This document shows, piece after piece, positions 1-64,000 of a stretch of DNA of 64,000 bases (position 1 is its first letter; each line of letters begins with the position of its first letter). Origin of the DNA: Bacteroidales bacterium (GTDB lineage Bacteria; Bacteroidota; Bacteroidia; Bacteroidales; UBA932); contig JAEEIJ010000073.1 of the NCBI GenBank assembly GCA_016281315.1, positions 8,651-72,650 on the forward strand, read 5' to 3'. Both the position numbers and the translations under genes were made by a program. The notes under the pieces are model-generated. The model made no database searches. It was not told where the DNA came from and saw nothing but the letters and a program-made list of their open reading frames with translations.

Positions 1-468
1 CCAGTCCGGGTCGAACTTGGGTTCCAGGTAAGCGGTGACGCCCGAAAGCATTGCGTTGTACTCCAGGTGGGCCGTGGAGGAGTTGCCGGTCTGTGCCTGC
101 CCGGTATAACTGCGGGCATTGAAGGCCGCGGCATCGGTATACTTCCCGGGATAGATGATGGAATAAGGGCTGCTGCCGGGAGCCGTGCCGTCGAATTCGG
201 CTTCGTGGGCCGAGATGATGTTGGTCACGGAGAATTCCTCGCCGTTGACGGAAAGTTTGTCGGTGCTCTCCCAGGCGAGGTTCATCGCCTTCCTGTCGGA
301 GGCCTCGCTCATAGAGACCTTCCCGAGCATTTCTTCGGATGTAGATACCTTGATGGTGACCCGTTCACCGGCCTGTTGTGCGGGAGTCAGATAACCCTCT
401 TTTTCCTTTGCGCAGGAAATGACCAAAACAGCGGCCGTGGCAAAACAAATGTATTTAATCGTTTTCAT
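1..468 (-). CDS. Lipoprotein, fimbrillin-like N-terminus (partial, runs off window start)
   Basis: Manually translated open frame from ATG at 468: MKTIKYICFATAAVLVISC-AKEKE... It has a lipobox Cys, then ...LAWESTDKLSVNG.... Not in the ORF track because it is truncated. Confidence 0.7.
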   Translation of the reverse strand, partial: MKTIKYICFATAAVLVISCAKEKEGYLTPAQQAGERVTIKVSTSEEMLGKVSMSEASDRKAMNLAWESTDKLSVNGEEFSVTNIISAHEAEFDGTAPGSSPYSIIYPGKYTDAAAFNARSYTGQAQTGNSSTAHLEYNAMLSGVTAYLEPKFDPDW

Positions 469-481
469 TGCTATCTCCTGT

Positions 482-625
482 TTAAAGAATTGAAACAAAA
501 TCAAAATCCAGCGTCTCCTCGAAGACCTGGTGGTCTTCCATATTTTGTACACCGGAGTATAACACTACACCCTCGAGGGCGTATTTCACTGCCGTGGCAG
601 TGGGCGACTCATATAGTTTTTTCAT
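482..625 (-). CDS. 47-aa micro-peptide (YxSP...EGV motif), paralog of 636..824
   Basis: Manual translation MKKLYESPTATAVKYALEGVVLYSGVQNMEDHQVFEETLDFDFVSIL*. Fills the operon gap and is similar to the adjacent ORF. Confidence 0.7.
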   Translation of the reverse strand: MKKLYESPTATAVKYALEGVVLYSGVQNMEDHQVFEETLDFDFVSIL

Positions 626-635
626 AGCTTTTTAT

Positions 636-824
636 TCAGCAAATGTGATGTTTGTCGTATTGCAGGTAGCGGCCGCAGTTGGCACCACGCTGGCCGGCGA
701 ACTGGAAGTAGTTCTCTGCCGTGAGGGCAACTTTGTTGCTGTCCGATGTCCCGAAATAGAGGATTACGCCCTCAAAGGCGTAATCCACGGCGGTGACGGC
801 GGGGGATATATATTGCTGATTCAT
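636..824 (-). CDS. 62-aa micro-peptide (YxSP...EGV motif)
   Basis: MNQQYISPAVTAVDYAFEGVILYFG...; shares Y.SP..TAV.YA.EGV.LY.G with 482..625 and starts 5 nt after the upstream stop. Confidence 0.65.
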   Translation of the reverse strand: MNQQYISPAVTAVDYAFEGVILYFGTSDSNKVALTAENYFQFAGQRGANCGRYLQYDKHHIC

Positions 825-829
825 AGGTT

Positions 830-3800
830 CTAATTTTGGGGTGCCGTATAGGTGAGGTTCTTGATTTTGCTCTTGTTAGCATCGGTATAGTGGCCGATGT
901 ACCTGTCGTCGATGAAGTTCTCGGAGGTGACCTCATACCACGTATGGTTGCCGTCGGCATCGTACTTGCCCACGTTGCCGCTCACGGCGACTCCGCTCAC
1001 TTCGCTGAACTTGGAGAAGTTTGCTACCAGCAGGCCGCGGAAAGTACGGCCCTGGCTGTCGGTCGCATAGGCGCTGAGGATGCTGCCGTTGTTGGCGCCG
1101 CCCTTGATGAAGGTGGTGTCATCATTCAGGAGCGCGACAAATCCGGCACTGGTGCAGTTGGTCTTCGTGGTGGTGACGTCACCGTTGTTCGTGCAGTCGG
1201 TGATGCCGCCGTTCCCGCCCAGGATACAGGTGATGTTGCCGATGCGGCCGTTATTCATGGTGCTAATCTGGTCGGCATTATTGGTGCAGCGGACGATGAG
1301 GGTACCATAGTTGGCGGCGGCAACGATGCCGGAGCTGCGGCCGATATTGGCCGTGATGCTGCCGCTGTTGGTGCAGTCCTCCAGATGGACGTGGGACGCA
1401 TCCTTGCTCACATTGGTGGTCAGGCCTGCGATACCGCCATAATGGCAGCTGTTGGCGTTGTTGAGGGTGTTGGACCCGCCGTCGGCCGTGACGGTGAGCG
1501 TGACCTCGCAGTTCTTGATGGTGGCTTCCGTCTGATCATTGGCCAACTGGCTGATGACGAAGCCCGCGATGCCGCCCACGGTGAAACGGGAGCCGCTGTC
1601 GGTGGAGCCTTTGATGTCAAGCTTTCCGCTCACGGAGACATTGTCCACGGTGGCGTTCTTCAGGGTGCCTGCCACAATGCCGGCATCGGCCAGACCGGAG
1701 GCTTGGAGCGTAATGTCCACGCCCGTCAATTTCAGATCCTTGATGGTCGCGTCCAGCACATAGCCGAAGAGGCCCCAGGTTTGATTGGCCTGGACGACCT
1801 TGTTGGCCTTGAACCCGCTGAGGGTATGGTTCGCGCCGTCGAAGGTACCCGTGAAGACGGGACCGGACGGGGTGGAGGCTGTAAGGGTGTTGCCGGTAGA
1901 AGTGACGTTGCCGATAGGCGTCCAGTCACTCACGGAGGACAGGTCGATATCCGCCGTGAGGCTGACGTTGGCCTTCTGGGCGGCTTCGTCGCCGGAATTC
2001 ACGCGGGTGGCGAAGGCCACCAGTTCGGCGGCGGTGCCGATGGAGATGTTCTCAATGTCGCCGGGATCCACGGGCTCTTCCTTGCCTTCGCCTTCCATAT
2101 CGGTGACCTCATAGGGCTTGGCGATGGCCAGGCGGGCGGCGTGCAGGGCTACCGGAGCACGTTTTGCCGTGACGGCGGTGGTCCAGCTGTCTCCGCTGAA
2201 GGAATCCACGGAAGGACCGCAGACAATGTCGTCCGGCAAGGCGCCTTTGGCCGCGGCCAGCAGCGTTTCGTAAACCGTGCAGGCGGCCCCGAAGCGGGCA
2301 ATGCCGTAGTCCATGTGATAACCGTCGCGGGTGAGGCCGTTGGCGTTGTTCAGGCCACTGGTACGCAGGTTCTGCAGCATGGCGCCGGTGGAGATGACTC
2401 CGTCGAAGCCTGCGCCTTCCACGATGGCCTTTCCCACTGCGCTGATGACCGTCCACATTTCGTCCGTGTTGGTGAAGTTCTTATCCACGCTCTGGGCCTT
2501 GGACAGGTTATGGTAGGCCTGGGAGAGGATGTAATAGAGTTTCGGTGCGGCGCCGTTAGCCGTCTGGGCGGCTTTCACTTTATCAACCAGGTCCTTCACG
2601 GCCTGGACTTCCGCTGCTTTGTCGCCATCTGTTTTACCCCAGGCGATTTCCCTGCCGGTGTGCTCCTGGATGGTGACAAAGTCCCATTTGCCCGTAGCGG
2701 CCACGGTGGCGAGGCTCTTTCCGCTCAAGTCGGTCCAGCCGGTCTGGCCGGGATTGCAGACATAGCAGTGATAGTCGGTGGCGCTGCTCCATCCGCTCAC
2801 GTATTCCGGGACGGTGCGTCCGCCATAATACATATGCACCAGCTGGACGTCCGTGATGCCCTTTTCGTGCAGCAGGTTGGGCAGCAGCTCAACGGCGTCC
2901 TTGGTGAAGCTGTTGCCGATGAAGAAGATACGCAGGCCGGCTTCGATATCCAGCTCCGGATCCGGGTTGACGGGCGTTTCGCCGGTTGCGATGTCATACA
3001 CAATATCGGAGGCGTTGATGGCGCCGCTGCCGCCCACAGGGCCCAGATACTTCTCTTTCTGAGCATCTTCGTAGAGGTCATAGATATAGGTTCCGCCGTT
3101 ATATTTTCCTACCTTGCCGGAGGCTTTGCCGCCGGTCCAGGTGGTGGCGGTGTTGATATAACCGAAGAACACGCCGCGGAACTGGCTGTCGGAGATGATT
3201 TCCCCGTAGTTCTCGTTATTGCTGTAGATGCCGGGATTGGCCAGGGAGACAATGCCTCCCACGCGTCCGCTGCGGGTGGAAATCAGGTTTCCGTAGTTCT
3301 TGCAGGAGGTGATGGTGGACCCGTTGTTGGTGAAGCAAACGATATTGCCCAGCCGTCCTCCGTCGTCCTTGGGCATGGTATTCAGCTGGTTGCCCCGGTT
3401 CTCGCAGAGCGTAATGAGGGTCTTGGCGTTCGCCGCGCCCACGATGCCGGCGGTACGGCCGGCCTGGGATTCCATATCTCCGTAGTTGTTGCAGGAGGAG
3501 ACGGTGATGGTCTTTTCCCCGTCGATCTTGGCGTTGCAGAAACCAACGATGCCTGCCACGTGGATACCGGTGGCACCGGCGTTCAGGTTGGCGGTATTGG
3601 TGGCCGTCATCTTGCCGTTGTTGTGCACGCTGTCCACGGTGCAGTCCTCTTCACCCGCATAGATGCCGCCGATGAGGGCAATATGCATCAGGCCGCTGGC
3701 GCCGCCGTTATAGGTCATGGGCGCACTGCTGGTGATGTCACGGACGGAAGCATCGCAGACCAGACCCGCAATGACACCGGCGCTGTGGGAGGCGGAGGAG

Positions 3801-4297
3801 CTTACCGTGAGGGAACAATTGTCATCGATGACAAAGTTCTGCACGATGGCGCCTTTACCTAAATAGCCGAAGATGCCGAAATGCTTCCCTTCGACGGTAC
3901 CGTTGTCCACCAGGACCAGGTTCTTGATGTGGTGCGCGTTGCCCTCGAACTTGCCCGTGAAGGCATGGCCCTCAGTGACGACGGGATTGTAGCTGCTGCC
4001 CCAGGGAGCGACGGCGTTGCCCACGGGCGTCCAGGTTTCCACCCCTGTGAAGTCAAGGTCGGCCCTCAGGTTCACCCAGCCTTCTTCGTTCTCCCATGCT
4101 TCGGTGGATTCTCCGGCGTTCACGGCTGCGGCAAAAGCCAGGAAATCTTCCACCGTGTAGATACCGGGAGCATCCGGCTCAGGTTCGGGATCCACGGGGC
4201 CGGGCCCCGGGTCCGGTGCAGGCGGATTCGGTTCCCCCTTACATCCTGCCAATACAAAAGCCGTAGCGGCTAACAATAAAAGAAGTGTTTTTTTCAT
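830..4297 (-). CDS. Large surface lipoprotein: GLUG-like beta-repeat domain + DUF4886/SGNH-hydrolase-like domain + second GLUG-like domain
   Basis: Lipobox LAGC, Pro-rich linker, FTGxFxGxxHxI and GGIxG repeats, central FIGNSF...QEH...RDGYH SGNH-type motifs. Confidence 0.8.
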   Translation of the reverse strand: MKKTLLLLLAATAFVLAGCKGEPNPPAPDPGPGPVDPEPEPDAPGIYTVEDFLAFAAAVNAGESTEAWENEEGWVNLRADLDFTGVETWTPVGNAVAPWGSSYNPVVTEGHAFTGKFEGNAHHIKNLVLVDNGTVEGKHFGIFGYLGKGAIVQNFVIDDNCSLTVSSSASHSAGVIAGLVCDASVRDITSSAPMTYNGGASGLMHIALIGGIYAGEEDCTVDSVHNNGKMTATNTANLNAGATGIHVAGIVGFCNAKIDGEKTITVSSCNNYGDMESQAGRTAGIVGAANAKTLITLCENRGNQLNTMPKDDGGRLGNIVCFTNNGSTITSCKNYGNLISTRSGRVGGIVSLANPGIYSNNENYGEIISDSQFRGVFFGYINTATTWTGGKASGKVGKYNGGTYIYDLYEDAQKEKYLGPVGGSGAINASDIVYDIATGETPVNPDPELDIEAGLRIFFIGNSFTKDAVELLPNLLHEKGITDVQLVHMYYGGRTVPEYVSGWSSATDYHCYVCNPGQTGWTDLSGKSLATVAATGKWDFVTIQEHTGREIAWGKTDGDKAAEVQAVKDLVDKVKAAQTANGAAPKLYYILSQAYHNLSKAQSVDKNFTNTDEMWTVISAVGKAIVEGAGFDGVISTGAMLQNLRTSGLNNANGLTRDGYHMDYGIARFGAACTVYETLLAAAKGALPDDIVCGPSVDSFSGDSWTTAVTAKRAPVALHAARLAIAKPYEVTDMEGEGKEEPVDPGDIENISIGTAAELVAFATRVNSGDEAAQKANVSLTADIDLSSVSDWTPIGNVTSTGNTLTASTPSGPVFTGTFDGANHTLSGFKANKVVQANQTWGLFGYVLDATIKDLKLTGVDITLQASGLADAGIVAGTLKNATVDNVSVSGKLDIKGSTDSGSRFTVGGIAGFVISQLANDQTEATIKNCEVTLTVTADGGSNTLNNANSCHYGGIAGLTTNVSKDASHVHLEDCTNSGSITANIGRSSGIVAAANYGTLIVRCTNNADQISTMNNGRIGNITCILGGNGGITDCTNNGDVTTTKTNCTSAGFVALLNDDTTFIKGGANNGSILSAYATDSQGRTFRGLLVANFSKFSEVSGVAVSGNVGKYDADGNHTWYEVTSENFIDDRYIGHYTDANKSKIKNLTYTAPQN

Positions 4298-4301
4298 ATG
4301 G

Positions 4302-5264
4302 TTAAAGTTTTATCGTAAGCGTAATGGGGTAGTGATCCGACGGGTGGCAGAAATTGTGGATCTCCTTTTCCCGCGAATCCCGCTCGGAGGCGGCAAAACC
4401 GTCGTAGAGCGGTTGCACGTGGGTAATTTTCTCGTTTAAAGCCGGTGTCACATACATCAGGTCTATGCGGCGTCCGGACAGGGTGCTCTTCTTGAATTCA
4501 CCCGGAAAGCGTTCGTGGACCAGGTCCAGATAAGGGGTGTTCCCAAGTACATAGTCGTGCACCAGGAATTCCGGGCTGTCCAGGGGCTTTCCGTAGTGGA
4601 AGTTGTCTACGGAGGAGATGGCGTTGAAATCCCCGGTCATCAGCCATAGCTGTTTGTCCGCGCCGGGAACCGTTCCAATGGTCTGCTCGCAGATATAGCG
4701 AATTTCCGTAGCGCGGAAGCGGTCTCCGTCGTGATTCTGGGCGCTCTCTTTCTGATTGTCGGCTTTATAGCCGTAGGCGAAAGGCCAGGTGTGCAGGGTG
4801 ACCACATTCAGTTCCCGGCCTCTTCCTAAATCTATTTTGGCCCATCCGGCTCCGTGTACCACGATGATGTCTTCACCGTCTCCCGTCAGGCGTTTTTCAA
4901 TGCGGATGGGATACTTCGACGTGATTACCTGCGGGAAGGTGTCCCTCTTCCCGCAGACGAGTACGTACTGGTGGCCGTAACGCCGGGCCAGCAGGTCCCA
5001 GTTCCAGGGGAGGTACTGCTCTTCCGGCATCTTCATCTTGACGGCCGTGTCCGTGAGATAGCGCGATTCGGCTTCACACCAGATACAGATGTCCGGGGCC
5101 TGTTCCTGCACAAAGGCTACGAAGTTGTCATAGTTGTTCCCCTGGTCGTGCCACATCCCGTTCTGGATGTTCCAGTAAAGGATTTTTACCTCTTTCCCTT
5201 TTCCGCACGCAATGGTGCAGAAAAGGGAAAGAAGCAAAGAAACAATAAAGAAGACTTTTCTCAT
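4302..5264 (-). CDS. Endonuclease/exonuclease/phosphatase (EEP) family lipoprotein
   Basis: Start re-called at MRKVFFIV (5264); motifs WNI, CEAE, TGDFN, RIDLMY, PSDHYP. Confidence 0.88.
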   Translation of the reverse strand: MRKVFFIVSLLLSLFCTIACGKGKEVKILYWNIQNGMWHDQGNNYDNFVAFVQEQAPDICIWCEAESRYLTDTAVKMKMPEEQYLPWNWDLLARRYGHQYVLVCGKRDTFPQVITSKYPIRIEKRLTGDGEDIIVVHGAGWAKIDLGRGRELNVVTLHTWPFAYGYKADNQKESAQNHDGDRFRATEIRYICEQTIGTVPGADKQLWLMTGDFNAISSVDNFHYGKPLDSPEFLVHDYVLGNTPYLDLVHERFPGEFKKSTLSGRRIDLMYVTPALNEKITHVQPLYDGFAASERDSREKEIHNFCHPSDHYPITLTIKL

Positions 5265-5266
5265 AC

Positions 5267-6943
5267 CTAAGGTGCAGTAGTAGGAGCTACGTAGGTGAGA
5301 TTCTTGATTTTGGCCTTGGCGGCATCGTCTTTCCAGTAGCCGATATATTTGCCCTCGATAAAGTTGTCGGCGTTCACGTCCAGCCACTGCGGAGTACCGC
5401 CGGCCACGTATTTGCCCACACGGCCGCTGACGGTTACGCCGGAGACTTCTGCGAACTTGGAGAAGTTCGCGACCAGAAGGCCACGGAAATCACGTCCGCT
5501 GCCGTCGGTGACGAAAGCGCTGATGATGTCGCCGTTGTTGGCGCCGCCCTTAATGAAGCAGCCGTCGTCGTTCAGCAGGGCCACAAAGCCGCCGCTCTGG
5601 CAGTTGCTCTCCGTAGTGGTGATGGAGCCGTTGTTCACGCAGTCGGTTATGCCGCCGTTCCCGCCCAGGATGCAGGTGATGTTGGCGATACGGCCGCCGC
5701 TTCCGCCGGAGAAGGTGTTCAGCTGGTCCATGTTGTTGGTGCAGCCCTCGATGAGGGTGGCGTAGTTGGCGGCAGCTACAATGCCGGAGCTCCTGCCAAA
5801 GTTGGAGGTGATGTTGCCGCCAGCCGTGCAGGATTCAATCTTGACGAGCGAGATGTCCTTGTTTACATTGGTGGAGAAACCTGCAATGCCGCCAAAGTGG
5901 CAGCCGGTGGCGCCGTTCCCGGTATTTCCGTTTCTGTCTCCGGTGACCGTAAGAGTTACGGTGCAGCCCTTCACCAGCGTATTCACCGTAGCTTCGGACT
6001 GGTCTTCCTTCTTTTCGCTCACGAGGAAGCCGGCAACGCCGCCCACGGCGAAGCGGGTGGCGGCACTACCGCCCTTGAGGGCCAGTTTCCCGCTCACGGT
6101 AACATTCTCGATGGTGCTGTTCTTCAGCGTACCCACTACGATGCCTGCATCGGCTACGTCGGAGGCGTTCAGCGTAATGTCCACGCCGGTGAGCTTGAGG
6201 TTCTTGACGGTGCCGTCCAGCACATAGCCGAACAGACCCCAGGTCTTGTTCTTTTCCATGGTCTGGACCGCCTTGAAATTGCTAATGGTGTGGTTGCCGC
6301 CATTGAAGATGCCGGTGAAGTATTCGCCGGTGGGGGTGGAGGCGTTGGTCCCGTTGCCGGTGGTGGCAGCATCGCCGATGGGCACCCAGTCGTCAAAGTC
6401 GGCCAAATCCAGGTCCGTCAGGAGTTCGATTTCTCCGGCTTCATTGGTCCAGCGGGTGAGGCCTTCGCCGTCGTTGACAGCATTGATAAAGTCCTTGAAT
6501 TCATCCATGTCCGGAATACCGCCGATGCTGGCCGAAGGGTCGATGACAGCCTCGTGACCCAGCTGGCTCACGGTAACGGTGACGGAATTATGACCGCCGG
6601 AGATTTTTACCTCACCGGAACGGGGGTTGGTGGTTTTGGACTCACCCTTGTAGTTCGAAGCGATCTGGAGGGTGAGGATGGTGCTCTTTCCGCCGCCCAC
6701 GCCCTGGGTCATGTCCGGGGTAATCCAGTCCACCGAAGTGGTGACAATCCAATAGGGCGCATCGGTGGTGATGACCACTACTTCGTCGCCGGGATTGTTG
6801 GCCGCTACGTCGCGGATAACTTCCCGGTCCACGGAGAGGGGATAGACGGTTTCGTCCAGGCCGGGAATCTTCTTGTTCTGGCAGCCGGAGAGCAACAGGG
6901 CCGCCAGGGCTGCGAAAGTGGTTATTCTCAAAAGTGTTTTCAT
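5267..6943 (-). CDS. Lipoprotein with BACON domain and GLUG-like beta-repeat domain
   Basis: Lipobox LSGC; W..TTSVDWI...RSGEV...VTVSQ BACON pattern; C-terminal part homologous to the C-terminal domain of 830..4297. Confidence 0.8.
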   Translation of the reverse strand: MKTLLRITTFAALAALLLSGCQNKKIPGLDETVYPLSVDREVIRDVAANNPGDEVVVITTDAPYWIVTTSVDWITPDMTQGVGGGKSTILTLQIASNYKGESKTTNPRSGEVKISGGHNSVTVTVSQLGHEAVIDPSASIGGIPDMDEFKDFINAVNDGEGLTRWTNEAGEIELLTDLDLADFDDWVPIGDAATTGNGTNASTPTGEYFTGIFNGGNHTISNFKAVQTMEKNKTWGLFGYVLDGTVKNLKLTGVDITLNASDVADAGIVVGTLKNSTIENVTVSGKLALKGGSAATRFAVGGVAGFLVSEKKEDQSEATVNTLVKGCTVTLTVTGDRNGNTGNGATGCHFGGIAGFSTNVNKDISLVKIESCTAGGNITSNFGRSSGIVAAANYATLIEGCTNNMDQLNTFSGGSGGRIANITCILGGNGGITDCVNNGSITTTESNCQSGGFVALLNDDGCFIKGGANNGDIISAFVTDGSGRDFRGLLVANFSKFAEVSGVTVSGRVGKYVAGGTPQWLDVNADNFIEGKYIGYWKDDAAKAKIKNLTYVAPTTAP

Positions 6944-6956
6944 ATTGTGTTATTGT

Positions 6957-9374
6957 TTATTTTTCTCGGATAAGGAGGTAATTCATGCAGCTGCGTTCCC
7001 CCTTGCTGTCGCAGGGTTTGTTCACCAGGCCGCCTTTCCCTTTGGATGCGTCCCAGAGCCAGATGGCCGACGATCCGCCGCCGTCCAGCCCCGTGGTCCA
7101 CCATCCGCCCAGTTTCTTGGCGATGCGGTACATCTCGTAACCTTTGACGCCAAGGGAATACCAGAGCTGACGGCCGTCGATTTCAACCAACCAGACTTTT
7201 TTCAGGTCCTGACTAACGATGGGGAAGGTTTTAGGGTCATATTTGGTGTACAGACTGGCCGATGAACCGGGCGTGTTGGAGGCGTCCTGTCCGTCGGTCA
7301 TCAGCTGATACATGGTGGACACTTGGGTGAGGATAGGTTTTGAAACGCCGTCCACGCTTATGTCGCAGCGGAATTCCACTGTGTCTCCCACCTTTACCTT
7401 TGCCTTCCAGGCCGATGCCATCTCTCCGGAGAGGGCGATACCCACCTGGTTCTTGGCGGTGAGGTAGGGAAGGGTAATGGAACCGGTCCGTCCGTCCCGA
7501 ATATCAACCACCCGGGCTGCCGCGTATCCTGCGTTTACCTCCATAGGGGTGCCGGAATACTCGCATATGACATACAGGGCGTTGGATGCCAGGTTGTTGA
7601 GGATTGCCGGCTTGGAAGAGTATGGCTGCCTGACATAGCGGGATGTATAGAGGTTGGCCTGATAGTCCGCGGAAACGTGCCGGAGGATGGTGTCGTTCAG
7701 GGAGTAGTAATTATACTCCTCCCCGGCGAGACGCATCTTTCCGCTGAACTTCTTGATGCCGCAGGAGGCCGTTCCGTCGGTGAAAACGGTGAAGCCCCAT
7801 TTGTGGTTTCCAAGGGCGTTCACCACCGCGGGGTTGTTGATGTAACCCGGCTGGCGGTCTTCCACGTGGAAGCCGCGGGTGATGCCGTCGTTGGAATCGA
7901 AGAAGCCCGCATTGAAGCCGGCCAGGATCTTCTGTCCTTCGGCCCGCCTGCGCACGCACAGTTCGGAAAGCAGTTCGCGGAGATTCTTGCCGTTGTTGTT
8001 GTTAGCGTTGCCGTTTGGATTGGGAATCATCTCACCGGCATAGGCGGCGGCAATCTCGATGCCGGGATCCGTCAGGTCCACTTCCACAACATAAATCTCC
8101 CGGGGGACGTTGATGCAGGAATAGTGGTGATAGACGGCGCCGCTGTGCAGCTGCTTGGTCTCCACCTCCGTCCAGTCATAATAGGCGTCCTGGCTCCAGT
8201 CCACGGAGTTGGCCTCAGGGTCGTAGCTTTCCTGGACATTCTTCATGGCGTTGTTCATGGCGCAGGCGACTCCGTTCACGGTGCCGGCGCCGTAATTGTC
8301 CAGGACTTTGCTCTTGGCCGAGGGCAGTCCGTAGGAACAAATCCAGCCGGGGCCGTAACTGTCCTGGAACGGACAGGAAACGTCGGCCCGGAAGGTGCAT
8401 CTGCGGATGGCCCCCGAATTGTGACCCACAAGGCCGCCGGCCTGTGCCGGCACCGTGACGGAAATGCTCCCCAGACTCTTGCAGCCATGGGTGGTTTCCA
8501 CTTCTCCGCCAATCAGGGAAGACCCGTCCGAATAACCGGCGATGCCGCCGATGATGAGGTCATTGCCCGTAGCGGCCGTTCCCTTTACGGAAAGGGTTGC
8601 GTTGTTGGTCACTTTCTGGACGGTGACGCCCAGGGCCCGGCCGATGATGCCGCCGGCCCGGACTTTCCCGGCGCCGCTGACGGTGAATTCCACCTGGTCT
8701 CCGGCGTTCCCGAAGGTGAGCTTACTGATGGTAATGCCCTGTCCGACACCCACCAGCCCTACGTTGGTATAGGAAGTGGCGTTCACCTTCCAGTTTACGT
8801 TGTAAATCTTGCGGTTGTTGCCGTCGATGCTGTAGGTGAGGGGATTGTCCACGCTTCCGATGGGAATCCAGTCCGTAATGGAGGAGGCGTCGATGTCCTT
8901 GTTGAACTTGATGACGCCGTCCACCAGATACGGGGCGATGGAACCTTCGCCCCGGACGGCCTTGGAGAGTCCCACAAGGTCCTCCGCGGATGAAATTCCG
9001 CGGTCAATGACCTCTCCGCCGCTGGCTTGCTGCGAGACGGTAACCTGAATGGATTCGCCTCCCAGGTTGGAGACCGTCAAAGTGGCTGTCCGGACGCTTT
9101 CCGTTTTGTTTTCCTCGGCTGAAACCCGGATTTGCGTTTCTGACGGAAGTCCTTTGGGCGTGAGCACCTTGAGCCAGGAGGCGGAACTGCGCACCAGCCA
9201 GTCCGTCGAGGAGGTTACGTTGAGGTTTTTCTGTTCCCCCAGCGCTACGAACTCCAGCGAACGCGGTGAGACCGACAGCGGGGTTTGATCCCCGCCGGGA
9301 GTCTCTGTCTTGCCGCCGCAGGCGCCGACAAGCGCCAGCACGCAGGCGGTCAACAATATGCCGATCCGTTTCAT
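6957..9374 (-). CDS. Lipoprotein: BACON + GLUG-like + phosphodiester glycosidase (NAGPA/DUF2233-like) domain
   Basis: Lipobox VGAC; NAGFF, IDGRQ...S.G and LDGGGSS motifs typical of NAGPA-family domains. Confidence 0.82.
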   Translation of the reverse strand: MKRIGILLTACVLALVGACGGKTETPGGDQTPLSVSPRSLEFVALGEQKNLNVTSSTDWLVRSSASWLKVLTPKGLPSETQIRVSAEENKTESVRTATLTVSNLGGESIQVTVSQQASGGEVIDRGISSAEDLVGLSKAVRGEGSIAPYLVDGVIKFNKDIDASSITDWIPIGSVDNPLTYSIDGNNRKIYNVNWKVNATSYTNVGLVGVGQGITISKLTFGNAGDQVEFTVSGAGKVRAGGIIGRALGVTVQKVTNNATLSVKGTAATGNDLIIGGIAGYSDGSSLIGGEVETTHGCKSLGSISVTVPAQAGGLVGHNSGAIRRCTFRADVSCPFQDSYGPGWICSYGLPSAKSKVLDNYGAGTVNGVACAMNNAMKNVQESYDPEANSVDWSQDAYYDWTEVETKQLHSGAVYHHYSCINVPREIYVVEVDLTDPGIEIAAAYAGEMIPNPNGNANNNNGKNLRELLSELCVRRRAEGQKILAGFNAGFFDSNDGITRGFHVEDRQPGYINNPAVVNALGNHKWGFTVFTDGTASCGIKKFSGKMRLAGEEYNYYSLNDTILRHVSADYQANLYTSRYVRQPYSSKPAILNNLASNALYVICEYSGTPMEVNAGYAAARVVDIRDGRTGSITLPYLTAKNQVGIALSGEMASAWKAKVKVGDTVEFRCDISVDGVSKPILTQVSTMYQLMTDGQDASNTPGSSASLYTKYDPKTFPIVSQDLKKVWLVEIDGRQLWYSLGVKGYEMYRIAKKLGGWWTTGLDGGGSSAIWLWDASKGKGGLVNKPCDSKGERSCMNYLLIREK

Positions 9375-9386
9375 GAATCAAGCGTT

Positions 9387-11252
9387 TTACTGGTCCAGTC
9401 CGTCATCCCACCCGGGATTCTGGGTAAGGGCATAGCCGGTGGCGGTACGCTGGTCGGCCGGGATGGGCCAGAGATAGTCGCGCCCCGGATTCCAGCTGTA
9501 TTCTTCGGCCGCCCAGTAGGTGAGGTGCCCGTAGGTGCCCTCAGAAAGGGTGAAGTTGCTGCCCAGCTGAATCTGGTTGGATGCGGGGGCTGTTGTAGTT
9601 CCCTTTGTCCCGCTGTAAACATACAGGTCCGCTTTCCCGTCCTTGTCCAGGTCGATGTCCGTGCCGATTTCCGCGGCGGTCAGGTAGATGCCCTGGAATC
9701 CGCCCGTTGCCTTGGGCGTGAGCAGATCCCCTTCACCCCAGCGGAGCAGGTCCCACTGGCGGAAACCTTCGCAGAAGAGTTCTACGGTGCGCTCACGGCG
9801 CACTTCCAGGATGGCGGCCTTCTGGCTGCCCTGGGCATGCGGATAGTACTGAGCCATGAGGACGTCCGGCGTGGTGGGAACGGCGTCCAGTCCGTTCATG
9901 CCCACGCGTTTGCGGATGACATTGATGGTATTCTTCAGGTCATCGGCGGTAAGTTCTCCCAGTTCCGCCCGGGCTTCCGCGTAGTTCAACAGCACTTCTG
10001 CATAACGGATAACCGGGAAGTCGGAGGTGGAAGTGGTAGCAGTCTCGTGGTCCGTGGTGGAAATGTACTTGATGACGCGGTAGCCGTTGAAGTTGCGCTC
10101 CCAGGAAAGCTGTTCCTTGGGGTGGGCATTGGCGGCATCGACATCGGCCATCACGAAAGAGGGACCGTGCAGCGTCTGGGCCATGCGGGGATCCCGGTTG
10201 CGGAAGGACTCATAATAGCCGAGGGTTTCCCAGCCTGTCCTTTCCTGGATGGGTTTTCCGTCTTTCTGAAGATAATGGTTGACAAAACGGATGGAGGCGC
10301 TGCGCTTTTGGTTCTTATAGTCGAACTGGATGCCGTGACGCACCTTCAGGTCCACGTTGTAGCGGCGGGAGAGGATGGTCTCGTTGGATTCCGCATTTTC
10401 CAGGATGAAATACTCCCGGTAAGAGGCGTCGGTATCCTTGGTGGCGAGTTTCAGCTCGTTCCCCGTGTAGAGTTCGCGCGTACCAACAATCTGGGCGGCG
10501 GCATCGCGGGCCTGCTGCAGGAACCAGGTGGAGGAAACGGTAACTGACTCTCCGTCCACGGTGAAGGTTTGCTCGTCCTGGGGGACGTAGTCCGTCCCTG
10601 CGTGGTATTTGCGGAAGGTTCCCTCAAACAGGGCCACGCGGGATTTCAGGGCCAGGGCGGCGTCCTTGGACACATGATAGACAGGATCTGACGCCCATTT
10701 TGCCGGAAGCAGTTCATAGGCTTTGTCCAGGTCCCTCAGAACCATCAGCATCACATAACCGCGGGGGTCACGGGGTTTATTCAGGTCCTCCTTGTCGGTG
10801 GAGCCGATGGTGTGGTCGTACCAGGGAATGTCCCCGTACTGACGTACCTTATAATAGTAGAACAGGGCGCGGAAGAAATAGGCCACGCCGTCGTACTCCT
10901 CTTTTACCTTGGGATCCTGGCACTTGTTGTTCTCCAGCAGGTAGTTGATATGCCGGAGCGGTTTCCAGGTGTTCACGTCCCAGCTCTTGGAAGTGGCGTT
11001 CCGCGTGCCGCGCTGGATGGCGCTGAGTGAGCTCCCGGAACAGTTGTCGTCTGCGTTCTGCTCTGCCAGATCCGCAGCTCCGGGGATGAGGTCATTATAG
11101 AACTTGTTGGCCCACAGGTCCAGTTCTGCCTTCGTGGAGAGGAAGGTGGCGGGAGAGAACGAAGTCTCCGGGCTTTTGGTGAGGAAATCCCGGCAGGAAG
11201 ACAGCGAAAGGGCGGCTGTCAGTATCGCAAATGGTATGATAATCTTTTTCAT
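9387..11252 (-). CDS. susD: SusD/RagB family outer-membrane glycan-binding lipoprotein
   Basis: Lipobox LSSC-RDFL; FFRALFYY..VRQYGDIPW, RYAEVLLNYAEA, ERTVEL.CEG.R.WDL.RW, QNPGW C-terminus. Confidence 0.95.
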   Translation of the reverse strand: MKKIIIPFAILTAALSLSSCRDFLTKSPETSFSPATFLSTKAELDLWANKFYNDLIPGAADLAEQNADDNCSGSSLSAIQRGTRNATSKSWDVNTWKPLRHINYLLENNKCQDPKVKEEYDGVAYFFRALFYYYKVRQYGDIPWYDHTIGSTDKEDLNKPRDPRGYVMLMVLRDLDKAYELLPAKWASDPVYHVSKDAALALKSRVALFEGTFRKYHAGTDYVPQDEQTFTVDGESVTVSSTWFLQQARDAAAQIVGTRELYTGNELKLATKDTDASYREYFILENAESNETILSRRYNVDLKVRHGIQFDYKNQKRSASIRFVNHYLQKDGKPIQERTGWETLGYYESFRNRDPRMAQTLHGPSFVMADVDAANAHPKEQLSWERNFNGYRVIKYISTTDHETATTSTSDFPVIRYAEVLLNYAEARAELGELTADDLKNTINVIRKRVGMNGLDAVPTTPDVLMAQYYPHAQGSQKAAILEVRRERTVELFCEGFRQWDLLRWGEGDLLTPKATGGFQGIYLTAAEIGTDIDLDKDGKADLYVYSGTKGTTTAPASNQIQLGSNFTLSEGTYGHLTYWAAEEYSWNPGRDYLWPIPADQRTATGYALTQNPGWDDGLDQ

Positions 11253-11257
11253 GGCGG

Positions 11258-14200
11258 CTAGAATGTAATGTCAACACCCAGGGAGAAGGTCTTGGAATAG
11301 GGATAGGTGATGTCGTCGGAGACGGAGGTGGTGGCCACTTCCGGGTCGATGTACCTGGTGGCCTTCTTCAGCGGGGAAAGGTAGAAGAGGTTCTCTCCGG
11401 TGAAATAGATGCGGGCTTTTTCGATGACCTTGCCTTTCAGGGGCAGCGTGTAGCCGACGGTGAGGTTCTTCAGTCTCAGGTAGGCTGCGCTCTGCAGGTA
11501 GTAGTCCGACGTGACCAGGTTGGTCTTGTTGGAGATGAGGCCTCTCTGGCGCGGGTAGATGGCATGACTGTTGTCTGCGCCTTCAGTCCAGCATTTCTGG
11601 GCAAAGTCCGTGGGGATGAAGGTGGGACGCTGATAGGCGTAGGGACCCCAGAAATAACTGCAGTTCCCGTTGGGCATCCAGTCCATCTTGCCCACGCCCT
11701 GGAAGAAGATGCTCAGGTCGAAGCCGTTCCAGGAGAAGTCGCCCTTGAGGGCATAGTTGAAGCGGGGACGGGAATTGCCGATGACCTCCCGGTCTCCGGG
11801 ACTGTCCAGCGTATTGGCGCCCGTATTGATTTTTTTGTCTCCGTTGAGGTCCAGGTAGATGATGTCGCCTTCCCGCAGGTGTTGGTGGCCCGCAGCCTGG
11901 CCCTTGATGCCCTTGTTGACGGTGTTGAAGGAGTCATACTCCGCTTCCCAGGCTGCCGCCTCGTCATCGCTGGCAAAGAGGCCGGCCGTGCGGTAGCCCC
12001 AAATGTCGCCCAGGCGTTTCCCTACGAAATTGTCGCTGAGCAAATTCTCCGGATTGTTGAAGCGGGTGATATGCGTGACAAAGTCGCCCAGCGTAGCGGT
12101 TACACCGTAGTAGAGGGGCTTTCCGCCCATGGAAACATGGTCTTTCCAGCTGAGGGACAGTTCGAAGCCCTTGGTGCGCAGGTCCGCTGCGTTCTCTTCC
12201 GGGGCAAGCGCGCCATAGACATACGGGAGGGACATGCCCTTGGTGAGCATGTTCTTTGTGTCGCGGATGAAGAAGTCGGCGTTCAGGATGAGGCGGTCCC
12301 GCAGGAAGCCCAGGTCTATACCCAGGTTCTTGGAAACCACCGTTTCCCAGGTCAGGTCCGGGGATTTGGTGGGCGACTTGGGCGAGTCATCGGTACCGTC
12401 GTCCAATTTGGCATAGCCGGCAAGGTTTTCCGCGTCGAAGGTGTAACCGCTCAGCTGCCCGCTCACGATGGATTCCCAGTAGATATAGTTGTCCACCTGC
12501 TGGTTGCCCAGGGTGCCGTAACTGACGCGCAGCTTGGCGCTGGACACAACGGGCTTGATGGGGGCCCAGAAGCTTTCCTCCGAGATGCGCCAGCCGGCCG
12601 ATGCGCTGGGGAAGAACCCCCAGCGGCGATTCACCGGGAAGCGGGACGACCCGTCCGCGCGGCCGGAGATCTCCAGGAGGTAGCGGCCCTTCCAGTCATA
12701 GTTCACGCGTCCGAAGAAGCCCAGCGTGCGGTAGGACGAGTTGGACTGGGATGCTTTCTCGATTTCACCGTTGGCCATGTTGATAAAGGACAGGGCGTCG
12801 CTCAGGGATCCTTTTTGCTGGACGGTGAGGGAGGTGGAATAGTAGTCGTCGAAGTTGCCGCCCAAGGTAGCCGACACATGGTGGTCGCCGAAGGTGTTGT
12901 CATAGGCGAAATAGGCGTTGACGGTGTTGGCATCCCGCAGGTAGCGGTATTCACGGGTGAAATCATACACCGAACCGTTCGAGAAGAGACCGCCGGTGAG
13001 GCCGTTGCCCTGGTACATGCGCTTGTTCACGTTGTCGTAGCTGTTGGCTGTGGGCAGGCTGCGGAAATTCCGCCGGATGTCGTGGCGGCGGTAGGTGTAG
13101 TCGGCGATAAACTTGAGGCCCTTGGTGATGTCTATCGTGAAGCGGTTGGTCCAGCTCCAGTAGTTGCTCAGGTTCATATTGTGGTTTTTGCCGTCCATGA
13201 ACACGCCGCCACGCCCGCTCATGATGGGGGAAGTGGCTCCGGTCATGAAGCCGGGAACCATGGCGATGGTGCCGTCCGGGTTGAAGGGGACATAGTTGGG
13301 ACCCACATTCTGGGTGATGTTCCACATGATGCCCTGGGAAACATAGCCGGTGCTGCCGTCCATTTCCCAGAAACCGCCCCACTGATAGTCCGTGCGCTCC
13401 AGGCTCATGTTGGAAGAATAGCTGAGCCAGGGGCGCAGCCTGGCATCCACCTTTCCGCGCAGGGAGATACTGTTAAAGGTGTCCTGGGCATTTCCGGCGA
13501 AGAGGCCGTTGCGGTGCAGGTAGCGGGCCGATGCATAGTACTTGGCTTTGCTGGTGCCGCCGCGAACGGTTATGTTATGCTCGGTTTCCGGGCGCACCTT
13601 ATTGAACAGGTAGCTGTACCAGTCGAAGTTGCCCAGATAGACATAGGTGTAGGTGCCTGTCTGGTCCGGAATCACCCACGGACGTTCCGGATTCTCCGTT
13701 ACGTCGTAGCGGCGGTCCTTGAGCATCTGGATCTGTTCGTCGGAGTAGGTCCAGGCCGGAAGGCCTTTGGCCGTCTTGTAGAATTCGTTGGTGAGGGTGA
13801 CATAGTCGTAGCCTGTGGTGATGAAGTCCGTGCTGGTGGTATTGGTGGAGAGGGAGAACCGGCCGTTATAGTTAATCTTGGCGTCCCCTTCCATACCGCT
13901 CTTGGTGGTGATGAGGATGACGCCCGCACTGGCCTTTGCACCGTAGATGGCGCAGGCCGATGCATCCTTGAGCACGGAGATGCTCTCGATGTCATTGGGG
14001 TTCACCTGGGTGAGGGAACCTTCCACGCCGTCCACCAGGACGAAGGGAGATCCGGAATTGAGGGAAACCTTGCCGCGGATGTTCACGCTGTACTGGCTGC
14101 CGTCGATGGATCCGCTGGAAGTGGTGAGAACCAGGGAAGGATCTGCGCCCTGGATGGCCATGGCGGTGTTGGCGACGGGACGGGCGTTGAGTTCCTTGCC

Positions 14201-14830
14201 GTCAATCACGGATACGGCGCCGGTGAGGTTCACCCTTTTCTGGGTGCCGTAACCCACTACCACAAGCTCTTCCAGGACGTTGTTGTCGTCCGAGAGGACA
14301 ATCCGGTAGGGCTGGCTTTCACGGCCGCTCAGCTGGACCTCCGTATCGTTGTATCCCAGGTAGGAAACCGTGAGGGTGGCGGGGTAGCTGAGGCCGTTCA
14401 GGGAGAAGGCGCCGCCGTCATCGGTGATGGCGTATTTTCCGCTGGCTTTTTCAATGAGGGAGGCGCCTATGAGGGGCTCTCCGTTCTGGTCGGTTACGAT
14501 GCCTCTGAAGGCCTGTTTCGCCGAGGGCTGCTGAGCCTGGACCTTGTGCTTGGTCACGGAAACGGAATTCCCGTCAATGGAAAAATCCAAATTCTGCCCG
14601 GCGAAGATCTGGGCGAGCACTTCCGAAAGCGGAGCGTCCTTGGCCGAGACCGAGATGCGCTTCTGCAGGTTTACCTCGTCCGAGTTGATGACGATGGTGT
14701 AGTTTCCCTGCGACTGAAGCTGGGTGACCGCTTCCTGCACCGTGACGCCGCGAAGATCCAGCGTCACGTTCTGGGCAAGCGCCCCCAGAGAGAGCAACAG
14801 TGCCAGGGAGATAGACAGTACTTTTCTCAT
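11258..14830 (-). CDS. susC: SusC/RagA TonB-dependent transporter with N-terminal STN signalling extension
   Basis: VVVGYGTQKRVNLTGAV, DIESISVLKDASACAIYG, GFFPSASAGW, YLRLKNLTVGY, C-terminal F; extra N-terminal domain consistent with FecR coupling. Confidence 0.95.
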   Translation of the reverse strand: MRKVLSISLALLLSLGALAQNVTLDLRGVTVQEAVTQLQSQGNYTIVINSDEVNLQKRISVSAKDAPLSEVLAQIFAGQNLDFSIDGNSVSVTKHKVQAQQPSAKQAFRGIVTDQNGEPLIGASLIEKASGKYAITDDGGAFSLNGLSYPATLTVSYLGYNDTEVQLSGRESQPYRIVLSDDNNVLEELVVVGYGTQKRVNLTGAVSVIDGKELNARPVANTAMAIQGADPSLVLTTSSGSIDGSQYSVNIRGKVSLNSGSPFVLVDGVEGSLTQVNPNDIESISVLKDASACAIYGAKASAGVILITTKSGMEGDAKINYNGRFSLSTNTTSTDFITTGYDYVTLTNEFYKTAKGLPAWTYSDEQIQMLKDRRYDVTENPERPWVIPDQTGTYTYVYLGNFDWYSYLFNKVRPETEHNITVRGGTSKAKYYASARYLHRNGLFAGNAQDTFNSISLRGKVDARLRPWLSYSSNMSLERTDYQWGGFWEMDGSTGYVSQGIMWNITQNVGPNYVPFNPDGTIAMVPGFMTGATSPIMSGRGGVFMDGKNHNMNLSNYWSWTNRFTIDITKGLKFIADYTYRRHDIRRNFRSLPTANSYDNVNKRMYQGNGLTGGLFSNGSVYDFTREYRYLRDANTVNAYFAYDNTFGDHHVSATLGGNFDDYYSTSLTVQQKGSLSDALSFINMANGEIEKASQSNSSYRTLGFFGRVNYDWKGRYLLEISGRADGSSRFPVNRRWGFFPSASAGWRISEESFWAPIKPVVSSAKLRVSYGTLGNQQVDNYIYWESIVSGQLSGYTFDAENLAGYAKLDDGTDDSPKSPTKSPDLTWETVVSKNLGIDLGFLRDRLILNADFFIRDTKNMLTKGMSLPYVYGALAPEENAADLRTKGFELSLSWKDHVSMGGKPLYYGVTATLGDFVTHITRFNNPENLLSDNFVGKRLGDIWGYRTAGLFASDDEAAAWEAEYDSFNTVNKGIKGQAAGHQHLREGDIIYLDLNGDKKINTGANTLDSPGDREVIGNSRPRFNYALKGDFSWNGFDLSIFFQGVGKMDWMPNGNCSYFWGPYAYQRPTFIPTDFAQKCWTEGADNSHAIYPRQRGLISNKTNLVTSDYYLQSAAYLRLKNLTVGYTLPLKGKVIEKARIYFTGENLFYLSPLKKATRYIDPEVATTSVSDDITYPYSKTFSLGVDITF

Positions 14831-14853
14831 ATTGGTTAAGAGTTTAATGATGA

Positions 14854-15837
14854 TTACTTCTTGTATATATAGGTTGTGTCTCCGCGGCGGACGGTCCGGA
14901 GGCCGCCGTTGCGCGAAAGGAGTTGAAGGATTTCGTCCAGGTTTTCGCCGTTGGTGAAGAAAGCCAGGAAACGCTGGGTGGCCACACGGTCATCGGCTAC
15001 TACGATTCTTTTGCCGAAGGAGCGCTCCAGGTCTGCCGCGATGTCCAGCAGGGGAGTGTTTATGAAACTGAAGGATCCTTCGTCGGAGAAATTCCGGTAA
15101 CTCTCCGGGGGAATCTTCCCCACGGAAAGTTCTCCGGCTTTTTTGTCGTACTGCGCGAGGTCTCCGGGCGTGAGCCGCACTTCGCGCTTTCCTTTTTCGG
15201 CGGGGATGTCCAGGCCGACGGAGCCTTCGCGCAGCATCACTTCCAGCATCTGGGCGTTTCTGTAGGCTTTAAGGTCGAAGGTGGTCCCGTAGACGCGGAT
15301 ATCGGCCTGCCCGGAATGGATGATAAAGGGATGCTCGCTATCCTTGGCGACCACGGCCAGCACTTCACCGTCCAGGAAGATTTCCCGGGTGGGGCCCGTG
15401 AAGCGGTCCGGCCACGTTACGCGTGAACCGGCGTTGAGGGCAAGCTGCGTGCCGTCCGGGAGGGTGATGCTGCGGGTCTGCGCCACGGGGACGACGCATT
15501 CCTGCCATACGATGGGGGCGGGCTCCTGATGCCGCTGCCAGCCGGCCTGGAAGGCGACGGGGATCGCGATCAGGAAGGCGAGGGTTGCGGCGGCCGCCCA
15601 AAGGACGGCGCGACGATAGGGATGATGGTTCAGGTTCAGACGCCGCCGTGTGGTGCCAAGCGACTGTTCGGTGCGGTTGTCGGCTTCCGAGCGGCAGCTC
15701 TCGAAGCGCAGTTCCAGCAGGGCCGCGACCTCCGGATCATCCATATGCTCCGCGAGGTAGAGTTGCACTTCCAGGGCCTGCTCCTCTCCGAGTTTTCCGC
15801 TCAGATAATCTTGAATGAGTTGTAAGTTCGTGTTCAT
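14854..15837 (-). CDS. FecR-family anti-sigma factor
   Basis: Single TM helix; ITLPDGT.L.LNAGS, REIFLDGE, VYGTTF motifs. Confidence 0.92.
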   Translation of the reverse strand: MNTNLQLIQDYLSGKLGEEQALEVQLYLAEHMDDPEVAALLELRFESCRSEADNRTEQSLGTTRRRLNLNHHPYRRAVLWAAAATLAFLIAIPVAFQAGWQRHQEPAPIVWQECVVPVAQTRSITLPDGTQLALNAGSRVTWPDRFTGPTREIFLDGEVLAVVAKDSEHPFIIHSGQADIRVYGTTFDLKAYRNAQMLEVMLREGSVGLDIPAEKGKREVRLTPGDLAQYDKKAGELSVGKIPPESYRNFSDEGSFSFINTPLLDIAADLERSFGKRIVVADDRVATQRFLAFFTNGENLDEILQLLSRNGGLRTVRRGDTTYIYKK

Positions 15838-15892
15838 TCTTTACGGGTTCTACCCATAAAGAACGATTGAAGAAGCATTACTGCGTAATGAA

Positions 15893-16447
15893 TTAATTCA
15901 AATGTTTCCGGATATCCTGCAGGGCCAGCTGGATGTGCTTCTCCACGGTGCGGACGGAAAGATTCAGTTCCCGGGCGATTTCCTCGTGGGATAGCTGCTG
16001 GAAACGGCTCATCTGGAAAATCTGGCGGCGCTGGGGCGGCATATCGTTGACCAGTTTCCGGATAAGAGAGTTGGCTTCCGAGTACTCGGCCTTGAATTCG
16101 GCCATTTCCTGTGAGGGACGCTCCGGGGCGGTGGCGGTATCCGCCATCACCAGGTGCCGCTTGGATTTAAAGACGTCCAGGGCGGCGTTCCGGGCCAGGA
16201 CAAAGAGGTAGTTCTTGAGGGACTTGGAAGGGTCCAGCCGGTCGCGGTACAGCCACACTTTCATAAACACGCCCTGGGCCAGGTCCTCCGCCTGCTCCGG
16301 GTTTTTCACCAGCAGGGTAAGGAATTTGGCCACCTGGGGATACCAGCGCAGGAAGAGGGCGTTGAAGGCGCGGTCGTCCCCATCGCGTACGGCCGCGGTG
16401 AGTTCGCCGTCGGACATCTTCCGGTATTGATCGGCCTGTCCCTTCAT
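15893..16447 (-). CDS. ECF RNA polymerase sigma-70 factor (Bacteroides-type)
   Basis: AEDLAQ.VF.KVW, RRQIF.MSR, SVRTVEKHI motifs; adjacent to FecR. Confidence 0.93.
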   Translation of the reverse strand: MKGQADQYRKMSDGELTAAVRDGDDRAFNALFLRWYPQVAKFLTLLVKNPEQAEDLAQGVFMKVWLYRDRLDPSKSLKNYLFVLARNAALDVFKSKRHLVMADTATAPERPSQEMAEFKAEYSEANSLIRKLVNDMPPQRRQIFQMSRFQQLSHEEIARELNLSVRTVEKHIQLALQDIRKHLN

Positions 16448-16450
16448 CCT

Positions 16451-17863
16451 TTATTTCAACAGTTCGTGGCTGGAAGTCATCGCCCTCGGGTCCAGGGCTT
16501 CGTCCAGTTTGTCCTTGGTCATCAGGCCTTTCTCCAGCACCAGGTCGTAGACGCTGCGGCCGGTCTCCAGGGCCTCTTTGGCCACCTTGGTGGAGGCTTT
16601 GTAGCCGATGTAAGGGTTCAGGGCGGTGACGATGCCAATCGAGTGCTTGACCATCTCGTAGCAGTGGTCGGCGTTCACGGTGATGCCCTCGATGCACTTC
16701 TCGCGGAGGGTGTGCATCACGTTCGTGAGCCAGGTCTGGCTTTCCAGGATGCTCTGGGCGATGACGGGTTCCATCACGTTCAGCTGCAGCTGGCCGGCCT
16801 CGGCGGCGAAAGCCACGCAGGTATCGTTGCCGATGACCTTGAAGCACACCTGGTTGGTCACCTCTGGGATGACGGGGTTCACCTTGCCGGGCATAATGGA
16901 GGAGCCGGGCGCCATCGGGGGCAGGTTGATCTCGTGCAGGCCGCAGCGGGGACCGGAAGCCATCAGGCGCAGGTCGTTGCAGATCTTGGAGAGTTTCACG
17001 GCCAGGCGTTTGAGGGCGGCCGAATAGCTTACGTAGGCGCCGGTGTCGGGCGTGGCTTCCACCAGGTCCGGGGCCTTTTCAAAGCTGTCCCCGGTGAATT
17101 CGCTCAGGCGTTTGGTGCAGAGCTCCGCAAAGCCGGGAACGGCGTTCAGGCCCGTGCCGATGGCCGTTCCGCCCATATTGATTTCCTTGAGCAGCACGAC
17201 GTTCCGCTGAAGGTTCGCGATTTCCTCCTCCAGGTTGTTGGCGAAGGCGTTGAACTCCTGGCCGGAAGTCATCGGGACGGCATCCTGCAGCTGGGTGCGG
17301 CCCATCTTGATGATGTCCTTGAATTCTTCACCCTTGGCCCGGAAAGCGGCGATGAGCTGCTTCAGGGCTTCTTCCAGATGGCGGTTCATCCGCACGAACG
17401 TATAGCGGAAAGCCGTAGGGTAGGCGTCGTTGGTGCTCTGGGCGCAGTTCACGTGGTCGTTGGGCGAGCAGTACTGGTATTCGCCCTTCTTGTGGCCCAT
17501 CAGTTCCAGGGCGCGGTTGGCGATGACCTCGTTGGCGTTCATATTCACCGACGTGCCGGCGCCGCCCTGCATCATATCCACCGGGAACTGGTCCCACAGG
17601 GCGCCGTCCACGATCTCCTTGCAGGCCGCCACGATGGCGTCGGCAATCTTTTTGTCCAGCACGCCCAGCTCGCCGTTGGCCTGAGCCGCCGCCATTTTCA
17701 CATAGGCGATGGCCTTGATGTACTCCGGATAGTCGTACATATGCGTGGTGGAAATCTTGTAATTGTTGATGGCGCGCTGCGTCTGGACGCCGTAGTAGGC
17801 GCCGGCGGGTACCTGAAGTTCTCCCAGGAGGTCGCTCTCTACCCTGAATTCGGTTTCAGCCAT
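16451..17863 (-). CDS. aspA: Aspartate ammonia-lyase
   Basis: [15 protein letters not shown] signature, [22 protein letters not shown]. Confidence 0.93.
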
Positions 17864-17876
17864 AGTGTTAAAAATT

Positions 17877-17950
17877 TGGTTGAACTGCAGCGATTCGAAC
17901 GCTGACTGAGGGAACCAAAATCCCTAGTGCTACCATTACACCACAGTTCA
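17877..17950 (-). tRNA. tRNA-Gln (TTG), CCA encoded
   Basis: Reverse complement TGAACTG...GGGA-TTTTGGT-TCCC...GTTCGAATC...CAGTTCA-A-CCA folds as a cloverleaf. Confidence 0.95.
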
Positions 17951-17961
17951 ATGCCGGGTTG

Positions 17962-17969
17962 CAAAGATA
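17962..17969 (-). promoter_or_regulatory. Bacteroidetes housekeeping promoter -7 element (TATCTTTG) for tRNA-Gln
   Basis: Matches TAnnTTTG consensus, 11 nt upstream of the tRNA. Confidence 0.75.
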
Positions 17970-17982
17970 CAAAAAAATCCGA

Positions 17983-18210
17983 TTAAAACAGCGTGGGGTG
18001 ATTCTCTTCCAGTTCCGTGAGGATTTTGTTCATAATGGCTTCGCGGAAGAGGACGCTCTTGGCGTGTACCTTGAAGCGGGAACAATACTCGTCGATGGCG
18101 GCCATCTCGCTGTCGTTGAAATACAGTACGTGGCGGTTCTTGCGAAGGAGCATCGCGCGCTGCTTTTCCAGGTAGGCGGGATCTACGCCGGGAATGCGGT
18201 TCTTTCTCAT
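17983..18210 (-). CDS. Small hypothetical protein, possible ribbon-helix-helix
   Basis: 75-aa ORF with ATGA overlap to the upstream gene; strand-helix-helix-like pattern; ends HPTLF. Confidence 0.65.
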   Translation of the reverse strand: MRKNRIPGVDPAYLEKQRAMLLRKNRHVLYFNDSEMAAIDEYCSRFKVHAKSVLFREAIMNKILTELEENHPTLF

Positions 18211-19664
18211 AACACTACGTAGCGGTGCTGAATCACACCCTTTTTATCCACTTCCAGCACGAAAGGCATCCCGGAGAGGTCGAAGGTGTCCAGCAGCTGT
18301 TTTCCCAGTTCGGGATGGTCGATCAGAATCTGGTCCATATCAAACAGAAGCACTTTCACGCGGCGGTTTTTCGCTATCCGTTCGTCCACGGACGCGAGCG
18401 TTTCCTCGCACAGGGAACATCCGCGGGTGTAGAATACGATGTAGCCGGGCCGGCCTTTCAGCTTGGGAAGTACAAAAGTGCCTTCTTTGGTGGGTTTCCT
18501 GAACAGACAACCCTTCCGCCGCAGCGTTCCCGGTACTTCCATATCCGGTACTACGGAGCCCACGGGCGTCCGGGAGGTCAGCTCCGACATCATTTCGCCC
18601 AGGGACACCACCTGCGCCTTGTCATCGGCCCCCGTCCAGACGTCCGGGAGGCCGTTGATATACTTCTGGACGAAGGGCACCACGGCGTCGTGATAGACTT
18701 CCTCCCGCTGGTTGGAGAGGTAATAGAGCAGATCTCCGGTCACCTGCTTGAAGGAATCCACGTCGCCTTCGCCGAAGGTTCGTTCCGCCAGATAATCGGC
18801 CACCTGGAGGATGTGCTTTACGGAAAGCGTGTCTCCGTAGGCGCTGAAAAGCTGCCCGTAGCGGGCCAGCTGGCCGCTTTCGCCATAGACCTTGGAGTCG
18901 GCCGAATAGGCCTGGCTCAGCAGGATCCTGAGGGCCGGCGTATCCAGCCCGCGGCCCAGGATCTTGCCGTCCGGGCTCACGAGGAACATCGCCGGGGTCT
19001 TGAGCACGCCGTACTTCTGCTGCCAGTCGCCCTTCATTTCGGGGTCCCACAGATGGACGGTCCCTTCCGGCAGCGAGGCGCGGTACTGCTCCCAGGCGGA
19101 GGCATCGGCCCCCACATAGACGGCGAAGAGCTGCAGGTCATACTGCCCGTCGGCGATGAGCTCCGTCAGGCGGGCCGATTCCAGCTTGCAGCTGCTGCAC
19201 CCGGTGTCGTAGAAATAAAGGACGCTGTTGCGGCCGGGGTCGGGAAGGGTCACCTCCGAGCCGTCGGGGGCGGTGAGGGTGGCCTTCGGAGCCGCGGCGC
19301 CGATGAGCGACGAGCGGTTGAAATCGGCAAAGACCTTCACGTTCACCAGGTCTTCGTCGTTGGGCATAGGCACCTTGCCGGAGAGCAGCCATTTGTCGGC
19401 CACGTGCACCGCTACGGCGTCGTCGCCCATAATGTGCGACTTGAGGTAGTGGTCGTAGATCTTGAGGGTGACGTACTGCCGCACCAGGGAATCCCGGCAG
19501 GACTCGATGAGGAAGTCGCATTCCGCGCTCTGCACAGAGGGATTTTCCCCGGCGAGGGCGGTGAAGTATTCCTCCAGCTTGGCGCCCAGTTCAGGATAGG
19601 GCTGCTGGGCCTTCAGTCCCAGCGAAAAAACGCAGAGCAGCGCCGCGAGCAGATACTTTTTCAT
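18207..19664 (-). CDS. Secreted protein with two thioredoxin-like (CxxC) domains
   Basis: Signal peptide; FYDTGCSSC and FYTRGCSLC motifs. Confidence 0.75.
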   Translation of the reverse strand: MKKYLLAALLCVFSLGLKAQQPYPELGAKLEEYFTALAGENPSVQSAECDFLIESCRDSLVRQYVTLKIYDHYLKSHIMGDDAVAVHVADKWLLSGKVPMPNDEDLVNVKVFADFNRSSLIGAAAPKATLTAPDGSEVTLPDPGRNSVLYFYDTGCSSCKLESARLTELIADGQYDLQLFAVYVGADASAWEQYRASLPEGTVHLWDPEMKGDWQQKYGVLKTPAMFLVSPDGKILGRGLDTPALRILLSQAYSADSKVYGESGQLARYGQLFSAYGDTLSVKHILQVADYLAERTFGEGDVDSFKQVTGDLLYYLSNQREEVYHDAVVPFVQKYINGLPDVWTGADDKAQVVSLGEMMSELTSRTPVGSVVPDMEVPGTLRRKGCLFRKPTKEGTFVLPKLKGRPGYIVFYTRGCSLCEETLASVDERIAKNRRVKVLLFDMDQILIDHPELGKQLLDTFDLSGMPFVLEVDKKGVIQHRYVVL

Positions 19665-20119
19665 AGCTTGACCCCCTCCGGAATGAATGCCGAATAGTCG
19701 CCCCCGTGGCGGAGGATGTCCCGCACGGCCGAGGAGGAGATGTGCGCGAACTCCTGGGCGGTGGGGATGATGATGGTCTCGATCTCCGGGGCCAGGCGGC
19801 GGTTCGCATCGGCAATCGAACGCTCCGTCTCGAAGTCGATCATATTGCGGACGCCGCGCACGATGTGCTTGATTCCCAGTTCCCGGCAGATGTCGATGGT
19901 GAGGTTGCTGTACTGAATCACGCGCACGCCTTCCATCCCCGCCGTGGCCTGGCGGATGATGTCCAGGCGCTTGTCCATATCGAACAGGCCGCGTTTGTCC
20001 TGGTTCACGCCGGCCGCCACCACTACTTCGTCGAACATAGTGAGGGCGCGTTTGAGGATGTTCAGATGCCCGGCCGTAAACGGGTCGAAGGAGCCGGGAA
20101 AGAGCGCGATGCGTTTCAT
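19661..20119 (-). CDS. coaD: Pantetheine-phosphate adenylyltransferase
   Basis: FPGSFDPFTAGH, VRGVR, ISSSAVR. Confidence 0.95.
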   Translation of the reverse strand: MKRIALFPGSFDPFTAGHLNILKRALTMFDEVVVAAGVNQDKRGLFDMDKRLDIIRQATAGMEGVRVIQYSNLTIDICRELGIKHIVRGVRNMIDFETERSIADANRRLAPEIETIIIPTAQEFAHISSSAVRDILRHGGDYSAFIPEGVKL

Positions 20120-20784
20120 AACTGCCAGTCTATAGGGGTTTTACCCTCGCTCAGGAGGATTTGGTTGGTCTTGGAAAAATGCCGGCATCCGAAAAAGGCG
20201 CCCCGGGCCAGGGGAGAGGGATGCGCGGCCAGTAAAACGTGGTGCCGGGAGGAGTCGATGAGGGTGGCCTTTTCCTGCGCGAACCGGCCCCAGAGCAGGA
20301 AAACGATGCCTTCCCTGTTGGCCGATAAATAGGAGATGACGGCATCGGTGAACTGTTGCCAGCCGATGGCTCCGTGCGAGGTGGGCTGCCCCGCCCGTAC
20401 GGTAAGGACGGCGTTGAGAAGAAGCACGCCCTGCCGGGCCCACTTCTCCAGGTTCGGCCGGCCGCTCATCTTTACGCCCAGGTCGTCTTCGATTTCCTTG
20501 AAGATGTTTTTCAGCGAAGGGGGAGCGGGAACCCCGTCCGGAACGGAGAAGGACAGGCCCATCGCCTGACCGGGGCCGTGGTAGGGGTCCTGGCCCAGGA
20601 TGACCACCTTCACCTGATTCACGGGCGTAAGGTCGAACGCGCGGAAAATGGCTCCGCCGGGCGGGTAGATCACCTGTCCGGCGTCCTTCTCCTGATGAAG
20701 AAAGCGCACCAGCTGCTCAAAGTACGGTTTCCCGAACTCCGGCGCCAGTGCGTCTTTCCAAGTTTGTTCTATCTTAACGTCCAT
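20116..20784 (-). CDS. ung: Uracil-DNA glycosylase
   Basis: GQDPYH, PPSLKNI, HPSPL; start re-called at MDVKIEQ. Confidence 0.95.
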   Translation of the reverse strand: MDVKIEQTWKDALAPEFGKPYFEQLVRFLHQEKDAGQVIYPPGGAIFRAFDLTPVNQVKVVILGQDPYHGPGQAMGLSFSVPDGVPAPPSLKNIFKEIEDDLGVKMSGRPNLEKWARQGVLLLNAVLTVRAGQPTSHGAIGWQQFTDAVISYLSANREGIVFLLWGRFAQEKATLIDSSRHHVLLAAHPSPLARGAFFGCRHFSKTNQILLSEGKTPIDWQL

Positions 20785-20811
20785 CGCTCTTCCTCCCCGC
20801 AATCAATATCT

Positions 20812-20871
20812 GAGGGGGCTCTGCCCCCTACCATCCCCCGCGGCCTCCGGCCGGCCGCCCTGCAGGGCGGC
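20812..20871. repeat. GC-rich REP-like palindrome cluster between lon and ung
   Basis: Hairpin AGGGGGC-TCT-GCCCCCT (20813-20829) and perfect 18-bp palindrome GCCGCCCTGCAGGGCGGC (20854-20871). Confidence 0.65.
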
Positions 20872-20884
20872 TGTGTCAAGGACG

Positions 20885-23287
20885 TTAAAACAAATAATCA
20901 ATGACATCGGTGATGGTCTTTACATAGACAAAGATAAGACCTTTTATGTAAATATCCTTGATATCTTCCACATCTTTTCGGTTTTCCTCCGAAATGACAA
21001 TGGTATTCACGCCCGCGCGTTTGGCCGCGAGAATCTTTTCCTTGATGCCGCCTACGGGCAGTACGCGGCCGCGGAGGGTCATTTCGCCCGTCATCGCGAC
21101 GCCCTTCTTGGGCGCCTGTCCGCGGAGGGCCGAGACCATTGAGGACACTAGCGTGATGCCGGCCGACGGCCCGTCTTTCGGGACGGCGCCTTCCGGCACG
21201 TGGACGTGGATGTCCTTCTTCATAAAGGTCTTGGTGTCCATTCCCGCGAGTTCCGGATGGGCTTTCAGGTACTGCCAGGCGATCTGGGCGCTTTCTTTCA
21301 TCACGTCACCCAGGTTGCCGGTCATGGAAAGGTTGCCCTTTCCTTCGGAAACCTGGCTCTCCACGAAGAGAATCTCGCCGCCCATTTCCGTCCAGGCGAG
21401 GCCGGTCACCACGCCCGCACCCTCGTTGCCCGCCACGTCGTCGTGGAAGGCGGTGGGGATGCCCAGATACTCCCGCAGGTGTTCCGGGCCGATGGTATGG
21501 GGATAGTCCTCTCCCAGGGCGATCTTCTTGGCGGTGACGCGGGCCACCTTCGCAATTTGCTTCTCGAGGCCGCGGACGCCCGATTCGTGCGTGTACTGAT
21601 CGATGATCTGCTGGATGGCCTCCGGGGTGAAGTTGAGTTCCGTCGGTTTGAGCCCGTGTTCCGCGAGCTGCTTGGGGACCAGATAAATCAGGGCGATCTG
21701 GAGTTTTTCTTCGGCCAGATAACCGCTCACGTTGATCATCTCCATACGGTCCTTCAGCGCGGGCTGGATGGAGCCGGTGCCGTTGGCCGTGGTGATGAAA
21801 AGGACGTTCGACAGGTCGTAGTCGATGTCCAGGTAGTTGTCGTGGAAGGTGCTGTTCTGCTCCGGGTCCAGAGCTTCCAGGAGGGCCGATGAAGGGTCTC
21901 CCTTGAAGTCGCTGGCCAGCTTGTCGATTTCGTCCAGGACGATGACCGGATTGGAGGTACCGGCCCGCTGGATGCCGCTCAGGATCCGGCCCGGGAGCGC
22001 GCCCACATAGGTTTTGCGGTGGCCGCGGATCTCGGCTTCGTCGTGCATACCGCCCAGGGATATCCTCATATATTTACGCCCGAGCGCCCGCGCGATGCTC
22101 TTCCCCAGCGAAGTCTTTCCCACGCCGGGAGGGCCCCACAGGCACAGGATGGGGGAGCGCATATTGCCCTTCAGCTTGAGGACGGCCAGGTATTCGATGA
22201 TGCGGTCCTTCACGCTCTCCAGGCCGAAGTGGTCGTAGTCCAGCACGTGCTGGGCGTTTTTGAGGTCCAGGTTGTCGTCCGACATCTCGCCCCAGGGGAG
22301 GTCCAGCATAAACTGCAGGTATCCCAACTGGATGCTGTAGTCCGGCGAGGTGGGGTTGAACTTCTCCAGACGGGCCATTTCCTTGTCGAAGATGGCCCTC
22401 ACTTCCTTGGACCACTTCTTTTCATCGGCCCGGCGGCGCATCTTCTCGAACTGCTCGCCTTCGTCCATCCCCAGTTCTTCCTGGATGGTGCGCAGCTGGT
22501 TGTTCAGGTAGTACTCCCGCTGCTGCTGGTCGATGTCCGTCTTCACCTTCTGGTTGATTTCCTGCTTGATCTGGATGAGCTGCGTCTGGGTGTCCAGCAC
22601 CTTCAGCAGGGCCAGGCCGCGTTCGTGGATATCGGCAATGCCCAGCAGCGCCGTCCGCTCCTGGAAGTTCTCCACCTCGATGGTGGTGGCGATGAAATTC
22701 ACCAGGAAATGGAAGTTGTCGATGCTCTTGAGGGCGCCGATGGCTTCTTTCGGGGCGAAGGAGGAGGATTTGACGATGAGGGCGGCCTTTTCCTTGAGGG
22801 AATCGGAGAGTACCTGCAGCTCACGCTCGTCCGCGCCCTCGGGCTCTTTCTCCTCGAGGGTGTTCACGCGGGCGGTGATATAGGGCTCATAGGCCGATAT
22901 GCTCTGCAGTTCGGCGAGCGCGGCGCCCTGGAGGATGGCCGTGACGGTGCCGTCCGGCATCTCCAGCGTCTTGATGAGCTTGCACACGGTGCCGAAGTGG
23001 CACAGATCGGCCTCCGAAGGCTCCTCTACGCTCACGTCTATTTGCGGAATGGCGGCCAGCCAGCCGCTGCCGTCCTCCACGTCGCTCACCAGCTTGATGG
23101 ACTTTTCGCGGCCCACGGTGACGGGAAAGACCGTTCCGGGGAAGATGACGGCGTTCCTCAGGGGGAGTACGGGCAGCACGGGAGGAAGCTGCGAAAGATC
23201 CACTTTCATCGAATTCGCTTCGCCGATGACAGGCATAATATTCACTTCAACGCCCTGGGGGGCGGAAAAATCGGGGGATAATTTCAT
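20885..23287 (-). CDS. lon: ATP-dependent Lon protease
   Basis: LPLRN N-domain, GPPGVGKTS Walker A, PKDGPSAG catalytic Ser; start uncertain (23287 preferred over 23374). Confidence 0.95.
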   Translation of the reverse strand: MKLSPDFSAPQGVEVNIMPVIGEANSMKVDLSQLPPVLPVLPLRNAVIFPGTVFPVTVGREKSIKLVSDVEDGSGWLAAIPQIDVSVEEPSEADLCHFGTVCKLIKTLEMPDGTVTAILQGAALAELQSISAYEPYITARVNTLEEKEPEGADERELQVLSDSLKEKAALIVKSSSFAPKEAIGALKSIDNFHFLVNFIATTIEVENFQERTALLGIADIHERGLALLKVLDTQTQLIQIKQEINQKVKTDIDQQQREYYLNNQLRTIQEELGMDEGEQFEKMRRRADEKKWSKEVRAIFDKEMARLEKFNPTSPDYSIQLGYLQFMLDLPWGEMSDDNLDLKNAQHVLDYDHFGLESVKDRIIEYLAVLKLKGNMRSPILCLWGPPGVGKTSLGKSIARALGRKYMRISLGGMHDEAEIRGHRKTYVGALPGRILSGIQRAGTSNPVIVLDEIDKLASDFKGDPSSALLEALDPEQNSTFHDNYLDIDYDLSNVLFITTANGTGSIQPALKDRMEMINVSGYLAEEKLQIALIYLVPKQLAEHGLKPTELNFTPEAIQQIIDQYTHESGVRGLEKQIAKVARVTAKKIALGEDYPHTIGPEHLREYLGIPTAFHDDVAGNEGAGVVTGLAWTEMGGEILFVESQVSEGKGNLSMTGNLGDVMKESAQIAWQYLKAHPELAGMDTKTFMKKDIHVHVPEGAVPKDGPSAGITLVSSMVSALRGQAPKKGVAMTGEMTLRGRVLPVGGIKEKILAAKRAGVNTIVISEENRKDVEDIKDIYIKGLIFVYVKTITDVIDYLF

Positions 23288-23424
23288 AAAAACTGACAAT
23301 TTGTCATACAAAAGGGGCACAATACGCCGGAGGGGTATATGGTCAATCTCTGTGCCAAGTTCCTCCATTGTCACATTTTCAGTATAATCTTTTGATTTAT
23401 TTTTGATTTGTAAAAAAAAAGGTC

Positions 23425-23432
23425 TAATTTTG
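23425..23432 (+). promoter_or_regulatory. Promoter -7 element TAATTTTG (TTTG upstream) for the HU-bS22-RNase G unit
   Basis: TAnnTTTG consensus in an AT-rich intergenic region. Confidence 0.7.
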
Positions 23433-23475
23433 TGCCGCTTTTTGCGAAAACTAACTAATAAACCATATTGTTATT

Positions 23476-23754
23476 ATGACTAAGGCAGAAATTGTAAACG
23501 AAGTAGCCAAGACCACCGGAATCGAGAAAGCACAGGTGTTGGCCGTTGTAGAAGAATTTACCTCCGTGGTAAAGGGATCCATCATTGCAGGAGAGCCCGT
23601 GTATCTGCGTGGCTTCGGCAGCTTTATCATCAAGCATCGCGCCCAGAAGGCCGCCCGCAATATTACCCGCAAGACCACCCTGGTTATCCCGGCCCACAAT
23701 ATTCCCGCTTTCAAGCCCGCCAAGTCCTTCGTTAACGCTGTCAAAGAGAAATAA
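23476..23754 (+). CDS. hup: HU family DNA-binding protein
   Basis: MTKAEIV, LRGFGSF, ARNI, PAFKPAK. Confidence 0.92.
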   Translation: MTKAEIVNEVAKTTGIEKAQVLAVVEEFTSVVKGSIIAGEPVYLRGFGSFIIKHRAQKAARNITRKTTLVIPAHNIPAFKPAKSFVNAVKEK

Positions 23755-23778
23755 AACCCTTTAACAAACTTAAGAGCT

Positions 23779-23868
23779 ATGCCTAGCGGTAAAAAGAGAA
23801 AGAGACATAAAATGGCGACGCACAAGCGTAAAAAGCGCTTGCGCAAGAACCGCCACAAGAAGAAGTAA
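23779..23868 (+). CDS. 29-aa basic ribosomal protein bS22-like (AURKAIP1/COX24 domain)
   Basis: Manual translation MPSGKKRKRHKMATHKRKKRLRKNRHKKK*; below the ORF-track cutoff. Confidence 0.85.
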   Translation: MPSGKKRKRHKMATHKRKKRLRKNRHKKK

Positions 23869-23940
23869 TTCTTCCGACTAAAAGGGCCTTGCGGAGGGAT
23901 TCGCGGGCCCTTCCTTCTATCCAAACCATAAAATTTCCAA

Positions 23941-25506
23941 ATGGAGTCTGTTAAACCGGACAAGGATCTGATTGTCGACGTTTCGGCGTCGGAGGTACAC
24001 ATCGCCCTGTTGGAAAACCACAGGCTGATCGAGTACAACACGGAGTCCAGCACTGGGAACAAGTTCACCGTGGGAGACGTTCACCTGGGAAAGGTGAAAA
24101 AGATCCTCCCGAACCTCAATGCTGCCTTTGTGGACATCGGCGACAAGAAGGAAGCCTTCATCCATTACCTGGACCTGGGACTCTATTTCCCCGCTTTCGA
24201 CCAGTTCGTGCGGGAATCCAACGGGAATACCAAGCTCAAGGACTTGTATTCCCGCATCAAGATCGGCCAGCCCCTTCCCAAGGAAGGCCGCATCGAAGAG
24301 TTCCTCCGCCCGGGACAGATGATCATCGCCCAGATTGTCAAGGAGCCCATCTCCACCAAGGGATCGCGACTGACTGCGGAAATTTCATTGGCAGGACGAA
24401 ACATCGTGCTTCTCCCCTTTGCAGAAAAGGTGTCCATCTCCCAGAAGATCGGCTCGAAAGAGGAGAAACGTAGACTCGAGACACTGGTCAGGAGCATCCT
24501 TCCCGTCAATTACGGGGCCATCATCCGCACGGCTGCGGAAGGCAAAAACGCCGCCACGCTGGTCGCGGAGACCGAGTCCCTCATTGAAAAATGGGAAAGC
24601 TCCTGGAAGAAGATTGCCAAAAACAAGAACGTCCAGCTGCTCTTTACGGAATACAGCAAAACCACTACCGTGTTGAGGGACCTCCTCAACGACTCGTTCT
24701 CCAACATCTGGATCAATGACGAACGGGTGGCCGATGAAGCCCGGAAGTACGTCTCCCTGATATCTCCGGAACAAGAGAAGATCGTTCACCTCTACGAAGG
24801 CAAACAGCCCATCTACGACCATTTCGAGGTCACCCGACAGATCAAAGGCTCCTTCGGCAAGGTGGTTCCGATGCGGCAGGGCGCCTATCTGGTAATCGAG
24901 ACCACGGAAGCGTTGAACGTGATCGACGTCAACAGCGGCATCCGCACCAAGACCTCGGACCAGGAGGAGAACTCCTTCGAGGTGAACAAGATCGCCGCGG
25001 AAGAGATTGCACGGCAGCTCAGGCTCCGCGATATGGGAGGCATCGTGATCGTGGACTTCATCGATATGGAGTCGAACGAGCACAAGAACGCCCTCCACAA
25101 GTATATGCAGGAACTGATGGAAGCCGACAGAGCCAAGCACAACGTGCTCCCGCTCACCAAGTTCGGGCTGATGCAGATCACCCGGCAGCGAATCAGGCCC
25201 GTCACGGAAATCAACACGATGGAGCAGTGCCCCGTGTGCCACGGTACCGGCAAAATTGCCTCCAGCGTGGTCATCGACGAGGAACTGGAACGCAAGATCG
25301 CGTTCTATTCCATCGAAAAGGGCATCCGCTACATCAAGCTGCAGACGAGCCCCATCCTGGGCTCCTACCTGAAGCGCGGACTGTTCAACTCCTTCCTGTC
25401 CAAGTGGCGCAAGCGCTACAAGATACGGATCGATCTCGAGGAAGTCACGGACTTTTCAGTCCTGCAGAATGAAATGCTGAATGAAAAAGGGGAGAAGCTC
25501 GAGTAG
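23941..25506 (+). CDS. rng: Ribonuclease E/G family
   Basis: AAFVDIG S1 domain, IDVNSG, LRLRDMGGIVIVDFIDM, CPVCHGTG. Confidence 0.92.
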   Translation: MESVKPDKDLIVDVSASEVHIALLENHRLIEYNTESSTGNKFTVGDVHLGKVKKILPNLNAAFVDIGDKKEAFIHYLDLGLYFPAFDQFVRESNGNTKLKDLYSRIKIGQPLPKEGRIEEFLRPGQMIIAQIVKEPISTKGSRLTAEISLAGRNIVLLPFAEKVSISQKIGSKEEKRRLETLVRSILPVNYGAIIRTAAEGKNAATLVAETESLIEKWESSWKKIAKNKNVQLLFTEYSKTTTVLRDLLNDSFSNIWINDERVADEARKYVSLISPEQEKIVHLYEGKQPIYDHFEVTRQIKGSFGKVVPMRQGAYLVIETTEALNVIDVNSGIRTKTSDQEENSFEVNKIAAEEIARQLRLRDMGGIVIVDFIDMESNEHKNALHKYMQELMEADRAKHNVLPLTKFGLMQITRQRIRPVTEINTMEQCPVCHGTGKIASSVVIDEELERKIAFYSIEKGIRYIKLQTSPILGSYLKRGLFNSFLSKWRKRYKIRIDLEEVTDFSVLQNEMLNEKGEKLE

Positions 25507-25525
25507 CTTTTCCCTTTTTTTTGCC

Positions 25526-25603
25526 GCGGTGTAGGGACAGGGGTCCTCCCTCTTCCCTTGGCCGAGGGGGGCCAAGCCCCCGGAACCCCTGTCCCTACAC
25601 CGC
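25526..25603. repeat. 78-bp palindromic element with perfect 19-bp terminal inverted repeats between convergent rng and alr
   Basis: GCGGTGTAGGGACAGGGGT (25526-25544) / ACCCCTGTCCCTACACCGC (25585-25603); internal GGGGG-N-GCCCCC hairpin. Confidence 0.75.
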
Positions 25604-26718
25604 TAGCGCACTACCAGGCGGTGGATGCGGCGGGGAACGGAAACGAGGATCTCGTAGGGGATGGTACCCAGGATGCCGGCGAGTTCGCTCACGGTAGGGT
25701 CTTCGCCGAAGACGGTGACCGTATCTCCGGGAGCGCAGGGGATGCCCGTGACGTCTATCATGCACATGTCCATGCAGATATTGCCGATGGTGGGCGCCCG
25801 GTGGCCGTTCACGCTGAACGAGGCGGCGCCGCGGCCCAGATGGCGGTCCACGCCGTCGGCGTAGCCCACCGGAATGGTTGCGATGACGGTGCCTTCGCCG
25901 GCGGCGCCGTGGCGGCCGTAGCCGATGGTCTCTCCGGCGTGCAAAGTTTTTACCTGCAGAATCTTACACTTAAATGACGCAACGGGCGCGAGCTGTTTTC
26001 CTGGCAGGGCGCTGATGCCGTAGATACCGATTCCCAGCCGCACCATATCGAACTGGAACTGCGGGAAACGTTCGATGCCCGCCGAGTTCAGAAGATGGCG
26101 CAGGGGCATATACCCGATGGATTGGGCCACGAAGGCGGCGTTGCGTGTAAAAAGCTCCGCTTGCTGCAGGGTGAAGCTGTCCTGGGCAGGGTCCTCGGCC
26201 ACGCAGAGGTGGGAGAAGATGCCCTTGACCCTCACTTCCGGGGTTTTGCGCAGGTATTTGACCAGCTCCGGCAATTCTTCGCTCACGAAACCCAGCCGGT
26301 GCATTCCGGTGTCCAACTTGATGTGGACGGGATAGTCCCGGAGGCCCTGCTCCCGCAGCGCTTCCACCAGTTTTTGCAGGGAATAGAGGTTGGGGATGCT
26401 GGGCTCCATCCGCCCGGCGATGATTTCCGGATAGAAGTCCGTTCCGGCTGTAAGGACCAGGATGGGAAGGGAGATACCGTTGCGGCGCAGTTCCACGCCT
26501 TCCACAGGGTAGGCCACGGCCAGATAATCGGCCCCGGCGCGCTGCATCATCGCGGCGAATTCCACGGCCCCATGGCCGTAGGCATTCGCTTTCACCAGCA
26601 CCAGCAGCTTGGTGGCAGGCTCCAGCAGGGAACGGAAATAACGGTAGTTTTCCGTTGCCGCCTGCAGGTTCAGCTCCAGCCTGGAAAAGTCCTCTTCAAT
26701 ATGATGGCTCTCACCCAT
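25603..26718 (-). CDS. alr: Alanine racemase (stand-alone)
   Basis: VKANAYGHG PLP-lysine motif, KLDTGMHRLG, GYADG, ICMD. Confidence 0.95.
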   Translation of the reverse strand: MGESHHIEEDFSRLELNLQAATENYRYFRSLLEPATKLLVLVKANAYGHGAVEFAAMMQRAGADYLAVAYPVEGVELRRNGISLPILVLTAGTDFYPEIIAGRMEPSIPNLYSLQKLVEALREQGLRDYPVHIKLDTGMHRLGFVSEELPELVKYLRKTPEVRVKGIFSHLCVAEDPAQDSFTLQQAELFTRNAAFVAQSIGYMPLRHLLNSAGIERFPQFQFDMVRLGIGIYGISALPGKQLAPVASFKCKILQVKTLHAGETIGYGRHGAAGEGTVIATIPVGYADGVDRHLGRGAASFSVNGHRAPTIGNICMDMCMIDVTGIPCAPGDTVTVFGEDPTVSELAGILGTIPYEILVSVPRRIHRLVVR

Positions 26719-26726
26719 TCAACCTG

Positions 26727-26734
26727 CAAATTTA
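26727..26734 (-). promoter_or_regulatory. Promoter -7 element TAAATTTG for alr
   Basis: TAnnTTTG 8 nt upstream of the ATG. Confidence 0.7.
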
Positions 26735-26822
26735 GCAAAAAAGATGATAAGTCCCTATCCACCCGTGCCCGGCCGGGTTTTCCCTGGACCGCCTGGCACG
26801 CTGGCGCAGGTGCCACTCTCCG

Positions 26823-27343
26823 TTAAAGCACGAAATCGTTCTCAGAGTGCGAGAAGTGTGCTCTAGTGGGAGGAAAACAGGGCTCTAAAGCACGTTGACC
26901 GGGGGTAGAAGGCGGAAAGTGTGCTTTAATGCCCAATTATTTTGGACTGCGCCCGCGGGGCGCACCCAAAACAATCGGGCCGGTAAAAGGCTGACGCCCG
27001 CAAAAAACACCACCATACGGGCGAAGCCCGGCGGCACGCTGGAAGCTTGAATTTGTGCCGACCTTCCCCCTTCGGGTGGGTGATCAGGTTGGAACAGGCA
27101 CTTCGGCTAAATCATAAGAATCCATCAATTCTCCGCGGCTTTTCCTGCGACAATCTTTCCTTGATTTCGGGCCTATTTTCGGGGTAAGATTGCATCATAT
27201 GACAATCTTACCTTGATTTGAGCCTTAAAACCGAGGTAAGATTGTAGCACCTACCATCTAAGGCACACTTATGGCCTTAAACGTGCTAAAGATCGTCATC
27301 CGTAACAATCAAAAGCACAAAACGCCTTCCAGGCGTGCTTAAG
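26823..27343. repeat. Composite intergenic array of tandem inverted-repeat units
   Basis: Two TAAAGCACG..AAGTGTGCTYTA units (period 62); two GACAATCTTWCCTTGATTT..GGTAAGATTG units (period 52); two more AGCAC..CGTGCT units; central GC-rich hairpins. Confidence 0.7.
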
Positions 27344-27357
27344 ATGGGATGGTTAGC

Positions 27358-27957
27358 TTACAGCATCAGGCCGGCACGGACGCGGGAGGCGGCTTCGGGG
27401 CCTTTCAGATATTCCAGGATGGCGAGGCCGAACGGCACGGCCCAGCCGGCGCCGCGGCCGGTGATGAGCGCGCCGGAGGCGGCCATCGGGGGCGCCGGGG
27501 CGGGGGAGACGATGACCCCTTCCGGGGCATAGACGGCGCCGGCGGCCACGAGCGCGTCCTCGAAGCCGTCGAAGCAGGTGACGCGGCGGCCGGCGAGCCC
27601 CGGCAGCTGCGATACCACCAGCCCTGGCGCGGCGCAGATGGCCGCGACGGCCCCGCCGCGGGCCCAGTGGTCCCGGAGGATTTCCATCAGTTCGGCGTGT
27701 TCCGCCAGGTGCTTTGAGCCGGGCATTCCGCCGGGGAAAATCATCACGTCCAGGGCGTCGGTTCCGGGCTCCATCACTTCAAGGTCGGCCCAGGAAGTAT
27801 CGGCCGTAACCTGCAGTCCGTGAGAACTTTCCACTATATAGTCGTCCGAAATGGAGACGGTTACTACGGGAACGCCGCCGCGAAGCAGGACGTCGCGTGT
27901 TGCCAGGGCTTCCATATCCTCGAAGCCGTCGGAGAGAAACAGATGTATTCCTTTCAT
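27358..27957 (-). CDS. DJ-1/PfpI (YajL/ThiJ) family protein
   Basis: Start re-called at MKGIHLFL; GFEDMEA, FPGGMPG, AICAAP, ITGRGAG. Confidence 0.9.
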   Translation of the reverse strand: MKGIHLFLSDGFEDMEALATRDVLLRGGVPVVTVSISDDYIVESSHGLQVTADTSWADLEVMEPGTDALDVMIFPGGMPGSKHLAEHAELMEILRDHWARGGAVAAICAAPGLVVSQLPGLAGRRVTCFDGFEDALVAAGAVYAPEGVIVSPAPAPPMAASGALITGRGAGWAVPFGLAILEYLKGPEAASRVRAGLML

Positions 27958-28388
27958 CGTTTGTCTTTGAAGAATTCCAGCATTAGGGCGGTGCATTCCT
28001 CCTGGAGGATGCCGCCGGTTACGGTAGTGCGGGGATGCAGCAGGGAAGGGGTAAAAAGCGAATAGCCGCGCCGCTGGTCCGGGGCGCCGTAGACGATGCG
28101 GCCGATCTGGGCCCAGGCCAGGGCGCCGGCGCACATCGGGCAGGGCTCCACCGTGACGTACAAGGTGCAGTCGCTGAGATACTTCCCGCCCATTGACTCC
28201 GTGGCGGCCGTGACGGCGATCATTTCCGCGTGGGCGGTGGTGTCTTTCAGGCGTTCGGTCTGGTTGTGTCCCCGGCCGATGACACGATCCTTCCACACCA
28301 CCACGGCGCCGATGGGAATCTCCCCGGCGGCGGCCGCCGCGCGGGCCTCCCGGAGGGCCTCCTGCATAAACTTCTCGTCTTGTTCCAT
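27954..28388 (-). CDS. tadA: tRNA adenosine deaminase
   Basis: HAE and EPCPMC zinc motifs; start re-called at MEQDEKFM. Confidence 0.9.
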   Translation of the reverse strand: MEQDEKFMQEALREARAAAAAGEIPIGAVVVWKDRVIGRGHNQTERLKDTTAHAEMIAVTAATESMGGKYLSDCTLYVTVEPCPMCAGALAWAQIGRIVYGAPDQRRGYSLFTPSLLHPRTTVTGGILQEECTALMLEFFKDKR

Positions 28389-28395
28389 AACGGTG

Positions 28396-28464
28396 CAAAT
28401 ATACACTTTTTTTAAAAAAGTCCCTCCCCGGAGGGGGAGGGCTCGATTTATTTTCGTATATTTG
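28396..28464. promoter_or_regulatory. Divergent promoters (TATATTTG on each strand) for tadA and engB, with a central GC hairpin
   Basis: CAAATATA at 28396-28403 and TATATTTG at 28457-28464. Confidence 0.65.
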
Positions 28465-28487
28465 TAAGGAGATAAAAAGGACGGGCT

Positions 28488-29084
28488 ATGAAAATCACCA
28501 GCGCAACTTTTGCCGGCAGTTCCACGCGGGTGGGGCAGAAGCCCCAGCAGCGCCTTCCGGAGTTTGCTTTCATCGGCCGGTCCAACGTAGGAAAGAGTTC
28601 CCTCATCAATATGCTCACGGGCCAGTCCAAACTGGCCAAGACCTCCCAGACCCCCGGCAAAACCCAGCTCGTGAACCACTTTCTCATCAACGGAAAGTGG
28701 TACCTGGTGGACCTTCCGGGCTACGGCTTCGCGAAGCTGCCGGATAAAGACCGCGCCCGCCTCCGCCACATCATCTGGGACTACATCAACAACTCGCAGG
28801 AGATGGTGATGTTAATGGTTCTCATCGACAGCCGGCATCCCCTGCAGGATGTGGACCTCCGCTTCATCCGGGAGCTGGGAGAAAAGGGCATTCCCTTCGG
28901 CCTCGTCTTTACCAAGGCCGACAAAATGGGGAAGGAAGCCCTCGAGCGCCAGCTGCTGGAGAACAAGGGCCGCCTGCTGGAAGAGTGGGAGGAACTGCCG
29001 CCCTGCTTCGTGAGTTCATCGGCCAAGGGAACCGGAAAGGAAGAAATCCTCAACTATATAGACTCCATACTTCAAACGCTATGA
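28488..29084 (+). CDS. engB: Ribosome biogenesis GTPase YihA/YsxC
   Basis: GRSNVGKSS, DLPGYG, TKAD. Confidence 0.95.
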   Translation: MKITSATFAGSSTRVGQKPQQRLPEFAFIGRSNVGKSSLINMLTGQSKLAKTSQTPGKTQLVNHFLINGKWYLVDLPGYGFAKLPDKDRARLRHIIWDYINNSQEMVMLMVLIDSRHPLQDVDLRFIRELGEKGIPFGLVFTKADKMGKEALERQLLENKGRLLEEWEELPPCFVSSSAKGTGKEEILNYIDSILQTL

Positions 29085-30076
29085 TCAATTCTGTCCACGA
29101 GCACCGTCTGGCGCTGTTTACCTGTGACGCTTCCCGCTATTTCGCGGAGAAGGTCGTCGACGCGATGAACCGAATGAAAGAGGCCGATGATCCCGAACTG
29201 ACCCTCGGCCCCCTGGAAGTGGCCCGTTTCAGCGACGGAGAATTCCAGCCCTCCTTCGCGGAGAGCGTCCGCGGAGCCACCTGCTTCATCATTCAGTCCA
29301 CTTTCCCCACCAGTGACAACCTGATGGAACTGCTCCTTTCGATCGACGCCGCCAAGCGGGCATCGGCCGACAAAGTCATCGCCGTCATTCCCTACTACGG
29401 CTGGGCCCGGCAGGACAGGAAGGACAAACCGCGCGTGAGCATCGGCGCCAAACTCGTGGCGAATATGCTCAAGGTGGCCGGCGCGGACGCCGTGATGACC
29501 TGCGACCTTCACGCGGACCAGATCCAGGGTTTCTTCGACTTCCCGGTGAACCACCTGTATGCGAGCTTCGACTTCCTCACCATCCTGAAGAAACTCCAGC
29601 GGGAGTTCAAGGACACCCTCACGCTGGCGGCTCCGGATATGGGCGGCGCCAAGCGCGTACACTCCTACGCCAAGCTTCTGCACACGCCGGTAGTCATCTG
29701 CCACAAGACCCGCGCCCGGGCCAACGTGGTGGAGCGCATCACCCCCATCGGCGAGGTGGAAGGGCGTGACATCGTGATCATCGACGACATCATCGACACC
29801 GCCGGCACCCTCACGGAGGCGGCCAACGAGCTGCTCAAACGCGGGGCCAGGAGCGTGCGTGCCTTTGCTACGCATGCCGTGCTTTCCGGCCCGGCCTACG
29901 AACGCATCGACAAGAGCGCCCTCACGGAAGTCTACGTGACGGACACCATTCCGCTGAATCCGGAAAAGAAGGAACTCTGGGGCAAATTCCGTGTGGTTTC
30001 CCTGGCCGATACTTTCGCCCGGATGATCAAGCGTGTGTATAACTACGAACCCATTTCCTCCGAATTCCCGCTGTAG
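29081..30076 (+). CDS. prs: Ribose-phosphate pyrophosphokinase
   Basis: FSDGE, ARQDRK, DLHADQIQGFF, DDIIDTAGT; start re-called at 29081. Confidence 0.95.
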   Translation: MINSVHEHRLALFTCDASRYFAEKVVDAMNRMKEADDPELTLGPLEVARFSDGEFQPSFAESVRGATCFIIQSTFPTSDNLMELLLSIDAAKRASADKVIAVIPYYGWARQDRKDKPRVSIGAKLVANMLKVAGADAVMTCDLHADQIQGFFDFPVNHLYASFDFLTILKKLQREFKDTLTLAAPDMGGAKRVHSYAKLLHTPVVICHKTRARANVVERITPIGEVEGRDIVIIDDIIDTAGTLTEAANELLKRGARSVRAFATHAVLSGPAYERIDKSALTEVYVTDTIPLNPEKKELWGKFRVVSLADTFARMIKRVYNYEPISSEFPL

Positions 30077-30324
30077 TGAAGACCTTCCTCGCCGCCATCG
30101 TGTTCGTGGGACTCGCCGTGATCCTTCTCGGCGTGAACATCTTCTTTTTCAGGAAGCCTTTCCCGAACGGGGAAATCTCCACGAACCCGGAAATGCGCAA
30201 GCGGGGAATCAAATGCGTCAAACAGGAGGAACTGGAACGGCTGGCCCGTTCCAAGGGAAAGAAACTATGCGGGGGGGACGGCTCCGCCGCCTGCGCGTCC
30301 TGTAAACTGTTTAGCTGCGAATGA
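30076..30324 (+). CDS. Small membrane protein with Cys-rich C-terminus
   Basis: N-terminal TM helix; CGGDGSAACASC; coupled by overlaps on both sides. Confidence 0.65.
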   Translation: MKTFLAAIVFVGLAVILLGVNIFFFRKPFPNGEISTNPEMRKRGIKCVKQEELERLARSKGKKLCGGDGSAACASCKLFSCE

Positions 30325-31496
30325 AGACCGTGCTGAAAGTCCTGGCGGCCCTGGTGCTGCTTTTTGGGATCGCGCTGGCGGTCACGGGCATCGGCCCGGT
30401 GTATCGCTTCCGCGCGCCGCAGCCTTTCAGCGGCCCGGATCTTTTCAATCCCTATGCCTCTCTGGACACCGCCCAGGGCTGGAAACGGGCCGTCTTCCAT
30501 ACCCACACAAAAGTGGAAGGACCCTGGCCCGTGAACGAGTGCCCCTACTGGCCCTCGCACGTGGATTCCGTGTACCGCTCGCTGGGCTATGACATCGTCA
30601 CCTTCTCCAACCACAACGAAATCACGGCCCATCCCACGGATTCCGCGCTGCAGGTAAACGTGTATGAGCACGGCTACAACATCAACAAGTATCATCTGCT
30701 GGTGTTCGGCGCCCCGGAAGTGATTCACTGGGACCCGCTGCTGCTCCTTACCACCTCGCAGAAGCAGTTCTGCCTGGATTACCTGGGGCGGACGGCGGAT
30801 TTCATCCAGATGAACCATCCCTACCGCACGCTGGGGACCAGTAAGTCCGAAATGGAGAAGCTTTCCGGCTACCGCATTATGGAGCTGGACACCCACGTGA
30901 GTACGGAGAACGAATACTGGGACTGGGCCCTCAGCGCCGGGCACTACAGCTTCGGAATGGCTTCGGACGACCTTCACAACCCGGACAACCCGGACCGGAC
31001 GGCCATCCGCTGCGGCTTCGTCCAGACGCCTTCGGGCCGATATGAAGACCTCAAGGCGGCCCTTCTGGGCGGCTGCTATTACGCGATGCGGGTGCCCAAG
31101 GGCGGATCCTGGGCCGAAAAACGGGCCTTAAAGCTGCCTGCGGTGGAGGACATCGGCCTTCGCGGGGACACCGTCTATGTGAGGCTTTCGGAAGAGGCGG
31201 ACAGCATCCGCGTGAACGGACAGGACCACGCCAAGCTGGCGCTGGCTTTCGAATCGGCGGAACTGGCCTACCGGCTCCGTCCGGAGGATACTTTCGCCCG
31301 CGTCACGGCCTTCTTCCCGGACGGGGCGGTCATCTACTGCAATCCCTTCGCGCGGTACGACGCTTCGGCATCGGCCCGGCCCGGGGACGACGGCATCCCT
31401 CCGGTGAACGTCCTCCTCACCATCCTGTATAACCTGCTGCTCCTGGCGCTCGTGGGCGCCCTGATGCGGCTTCTTGTGAAACTTTTCAAACGATAG
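30321..31496 (+). CDS. Membrane-anchored PHP-like metallophosphoesterase
   Basis: HTHT, SNHN, NHP, SDDLH metal-binding motifs; N- and C-terminal TM segments. Confidence 0.65.
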   Translation: MKTVLKVLAALVLLFGIALAVTGIGPVYRFRAPQPFSGPDLFNPYASLDTAQGWKRAVFHTHTKVEGPWPVNECPYWPSHVDSVYRSLGYDIVTFSNHNEITAHPTDSALQVNVYEHGYNINKYHLLVFGAPEVIHWDPLLLLTTSQKQFCLDYLGRTADFIQMNHPYRTLGTSKSEMEKLSGYRIMELDTHVSTENEYWDWALSAGHYSFGMASDDLHNPDNPDRTAIRCGFVQTPSGRYEDLKAALLGGCYYAMRVPKGGSWAEKRALKLPAVEDIGLRGDTVYVRLSEEADSIRVNGQDHAKLALAFESAELAYRLRPEDTFARVTAFFPDGAVIYCNPFARYDASASARPGDDGIPPVNVLLTILYNLLLLALVGALMRLLVKLFKR

Positions 31497-31499
31497 CAT

Positions 31500-32807
31500 A
31501 TGGCATTGGTAGCGATAGTGGGCCGCCCGAACGTGGGCAAATCGACGCTCTTCAACCGGCTGGTGGGGATGCGTCAGGCCATTGTGGACGAGACAGCCGG
31601 CGTCACCCGGGACCGTCATTACGGCAAATGCGAGTGGTGCGGCCGGGAATTCTCGGTGGTGGATACGGGCGGATACACCTCCAACTCGGACGACGTCTTC
31701 GAGGACGCCATCCGCCGGCAGGTGGGCATCGCCATAGAAGAGGCCGATGTAGTCCTCTTTATGGTGGAGGCCGCCACGGGCATCACGGACTACGATGCGG
31801 AGATCGCGGACCTGCTGCGCCGCTCGAAAAAGCCGGTGGTCCTTTGCGTGAACAAGGTGGACAGCGGCGAAAAGATGTACGACGCCTACGCCTTCTACGC
31901 CCTCGGGCTCGGGGAGGTGTGGAGCATATCGGCCGCCAACGGAAGCGGCACCGGGGACCTGCTGGACGAGATTCTGCGGGTGCTGCCGGAGGATTCCGGG
32001 GCCGATGACGACCACGCGGACATCCCCCACATCGCCATCGTGGGGCGCCCGAACGTAGGAAAATCGTCCCTGACGAATGCCCTGCTGGGCGAGGAACGCA
32101 ACATCGTGACGCCGGTGGCCGGCACCACGCGCGACTCCATTTCCACCTACTACAACAAGTTCGGTCACGAGTTTATGATCGTGGACACCGCCGGGATGCG
32201 GCGGCGCGCCAAGGTGACCGAGGACCTGGAATTCTATTCGGTGCTCCGCGCGATGCGCACCATCGAGCACTCGGACGTGTGCATCCTGATGATCGACGCC
32301 ACCCTGGGGATGGAGGCGCAGGATATGAACATCTTCAACGTGATCCAGAAGAACCGGAAAGGCTGCGTGATCGTGGTGAACAAGTGGGACCTCTTTGAGA
32401 AGGGGGTGAACACGATGAAGGAATATACGGAAGCCCTCAAAGCCCGCCTGGCCCCGTTCAACGACATTCCCATCATCTTCACTTCCGTGCTGAACAAGCA
32501 GCGCATCCTGGACGTGCTGGACGCTGCCGCCCGCGTGGCGGAGAATATGGCCCGGAAGATCCCTACATCGGCCCTCAACGACGCGATGCTCCCGGAAATC
32601 GAGAACTATCCGCCGCCGGCCTGGAAGGGGAAGTACATCAAGATCAAGTACGTGACGCAGCTGCCCACCCGTACGCCGCAGTTCGCCTTCTTCTGCAACC
32701 TGCCGCAGTGGGTGAAGGATCCCTACAAGCGTTTCCTGGAGAACAAGCTCCGGGAGCACTTCGACTTCTGCGGCTGCCCGATTCAAGTCTATACAAGAGC
32801 GAAATAA
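31500..32807 (+). CDS. der: Ribosome biogenesis GTPase Der
   Basis: Two GRPNVGKS P-loops, two TRD, NKVD/NKWD. Confidence 0.96.
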
Positions 32808-32808
32808 T

Positions 32809-33546
32809 ATGTTCGACGCATTGAAAGTGAAGGACGCGTGCGTCCGCTGGATCCGGGACTGGTTCGCCGAAAACGGCCCCGGCTGCAACGCCGTGCTGGG
32901 AATTTCCGGCGGCAAGGACAGCAGCGTCTGCGCCGCGCTGTGCGTGGAGGCCCTGGGCCGGGACCGCGTGATAGGCGTCACGATGCCCAACGGCGTCCAG
33001 CCGGACATCGCGGATTCCATCAAGCTGATCGACCACCTGGGGATCAAGCGCTACGACATCAACATAGGCGCGGCCTATGACGCCCTGATGGGAGAGGTGG
33101 AGCTGAAGCTGGGCCACGAGGCCAGCGCCCAGACGCGCATCAATATGGCGCCGCGCCTCAGGATGACGGCCGTCTACGCCGTTTCCCAGAGCAACAACGG
33201 CCGTGTGGTGAACACCTGCAACCTCTCGGAGGACTGGGTGGGCTACAGCACCCGCTGGGGCGACGCCGCCGGGGACTTTTCGCCCCTGGGCGGCCTCACG
33301 GTGCAGGAAGTGCTGGCCGTGGGGGAGGTCCTGGGCCTGCCGGCGGACCTGGTCCACAAGACGCCCTCCGACGGCCTCTGCGGCAAGACCGACGAAGACA
33401 ACCTGGGCTTCACCTACGCCGTGCTGGACAAGTACATCCGCACGGGCGTCTGCGAGGACCCTGCCACGAAGGCCCTCATTGACCGCAAGCACGCGATGAA
33501 CCTCTTTAAACTGAAACCCATTCCGCATTTCGAACCTGAAATATGA
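32809..33546 (+). CDS. nadE: NH3-dependent NAD+ synthetase
   Basis: GISGGKDSS, RLRM, GYSTRWGD, PSDGL...DE..LG. Confidence 0.92.
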   Translation: MFDALKVKDACVRWIRDWFAENGPGCNAVLGISGGKDSSVCAALCVEALGRDRVIGVTMPNGVQPDIADSIKLIDHLGIKRYDINIGAAYDALMGEVELKLGHEASAQTRINMAPRLRMTAVYAVSQSNNGRVVNTCNLSEDWVGYSTRWGDAAGDFSPLGGLTVQEVLAVGEVLGLPADLVHKTPSDGLCGKTDEDNLGFTYAVLDKYIRTGVCEDPATKALIDRKHAMNLFKLKPIPHFEPEI

Positions 33547-34295
33547 AAAGATTAATCGTTGTTTTGGCAGCCCTTTCGCTGCTGGTCGCCTGTAATGGAA
33601 AAAAGAATGAGCCCGCTCCGCAGGTTTGTCCCGAGGGCGCCGTGGATCTGGGTATCGTAATGACCCGGGCCGACGGAACCACCTATAAGCTGTTCTGGGC
33701 CAAGTACAACCTCTCCGCAAGCGGTCTCTGTTCCAAGCCCGAGGATTACGGCGATTTCTACGCCTGGGGTGAAACGGAGCCGAAGAGCGATTATTCCTGG
33801 GCCGAATACAAATGGTGCCAGGGTACGAATACAACACTCACTAAGTATAACACATCCAGCTCATACGGTCCGGTAGATCCCGTGACCGGCACGACGGATC
33901 AGATGCTGGTCCTCCAGCGCGGGGACGAAAGTGCTTTTGCGACGGTGGACGATGCAGCCCGCGCCAAACTCGGCGGCAAATGGAGAATGCCCACGGATGC
34001 AGAATGGAAGGCCCTGCGCACGCAGTGTGAATGGAGCTGGATCACGGAGAATGGGATTGCCGGCCGCCTGGTTGTCTCCCGTACCAACGGCAACCGCATC
34101 TTCCTGCCCGCCGCCGGCTCCTTGAACCAGGATAACGAACGAATCTGGGGAGGCAGTAAAGGCTTCTACTGGTCTTCGTCCCTCTATGAAGAGAGGCCGG
34201 ACAACGCGCGTTTATTTACCTTCGAAGAGGGCGGCGTAACACAGGTTTACAACACCCGGGAATCCGGTCACTCGATCCGTCCCGTCTCGGAATAG
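33543..34295 (+). CDS. Lipoprotein with AVDLG...WRMPT domain (probable C-type-lectin/DUF1566-like fold)
   Basis: Lipobox LVAC; GDFYAWGE, WRMPT, IFLPAAG, YWSSS, RxxGxSIRPV; paralog of 61774..62706. Confidence 0.75.
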   Translation: MKRLIVVLAALSLLVACNGKKNEPAPQVCPEGAVDLGIVMTRADGTTYKLFWAKYNLSASGLCSKPEDYGDFYAWGETEPKSDYSWAEYKWCQGTNTTLTKYNTSSSYGPVDPVTGTTDQMLVLQRGDESAFATVDDAARAKLGGKWRMPTDAEWKALRTQCEWSWITENGIAGRLVVSRTNGNRIFLPAAGSLNQDNERIWGGSKGFYWSSSLYEERPDNARLFTFEEGGVTQVYNTRESGHSIRPVSE

Positions 34296-34304
34296 CGTTT
34301 CAAA

Positions 34305-35549
34305 ATGGGCGAGCGGGATTATATGGACCTGCTGGAGCTGCAGCAGCTGATCCGGGAAAGCCTGACGGAGTCGTTCCCGGGCAGGTACTGGGTGAAGGCG
34401 GAAATCGCGTCCTGGAGCCCGCGCGCCAACGGTCACTGCTACCTCTCGCTCAGCCAGAGCCGGAGCGGAAAATCCATCGCGGAAGCCCGGGCGATGATCT
34501 GGAACTGGCGCTATCCCCAGCTTGTCCGCTATTTTGAAGACACCACCGGGCAGAAACTCCAGGCCGGCATCACGGTACTGGTGCGCGTGCAGGTGAACTA
34601 CAGCGAAGTGTACGGCCTCACCCTCTACATCGACGAGATCGACGCCGCCTTTACGCTGGGAGAACAGGCCTTGGAGCGCCAGAAAGCCATCGAGAAACTG
34701 GAAAAGGAGGGCCTGATGGACCTGCAGAAGGAGTTGGCCCTGCCGGACATCCCGCGCAAACTGGCCGTTGTCACCTCCAAAACCGCCGCCGGCTATCAGG
34801 ATTTCCGGAACCATCTCCTCAAAAATCCGCAGGGCTATGCCTTCCGTCTGGACCTTTACGAAGCCCTGATGCAGGGCGAGCAGGCGCCCGCCTCCATCAC
34901 GGAAGCGCTGCTTCAGGCATCCGAAAAGGAGTATGACGCCATCCTCATCCTAAGGGGCGGCGGCAGCGAACTGGACTTGCAGTGCTTCGACGACTATGAG
35001 CTCGCCGTCGCCATCGCGAATTGCCCCGTGCCGGTGGTCACCGCCATCGGCCACGACAAAGACGTGCACATTGCCGATATGGTGGCCCACGAGAGCGTGA
35101 AAACCCCCACGGCCCTGGCGGACCTTTTCCTGGAGGCCTTCGAAGCCCAGGATGCCGTCCTCGACGCCCTGCAGGACCGCATCGCGGCCGCCATCCAGCA
35201 CCGGGTGAGCGCGTTGGAACTGCTCCTGCAGCGCAGCGTAGGCCGCATCTCGAAGGGGCTCCTGCAGAAGTATGCCGACGTAGCCCGCCTCAAGGACGCC
35301 GCCCTGCACCGGCTCCGCTTCGCCGCGCAGGCCCGCCTGGGCGCCGCGGAACAGGCCCTCGCTCTGAGGGAAGCCCGCATCTCGGCCACCGACCCCCGCA
35401 ACATCCTTTCCCTGGGCTATGTCCTCGTGACGGGGAAGGACCATCAGGTCCTGAAAACCGTGAAGAAGGTGGCCGTGGGAGACCGGATCGGCGTGCGGTT
35501 CCAGGACGGCGCCGTTACAGCAACTGTTGAAGAAAAATACACCGAATAA
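34305..35549 (+). CDS. xseA: Exodeoxyribonuclease VII large subunit
   Basis: GHCY, RGGGS, TAIGHDKD, TPTA. Confidence 0.93.
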   Translation: MGERDYMDLLELQQLIRESLTESFPGRYWVKAEIASWSPRANGHCYLSLSQSRSGKSIAEARAMIWNWRYPQLVRYFEDTTGQKLQAGITVLVRVQVNYSEVYGLTLYIDEIDAAFTLGEQALERQKAIEKLEKEGLMDLQKELALPDIPRKLAVVTSKTAAGYQDFRNHLLKNPQGYAFRLDLYEALMQGEQAPASITEALLQASEKEYDAILILRGGGSELDLQCFDDYELAVAIANCPVPVVTAIGHDKDVHIADMVAHESVKTPTALADLFLEAFEAQDAVLDALQDRIAAAIQHRVSALELLLQRSVGRISKGLLQKYADVARLKDAALHRLRFAAQARLGAAEQALALREARISATDPRNILSLGYVLVTGKDHQVLKTVKKVAVGDRIGVRFQDGAVTATVEEKYTE

Positions 35550-35731
35550 TGGAAAAATTCGATTACGCAAAGGCCATTGCCGAACTGGAAGAGATCGCCG
35601 CAAAGGTGGAAAAGCCGGAAACGAAGCTGGAGGACATCGACGCGCTCGTCGAACGCAGCAAAGTGCTCCTGAAGCAGTGCCGCGAGTACCTCCGCAAGGT
35701 GAAAGAAAAGATAGACAGCATAGAAGAATGA
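35549..35731 (+). CDS. xseB: Exodeoxyribonuclease VII small subunit
   Basis: 60-aa helical protein directly after xseA; AIAELEEI...C...L. Confidence 0.88.
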   Translation: MEKFDYAKAIAELEEIAAKVEKPETKLEDIDALVERSKVLLKQCREYLRKVKEKIDSIEE

Positions 35732-37725
35732 AGAAGATCTATCAGACCGATCCCTGGCTCCTGCCGTACAAGGATGCCATCGAAACGCGCCACAGGCGCA
35801 TCCTGGAAACCCGGAAGCACATTGCGGGCGACGGCCTCCTGAAGGACGCCGTGAACAACCATATGTACTACGGCCTGCACCGCTGCGCGGACGGCAGCTG
35901 GGTCTTCCGCGAGTTCGCGCCCAACGCCAACAAGATCTACCTCATCGGCGAAGGCAACAACTGGAAACGCACGGACGCCTATGCCCTCAAACCCCTGGGC
36001 AAGGGCGACTGGGAGCTCAAACTCCCGGAGATGTTCCTCAGCCACGGCCAGCTGTACAAACTCTACATCGAATGGCCCGGCGGAGGCGGCGAACGCCTGC
36101 CCTCCTATGCCACCCGCGTGGTGCAGGATCCCGTGACGAAGGTCTTCTGTGCCCAGGTATGGGACCCGGCCGAAAAATACGTCTGGAAGCACGCTCACGC
36201 CGGAAAGCGGCCCCATCCGATGATTTATGAATGCCACATCGGGATGGCCACCGAGAAGGAGAAAGTGGGCTCCTTTGAGGAATTCCGGAAAGACGTTCTG
36301 CCGCGCATCAAGAAGCTGGGCTACGACACCATCCAGATCATGGCCCTGCAGGAGCACCCCTACTACGGCTCCTTCGGCTATCAGGTGAGCAATTTCTTTG
36401 CGCTCAGCTCCCGTTTCGGTACCCCCGAGGAGTTCAAGGCCCTGGTGGACGACGCCCACGGGAAAGGCATTGCGGTGGTGATGGACATCGTCCACAGCCA
36501 CAGCGTGGATAACGTGGCCGAAGGCCTCAGCGAGTTCGACGGAAGGGACAATCTCTACTTCTACAGCGGTCCCCAGGGCCGCCATCCCGCCTGGGGCTCG
36601 CGCTGCTTCGACTACGGCAAGGACGAAACCCGCTATTACCTCCTGTCCAACGTGAAATACTGGATGGAGGAATACCGCATCGACGGCTTCCGCTTCGACG
36701 GCGTCACCTCCATGCTCTATTGGGACCACGGTCTGGGCAAGGACTTCGGCAATTATGCCCTCTACTTCGACCAGGGCGTGGACGAAGACGCCGTCATCTA
36801 CCTGTCCCTCGCCACCCAGCTGGTGCGGGAAATCAGCCCCGCCGGCTTCACCATCGCCGAGGACGTCTCCGGGATGGCGGGTCTGGCGGCGCCTTTCGCG
36901 GCCGGCGGCGTGGGATTCGATTTCCGGATGTCGATGGGTGTCGCGGACCACTGGATCAAATGGATCAAGGAAAAGAGCGACGACCAGTGGTCCATGGGCG
37001 AGGTCTGGTGGGAGCTCACCAACAAGCGGGCCGATGAAAAGACCATCTCCTACGCCGAATGCCACGACCAGGCGCTGGTGGGGGACAAGACCATCATCTT
37101 CCGCCTGATGGACAAGGAGATGTATTTCGCGATGAACAAAGCCTCGCAGAATGACGTCGTGGACCGCGGCATCGCCCTGCATAAAATGATCCGCCTGGTC
37201 ACCGCCGGCACCGCCGGCGACGGCTACCTGAACTTCATGGGCAACGAGTTCGGCCATCCCGAATGGATCGACTTCCCCCGGGAGGGGAACGGCTGGTCGT
37301 TCAAGTATGCCCGGCGGCAGTGGTCCCTGGAGGACAACGGCCTCCTGCGCTACGGAGACCTCCGCAATTTCGACGAGGCAATGGTACACCTCGTCCGGGA
37401 AGAGAACCTCCTGGCGGCGCGTCCGGTGCTGCTGGTGGCCGACGAACAGAAGAAAATCTTGGTTTTCCTACGGAAAAACTGTATCTTTGCACTGAATTTC
37501 TCACCCACCGGTTCCTTTGCGGATTACGGCTTCGCGGCCCCGGCGGGGGACTATGTGAACATCCTGGACAGCGACGAAGCCCGTTTCAACGGCTTCGGGC
37601 GCCTTTCCAAGGGTGAGCGTCACATAGCCCTTAATGAGAAATGTCCCAACGGCAACCAGGCCTACGACCACACGCTCAAGCTGTATCTCCCGGCCCGCAC
37701 CGCCATTGTTTTGAAGCAAGTATAA
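35728..37725 (+). CDS. glgB: 1,4-alpha-glucan branching enzyme (GH13)
   Basis: Start re-called at MKKIYQTD; GFRFDGVTSM, AEDVSG, YAECHDQ, FMGNEFGHPEW. Confidence 0.93.
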   Translation: MKKIYQTDPWLLPYKDAIETRHRRILETRKHIAGDGLLKDAVNNHMYYGLHRCADGSWVFREFAPNANKIYLIGEGNNWKRTDAYALKPLGKGDWELKLPEMFLSHGQLYKLYIEWPGGGGERLPSYATRVVQDPVTKVFCAQVWDPAEKYVWKHAHAGKRPHPMIYECHIGMATEKEKVGSFEEFRKDVLPRIKKLGYDTIQIMALQEHPYYGSFGYQVSNFFALSSRFGTPEEFKALVDDAHGKGIAVVMDIVHSHSVDNVAEGLSEFDGRDNLYFYSGPQGRHPAWGSRCFDYGKDETRYYLLSNVKYWMEEYRIDGFRFDGVTSMLYWDHGLGKDFGNYALYFDQGVDEDAVIYLSLATQLVREISPAGFTIAEDVSGMAGLAAPFAAGGVGFDFRMSMGVADHWIKWIKEKSDDQWSMGEVWWELTNKRADEKTISYAECHDQALVGDKTIIFRLMDKEMYFAMNKASQNDVVDRGIALHKMIRLVTAGTAGDGYLNFMGNEFGHPEWIDFPREGNGWSFKYARRQWSLEDNGLLRYGDLRNFDEAMVHLVREENLLAARPVLLVADEQKKILVFLRKNCIFALNFSPTGSFADYGFAAPAGDYVNILDSDEARFNGFGRLSKGERHIALNEKCPNGNQAYDHTLKLYLPARTAIVLKQV

Positions 37726-37735
37726 CAACAACCAT

Positions 37736-39664
37736 ATGGCTTTTCTGAAATTCAACAAGTCCGAACTGGTCAACCTGGAGTATTCCCTCAGCCGGGAAAT
37801 CATCTTGGCCAATAAGACCGGCGCCTATTGCAACACGTCCATCGTTACGTGCAACACCCGGCGTTACCACGGCCTCCTGGCCGTTCCGGTAGATGCCTTC
37901 GGGGGTTATCGCCATGTGCTCCTGAGCGCGTTGGACGAAAGCCTCACCCTGCGCGGGAAGCGCTTCAACCTGGGCATCCACTGCTACGGGGACATCTACG
38001 AACCCCGAGGCCACAAGTACATCGTGGACTTCGACGCCGACCCTGTTCCCTGCATCACTTACAAAATCGGCGAGATCGTTTTCCGCAAAAGCATCGCCCT
38101 GGCCCCGGACCGCAACCAGGTGCTCATCCGCTATGAGCTGGTGAACGCCCCCGCCAAGGTGAAGCTGGAGGTGAAACCCTTCCTGGCCTTCCGCAGCAAC
38201 CACGCGCTCACGTCGGAGAACGATGCGGTCAAAGGCGGCTTCCAGCCCATTCAGAACGGTGCCGCCTTCTGCCTGTACGAGGGTTTTCCGGACCTGAACC
38301 TGCAGCTGAGCGCCTCGGCATCGGCCTTCAAGTACAATCCCTGGTGGTACAAGGGCATCACCTATTCGGACGAGATGCGCCGCGGCTTCGACTGCCGCGA
38401 GGACCTCTGGGTGCCCGGCACCTTCGAGACGGAGCTTCACAGCGGAGACAGCATCGTCTTTTCCGCCAGCGCGGACGGCGCGGTGAACGCCACCGCGCTC
38501 AAGCGCCGCTTCAGTTCCGTGGTGGATAAGATTGGCCCCATCACTTCCTTCCGGGACCAGCTGGTGCGTCAGGCCGATTCCCTCATTCGGGAAAGCAGTG
38601 GCAAAAAGCAGATCGTGGCCGGCTACAGCTGGCTGCTCACCGGCCTTCTGCGCGAAACGCTGGGATCCCTCGCCGGTCTGGCCCTCTTTGCCAAGAACGA
38701 CGCGAAGGAATTCGAAGAGATTCTGGACAACCTCATCGCCGATAATCAGGAACGCCTCACCAAACGCACCACGCAGGTGGAATCGCCGCTGTACCTGGCC
38801 GTCACCCTGCAGCAGTATATTGCCTGGGGCGCCTCGGACAAAGCCGTGTGGGCCAAGTACGGTCCCGTGCTGAAAGCCGTCATCGAAAGCTATCTTCCCG
38901 GCGTGCGCCAGGAGGTGGCGATGCAGCCCAACGGTCTCCTCTGGGCCCAGATGGACGGGGTGGCCCTCAGCTGGATGAACGCCTACATCGGCGGACGGGC
39001 CGTCACGGAACGGGCCGGCTATCAGGTGGAAACCAACGCCATGTGGTACAACGCCATCTGCTTCGCCCTCGCCCACGAGCGCAAGGGCAGCGCCTGGGCC
39101 CGCAAGTGGACCACCGTGAAGGAACTCATCGAGGAGAACTTCCAGCCCACTTTCTGGAATGCCGACATGGGCTTCCTCGCAGACTATGTGGACGGCAGCG
39201 GCCAGCATCTGGAGCTGCGTCCGAACCAGCTCTGGGCGGTTTCCCTGGACTACTGCCCCGTGAGCGACGAAGTGATCAGCGAAGTGATGCGCGTGGTGAA
39301 CGCGGAACTCCTTACCCGCAGGGGCATCCGCACCCTGAGCCCGCGTGACATCCGCTACAAGGGCGTATACGAAGGCAACCAGCTCCAGCGCGACGAAGCC
39401 TATATGAACGGCTGCGCCTGGCCTTTCCTGCTGGCGCAGTACTGCTATGCCAGCTTCAACATGATGGGCAGTTCCTTCATCAAGCGGGCCGAATGGCTCA
39501 CGGAAGGATTCTACGAGGACCTCTCCAAGCACGGCGTGGGCGCCTTCTCGGAGCTCTACGACGGAGACCCGCCGCACGAGGCCCACGGGGCCATCTCGTC
39601 GGCCATGACGGTCGCCGCCCTCTTGAACATCAACTGGCTCATCGAAAAATACAGGGAGGAATAG
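37736..39664 (+). CDS. Glycogen debranching enzyme (amylo-alpha-1,6-glucosidase family)
   Basis: NTRRYHGLL, SWMNA, RPNQL, GIRTLSP, SELYDGDPP. Confidence 0.85.
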   Translation: MAFLKFNKSELVNLEYSLSREIILANKTGAYCNTSIVTCNTRRYHGLLAVPVDAFGGYRHVLLSALDESLTLRGKRFNLGIHCYGDIYEPRGHKYIVDFDADPVPCITYKIGEIVFRKSIALAPDRNQVLIRYELVNAPAKVKLEVKPFLAFRSNHALTSENDAVKGGFQPIQNGAAFCLYEGFPDLNLQLSASASAFKYNPWWYKGITYSDEMRRGFDCREDLWVPGTFETELHSGDSIVFSASADGAVNATALKRRFSSVVDKIGPITSFRDQLVRQADSLIRESSGKKQIVAGYSWLLTGLLRETLGSLAGLALFAKNDAKEFEEILDNLIADNQERLTKRTTQVESPLYLAVTLQQYIAWGASDKAVWAKYGPVLKAVIESYLPGVRQEVAMQPNGLLWAQMDGVALSWMNAYIGGRAVTERAGYQVETNAMWYNAICFALAHERKGSAWARKWTTVKELIEENFQPTFWNADMGFLADYVDGSGQHLELRPNQLWAVSLDYCPVSDEVISEVMRVVNAELLTRRGIRTLSPRDIRYKGVYEGNQLQRDEAYMNGCAWPFLLAQYCYASFNMMGSSFIKRAEWLTEGFYEDLSKHGVGAFSELYDGDPPHEAHGAISSAMTVAALLNINWLIEKYREE

Positions 39665-39667
39665 ACT

Positions 39668-40957
39668 ATGCGAGTACTTATGTTCGGCTGGGAGTTCCCT
39701 CCCCACATTGCAGGCGGTCTGGGTACGGCCTGTGAAGGTATCGTCAAGGGTCTGGCCTATAACGGCGTGGAAACCCTGTTTGTGATGCCGTCGGCCTCCG
39801 GCGACGAAGACCAGAGCGCCACCACCATCATCAACGCCTCGGACGTTCCCGTAGACACCGTCTCGGAAAGCGTGGAGGAATACCTCGAGAAGGTGAAGTT
39901 CATTCACATCGGCTCCAATATGATTCCCTACGCGGATCCGGAGGAATTCTCCAAACTTGTGGAGGAAGAGCGGAAACGCCAGGTGAAGGACTTCTCCATC
40001 AGCTACGGTCAGAAATACAAGTTCTCCGGCAAGTACGGCGCCAACCTGATGGAAGAGGTGGCCCGCTACGCAATGGTGGGCGGCACCATCGCCCTCCAGA
40101 AGAAGGATGAGTTCGACGTCATCCACGCGCACGACTGGCTGTGCTACTATGCCGGCATCGCCGCCAAGGAACTCACCGGAAAGCCGCTCGTGATCCACGT
40201 GCACGCCACTTCCTTCGACCGCGGCAGCGTGGACAACATCGACACCCGCGTGTTCGCCATCGAGCAGAAGGGAATGCAGATGGCCGACAGAGTAGTTACG
40301 GTCTCCGACCTCACCCGCAACATCGTCATCACCCGCTACGGCATCGATCCGGCGAAGGTGGTGACGGTGCACAACGCCGTGGACTTCAGCGGCCGCGAGA
40401 ACCTGCAGGTGGAGCGCGGGGTCAAGGATCCCGTGGTCACCTTCCTGGGCCGCATCACCTACCAGAAGGGCCCCGAATACTTCATCGAGGCGGCCGCCAA
40501 GGTGCTCAAGCGCACCAAGAACGTCCGCTTCGTGATGGCCGGCAGCGGCGATATGATGAACCGCTGCATCCGCCACGCCGCCCGCCTGGGCATCAGCGAC
40601 CGCTTCCACTTCACCGGCTTCCTCCGCGGGGCCGATGTCCAGAAGATGTTCGCCCTCTCGGACGTGTACATTATGCCCTCCATCTCGGAGCCTTTCGGCA
40701 TTTCCCCGCTGGAGGCGATGCGCACCGGCGTCCCGTCCATCATTTCCAAGCAGTCCGGCGCCGCGGAGGTGCTCAAATACGCCTTCAAGGTGGACTTCTG
40801 GGATGTGGACGCGATGGCCGACGACATCTACGCCCTGCTCAGCTATCCGGCCCTGGCGCATTTCAGCGCCGTCACCGGCTACGACGAGGTGAACGCCCTC
40901 AAATGGAACGGCGCCTGCGCCAAGCTCAAGAAAGTTTATGAATCAGTAGTAAAATAA
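39668..40957 (+). CDS. Glycosyltransferase family 4 (glycogen synthase-like)
   Basis: WEFPPHIAGGLG, HAHDW, SEPFGISPLEA. Confidence 0.88.
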   Translation: MRVLMFGWEFPPHIAGGLGTACEGIVKGLAYNGVETLFVMPSASGDEDQSATTIINASDVPVDTVSESVEEYLEKVKFIHIGSNMIPYADPEEFSKLVEEERKRQVKDFSISYGQKYKFSGKYGANLMEEVARYAMVGGTIALQKKDEFDVIHAHDWLCYYAGIAAKELTGKPLVIHVHATSFDRGSVDNIDTRVFAIEQKGMQMADRVVTVSDLTRNIVITRYGIDPAKVVTVHNAVDFSGRENLQVERGVKDPVVTFLGRITYQKGPEYFIEAAAKVLKRTKNVRFVMAGSGDMMNRCIRHAARLGISDRFHFTGFLRGADVQKMFALSDVYIMPSISEPFGISPLEAMRTGVPSIISKQSGAAEVLKYAFKVDFWDVDAMADDIYALLSYPALAHFSAVTGYDEVNALKWNGACAKLKKVYESVVK

Positions 40958-40965
40958 TCGATATT

Positions 40966-42237
40966 ATGGCAACCCCCAAGAGCATTTGCCTGTATTTTCA
41001 GGTCCATCAACCCACCCGGCTCCGCCTGTACAGATTCTTCGATATCGGCAAGGATTCGCACTATTACGACGACTTCGCCAACCGGACCATCCTGCGCCGC
41101 GTAGCCCAGAAGTGCTATCTGCCTATGAACCAGCTGATGCTGGAACTGGTGAAGAAGTACAAGGGCAAGTTCAAGATTGCCTATTCCATCAGCGGCAGCG
41201 CCCTGGAGCAGTTCCAGCGCTTCGCCCCGGATGTGATTGACAGCTTCAAGGCCCTGGCCGCCACCGGCAGCGTGGAATTCCTGGCGGAGACCTATTACCA
41301 CTCCCTGGCTTCCATCGGCAGCGACAGCGAGTTCCGCCATCAGGTCCAGAAGCACGCCGCCAAGATCGAGGAAGTCTTCGGCGTCACGCCCACCGCTTTC
41401 CGCAACACGGAGCTCATCTATGACAACGGCATCGGCGAACTCGTGTACGAAATGGGCTACAAGACGATGCTCACCGAAGGCGCCCGCCACATTATGGGCT
41501 GGAAGAGCCCCAACTTCCTGTACACCTGCGCCACGCAGCCCAAGCTGAAGCTTCTGCTGCGGAACTACGTCCTTTCGGACGACATCGCGTTCCGTTTCGG
41601 CACCCATCCCGTGATGGCCGATGAATACGTGGGCTGGATGAAGGAGAACGCCAAGGACGGCGACATCGTGAACCTGTTTATGGACTACGAGACCTTCGGC
41701 GAGCACCAGAAGGCCGCGAGCGGCATCTTCGAGTTTATGCGCGCCCTCCCGGAGGCGGTCCTGAAGGACGGCACCTTCGGCTTCGTCACCCCTTCGGAGG
41801 CCGTGAAGAAGTTCAAACCCGTGGCCGACATCGACGTGGAAGATCCCATCTCCTGGGCCGATGAAGAGCGCGACCTCACCGCCTGGCTGGGCAACGAACT
41901 CCAGAGCGAGGCCTTCAAGAAGGTGTATGCGATGAAGGAGAAGCTCGCCATCGTGGGAGACCCGGATCTGTACAAGGACTGGGGCCACCTGCAGGAGAGC
42001 GACCACTTCTACTATATGTGCACCAAGTTCTTCTCCGACGGGGAAGTGCACAAGTATTTCAACCCCTACGATACCCCGTACGAGGCTTTTATCAACTATA
42101 TGAATGTCATTTCGGACTTCCAGATCCGCCTGGACGAGAAACGGGCGGCCCTGGACGTGAAGGAGACGGCCAAGCAGGAGCTTTCCGCTCCCGCCAGGAA
42201 GCCGGTTCGGAAGAAGGCAGCAGCGAAGAAGAAATAG
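40966..42237 (+). CDS. Glycoside hydrolase family 57 (alpha-amylase-like)
   Basis: HQP, ETYYHSL, RNTEL, DYETFGEH. Confidence 0.9.
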   Translation: MATPKSICLYFQVHQPTRLRLYRFFDIGKDSHYYDDFANRTILRRVAQKCYLPMNQLMLELVKKYKGKFKIAYSISGSALEQFQRFAPDVIDSFKALAATGSVEFLAETYYHSLASIGSDSEFRHQVQKHAAKIEEVFGVTPTAFRNTELIYDNGIGELVYEMGYKTMLTEGARHIMGWKSPNFLYTCATQPKLKLLLRNYVLSDDIAFRFGTHPVMADEYVGWMKENAKDGDIVNLFMDYETFGEHQKAASGIFEFMRALPEAVLKDGTFGFVTPSEAVKKFKPVADIDVEDPISWADEERDLTAWLGNELQSEAFKKVYAMKEKLAIVGDPDLYKDWGHLQESDHFYYMCTKFFSDGEVHKYFNPYDTPYEAFINYMNVISDFQIRLDEKRAALDVKETAKQELSAPARKPVRKKAAAKKK

Positions 42238-42240
42238 TCC

Positions 42241-45200
42241 ATGACAAAGAAAAGCGATTTCATTCAGCCGGACTACCTGTTCGAAGTCAGTTGGGAAGTG
42301 TGCAACAAGGTGGGCGGCATTTATACCGTTATTGCCACCAAGGCCCTTCATCTGCAGTCGCAGCTGGGACGGCGCCATATTTTCGTGGGCCCGGACGTTT
42401 GGATGCACCGCAGCGGCAACCCGGATTTTCTGGAAGACCCGATGCTCTACCGTTCCTGGCGGGCCCAGGCGGCTTCGGAAGGCCTGCGTTTCCGCGTGGG
42501 CCGATGGAACATCCCCGGAAAGCCCGTGGCCATCCTGGTGGACTACAAGCAGTTCCTCCCCAAGGCCGATGACATCCTGGCCGCCCTCTGGCGCGACTTC
42601 GGCGTAGATTCCATCTCGGGCAACTGGGACTATAAGGAATCGGCCGTCTTCGGCTATCTGGCCGGCCGCGTCATCGAGAGTTTCTACAGCTATAACCTCA
42701 ATGGCGGGGAGAAGGTGGTGGCCCAGTTCCACGAGTGGCAGACGGGCGCCGGCATCCTGTATCTGAAGAAGGCCGATGCCCCCGTGGCCACGGCGTTTAC
42801 CACGCACGCCACGATGATGGGACGCTGCCTCGCCGGCAACAACCTGCCCCTGTACGACGCCCTCACCTCCTACAACGGCGACGAAATGGCCCGGCGCTTC
42901 AATGTGACGGCCATCTACTCGCTGGAGAAGACATCGGCCCAAAACGCGGATGTGTTCACCACCGTGAGCGAAATCACCGCAAAAGAGTGTGCCCAGTTCC
43001 TGGGACGCCCCGTGGACGTGGTGACGCCCAACGGCTTCGAGAACAGCTTCACACCGGCCTCGGACAAGGAATACGACCGGCTTCACGACGCCGCCCGCGA
43101 GCGCTTGGTGGAGGTGGCCACCCGGATGAGCGGGGAAGAAGTGTCTTCCAACGCGCTCTTCCTGTGCATCGGCGGCCGCTACGAATACAGGAACAAGGGA
43201 ATCGACGTCTTTATCGACGCCCTGGACCGCATCAACAAGTCGGACTACGATGGACGGAGCATCCAGGCTTTCATCATGATTCCTTCCGGCCATCACGGCC
43301 CCAACAGGGAATTCCCGTCCCAGACCTCGCACGTGCTGATGAACGCGGAGTACGACACCATCATGGGCCGTCTGCGCGAGCTCGGGCTGAACAATGCCAT
43401 CGGCGACAAAGTGAAGGTCTATTTCATCCCGTCCTACCTGAACGGCGACGACGGCGTCTTCAACATGCCGTACTATGACCTGCTGTGCGGGATGGACCTG
43501 GCCCTGTTCCCGTCCTATTACGAACCCTGGGGGTACACTCCGCTGGAGGCGCTGGCCTTCCGGGTGCCCACCCTCACCACCACCCTCGCCGGCTTCGGCC
43601 TCTGGGTGGAAACTCATTACAAGAAGAATCATCCCGGCATTACCGTCCTGCATCGCGACGACACCAACTACGGTGAAGTGGTGGAAGGGACTGTCGCCCG
43701 CATCCGCGAGTTGGCAGGCCTGAAAAAGGAAGAGCGTGCGCGCTACCGGGAAAACGCCCGCGAAGTGGCTCAGATAGCCCTGTGGGACAATCAGATAGTG
43801 TATTATCAGAAGGCCTATTCCGTGGCGCTTGGAAAGCTCTCGGAGCGGGCCGTCGACTACAAAACGAAGAAGAAAAAGACTATGCAGTATTTTAAAGCTG
43901 ACGTAACAAACCCCAGCTGGCGGAGCATTCTGGTCACCAGGCATCTCCCCGAAAAGCTCTCCCGGCTGGAAAAACTGTCCAAGAACCTCTGGTGGTGCTG
44001 GAACGAGAGTGCGAAAGACCTCTTCCGTTCCATCGACGCCAAGGTGTGGCACGAGAGCGGCCACAATCCGCTGGTGGTGCTGGATACCGTGAGTATCAAG
44101 CGTTTCCAGCAGCTCTCGGAGGACGAGGACTTCCTCTCCCGGATGAAGAAGGTGCTGGACGAATTCGACGCCTATATGGCCGCCAAGGCCCAGCGCAAAG
44201 ACCCTTCCATCGCCTATTTCTGTATGGAATACGGGCTGGATACCTCCCTCAAGATTTACTCCGGCGGTCTGGGCATCCTGGCCGGCGACTACCTTAAGGA
44301 AACCTCGGATATGAACACCAACCTGGTGGCCGTGGGTCTGCTGTACCGCTACGGCTATTTCAACCAGGTGCTCAGCGCCCAGGGATATCAGGTGGCCGGG
44401 TATGACGCCCAGGATTTCACCAAGAGCCCGGCCGTTCCGGTGCTGGACAAAGACGGGAACTGGCTCACCGTGATGGTGGCCTTCCCCGGCCGCAACCTCA
44501 CCGCCCGCATCTGGAAGGTGGAGGTGGGCCGCACGGACCTGTACCTGATGGATACGGACTATGAGGCCAACACCCAGGAAGACCGCGAGGTGACCTATCA
44601 CCTCTACGGCGGCAGCTGGGAGAACCGCCTCAAGCAGGAACTCCTGCTGGGCGTGGGCGGTATCCGCCTGCTTCGGAAGATCGGCCTGAACCCGCAGGTG
44701 TATCACTGCAACGAGGGCCACGCCGCCTTCACGGGCCTGGAGCGCCTCCGCGAATACATCGAGCACGACAACCTGGATTTCTCCGAGGCCCTGGAAGTGG
44801 TGCGGGCCAGCTCCCTGTTCACCACCCATACGCCGGTTCCCGCCGGCCACGACGCCTTCGAGGAAGGAATGCTGCGCCAGTACATCGGCCACTATCCCGA
44901 ACGGCTCAAGATCGACTGGGAAACCCTGATGTCCCTGGGGAAGGACAATCCGCTGGACGTGCACGAGAAATTCTCGATGAGTAACCTCGCCGCCAACATT
45001 TCGCAGAACGTCAACGGCGTATCGATGCTGCACGGAAAGGTGTCGCAGGACATCTTCGCCCATATGTATCCCGGCTACCTCCCGGAGGAACTCTTCGTGA
45101 GCTATGTCACCAACGGGGTGCATTACCCCACCTGGTGCGCGCCCGAGTGGAAGCCGGTGCACGCGAAGGTCTTCGGCCCGGAATTCGCCACGCACCACTA

Positions 45201-46446
45201 CGACAAAACCTGCTTCGAAGGCATTTACAAGGTCTCCGACGCAGAGGTCTGGAGCGTGAAGAAGCGCCTGAAGGAGAAACTCATCGCCTTCGTGAGCGAG
45301 CGCTTGCGGGACTCCTCGGTGAGCAACCATTACAGCCCCACCGAGCTGGTGACCATCCTGGAGAACCTGCGCGACGACGTCCTCACCATCGGCTTCGCCC
45401 GCCGCTTCGCCACCTACAAACGCGCGACGCTCCTGTTCCGCGATCTGGACCGTCTGGACAAGATCGTGAACAACCCCGCGCAGCCGGTGCAGTTCCTCTT
45501 CGCCGGCAAGGCCCATCCGGCCGATAAAGCCGGCCAGGACCTCATCAAGCAGATCGTGGACATCTCGAAGGATCCCCGTTTCATCGGCAAGATCGTCTTC
45601 GTGCCCGGCTACGACATCACGCTCGCCAAGCGGATGGTCCAGGGCGTGGACGTGTGGATGAACAATCCCACCCGTCCGCTGGAGGCTTCCGGCACGTCCG
45701 GCGAGAAAGCCGCGATGAACGGAACGATGCACTTCAGCGTGCTGGACGGCTGGTGGGTGGAAGGCTATAAGGAAGGCGCCGGCTGGGCCCTTCCCATCGA
45801 GCAGGCCTACGAAGACAACGAGTTCCAGAACGAACTGGACGCCGCCACCATCTATCAGCTCATCGAGAACGACATCGCTCCCGCCTATTACGACGTAGAC
45901 CGCGCCACGGGCAGCAGCCGCGAGTGGGTGGGCTACATCAAGAACACCATCGCGCAGGTGGCCTGCAATTTCACCACCAACCGGATGCTCACGGACTACA
46001 TCAACCAGTACTATGCGCCGCAGGCCAAAGGGGCCGATGCCATCGCCGCCGGGGATTATGCCCAGGCACGGGAGCTCGCCGCCTGGAAGACGCGCGTGCG
46101 CCGCGAATGGGAGAACGTCCGCCTGGTGTCCCGCAGCGAACCTGCCACCAGCTATGACCTCACGCAGGCCCAGCCTTATCACGCGGAGATGGAACTCCAG
46201 ATGGGTTCCCTCACGCCGGAGGAAGTGGGTCTGGAAGTGGTCTTCGCCCAGCAGGACGCCCGCGGAAAGATGCACATCGTAGAGGTGCAGGAGTTCAAGG
46301 TGGCCTCCTTCAAGGACGGACTCGCCAAGTATGAAGTGGAAATGCTGCCGGAGAAGACGGGTGCCTATATGGTGGGCGCGCGTGCCTTCGCCAAGCATCC
46401 GCTGCTGGCGCACCGTCAGAGTTTCGAGTGCGTGAAGTGGCTGTAG
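42241..46446 (+). CDS. glgP: Fused GT3 glycogen synthase / GT35 alpha-glucan phosphorylase
   Basis: N-half WEVCNKVGGIYTV, PSYYEPWGYTP (GT3); C-half YSGGLGILAGD, EASGTSGEK (phosphorylase). Confidence 0.92.
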   Translation: MTKKSDFIQPDYLFEVSWEVCNKVGGIYTVIATKALHLQSQLGRRHIFVGPDVWMHRSGNPDFLEDPMLYRSWRAQAASEGLRFRVGRWNIPGKPVAILVDYKQFLPKADDILAALWRDFGVDSISGNWDYKESAVFGYLAGRVIESFYSYNLNGGEKVVAQFHEWQTGAGILYLKKADAPVATAFTTHATMMGRCLAGNNLPLYDALTSYNGDEMARRFNVTAIYSLEKTSAQNADVFTTVSEITAKECAQFLGRPVDVVTPNGFENSFTPASDKEYDRLHDAARERLVEVATRMSGEEVSSNALFLCIGGRYEYRNKGIDVFIDALDRINKSDYDGRSIQAFIMIPSGHHGPNREFPSQTSHVLMNAEYDTIMGRLRELGLNNAIGDKVKVYFIPSYLNGDDGVFNMPYYDLLCGMDLALFPSYYEPWGYTPLEALAFRVPTLTTTLAGFGLWVETHYKKNHPGITVLHRDDTNYGEVVEGTVARIRELAGLKKEERARYRENAREVAQIALWDNQIVYYQKAYSVALGKLSERAVDYKTKKKKTMQYFKADVTNPSWRSILVTRHLPEKLSRLEKLSKNLWWCWNESAKDLFRSIDAKVWHESGHNPLVVLDTVSIKRFQQLSEDEDFLSRMKKVLDEFDAYMAAKAQRKDPSIAYFCMEYGLDTSLKIYSGGLGILAGDYLKETSDMNTNLVAVGLLYRYGYFNQVLSAQGYQVAGYDAQDFTKSPAVPVLDKDGNWLTVMVAFPGRNLTARIWKVEVGRTDLYLMDTDYEANTQEDREVTYHLYGGSWENRLKQELLLGVGGIRLLRKIGLNPQVYHCNEGHAAFTGLERLREYIEHDNLDFSEALEVVRASSLFTTHTPVPAGHDAFEEGMLRQYIGHYPERLKIDWETLMSLGKDNPLDVHEKFSMSNLAANISQNVNGVSMLHGKVSQDIFAHMYPGYLPEELFVSYVTNGVHYPTWCAPEWKPVHAKVFGPEFATHHYDKTCFEGIYKVSDAEVWSVKKRLKEKLIAFVSERLRDSSVSNHYSPTELVTILENLRDDVLTIGFARRFATYKRATLLFRDLDRLDKIVNNPAQPVQFLFAGKAHPADKAGQDLIKQIVDISKDPRFIGKIVFVPGYDITLAKRMVQGVDVWMNNPTRPLEASGTSGEKAAMNGTMHFSVLDGWWVEGYKEGAGWALPIEQAYEDNEFQNELDAATIYQLIENDIAPAYYDVDRATGSSREWVGYIKNTIAQVACNFTTNRMLTDYINQYYAPQAKGADAIAAGDYAQARELAAWKTRVRREWENVRLVSRSEPATSYDLTQAQPYHAEMELQMGSLTPEEVGLEVVFAQQDARGKMHIVEVQEFKVASFKDGLAKYEVEMLPEKTGAYMVGARAFAKHPLLAHRQSFECVKWL

Positions 46447-47396
46447 TAACAACCGGTTTCTTCGACGGTGTCCATCTGGGGCACCGTCACGTCCTTTCCG
46501 AAGTGGTTTCCGTTGCCAGAGAAAAGGGCGAAGAAGCCGTTGTGGTTACGTTCTGGCCGCATCCGCGGATGGTCCTGCAGCAGGATGCGCGGGAGTTCCG
46601 GCTGCTGAATACCCTGGAAGAAAAGAAGGAATTGCTTTCAGGTGCCGGCATCGACCGCGTGGAAGTGCTGCCCTTTACCCGCGAGTTCGCCGCCCTTACG
46701 GCCTCGGAGTATCTCACGATGCTCCGCGACCGCTTCGGCGCTTCTGTGGTAGTGATGGGGTATGATAATAGAATAGGTTCAGATAAAAGGACGGCCGTCG
46801 AGATTGCGGCCCAGGGGTCTCCGAGCCCTTCGGTCGCTTCGCTCCCTTCGTCCCTCCCAACGTCGCTTCGCTCCGTCGGGCCCCTCCCGTTCACGTGGCC
46901 ACGGGCGGCCACGGGTTCGGAGAACCCCTGGCCCTCCATCTCTTTCGATTCTCCTTCGCCGCCTCTATCTTCTACACAAATTCGTCACGCGCTGGAAGAG
47001 GGGAGGATTGACGAGGCCAATGCGATGCTGGGATACCGGTACGGGCTGCAGGGCGTGGTGGTGGCGGGGAACCGGATGGGACGCACCATCGGCTTTCCCA
47101 CGGCGAATATGCAGCTCTACGAGCCGCTGAAGCTGGTGCCTGGGAACGGCGTGTATGCCGTTGAGGCAGAGGTACTTGGACGGAAGTTTAAGGGGATGTG
47201 CAACATCGGCCTGCGCCCTACGGTGGGCGGGACTTTCCGCACGGTGGAAACCCACATCCTGGACTTCGACGAGGACATCTACGGCCTTCCCCTTGACATC
47301 CGTTTTGCACGCCGCATCCGCGACGAACGCAAGTTCCCTTCCCTGGAGGCCCTGCGGGAGCAGCTGGAAAAGGACAAAGAACAATGCAGTATATGA
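46437..47396 (+). CDS. ribF: Bifunctional riboflavin kinase / FAD synthetase with palindromic in-frame insertion
   Basis: GFFDGVHLGH, SSTQIR, GRTIGFPTAN, NIGLRPT, RDERKF; GTG start at 46437 preferred. Confidence 0.92.
   Translation: MAVVTTGFFDGVHLGHRHVLSEVVSVAREKGEEAVVVTFWPHPRMVLQQDAREFRLLNTLEEKKELLSGAGIDRVEVLPFTREFAALTASEYLTMLRDRFGASVVVMGYDNRIGSDKRTAVEIAAQGSPSPSVASLPSSLPTSLRSVGPLPFTWPRAATGSENPWPSISFDSPSPPLSSTQIRHALEEGRIDEANAMLGYRYGLQGVVVAGNRMGRTIGFPTANMQLYEPLKLVPGNGVYAVEAEVLGRKFKGMCNIGLRPTVGGTFRTVETHILDFDEDIYGLPLDIRFARRIRDERKFPSLEALREQLEKDKEQCSI
46808..46933. repeat. ~126-bp palindromic element inside the ribF coding sequence
   Basis: Arms GGCCCAGGGGTCTCCGAGCCC / GGGTTCGGAGAACCCCTGGCC; internal direct repeats GTCGCTTCGCTCC x2 and GGCCACGGG x2. 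Confidence 0.8.
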
Positions 47397-48025
47397 AACG
47401 ATTCTTAATGACGATGGCGGCCGTGCTCTTGAGCGCGGTCGCGGCGCTGGCGCAGACGCCGGAAGAGATCTTCGACAAGGTGGACGAGGTGATGGACCGT
47501 GCCAAAGAGAATGGGATGTCGATGACAATGACGATGAAAATCCCCATCGTCGGCTCGTTCTCGACCAAGATGTACATCCGGGGCGAAAAGACACGGGCGG
47601 AGATGAAGGCGATGGGCCGCGAACTGATTATCTGGACGGACGGGAAATGCAGTTGGAGCTACGACGCCAAGGAGAACACAATCGTCATCGAGGACGAACT
47701 CGGGGGTACGAATGATGACAACGGCCTCAATATGATGGACGGTCTCACGGACGGCTACGACGTGAAACTGGATGAGGAGTCGGAGAAGGCGTGGTTCTTC
47801 ATCTGCAAGAAGCGCAAGGACAATCCGGATAAAGACAGCCCCAAGAAAATGGAGATCACCATCCGGAAGAGCGACTATTCCCTTGGGCAGCTCAAGACCA
47901 GTATGAAAGGCGTCACGCTCATTCTTTCCAAAATTTCCATCGGCGGCATCAGCGAAGCGTCCGTCACCTTCGACGCGTCCAAATATCCGGATGCCACGAT
48001 AGAGGACAAACGCGGCAAGAAATAG
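47393..48025 (+). CDS. Secreted LolA-like / outer-membrane sorting-fold hypothetical protein
   Basis: Signal peptide ...ALA-QT; IWTDGK.SWSY and FD.SKYP.A.I.D.R patterns. Confidence 0.55.
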   Translation: MKRFLMTMAAVLLSAVAALAQTPEEIFDKVDEVMDRAKENGMSMTMTMKIPIVGSFSTKMYIRGEKTRAEMKAMGRELIIWTDGKCSWSYDAKENTIVIEDELGGTNDDNGLNMMDGLTDGYDVKLDEESEKAWFFICKKRKDNPDKDSPKKMEITIRKSDYSLGQLKTSMKGVTLILSKISIGGISEASVTFDASKYPDATIEDKRGKK

Positions 48026-48045
48026 GTTATTTCAAAAAAGTTTCC

Positions 48046-48053
48046 TATCTTTG
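48046..48053 (+). promoter_or_regulatory. Promoter -7 element TATCTTTG for the greA operon
   Basis: TAnnTTTG consensus. Confidence 0.7.
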
Positions 48054-48124
48054 CGGTACATAAAGCTCGGCGGCCATCAAAAGGCCGTCGGCTGTTTTTT
48101 TGACAAAGTTAAAAACGAGATACT

Positions 48125-48592
48125 ATGGCAATTGAAATGATGACCCAGGCCGGTTTGGACAAGCTGAAACAGGAACTGGCCGATGCACTGGCCCAGCGGC
48201 CGGTGATCTCCGCTGCCATCGCGGAGGCCCGCGAGAAAGGCGACCTCTCGGAGAATGCGGAGTACGATGCGGCCCGCGACGCGCAGGGTCTGCTGGAAGT
48301 GAAGATCGCCCGCCTCAAGGAAAAGGTGGCGAACGCCCGCGTGATCGACGAGAGCCGTCTCTCCACAGACACCGTGCAGCTGCTCACCAAGGTGAAGGTG
48401 AAGAACCTTTCGGCCAAGATGGTAATGAACTTCCAGATTGTGCCGGAGAGCGAGGCCGATTTTGCAAAGGGCCTTCTCGCCGCCACCACCCCCATCGCCA
48501 AGGCCCTCATCGGCCACGGCAAGGGAGAGATTGTGGAGGCCAAAGTCCCCAGCGGTGTGATGAAGTTCGAAATCCTGGACATTTCCCTGTAA
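48125..48592 (+). CDS. greA: Transcription elongation factor GreA
   Basis: EAREKGDLSENAEYDAA, PIAKALIG. Confidence 0.95.
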   Translation: MAIEMMTQAGLDKLKQELADALAQRPVISAAIAEAREKGDLSENAEYDAARDAQGLLEVKIARLKEKVANARVIDESRLSTDTVQLLTKVKVKNLSAKMVMNFQIVPESEADFAKGLLAATTPIAKALIGHGKGEIVEAKVPSGVMKFEILDISL

Positions 48593-48593
48593 G

Positions 48594-48998
48594 ATGGCTA
48601 CCATTTTCACCCGCATCGCCCAGGGCGAGATTCCTTCCTACAAATGCGCGGAGAGCGAGGATTTCTACGCTTTCCTGGACATTTCCCCGCTCGCGAAGGG
48701 TCACACCCTCGTCATCCCCAAACACGTGGAGGACGACTACATCTTCCACCTGGACCAGAAGACCTACGAAGGCCTGTGGGCCTTTGCCCGCAAGGTGGCC
48801 GTAGCACTGAAAAACGCCGTCCCGTGCAAGCGGGTGGGCGTTGCCGTGCTGGGCATGGAAGTCCCGCACACGCACATCCACCTGGTGCCGCTCCAGACGG
48901 AAGGGGATATGGATTTCCGCAAGGCCAAGCTCCAGCTGCAGCCCGAAGAAATGGCCGGCATCGCCGCCAAAATCTTCTCCGAATATGAAAAGCTTTAA
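48594..48998 (+). CDS. HIT family nucleotide hydrolase
   Basis: GHTLVIPK and HTHIHLVP histidine triad. Confidence 0.92.
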   Translation: MATIFTRIAQGEIPSYKCAESEDFYAFLDISPLAKGHTLVIPKHVEDDYIFHLDQKTYEGLWAFARKVAVALKNAVPCKRVGVAVLGMEVPHTHIHLVPLQTEGDMDFRKAKLQLQPEEMAGIAAKIFSEYEKL

Positions 48999-50094
48999 AT
49001 GGATAGCGGGCCTGGCCGCGCTCGTGCTCGCGGTTGCCTGCGAGGGCAATACCTTCATTGAAGGCGAGCTGCACGAAGGCGCCGGGGAAAAAGTGATTCT
49101 CAAACTCCTGGACGTGAACCGTTTCCAGGTGCTGGATACCCTCCAGACGGAGGCCGATGGCTCCTTCGGCTATTCCCTGGAGCTGGAGGATGGAAAGCCC
49201 GAGTTCGTCTATCTCTTCTACGGGGAGCGTCAGATTGCCTCCCTGCTGCTGCAGAAGGGCGATAAGGTAACGGTACATACCGACACCCTGGGCCTCTATA
49301 GCGTGGAAGGCTCCGAGGAATCCCTGAAACTCCAGAAGGTGGAGCGCGAATACGGCAAGTTCCTCCGCGAAATGCGGAAAATCGTCACCACCGAACGTTT
49401 CCCGGACAAGGACCTCTCCCGCTGTTATGTGGATTATTACCGGAACCGCCTGAAGTATGTGGTGGAGAACTGCCACTCGCTCACCGTGGTGCCCGTCCTG
49501 TTCCAGCAGGTGAATCCCTCGCTGCCGGTGTTCAGCCAGCCTACCGACGGAATCATTATGCGCAGCATTGCGGATTCCCTCAAAACCCTTTATCCGCAGT
49601 CCCGCTATGTGAAGGCGCTGGAGAAGGAATCGGCCCGCCGTATCGGCCGGATGGGCGTGGAGGCCAAACTTCAGAATGCGCAGGAGGTGGGCTTCGTGGA
49701 CATCGCCCTGCCTTCGATGGAGGGGAAGAGCGTGAAGCTGAGCGAATCGCTGGGGAAGATGACCCTCCTCTATTTCTGGGCATCGACGGCCGAACTGAAG
49801 ATGTTCAACCTGGATGCCCTCATGCCGCTGTATGAGGAGTTCCATGGGAAGGGCTTCGAGATTTACGCCGTTTCGCTGGACAGCGACAAGACAGCCTGGG
49901 CCCGTGCCGTGCGCAACCAGAAACTGCCCTGGGTGAACGTCTGTGATACCCGCGGGGTGCAGTCTCCTTACATCGGCTCCTATGGGATTGGCGCCCTCCC
50001 GATGATGTGGATGCTGAACGGCGATGCCATCGACCCTGACTTCGAAGCCGGCAGTCTGGAGGAAATCCGCCGCTATCTTCGCCGGAAACTCTAA
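48985..50094 (+). CDS. TlpA/AhpC-TSA-like lipoprotein lacking the CxxC motif
   Basis: Start re-called at MKSFKWIAG; lipobox AVAC; LLYFWAST, FEIYAVSLD, LPWVNVCD. Confidence 0.75.
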   Translation: MKSFKWIAGLAALVLAVACEGNTFIEGELHEGAGEKVILKLLDVNRFQVLDTLQTEADGSFGYSLELEDGKPEFVYLFYGERQIASLLLQKGDKVTVHTDTLGLYSVEGSEESLKLQKVEREYGKFLREMRKIVTTERFPDKDLSRCYVDYYRNRLKYVVENCHSLTVVPVLFQQVNPSLPVFSQPTDGIIMRSIADSLKTLYPQSRYVKALEKESARRIGRMGVEAKLQNAQEVGFVDIALPSMEGKSVKLSESLGKMTLLYFWASTAELKMFNLDALMPLYEEFHGKGFEIYAVSLDSDKTAWARAVRNQKLPWVNVCDTRGVQSPYIGSYGIGALPMMWMLNGDAIDPDFEAGSLEEIRRYLRRKL

Positions 50095-50114
50095 TCCCTT
50101 TCCGTTTCCCCTAA

Positions 50115-50318
50115 GGTGGACCAGGTCCAAGCCATTTTTGGACCTGGTCCACTTCATATCTGGACGAGGTTCGATTTAAGCCCCTGGACCAGGTCCAGCT
50201 ACATTGAACTACAGGTGTCTGGAAGGCACAACCGGTGGACCAGGTCCAGCACCTAAAAGTAAACCTCGTCCAAAAATGAGAAAGACCTCGTCCAAAAATG
50301 CTCTGGACCAGGTCCACC
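50115..50318. repeat. Mirror-symmetric array of eight 13-bp palindromic sites (MITE-like)
   Basis: TGGACCWGGTCCA or degenerate TGGACGAGGT sites starting at 50117, 50139, 50161, 50185, 50236, 50260, 50282, 50304. Confidence 0.85.
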
Positions 50319-50325
50319 AAACAAA

Positions 50326-51003
50326 TCAAAACAGCTTTTTCCGGGAAACGGTAGCTACGAAATCTTTCAGATAGAATGGTTCGAAGTACGCAATGTCTTC
50401 GAACCTTTTTTCTTCCCAGGCTTTCTGCGCCAGAATTGCCATAGCGGCAACATCCGGCCAGGATTCCTGAAACTGCGCATGGGGATGGGTGATGACTTCG
50501 CGGCACTTGAGGGCGCCGTCGCCCGTGAAAAGGACGGGACCCTGCGCCAATTCATCGGCGAAGGAATCCGGGCCCACGACTTTGGCCTCTACCGGTGTGA
50601 GCCGACGGCCGTCGGCCGAGTAAACGGCCGTATAGACTTCCATCCTGCGGGCGTCGATCATGGGAACGATATAACGGAAAGCCTCCGGATTATGGTTGCT
50701 GGCCACGATGTCCAGCGTGCCGACGGCGATAAGCGGAATCCCAGCCCCGAAAGACAGTCCTTTTGCCGTGGAAACGCCCACCCGAAGGCCGGTATACGAA
50801 CCGGGGCCGGAACTGACGCAGACGGCGTCGCAGTCGGCCACGCCAAGGCCTTGGCTATGAAGCACTTCCTGGACCAGCGGTGCCGTGAGGGATGCCTGCC
50901 GGCGGGGTTCATCGCAGGTGCGGGAGGCTACTACCGTACCATTATGGGCCAGGCCTATGGAAAGCCTGGCGGTGGCGGTGTCTATGAGGAGAATTCTTGC
51001 CAT
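50326..51003 (-). CDS. tsaB: tRNA threonylcarbamoyladenosine biosynthesis protein TsaB
   Basis: IDTAT, GPGSYTGLRVG, IDARRMEVY. Confidence 0.93.
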   Translation of the reverse strand: MARILLIDTATARLSIGLAHNGTVVASRTCDEPRRQASLTAPLVQEVLHSQGLGVADCDAVCVSSGPGSYTGLRVGVSTAKGLSFGAGIPLIAVGTLDIVASNHNPEAFRYIVPMIDARRMEVYTAVYSADGRRLTPVEAKVVGPDSFADELAQGPVLFTGDGALKCREVITHPHAQFQESWPDVAAMAILAQKAWEEKRFEDIAYFEPFYLKDFVATVSRKKLF

Positions 51004-51004
51004 A

Positions 51005-51511
51005 CTATACTGCCGGGGCGGCCAGGCTGGCCAGTTCCTTCAGGTAGGGGAACACCCAGTAGCCCAGGTCCTTGAGGGGGCCGTAGAGGAACGAGTCGTC
51101 CAGAACCGACTGCTGCACCAGCTCGAATTTTCCGTTGAGGGTGTCGAAGAGAATGGCCAGAAGCCCCAGGATCAGGGCCGATACAGCCAGGGAGAAAACC
51201 AGCCCCAGCAGGCGGTTGATCCAGCCCAGGGAGGCCATCTCCACGGCCTTGGTGATGAGTTTCGCAACGAGCATCACCAGGATGAGTACAGCAATCAGAA
51301 GCACGGCGAAGCCCAGGATGCGAAGGACCGTGTCCGAGACCTGGATGTACTGCGCGATCCAGTCGCAGACCGGCTGCGAAAAATGGTAGGCCGCATAGAC
51401 GCTCAGGAGAATTCCGCCCAGGGAAATCACCTGCTCCAGAAGGCCTTTGGAAAGCCCGCGGATGGCCCCGGGGATGAACAGGACCAACAGAATGATATCC
51501 AAAGTGCTCAT
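51005..51511 (-). CDS. cvpA: CvpA family membrane protein
   Basis: Start re-called at MSTLDIIL; RGLSKG, LGWINRLLG; several TM helices. Confidence 0.85.
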   Translation of the reverse strand: MSTLDIILLVLFIPGAIRGLSKGLLEQVISLGGILLSVYAAYHFSQPVCDWIAQYIQVSDTVLRILGFAVLLIAVLILVMLVAKLITKAVEMASLGWINRLLGLVFSLAVSALILGLLAILFDTLNGKFELVQQSVLDDSFLYGPLKDLGYWVFPYLKELASLAAPAV

Positions 51512-51535
51512 ATTGCCAATCTCAGTTAAAATCAT

Positions 51536-51572
51536 TATCTTTGCAAACCTATAGTTACGCACTGCAAAATTA
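51536..51572. promoter_or_regulatory. Face-to-face promoters for ileS (+, TATCTTTG) and cvpA (-, TAATTTTG)
   Basis: TAnnTTTG at 51536-51543 (+) and 51565-51572 (-). Confidence 0.6.
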
Positions 51573-51582
51573 AGAAAATTAT

Positions 51583-54500
51583 ATGACTTTCAAGGAATAT
51601 AAGGGGCTCGATCTCACAGCCGCCGGCCGTGAGGTTCTGGAAAGATGGAAGCGTATGCACGCGTTCGAGCGTTCGCTCGAGCTGCGCGAGGACGCCCCTT
51701 CCTTCATTTTCTTCGAAGGTCCCCCCAGCGCCAACGGAATGCCGGGCATCCACCACGTGATGGCCCGTTCCATCAAGGACGCCATCTGCCGCTACAAAAC
51801 GCAGACGGGCTTCAAGGTGGCGCGCCGCGCCGGCTGGGACACGCACGGTCTCCCCGTGGAACTGGGCGTGGAGAAGAAGCTGGGCATCACCAAGGCCGAT
51901 ATTGGCACGAAGGTCTCCGTAGAGCAGTACAACGCCACCTGCCGCAAGGAGGTGATGAAATATACCGCCGAATGGGTGAATATGACCGAGCGGGTAGGGT
52001 ATTGGGTGGATATGAACGACCCCTACATCACCTACGACAACCGCTACATCGAAACCCTGTGGTATCTCCTCAAGAAAATCTACGACAAAGGGCTGCTCTA
52101 TAAGGGGTATACCATCCAGCCCTATTCTCCCACGGACGGGACGGGCCTCAGCTCGCACGAGCTCAACCAGCCCGGCTGCTACAAGGATGTGAGCGACACC
52201 ACCGCCACGGTGCAGTTCGAGCTCATCAAGGACGGGAAGTCCCAGCCGCTCTTCGGCACCTACGTCTTCCCGGTCTACATCCTGGCCTGGACCACCACGC
52301 CCTGGACGCTTCCGTCCAATACGGCGCTCTGCGTGGGTCCGGACATCGAATACGTCCGCGTCCTGTCGCTGAACCCCTACACCGCGCAGCCTTGTATTTA
52401 TGTGCTGGCGAAGGATCTTGTGACCGCGTGGTTCAACCCGCAGGGTGAGAACGTGCCGCTGGAAAGCTTTCAGAAGGGCGATAAGATTGTCCCCTGGAAG
52501 CAGCTGGGCGGCAGCTGGAAGGGAAGCGAACTGGTGGGCATCCGCTACCGGCAGCTCATCCCCTGGTTCCGTCCGGACGGCGACGCCTTCCGCGTCATCG
52601 CGGGGGACTACGTAACCACCAGCGACGGTACCGGCATCGTGCACATCGCCCCCACTTTCGGCGCGGACGACAAGCGCGTGGCCGCGGCGGCGGGCATCGG
52701 CGCCATTATGCCCCTGGACAAGGACGGCAATCCGCAGGCGCAGGTGGACCGCCAGGGCCGCTTTATGCGCCTGGAAGATATGGATCCGGCCTTCGCCGCC
52801 ACCGTGGATCCCTCCTATAAAGAGTATTCGGGCCGATATGTTAAGGCCGGCTACAAGGAATACTTCGAGCACGAGCCCGAGGAAGGCACCCTGGATATCG
52901 ACCTCTGCGTGATGATGAAGGCCGACGGCCGCGCCTTCAAGGTGCAGAAGCACGTGCACAGCTATCCCCACAGCTGGCGCACGGACCTCCCGGTGCTGTA
53001 CTACCCGCTGGACAGCTGGTTCATCAAGGCATCGGCCGTGAAGGACGAAATGGTGGCCCTGAACAAGGAGATCACCTGGAAGCCCGCCAGCACCGGCACC
53101 GGCCGCTTCGGCCAGTGGCTGGAGAACATCCAGGACTGGAACCTGAGCCGCTCCCGCTACTGGGGCACGCCGCTGCCCATCTGGCGCACGGAGGACGGCA
53201 GGGAAGAGAAATGTATCGGCTCGGTGGCGGAGCTTTACGCGGAGATCGAAAAGGCGGTCGCCGCCGGCGTGATGCCTTCCAATCCGCTGAAGGACAAGGG
53301 CTTCGACCCGGCCGATATGTCCCTGGAGAACTACGAGAAGATCGACCTTCACCGGCCCTATGTGGACGGCATTTTCCTGGTGAGCGACTCCGGTAAGAAG
53401 ATGACCCGCGAGAGCGACCTCATCGACGTCTGGTTCGATTCCGGCGCGATGCCCTACGCCCAGGAAGGCCTCAGGAACCTCGGCTCGCCGGCGTTCGGCG
53501 CCACGGCGGATTTCATCGCGGAAGGCGTGGACCAGACGCGCGGGTGGTTCTACACCCTGCACGCCATCCACACGATGATCAGCGGTACGCCCGCCTTCAA
53601 ACGCGTGATTTCCAACGGCCTGGTGCTGGACAAGAACGGCAACAAGATGTCCAAGCGTCTGGGCAACGCCGTGGATCCCTTCTGGGCCCTGGACACCTAT
53701 GGGGCCGATGCCCTGCGCTGGTATATGCTCACCAACGCGGAGCCCTGGGACAACCTCAAATTCGACGAAAAAGGCGTGGACGAAGTACGGCGCAAGTTCT
53801 TCGGCACGCTCTATAATACCTATGCCTTCTTTGCCCGGTATGCCAACATTGATGGGTGGAAGGAACCGTCACAGCCCGTCACCGAACTGGACCTTTGGAT
53901 CATTTCCCGCCTCAACACGGTGATCCGGGACGTGAGGGCGGCGTACGAGGACTACGACGTAAAGACCGCCGGGCGCATCCTGGAGGCCTTCGTCTGCGAC
54001 GACGTCTCCAACTGGTACGTCCGCCTGAACCGCGCCCGCTACTGGGCCGGCGAGATGACGTCCGATAAAAAGGCCGCCTACAGCACGCTGTACGAGGTCC
54101 TAAAGACCGTCGCCGTGCTGGCTGCGCCCATCGCGCCGTTCTATATGGACCAGCTCTATTGCGACCTCACCGGAGAAGAGTCTGTGCATTTCACCCTGAT
54201 GCCATCGGCCCGTGAAAGCGTCATCGACGCCGCGCTGGAAGAGAGGATGGCGCTGGCCCAGCAGGCCACTTCGCTGGTCCTCGGTATCCGCAAGAAGGTG
54301 AACATCCCGGTGCGTCAGCCGCTGCAGAAGGTCATCATTCCCGTCATCAGCGAGAAGGTGCGCGCGCAGCTGGAGTCCGTGAAAGGCATCGTCCTCGCGG
54401 AAGTGAACGTGAAGGAGATGGAGTTCATGGCCGATACCACCGGCTTCCTCACCCTCCGCATCAAACCCAACTTCAAGGTGCTGGGCAAGACCTACGGCGC

Positions 54501-54993
54501 CCGGATGAAGGAAATCGCCGCCGCCTTCGGCTCGCTGCCGCAGGGGGTGATCGCCGAAATCCAGCAGGCAGAATCGGCCCTCCAGGCCTATACGCTCGAG
54601 CTTCCGGGCGGTCCCGTGGTGCTGAACCCCGGGGACTACGCCATCGCCTCCGAGGACGTCCCCGGCTGGCAGGTGGCCTCCGAAGGCTCGCTCACCGTGG
54701 CGCTGGACATCGAGGTCACCGAGGAACTCCGCCGCGAAGGCCTCGCCCGCGAACTGGTGAACCGCATCCAGAACCTCCGCAAGAGCTCCGGCTTCGAGGT
54801 GACGGACCGCATCAGCACCGTCGTCTACGCCGACGACCCCGCCCTGGCCGATGCCCTGCAGGCTTTCGGCGACTATGTGAAATCCCAGACCCTGTCCCTT
54901 TCCATCGGCCTGAAACCTTTCGGGGAAGCCCCCGCGGAGGCCGCCGAGGTAGAGTGGACGGAGGGAACCATCAAGATAACCGTAAAACGCTAA
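51583..54993 (+). CDS. ileS: Isoleucine--tRNA ligase (type 2)
   Basis: GPPSANGMPGIHH, WTTTPWTL, SRSRYWGTP, KMSKR. Confidence 0.96.
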   Translation: MTFKEYKGLDLTAAGREVLERWKRMHAFERSLELREDAPSFIFFEGPPSANGMPGIHHVMARSIKDAICRYKTQTGFKVARRAGWDTHGLPVELGVEKKLGITKADIGTKVSVEQYNATCRKEVMKYTAEWVNMTERVGYWVDMNDPYITYDNRYIETLWYLLKKIYDKGLLYKGYTIQPYSPTDGTGLSSHELNQPGCYKDVSDTTATVQFELIKDGKSQPLFGTYVFPVYILAWTTTPWTLPSNTALCVGPDIEYVRVLSLNPYTAQPCIYVLAKDLVTAWFNPQGENVPLESFQKGDKIVPWKQLGGSWKGSELVGIRYRQLIPWFRPDGDAFRVIAGDYVTTSDGTGIVHIAPTFGADDKRVAAAAGIGAIMPLDKDGNPQAQVDRQGRFMRLEDMDPAFAATVDPSYKEYSGRYVKAGYKEYFEHEPEEGTLDIDLCVMMKADGRAFKVQKHVHSYPHSWRTDLPVLYYPLDSWFIKASAVKDEMVALNKEITWKPASTGTGRFGQWLENIQDWNLSRSRYWGTPLPIWRTEDGREEKCIGSVAELYAEIEKAVAAGVMPSNPLKDKGFDPADMSLENYEKIDLHRPYVDGIFLVSDSGKKMTRESDLIDVWFDSGAMPYAQEGLRNLGSPAFGATADFIAEGVDQTRGWFYTLHAIHTMISGTPAFKRVISNGLVLDKNGNKMSKRLGNAVDPFWALDTYGADALRWYMLTNAEPWDNLKFDEKGVDEVRRKFFGTLYNTYAFFARYANIDGWKEPSQPVTELDLWIISRLNTVIRDVRAAYEDYDVKTAGRILEAFVCDDVSNWYVRLNRARYWAGEMTSDKKAAYSTLYEVLKTVAVLAAPIAPFYMDQLYCDLTGEESVHFTLMPSARESVIDAALEERMALAQQATSLVLGIRKKVNIPVRQPLQKVIIPVISEKVRAQLESVKGIVLAEVNVKEMEFMADTTGFLTLRIKPNFKVLGKTYGARMKEIAAAFGSLPQGVIAEIQQAESALQAYTLELPGGPVVLNPGDYAIASEDVPGWQVASEGSLTVALDIEVTEELRREGLARELVNRIQNLRKSSGFEVTDRISTVVYADDPALADALQAFGDYVKSQTLSLSIGLKPFGEAPAEAAEVEWTEGTIKITVKR

Positions 54994-54997
54994 TATT

Positions 54998-55399
54998 ATG
55001 GAAGAGAACAACAAAACCCGCTATTCTGACGAAGAACTCGAGGAGTTCCGCGTCATTATCAACGAGATGTTGGATAAGGCCCGCGCGGAGTACGCCACCC
55101 TGCGCGAGGTGATGACACACGCCGGCGGCAACGATATCCTGGATACCGCTCCCACGTTCAAGACCGTGGAGGACGACGGCGCCTTCCAGCTTTCCAAGGA
55201 AGAGGCCGGCGCCCTGGCCCAGCGTCAGTACAAGTTCATCCAGAACCTGGAAGCCGCCCTGGTGCGCATCGAGAACAAGACCTATGGCATCTGCCGCGTC
55301 ACCGGCAAGCTCATCCCCAAGGAGCGTCTGCGCCTGGTGCCGCACGCCACCACCACCGTGGAGGGCAAGGCTATTCTGGAAAAGACCGGCCGTAAGTAA
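54998..55399 (+). CDS. TraR/DksA family regulator
   Basis: ALVRIENKTYGICRVTGKLIPKERL..VPHAT. Confidence 0.88.
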   Translation: MEENNKTRYSDEELEEFRVIINEMLDKARAEYATLREVMTHAGGNDILDTAPTFKTVEDDGAFQLSKEEAGALAQRQYKFIQNLEAALVRIENKTYGICRVTGKLIPKERLRLVPHATTTVEGKAILEKTGRK

Positions 55400-55989
55400 T
55401 GAAAAAAGGCAAAGCGCTTATCATTCTGGGCGTTTTGCTCGTGGTGATTGACCAGGTCATCAAGGTCCTGGTCAAGACCCATATGACCCTGGGGGAGAGC
55501 ATCCCCGTGCTGGGGAACTGGTTCCAGCTGCTGTTCGTGGAGAACAAGGGGATGGCCTTCGGGATGTCCTTCGGCGGGGTGATCGGGAAGTATGCCCTCA
55601 CCTTTTTCCGCCTGGTCCTGTTCGGCTTCCTGTGCTGGTGGATCGCGAAGCTCCTGAAAGGGGAGAAGAAGGTCCCCACGGGCGTTTTCATCGGCCTCAC
55701 GCTCATCACGGCCGGCGCCTTCGGGAACATCGTCGACTGCCTGTGCTACGGACTCATCTTCAGCGAATCCACCTACGACACGGTGGCCACCCTGGGCTCC
55801 TACGCCCCCATTATGCAGGGGAAGGTGGTGGATATGTTCTACTTCCCTCTCTGGACCTGGCCGGACTGGGTCCCGTGGCTGGGCGGGCACATCTTCTTCG
55901 AGCCTGTCTTCAATTTTGCCGATAGCTGCGTCACCTGCGGCGCCATTTATCTACTTCTTTTCCACTGGAAGTTTTTTGCGAAGGAATAG
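55399..55989 (+). CDS. lspA: Lipoprotein signal peptidase II
   Basis: DQVIK, ENKGMAFG, GAFGNIVD, VVDM, FNFAD. Confidence 0.93.
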   Translation: MKKGKALIILGVLLVVIDQVIKVLVKTHMTLGESIPVLGNWFQLLFVENKGMAFGMSFGGVIGKYALTFFRLVLFGFLCWWIAKLLKGEKKVPTGVFIGLTLITAGAFGNIVDCLCYGLIFSESTYDTVATLGSYAPIMQGKVVDMFYFPLWTWPDWVPWLGGHIFFEPVFNFADSCVTCGAIYLLLFHWKFFAKE

Positions 55990-56010
55990 ATCTTCGCCGG
56001 GCACGCCGGC

Positions 56011-56895
56011 CTATGCGGGAATGGGCAGCCGGAAGAGCCCGTCCTGTCCCTGGATGTAGAAATATCGGCCCCGGCGGGAAATGTCCTCGAATTCGCCGGT
56101 GGTGACCTCCGAGAGGTCCAGCGCACGCATACTGCGCTCTTTCAGGTCCCAGATGTAGACGATGGACGGCTTCTCGGGCTTTCCGAGGCCCGTAGGCATA
56201 TACAGCTCACCTTTATAAATATACAACCCCTGGCCCACCGGATTGAAGCGGAAGGCCGATACCTCCTCGATGAGGTAGTTCTCAAGGGCGTCCTCCGGTT
56301 TCAGCGTAACAAAAGGGCCGTCGGCGAGGCGCGGGAGGCGGAATTTGATGATGCGGTGGCGGTTGTCCGGGTCGTCGTTATTGATGGTGTTCCCGTAGCC
56401 GTAGAGCATCTTTTCCTCCGGGTCCACCACCCACTGCAGGGCATAGCCGAAGTCCTGGTTCACATCGTCGTAAAAGATGGTCTGCACCAGTTCTGAGCCG
56501 CTGAAATCCGGCAGGATGCGTTCCACGTACAGCAGATCCTTCTTCCCGTCGATAGGTTTCTTGTGACACTGGCTGATGCAAGCAACGGGCAGCGGGTCGC
56601 TTTCCAAGGCCTTTTCCACGCCGAAACTCACCACGTTGGCGTGGTTGTGTTTGTGGAAAGAGGCCAGGTGAAACTGGCTCAGAAGGGGATACTTCCCGTT
56701 GTTTTTGATCCGGTAAATGCTGGCGATGCCCTGGTTCTGGCAGCTGAGCATATAGTTGCCGTGGATGTCCATACCCTGATAGGCATAACCGCGTTCTCCG
56801 CTGTTTTCTCCCTGGAGCGGCCCCAGGAATACTACTTGGTTTTGTGTACAGGCGGCCAGGATAACGGCTGCGGCCAGGAGTTTGATGCTGCGCAT
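56011..56895 (-). CDS. Hypothetical lipoprotein
   Basis: Lipobox LAAC; own TACCTTTG promoter at 56917-56924. Confidence 0.7.
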   Translation of the reverse strand: MRSIKLLAAAVILAACTQNQVVFLGPLQGENSGERGYAYQGMDIHGNYMLSCQNQGIASIYRIKNNGKYPLLSQFHLASFHKHNHANVVSFGVEKALESDPLPVACISQCHKKPIDGKKDLLYVERILPDFSGSELVQTIFYDDVNQDFGYALQWVVDPEEKMLYGYGNTINNDDPDNRHRIIKFRLPRLADGPFVTLKPEDALENYLIEEVSAFRFNPVGQGLYIYKGELYMPTGLGKPEKPSIVYIWDLKERSMRALDLSEVTTGEFEDISRRGRYFYIQGQDGLFRLPIPA

Positions 56896-57051
56896 AGGTC
56901 TTGAGAATTATTCTTTCAAAGGTAACAATTTTTGCGGGAAAAAGATAAGACCGTCCCCGCGGAGAATTCTTCCATACGCTCTGGCTGGAAGGCTAAAGTT
57001 TATTGAAGTTTTTCGCGAAAGATTTTTTTTATTAAATTTGCAGTCCTTTTC

Positions 57052-57139
57052 GGAGGTGTGGCCGAGTGGTCGATGGCGGCAGTCTTGAAAACTGTTGTAC
57101 GGCGACGTACCGGGGGTTCGAATCCCTCCGCCTCCGCCA
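57052..57139 (+). tRNA. tRNA-Ser (TGA), CCA encoded
   Basis: GGAGGTG...GCAGT-CTTGAAA-ACTGT, long variable arm, GGTTCGAATCC, ...CGCCTCC-G-CCA; TAAATTTG promoter at 57033. Confidence 0.96.
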
Positions 57140-57198
57140 TAAAAAAAAATATTTGGTAGTTTCCTCAAAAGATACTACCTTTGCAATCCCCAAAGGAC

Positions 57199-57273
57199 AG
57201 GGGCGTAGCTCAGCTGGTTTAGAGCGCTTCAGTCACATTGAAGAGGTCATCGGTTCGAATCCGATCGTCCCTA
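57199..57273 (+). tRNA. tRNA-Val (CAC)
   Basis: AGGGGCG-TAGCTCAG...CTTCA-GTCACAT-TGAAG...GGTTCGAATCC...CGTCCCT-A; TACCTTTG promoter at 57176. Confidence 0.92.
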
Positions 57274-57277
57274 CAAG

Positions 57278-57306
57278 AAAAAGCATCCAAACGGATGCTT
57301 TTTTTT
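57278..57306 (+). terminator. Rho-independent terminator after tRNA-Val
   Basis: AAAAAGCATCC-aaac-GGATGCTTTTTTTT. Confidence 0.8.
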
Positions 57307-57321
57307 GTATATTTGCACTAT

Positions 57322-58161
57322 ATGGGTGTGAAAATCATCGTAGAGAGCGGCGCCACCAAGAGCGAGTGGTGCGTGGTGGAAGGCGGAAGGCCGGTTCGGC
57401 GTTTCCTCCGGGCCGGGACCAACGTGTCCACGATGCGGATGGAAGCCATCAAGGAGATCCTTCGGGAGGCGGTGGAGTCGGAAGGCCTGAAGAAGGCCGA
57501 TGGCTTTTATCTCTATACGGCCGGCGTGGTGACGGAAGCCATCGGCGCGGAGCTCAAAGCCCATATCCGGAGCCTTTTGGAGGTGGCCGATGTAGATATC
57601 CAGAACGACCTGATGGCGGCCGCGAGAGGTGTCTGCGGACGCGAAAGCGGCATCGTGGGCATCATCGGCACCGGATCCAACACCTGTTTCTACGACGGCG
57701 CGAACGTTTCCCAGAAAGTCTACGCCGGAGGCTATGTCATCGGCGACGACGGCGGTGCCGCGGTGCTGGGGAAACTTTTCCTCTCCGATTACATCAAGGG
57801 GCTGGTCCCGGAGCCGATTGCATCGGCCTTCTCAAAGGAGTTTGACGCCTCCTATGCCGGCATCGTCGAGGGCGTTTACCGCAGCGCTTCACCTTCCGGA
57901 TACCTGGGCAGCCTGGCGCCGTTCCTGCTTTCCCAGGCCGAACACCCTTACGCAAAAGACCTGATCGAGGGGAATTTCCAGGCATTCATCGACCGTTCCC
58001 TGCTGCGCTATGACGTGGCGCACTATCCGGTGGGCATCACCGGCGGGCTGGGCTATGCCTGCCAGGGAATCCTTCGCCCCCTGCTTGAAAAAGCGGGCAT
58101 CCGCGTTTCCCGTTTCCTGGAATCGCCCATTGAAGGGCTCATTGATTATCATTCGAAGTAA
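57322..58161 (+). CDS. BadF/BadG/BcrA/BcrD-type N-acetylhexosamine (GlcNAc/MurNAc) kinase
   Basis: VESGATKSEW, GIIGTGSN, GYVIGDDGGAA; start re-called at 57322 after a TATATTTG promoter. Confidence 0.78.
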   Translation: MGVKIIVESGATKSEWCVVEGGRPVRRFLRAGTNVSTMRMEAIKEILREAVESEGLKKADGFYLYTAGVVTEAIGAELKAHIRSLLEVADVDIQNDLMAAARGVCGRESGIVGIIGTGSNTCFYDGANVSQKVYAGGYVIGDDGGAAVLGKLFLSDYIKGLVPEPIASAFSKEFDASYAGIVEGVYRSASPSGYLGSLAPFLLSQAEHPYAKDLIEGNFQAFIDRSLLRYDVAHYPVGITGGLGYACQGILRPLLEKAGIRVSRFLESPIEGLIDYHSK

Positions 58162-58163
58162 TT

Positions 58164-59585
58164 ATGCCGCAGAATACCCTGAAACCCCTTTTCGAGTCAT
58201 TTGCCGGACAGCCCCTCGCCCAGATGCAGGAACTGCCCACTTCGGGCAGCCACCGCCGGTATTTCCGCCTGAGCGGTGGGAATGTCACCGTGATGGGCGT
58301 CATCGGCACGTCCCTGGAGGAAAACCGCGCGTTCATTGAACTGGCCCGGCATTTCCGGTCCAGGAAGCTGAACGTGCCGGAGGTCTATGCCGTCAGCGAA
58401 GACGGCCTGGCCTACCTGCAGGAAGACCTTGGGGACCAGGTTCTCTTCGACGCCGTGGCGCAGGGCCGCGAGAAAGGGGTTTATTCGGCCGATGAAATCG
58501 ATCTGCTCCGCCGCACCGTCGCCCAGCTGCCCCGCATTCAGTTCCTGGGCGGGGCAGGCCTGGACTGGAGCGTCTGCTTCCCGCAGGAGGCCTTCGACGC
58601 GCGGATGGTGGACTTCGACCTGAACTATTTCAAATACTGTTTCCTGAAGGCGACGGGCATCGAATTCAACGAAATCCAGCTGCAGGAGGATTTCGAAAAG
58701 TTCAAGGCCGACCTTCTGCTGGACGACGACAACACCTTCCTGTACCGGGATTTCCAGGCGCGGAACGTGATGATTAAGGACGGAGAGCCCTGGTTCATCG
58801 ATTTCCAGGGCGGCCGCCGCGGCCCCATCTACTATGATGTAGCTTCCTTCATCTGGCAGGCCCGCTCCCGCTATCCGGAAGCGTTAAGGGAGGATTTGAT
58901 TAAGACTTATCTGGAGGCGTTGCAGCAGTTCAAGCAGGTGGACGAAGCGGCGTTCCGCAGCCGCCTGCGCCTGTTCGTGCTCTTCCGCACCCTGCAGGTG
59001 CTGGGCGCCTACGGTTTCCGCGGCTACTTCGAGAAAAAGCCGCACTTCATCGCCAGCGTGCCGTATGCCCTGCAGAACCTGCGTTCGCTGCTCCGGACGC
59101 CCTTCACCCGGTATCCCTACCTGAACGCCGTCCTGCAGGAGATGGCCGTGAAACCGGAGCTGAACGTGGTGCAGGAGGACCATCGGCTCCAGGTGAAAAT
59201 CTACAGCTTCGCCTATAAGAAGGGGATTCCGGCCGATACTACCGGTAACGGCGGCGGATACGTCTTCGACTGCCGCAGCGTGAACAACCCCGGCAAATAC
59301 GAGTACTACCGTCAGTTCAACGGGATGGACGCGGAAGTGATCAAGTTCCTGGAGGACGACGGCGAGGTGCTCGCTTTCCTGGAGAGCGTCTATAAGCTGG
59401 TGGACGCCCACGTGCAGCGCTTCATCGAGCGCAAATTCACCAACCTGCAGGTATGCTTCGGCTGCACCGGCGGGCAGCACCGTTCGGCCTATTGCGCCGA
59501 GCATCTGGCCAGCCACCTGGCTCAGAAATTCAACATCAAGATCGTGGTTGCCCACCGGGAGCTGGGAATGGAGAAGATGCTATGA
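58164..59585 (+). CDS. amgK: AmgK-like anomeric sugar phosphotransferase fused to RapZ C-terminal domain
   Basis: SGSHRRYFR, RDFQARN, IDFQG..GP..YD; C-terminal SFAYKKG, FDCR, GCTGGQHRS. Confidence 0.8.
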   Translation: MPQNTLKPLFESFAGQPLAQMQELPTSGSHRRYFRLSGGNVTVMGVIGTSLEENRAFIELARHFRSRKLNVPEVYAVSEDGLAYLQEDLGDQVLFDAVAQGREKGVYSADEIDLLRRTVAQLPRIQFLGGAGLDWSVCFPQEAFDARMVDFDLNYFKYCFLKATGIEFNEIQLQEDFEKFKADLLLDDDNTFLYRDFQARNVMIKDGEPWFIDFQGGRRGPIYYDVASFIWQARSRYPEALREDLIKTYLEALQQFKQVDEAAFRSRLRLFVLFRTLQVLGAYGFRGYFEKKPHFIASVPYALQNLRSLLRTPFTRYPYLNAVLQEMAVKPELNVVQEDHRLQVKIYSFAYKKGIPADTTGNGGGYVFDCRSVNNPGKYEYYRQFNGMDAEVIKFLEDDGEVLAFLESVYKLVDAHVQRFIERKFTNLQVCFGCTGGQHRSAYCAEHLASHLAQKFNIKIVVAHRELGMEKML

Positions 59586-60325
59586 AAGCGATGGTCTTCG
59601 CCGCTGGGCTGGGCACGCGCCTGAAGCCCATTACGGATACGCTGCCCAAGGCGCTCGTGCGCGTCTGCGGGGAGCCGCTGCTCGCGCACGTCCTGCGGAA
59701 GCTCCAGGCTTTCGGCTATACGGAGGCGGTGGTGAACGTCCATCATTTCCCGGAGCTCATCCGGGAGTATCTGGGGAGCCACGACTTCGGCCTTTCCATT
59801 AAGATATCCGACGAATCGCAAGCCCTTTTGGAAACGGGCGGCGGCATTGCGCACGCCCGGCCGCTCTTGGAGCCGTTGGACGAGCCTTTCCTGGTGCACA
59901 ACGTGGATATCGTCTCCAACGTGGATCTTTCCTGGTTCCGCGCCCAGGCCCGTCCGGAGGCCCTGGCGACGCTGCTGGTGAGCGACCGCCCCACGCAGCG
60001 CTATCTGCTGTTCCGCCCGGAGGACGGGCGCCTCGTCGGCTGGACGAACCTTGCCACCGGGGAAGTGCGGAGTCCGCTGAAGGACCTGGATCCATCGGCC
60101 TGCCTCCGCTATGCCTTTTCCGGCATTCATCTGCTCTCCCCGGCCATTTTCGACGCCTTCGAGGCGCTGGCGATGCCGGAGCGTTTCCCCATTATGGATT
60201 TCTACCTGGAGGCCTGCGGGCGCTATCCTATCTACGGCGTGCCCGCCCCCGGCCTGCAACTGGTGGACGTGGGGAAAATAGAAACCCTCCCGGAGGCCGA
60301 GAGGGTTTGTGCGGAAATCCTATAA
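59582..60325 (+). CDS. murU: MurU-like nucleotidyltransferase
   Basis: AAGLGTRLKPIT..PKAL, LETGGG, HNVDI; start re-called at 59582. Confidence 0.78.
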   Translation: MKAMVFAAGLGTRLKPITDTLPKALVRVCGEPLLAHVLRKLQAFGYTEAVVNVHHFPELIREYLGSHDFGLSIKISDESQALLETGGGIAHARPLLEPLDEPFLVHNVDIVSNVDLSWFRAQARPEALATLLVSDRPTQRYLLFRPEDGRLVGWTNLATGEVRSPLKDLDPSACLRYAFSGIHLLSPAIFDAFEALAMPERFPIMDFYLEACGRYPIYGVPAPGLQLVDVGKIETLPEAERVCAEIL

Positions 60326-61180
60326 CTGACTGTCGCTGAGCTCGAAGGTGTTCCCCTTCCGGACGTCGCCGGTGGAGAGCCCCTTCTTGAGCCATTTCAT
60401 CCGCTGGGCCGCGGTGCCGTGCGTGAAGGATTCTTCCACGGCGTAGCCCTGCGATTTCTTCTGCAGGTAATCGTCGCCGATGACCGATGCGCAGTTGATT
60501 GCTTCTTCCAGGTCGCCGTCCTCCAGCGAGCCGAAGAATTCATTCTCGTAGTGGCCCCAGACGCCGGCGTAGAAATCGGCCTGAAGCTCGATGCGCACGC
60601 TCATCCGGTTCGCATCGGCCTTGCTCATCCGCGCCATCTGCTGATGCGCCTGGTCCAGCGTGCCCAGCAGGTGCTGGACGTGGTGCCCCACCTCGTGCGC
60701 AATGACGTAGGCGTAGGAGAAGTCTCCGTCGGCCCCCAGCTGCCTGCGCATACTGGAGAAGAAGGAGAGGTCGATGTAGAGCTTTTCGTCGGCGCTGCAA
60801 TAGAAGGGGCCCATGGCCGATTGTCCCTGCCCGCAGGCCGTGGAGGTGCTGCCGGTGTAAAGGACGAGGGTAGGGGCCTGGTACGTGCCCAGCCGCTGCT
60901 CCTTGAAGACTTTTGTCCAGACGTCCTCCGTGGAGGCCAGGATCTGGCGCGAGAATTTCGCGAGGGCTTCGTTTTCGGCCGTGGGCTCGTAGTTCTGCTG
61001 CGTGGTGAAGCCGCCGTCCGTGGCTACCGTATTGAGTACGTCGCCCAGGTCGCCGCCCATCAGGAGGGTGATGATACCAACGATGATGATGCCGCCGATT
61101 CCAAGGCCGGCCTTGCCGCCGCCGGAAAGACCCCGGCGGTCTTCTACGTTGCTGCTTTCGCGTCTTCCGTCAAGCTTCAT
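60320..61180 (-). CDS. YpfJ-like neutral zinc metallopeptidase
   Basis: SSNVEDRRG, GPFYC, AHEVGHHVQ, ELQAD, SFTHG. Confidence 0.9.
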   Translation of the reverse strand: MKLDGRRESSNVEDRRGLSGGGKAGLGIGGIIIVGIITLLMGGDLGDVLNTVATDGGFTTQQNYEPTAENEALAKFSRQILASTEDVWTKVFKEQRLGTYQAPTLVLYTGSTSTACGQGQSAMGPFYCSADEKLYIDLSFFSSMRRQLGADGDFSYAYVIAHEVGHHVQHLLGTLDQAHQQMARMSKADANRMSVRIELQADFYAGVWGHYENEFFGSLEDGDLEEAINCASVIGDDYLQKKSQGYAVEESFTHGTAAQRMKWLKKGLSTGDVRKGNTFELSDSQL

Positions 61181-61757
61181 GGTGTGAAAACACTTGGTTG
61201 ATTAGTTTTTCGAATTCTTGGTAGGCGTCCGTGTCCTGCAGGTCTCTGAGGGCATTGGCGAGGCCCCGGTAGTGCCACTCGTGCTCGTCCACGTCCTTTA
61301 CGTGGAAGAGGTCCCAGAAGGCGTTGCCTTTTTGGGCATAGTCCCTGGCGATGGCCCGCATATTGGAAAGTTTGTCCCCCAGCGCCACGATCTTGGCGTC
61401 CTTCGGCGCCCTGCTCAGGCGGTCGATGGCTGCCTGTTTCCTGGCGTGCCAGCTCTCTTCCTCGGGGACGCCTTCGTGTACGTCGTCGCTCTCCGAGGCT
61501 ACGAGGTTGGCGATGCGGTCGCCGAATTCCTTGCGGATGTCTTCCACGGTAACGTCGGTGTCTTCCACCGTGTCGTGAAGGGCGGCCGCTGCGAGGAGTT
61601 CCTGATCGGGCGTCATCGTGGAGACGATCTCCATCGCCTCCATCGGGTGCACGATGTAGGGGAATCCTTTCCCGCGCCGCTCCGTTCCCGCGTGTGCTTT
61701 CACCGCGAAGACAATGGCGCGGTCCAGCAGTTCAGTGTTGAGGGGTTTGTTTGCCAT
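61170..61757 (-). CDS. HD-domain protein, small alarmone hydrolase (Mesh1-like)
   Basis: RRGKGFPYIVHP, AALHDTVEDT, DKLSNMR. Confidence 0.8.
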   Translation of the reverse strand: MANKPLNTELLDRAIVFAVKAHAGTERRGKGFPYIVHPMEAMEIVSTMTPDQELLAAAALHDTVEDTDVTVEDIRKEFGDRIANLVASESDDVHEGVPEEESWHARKQAAIDRLSRAPKDAKIVALGDKLSNMRAIARDYAQKGNAFWDLFHVKDVDEHEWHYRGLANALRDLQDTDAYQEFEKLINQVFSHHEA

Positions 61758-61773
61758 AATGGACTGGAAGTCA

Positions 61774-62706
61774 TTATTTGGGGCAGATGCCGCGGACGGG
61801 TATCCCGTTATACCGGTCGATGGCAGTCAGCATGGGTTTGAAAGCTTCGTCATTCATCACCTTCAGGGCCTGTGCTTTGAAAGGATAAGTCCCGTTCAGG
61901 GTTGAACTCCAGAGATAGATGGAGTTTTCGTTCCGATGGCCGTATTCATCGTACTCACCGGAGGCCGGGATGAAGATGGAGTTTCCGTTGGGCCCCGTGA
62001 ACAGGGCGCCGGAAACACCGTCCTGCTTCGTCAGCTTGAGGGTGCAGCGATTGATAAGCTCTTGAAAATCGGCCGCCTGGGGCATTCTCCATTCGCCCTT
62101 CAGCTTATAGGCGGCAGCATCGTCGGAGGGCAGAAGATTGGAGAGATTATCGCTTGTGCCGTACGCGTTATCCCAGTTATATCTGGTGAGTTTGGTCTTG
62201 CTTCCATTGCACCATTCGTATTTTTCCCAGGTGAAGGTGTTCCCTTCGTGCGGAGTGACGCCTCCCCAGGCAAAATAGTCGCCTGTTTCCTCGGGCTTGG
62301 AAGCGCCCACATTGCAGCTGCCCCAATAGACGGAAAGGCCCAGATCCACCGCGCCTTTCGGAATCCGGGGAAGCACCGTCACCTCGCACTCTCCCTTGAC
62401 GGCGGATCCGCTCGCATAGGCCGTAACCGTTGCGATGCCTTCGCCTTTGGCGGTGACTACGCCCCCTGTGACATCCGCCACGCCGCTGTTGGATGTAGTC
62501 CATATCAGCGAGCGGTCCGTCGCGTTTTCCGGAAGGATGGTGACGGAAAGCTGTTTCGTGTCCCCCTCCTTCAGCGTGATGCTCTCCGGTACCACGAGCA
62601 CGGATCCGACGGGGATGGACACTCCCGGGTTCTTCTTCCCTTGGCAGGCTGCTGCGACAACGAGGGTGAGCAGCATAAGGCCGATAGTTTTGAAAAGTGT
62701 TTTCAT
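61774..62706 (-). CDS. Lipoprotein: Ig-like (Big_2) domain + AVDLG...WRMP (C-type-lectin-like) domain
   Basis: Lipobox AAAC; P.NATD..L.W.TSN..VA.V Big_2 pattern; GAVDLGLSVYW, DYFAWG, IFIPASG, LWSS, RYNGIPVR. Confidence 0.8.
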   Translation of the reverse strand: MKTLFKTIGLMLLTLVVAAACQGKKNPGVSIPVGSVLVVPESITLKEGDTKQLSVTILPENATDRSLIWTTSNSGVADVTGGVVTAKGEGIATVTAYASGSAVKGECEVTVLPRIPKGAVDLGLSVYWGSCNVGASKPEETGDYFAWGGVTPHEGNTFTWEKYEWCNGSKTKLTRYNWDNAYGTSDNLSNLLPSDDAAAYKLKGEWRMPQAADFQELINRCTLKLTKQDGVSGALFTGPNGNSIFIPASGEYDEYGHRNENSIYLWSSTLNGTYPFKAQALKVMNDEAFKPMLTAIDRYNGIPVRGICPK

Positions 62707-62930
62707 TCCGATCTGCGGGTTGTCCCACAAAGTTAATGATTTTTAGCTTTTCTTCACATTCCCCTCGGAGCTTTTTCTTGGAAATGCCTCTGTGCATCGG
62801 GGCCCTGCAAAGCATAGAATGACATCACGGGCCTCCGGCCCTTTGGCGCTTTTTCCCCTCACTCACCAACGGGATTTGCTCCCTTCGGTCGCACATCCCT
62901 GCCCGCCTGCGGCGGGCTTTGCAAAGCGTC

Positions 62931-62972
62931 AAAAAAAGTCTGTGCTCAAGCAAGCTTGGCACAGACTTTTTT
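62931..62972. terminator. Bidirectional terminator downstream of tRNA-Ser(CGA)
   Basis: AAAAAAAGTCTGTGC...GCACAGACTTTTTT. Confidence 0.8.
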
Positions 62973-62982
62973 CGCCACTTTG

Positions 62983-63067
62983 CGGTGAGTGAGGGATTCG
63001 AACCCCCGGTACGTCGCCGTACACCTGTTTTCGAGGCAGGCTCCTTCAACCACTCGGACAACTCACC
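62983..63067 (-). tRNA. tRNA-Ser (CGA)
   Basis: Reverse complement GGTGAGT...CCTGC-CTCGAAA-ACAGG, long variable arm, GGTTCGAATCC, ACTCACC-G; TATCTTTG promoter at 63083-63090. Confidence 0.95.
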
Positions 63068-63097
63068 TCAGGGTTGGGGATGCAAAGATACAAAAAA

Positions 63098-63283
63098 TTA
63101 TTTAAACCACTTCGTAATGCGGTCCTTTGCAAACAGGAAGTAAACGGCCAGGCCGATCCAGCTGGTGAGCAGGACGATCACCGCGCAGATAATCTTACCC
63201 ACGAGGGAGATGGGCTTCTTGAAGATGTCGATGACGGCGATAATGGAAAGAACCAGACCGACGATGTAAATGATAGCTGCCAT
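63098..63283 (-). CDS. Small two-TM membrane protein (PLDc_N-like)
   Basis: 61 aa, IAVIDIFK...KII..VIVL...IGLAVY; TATATTTG promoter at 63305-63312. Confidence 0.7.
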   Translation of the reverse strand: MAAIIYIVGLVLSIIAVIDIFKKPISLVGKIICAVIVLLTSWIGLAVYFLFAKDRITKWFK

Positions 63284-63335
63284 AGTTTATTAAGATTTAT
63301 TTCCCAAATATACAACTTTTCGCGGGAATCGCAAA

Positions 63336-64000
63336 CTATAATAGCTTGACCCCGATTCCCGGCCTCTCGGGCAGGACCAGCCGGCCTTCCTTTACCGTGA
63401 CGCCGGAGAAGCGGTCGTTCGCGATGAGCAGGTTCCCGTCCAGATCGGCAAAATCCACATACGGGGAGAACTGCGCGGCGGCCGATACGGCGCAGGAGGT
63501 TTCCGTCATACAGCCCACCATCACCTTCATTCCCAGCGCCCGCGCGAGCTGGGCCATCTTCCAGCCTTCCCGCATCCCGGTGCATTTCATCAGCTTGATG
63601 TTGATGCCGGAGTAGATGCCGCTCATCGAAGGGACGTCGGCGAGGCGCTGGATGGCTTCATCTGCAAAGATGGGGAGGGGAGAGCGTTCGGTGAGCCAGG
63701 CGTTGTCCTCGGGCCGATCTTTGGCCATCGGCTGCTCCACCATCACCACGCCCTGCTCCTTCAGCCAGAAGATCTCGTCCAGGGCCTTGCTGCGGTCCTT
63801 CCAGCCCTGGTTGGCATCCACGGCGAGGGGAACGTCGGTGACCGAGCGGATGGCCTCGATCATCTGCACGTCCGTGTCCAGTCCCACCTTAACCTTTAAG
63901 ATATTGAACTTCCCGGCAGCTTCCAGCGTCTTTTCCCGCACTACGTCGGGGGTATCGATGCCGATAGTAAAGGTGGTCGAAGGCGCCTTCGCCGCGTCCA
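63336..64000 (-). CDS. L-Ala-D/L-Glu dipeptide epimerase (enolase superfamily), 5' part outside window
   Basis: TFTIGID, KVKVG, VDANQGW, EQP, ADE, NIKLMKC, DLDG. Confidence 0.88.
   Translation of the reverse strand, partial: DAAKAPSTTFTIGIDTPDVVREKTLEAAGKFNILKVKVGLDTDVQMIEAIRSVTDVPLAVDANQGWKDRSKALDEIFWLKEQGVVMVEQPMAKDRPEDNAWLTERSPLPIFADEAIQRLADVPSMSGIYSGINIKLMKCTGMREGWKMAQLARALGMKVMVGCMTETSCAVSAAAQFSPYVDFADLDGNLLIANDRFSGVTVKEGRLVLPERPGIGVKLL

Follow-up and report, generated by a model that had tools for sequence, protein, structure and literature searches.

The array of 13-bp units at positions 50117 to 50316 of the window (the whole 64,000-nucleotide stretch of DNA analyzed here) is best explained as one copy of a non-autonomous REP/REPIN-like repeat partnered by P0001, a RAYT-type Y1 HUH tyrosine transposase encoded outside the window in the same genome; we put the probability of this reading at roughly 0.75. 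P0001 would move the arrays or maintain them. Cognate repeats flank the gene, repeat and protein change together between lineages, and the gene is inherited at a fixed locus, a combination that constitutes the defining signature of REP/REPIN-RAYT systems (PMC3116915, PMC3337134, PMC6006769).

The window array lies between convergent tlpA-like and tsaB genes and comprises eight units of 13 bp, distributed over two inverted arms that enclose a core of 38 bp. The preliminary description had reported five perfect and three variant sites in mirror-symmetric spacing, and this anatomy was reproduced exactly: the units start at 50117, 50139, 50161, 50185, 50236, 50260, 50282 and 50304, five of the eight are perfect (TGGACCWGGTCCA), three are variants of the TGGACGAGGT type, and the spacing is 22/22/24/51/24/22/22. 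The features of the window are as follows.

50117 to 50316, no strand: whole array, one copy of the repeat family (133 bits, nhmmer with the family profile)
50117 to 50129, no strand: unit 1, outer left, perfect TGGACCAGGTCCA
50139 to 50151, no strand: unit 2, perfect TGGACCTGGTCCA
50161 to 50173, no strand: unit 3, conserved variant TGGACGAGGTTCG
50185 to 50197, no strand: unit 4, inner left, perfect
50198 to 50235, no strand: core, 38 bp, a weakly conserved imperfect palindrome
50236 to 50248, no strand: unit 5, inner right, perfect
50260 to 50272, no strand: unit 6, mirrored variant TAAACCTCGTCCA
50282 to 50294, no strand: unit 7, mirrored variant AAGACCTCGTCCA
50304 to 50316, no strand: unit 8, outer right, perfect
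50095 to 50325, no strand: intergenic spacer of 231 bp that contains the array
48841 to 50094, plus strand: left neighbor, a TlpA-like thiol-disulfide oxidoreductase (DUF4369 and thioredoxin-like domain), outside the element
50326 to 51003, minus strand: right neighbor, a TsaB-like protein (PF00814), outside the element
4516 to 4528, no strand: solitary perfect unit in coding DNA, read VDQVQ or LDLVH

A repeat finder recovers the two 83-nt arms (50115 to 50197 and 50236 to 50318) as 76% complementary sequences 38 nt apart. The arms are inverted copies with drifted spacers, as had been described: spacer sequences are unlike between the arms, yet the T-run adjoining the next unit is kept. The core has the family consensus ..TGTGCC....AGG..CCT....GGCACA... 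The 13-mer occurs seven times in the window with at most one mismatch (0.09 expected from shuffles). Solo perfect units, read VDQVQ, VDLVH or LDLVH, are also present in coding DNA, nine in the genome including the one at 4516 to 4528 of the window, where Markov models predict 0.4–1.3, a 7- to 24-fold over-representation.

The genome to which the window belongs (G000) is a MAG of 2.1 Mb with 58% G+C in 97 contigs. It contains 44 perfect units, compared with 0 matches to the reversed control pattern, and a search with the family profile (nhmmer) detected eight arrays at 100–142 bits with no intermediate scores and no decayed copies (C1:10812, C15:23305, C51:35241, C70:189867, C72:49324, C72:84355, C76:15466 and the window copy). 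All eight have the inner 24/51/24 spacing, while the number of 22-bp outer units varies. Overall identity among these copies is 70–80%; units and spacer lengths are kept, and spacer sequences differ except for the T-run. A weak nhmmer match at C80:33925-34068 was considered as a decayed copy and rejected, since it belongs to another family with GGCGCAGGT units. This array and a second one at C72:84560-84680 carry AGGT- or ACGTG-containing units (GGCGCAGGTTCC; TTCAGACGTGCTCC) and probably belong with other RAYT-like paralogues. The commonest 12-mers of the genome other than those of the array unit all contain GGCCGATG / CATCGGCC, an over-represented 8-mer, in up to 51 copies and in variable contexts.

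Beyond this genome, a scan of all GTDB species representatives yielded 72 further loci in ∼17 rumen Bacteroidales MAGs of the RUG, RGIG and UBA series, most commonly with the layouts 22/22/24/51/24/22 and 22/24/51/24/22 and in some cases as tandem arrays. The array is therefore not a single occurrence, and its spacing recurs both within the genome and among relatives, with the inner 24/51/24 kept. Each carrier genome has 6–17 arrays, located between convergent, divergent or co-directional genes as well as inside ORFs. A search of sampled genomes of the genus, order and family with the core pattern gave no matches (24+16 genomes, then 400); only the collection-wide scan reached the carrier clade, which is narrow. 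Rfam, even at a permissive threshold, gave no match to the array. A restriction-site effect was considered, given the pentamers CCWGG and GGWCC within the unit, and rejected, since the genome shows avoidance of neither. The 13-bp units, the 9–11-bp linkers of conserved length and the inverted arms rule out CRISPR, in line with the preliminary description.

Comparison of relatives indicates that the family has moved. In three related MAGs, the stop codons of the tlpA-like and tsaB genes lie at most 10 bp apart, as opposed to 231 bp in the window, so the window copy is a lineage-specific insertion into a site that is empty in these relatives. Neither the window copy nor the burst copies of a second genome, G444, show an evident target-site duplication. 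This 1.6-Mb MAG contains 17 arrays, ∼10 of which are roughly 90% identical across units, spacers and core, which points to a recent burst. The earlier proposal of a non-autonomous repeated element is borne out by the eight genome copies, the 72 loci elsewhere, the empty site and this one burst. Copies from the burst (L016, L038, L080) are embedded in mosaics of short repeats, with CAGACCTGGCAC units and a CTGAAAAAG...CTTTTTCAG inverted pair, in a BIME-like arrangement.

Close to a third of the family resides in genes: 20 of 70 canonical copies (∼30%) lie within ORFs of at least 250 aa. In the window's genome this applies to three of the eight arrays, in murB, a GT2 glycosyltransferase and a THUMP-like methyltransferase, each copy being 156 bp long. 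This is the minimal six-unit form, equal to 52 codons, and its inner spacings are multiples of 3; outer-unit expansions within genes have 24- or 30-bp periods. The 13-mer is stop-free in all six frames, the element has one frame open on both strands, and the frame used in genes is nearly constant (xDQVQ-G-x-FGRG-..-GPGP-(core)-GPGP-..-PxPK-x-GWTRS). Alignment with 12 MurB orthologues of the same genus maps the MurB insert to a short variable loop; in the AF2 model the MurB core is confident, whereas the insert (residues 74–130) has a pLDDT of ∼30 and is predicted to be disordered. The units could be compared with their surroundings at orthologous insertions within genes, of which there are four sets, each common to 2–4 species. 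Between species, the outer units, which played no part in locus detection, are 99–100% identical at the DNA level, as against 75% for the flanking coding sequence and 71–74% for spacers and core. Rickettsia (RPE) and some REP families provide known examples of palindromic repeats inserted in frame (PMC3733652).

Two further observations concern repeats in coding DNA. Tandem repeats that are in frame but have other periods, for instance 51 bp or 22/29 bp (VDQVQAQQSTAPSEPHP-like; L029, L043, L061, L065, L068), contain the 13-mer as well, and the unit thus also seeds coding tandem repeats. In addition, murB carries a second in-frame insert of ∼45 aa that is absent from most orthologues (G000:C15 ∼23847-23982; L084:1848-1983). 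At the DNA level this insert is another palindromic element, whose terminal inverted repeats are perfect over 17 bp; it also has GCGAAGCG repeats and an ssDNA fold at z = −4.9, and the segment it encodes has a pLDDT below 50 in the model. It looks like a member of the same family as an element in ribF at 46808 to 46933 of the window.

As single-stranded DNA, the window element is predicted to fold into one long hairpin (−56 kcal/mol, z = −9.6), and the murB copy also folds well (z = −6.3). Units 1 and 2 alone have the potential for an ssDNA hairpin with a 15-bp stem (−18 kcal/mol). A conserved continuous hairpin was nevertheless rejected: in a test for compensatory pairing between the arms, the result for spacers and core was contrary to expectation, with a complementarity of 0.39 within the same element versus 0.44–0.52 between different elements, so a continuous hairpin is not what is conserved. 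Slight co-variation between arms is confined to the variant units (0.80 versus 0.77). The conserved features are therefore the units and their spacing rather than a continuous stem. Recognition unit by unit would fit an HUH domain acting on short hairpins, an HTH acting on duplex DNA, or both.

Both kinds of domain are predicted in the candidate partner protein. A Pfam Y1_Tnp search of five array-bearing genomes gave matches in all five, one of them 30 bp from the array on contig C70. The protein in question, P0001 (319 aa, G000:C70:188881-189837, minus strand), is encoded by a single-copy gene beside dprA and is flanked by arrays. Its score against PF01797 (20.2 bits) falls under the gathering cut-off of 23, an NCBIfam search gave no match, and searches of PDB sequences with the protein and with a profile also gave no matches. 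Its 798 homologues include proteins annotated as RayT or IS200-like, and the alignment of 35 homologues reveals two invariant motifs, the HUH signature S64-N65-H66-x-H68 and the tyrosine motif A-Y-I-x-R-N-A-x-D-N (A125-Y126...N130). For its AF2 model (pLDDT 90.6), two methods rank 4ER8, the structure of the E. coli REP-associated tyrosine transposase with its REP hairpin, first among PDB entries (Foldseek probability 1.0; VIA Z 12.0 over 150 of 165 residues), followed by IS608 (VIA Z 8.2), ISDra2 and IS200 TnpA. Residues 238–304 of the model resemble DnaA domain IV (VIA Z 6.1–6.4). A second RAYT-like gene in the same genome (332 aa, G000:C64:26815-27810, minus strand) has HIHD and YIANNP motifs and short GGGAGGAG-type hairpins on its flanks, and represents a separate Y1 family.

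Loci of P0001 homologues, gathered by protein similarity from metagenomes and genomes, show a strict adjacency of gene and array. Perfect units lie 42–181 bp upstream of the gene at all 19 orthologue loci (at least 64% identity), among them P0001's own locus (L124), and often downstream too; 10 of these 19 loci were found by protein similarity alone. None of the 31 paralogue loci (at most 62% identity) has perfect units. Linkage to dprA is kept in the P0001 clade and in its sister clade (54–62% identity), and at the dprA-linked locus of the sister clade an array with 22/24/51/24 spacing is built from another unit, TGGGCCAGGTGGG in the left arm and its complement, CCCACCTGGCCCA, in the right arm. 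This unit is neither a dyad nor palindromic. More distant paralogues have flanking units of their own, TGATCAAGGTCTC at 23/24/51/24 and CGTCGCAGGTCC at a 22-bp period, all of which share AGGT, and the repeat family of one paralogue begins with CGTC. The 22-bp period and the fixed geometry emphasized in the preliminary description are therefore conserved even across cognate families with different units.

Across genomes, an orthologue was found in 9 of 16 array-bearing MAGs versus 0 of 30 array-free genomes of the genus. The remaining seven array-bearing MAGs, G444 with its burst included, yielded no orthologue of at least 64% identity; all seven are incomplete, so that absence of the gene is not proven by these assemblies. 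The array had also been proposed to represent an undescribed family. The motif is indeed absent from the searched literature, which contained no paper with the 13-mer and no description of the repeat family, but the kind of element is a known one: with a RAYT-like Y1 HUH tyrosine transposase as the product of the associated gene, it is that of REP/REPIN-RAYT systems.

In the mechanism that we propose, P0001 would recognize the 13-nt units, perhaps displayed as hairpins when inverted arms or neighboring units fold in single-stranded DNA at replication forks; alternatively, its C-terminal HTH would bind the units in duplex DNA. The HUH/Tyr center would then nick and rejoin DNA, and the arrays would as a result be copied to new places and kept uniform. 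Insertions would be tolerated where they are harmless. One such place is a gene-poor spacer, of which the interval separating the tlpA-like and tsaB stop codons is an example; another is a surface loop of a protein, where stop-free units and one stop-free frame would allow the element to be translated as a disordered Gly/Pro-rich loop.

The alternative that survives best, although we regard it as unlikely, assigns the arrays a host function as protein-binding scaffolds in duplex DNA. An HTH protein, possibly the C-terminus of P0001, would occupy the phased units along a single helix face and assemble a nucleoprotein complex for chromosome organization or regulation, and the arrays would be kept by host-level selection and not by transposition. 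Units that are perfect dyads at 22–24-bp periods with phased T-runs fit such a role, as do a spacing that outlasts changes of unit sequence, near-complete conservation of units at orthologous sites where spacers drift and arm complementarity is not maintained, a genome without decayed copies, the over-represented solo units and the DnaA-domain-IV-like fold at the P0001 C-terminus. Array copies in unrelated contexts, including the inside of ORFs, are harder to reconcile with it, as are the lineage-specific insertion in the window and the burst of near-identical copies in one genome; moreover, the sister-clade unit lacks dyad symmetry, so binding need not involve a dimer at every unit.

The scaffold is compatible with the REPIN-RAYT reading and does not exclude it. 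By analogy with DnaA on oriC, the P0001 HTH might load several copies of the protein onto phased duplex units, with the arrays selected as working parts of a RAYT-array partnership that is inherited vertically, a possibility that we hold tentatively and consider a minority one. If true, it would explain why the 22/24/51/24 geometry survives replacement of the unit sequence, why units at orthologous sites are 99–100% identical even in essential genes, and why the genome contains no decayed copies; the element would then also be shaped for translatability, with stop-free units and one frame open on both strands.

Far less probable is an element acting at the RNA level, in which a long hairpin in the 3′ UTR terminates both convergent genes or stabilizes their mRNAs. 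Many classical REPs are thought to act as terminating or mRNA-stabilizing RNA hairpins (PMC3733652), and the position of the window copy between convergent genes, its strong hairpin potential and the weak terminator-like site formed on both strands by each outer unit and the following T-run would all suit this role. Yet ∼30% of copies lie inside ORFs and must be transcribed through, others lie between divergent genes, and Rfam contains no match. Conservation also concerns the primary sequence of the units and not just their pairing, and complementarity of the arms outside the units is not maintained. Terminator-like hits number two, compared with 1.0 ± 0.9 in shuffles, and their stems have only 5 bp. 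These weak hits, together with the transcribed in-gene copies, make a role in termination unlikely, in agreement with the preliminary description, which had set a terminator aside.

It is more improbable still that the array is a MITE of a DDE-type transposon with several transposase-binding sites per end, similar to Tn7, Mu or IS21, although its inverted arms with iterated sites at a 22-bp period are reminiscent of such elements. Tn7 ends carry 22-bp TnsB sites. None of the 80 loci, which come from MAGs and hence from assemblies that under-represent IS elements, includes a longer copy enclosing a DDE transposase, target-site duplications are not evident at the window or burst copies, and arrays consistently bound no gene other than the one for the Y1 HUH protein. 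The comparison with the ends of DDE transposons (IS21, Tn7, Mu) drawn in the preliminary description is accordingly not sustained, with a Y1 HUH protein as the associated gene and no DDE transposase seen at these loci. Finally, a protein-coding module, in which a Gly/Pro-rich peptide repeat is the functional product and intergenic copies are pseudogenes, accounts for the single frame of the in-gene copies (xDQVQ..FGRG..GPGP..GPGP..PxPK..WTRS) but is effectively refuted by conservation of the 13-mer in three reading frames and at synonymous positions, and is further opposed by stops in that frame in 27–28 of 50 other copies, by the predicted disorder of the encoded segment (pLDDT ∼30) and by the arrays next to the RAYT gene, which are non-coding.

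Nearly all work on REPIN-RAYT systems has dealt with extragenic hairpins of Proteobacteria, whereas the present system belongs to abundant rumen Bacteroidales. It departs from the studied systems in three respects: the partner enzyme has an extra DnaA-like domain that is predicted to bind DNA, the repeat is a strictly phased multi-site structure whose geometry outlives the sequence of its sites, and many copies are predicted to be translated within housekeeping genes such as murB. Two questions become testable as a consequence, namely what RAYTs recognize and why REPIN populations persist. For the annotation of rumen MAGs, the arrays inflate ORFs and add disordered loops of ∼52 aa; they probably also break contigs.

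Compared with the REP/REPIN-RAYT systems of E. coli, Pseudomonas and Stenotrophomonas, the present system shares dispersed short palindromic units, inverted arms with the potential for a long hairpin, and a single-copy Y1 HUH gene flanked by cognate repeats (a ‘REPtron’). Repeat and protein change in step from lineage to lineage, inheritance is vertical at a fixed locus, here beside dprA, and the repeat populations are small and persistent, all as in those systems. Unlike classical REPs, however, the consensus of the array family lacks the GTAG or CGTC tetranucleotide that marks the base of the hairpin, and unlike classical REPINs, which have one REP per arm, the arrays consist of perfect 13-bp dyads in groups of 6–8 or more units with a fixed 22/24/51/24/22 spacing. 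While classical REPs are extragenic and numerous, ∼30% of the copies here are intragenic and a genome has 6–17 arrays. P0001 also differs from classical RAYTs, being 319 aa long with NHCH and AYIxRNAxDN motifs and a large C-terminal domain that ends in a DnaA-domain-IV-like HTH, and the rumen Bacteroidales hosts differ from the known ones.

Enterobacterial BIMEs offer a second parallel. They alternate Y and Z types of REP, are extragenic, and bind IHF, gyrase and Pol I. The arrays resemble them as modular clusters of palindromic units with variable unit number and fixed linker lengths, and the G444 arrays, like BIMEs, are combined with other repeat motifs. Plasmid centromeres and iterons are similar in outline only at the level of the site layout. 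The R1 parC centromere has two repeat blocks around a core, and the arrays likewise have two blocks of phased sites placed symmetrically around a core of ∼38–39 bp. In contrast to such arrays, the present ones are dispersed over the chromosome and also occur inside ORFs; their neighborhood lacks par and rep genes, and the gene associated with them is transposase-like. The earlier analogy to iterons and centromeres is thus not upheld, given eight dispersed chromosomal loci with unrelated neighbors.

The in-gene copies recall RPE and the intragenic REPs of Opitutus, Thauera and others (PMC3733652), which are in-frame inserts in functional and even essential genes; as with RPE, the inserts would be translated as extra loop residues and the frame used is open. 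The host phylum differs. Unlike RPE, for which no transposase partner is established, the arrays have a cognate RAYT-like gene, found by adjacency and co-variation.

Among TnpA_Y1 proteins, subclass 2.1 has a C-terminal Bac_DnaA_C/HTH domain with no REPs found nearby, and atypical secondary structures flank the Bacteroidetes members of subclass 2.6 (Quentin et al. 2018, PMC6006769). P0001 shares with TnpA_Y1 the Y1 HUH core with NHxH, with subclass 2.1 the DnaA_C-like C-terminal HTH, and with subclass 2.6 the Bacteroidetes host and atypical flanking structures that are repeated elsewhere in the genome. As tabulated, however, neither subclass accommodates its NHCH motif, its YIPRNA motif (instead of YIxxNP) or its length of 319 aa (compared with 179–238), and in contrast to subclass 2.1 as reported, the HTH-bearing P0001 is flanked by cognate repeats.

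As far as the literature was searched, a strictly phased multi-unit geometry that persists despite a changed unit sequence has not been described. This is a system of the REP/REPIN-RAYT type with an unusual, undescribed architecture, which combines the modularity of BIMEs with in-frame copies similar to those of RPE.
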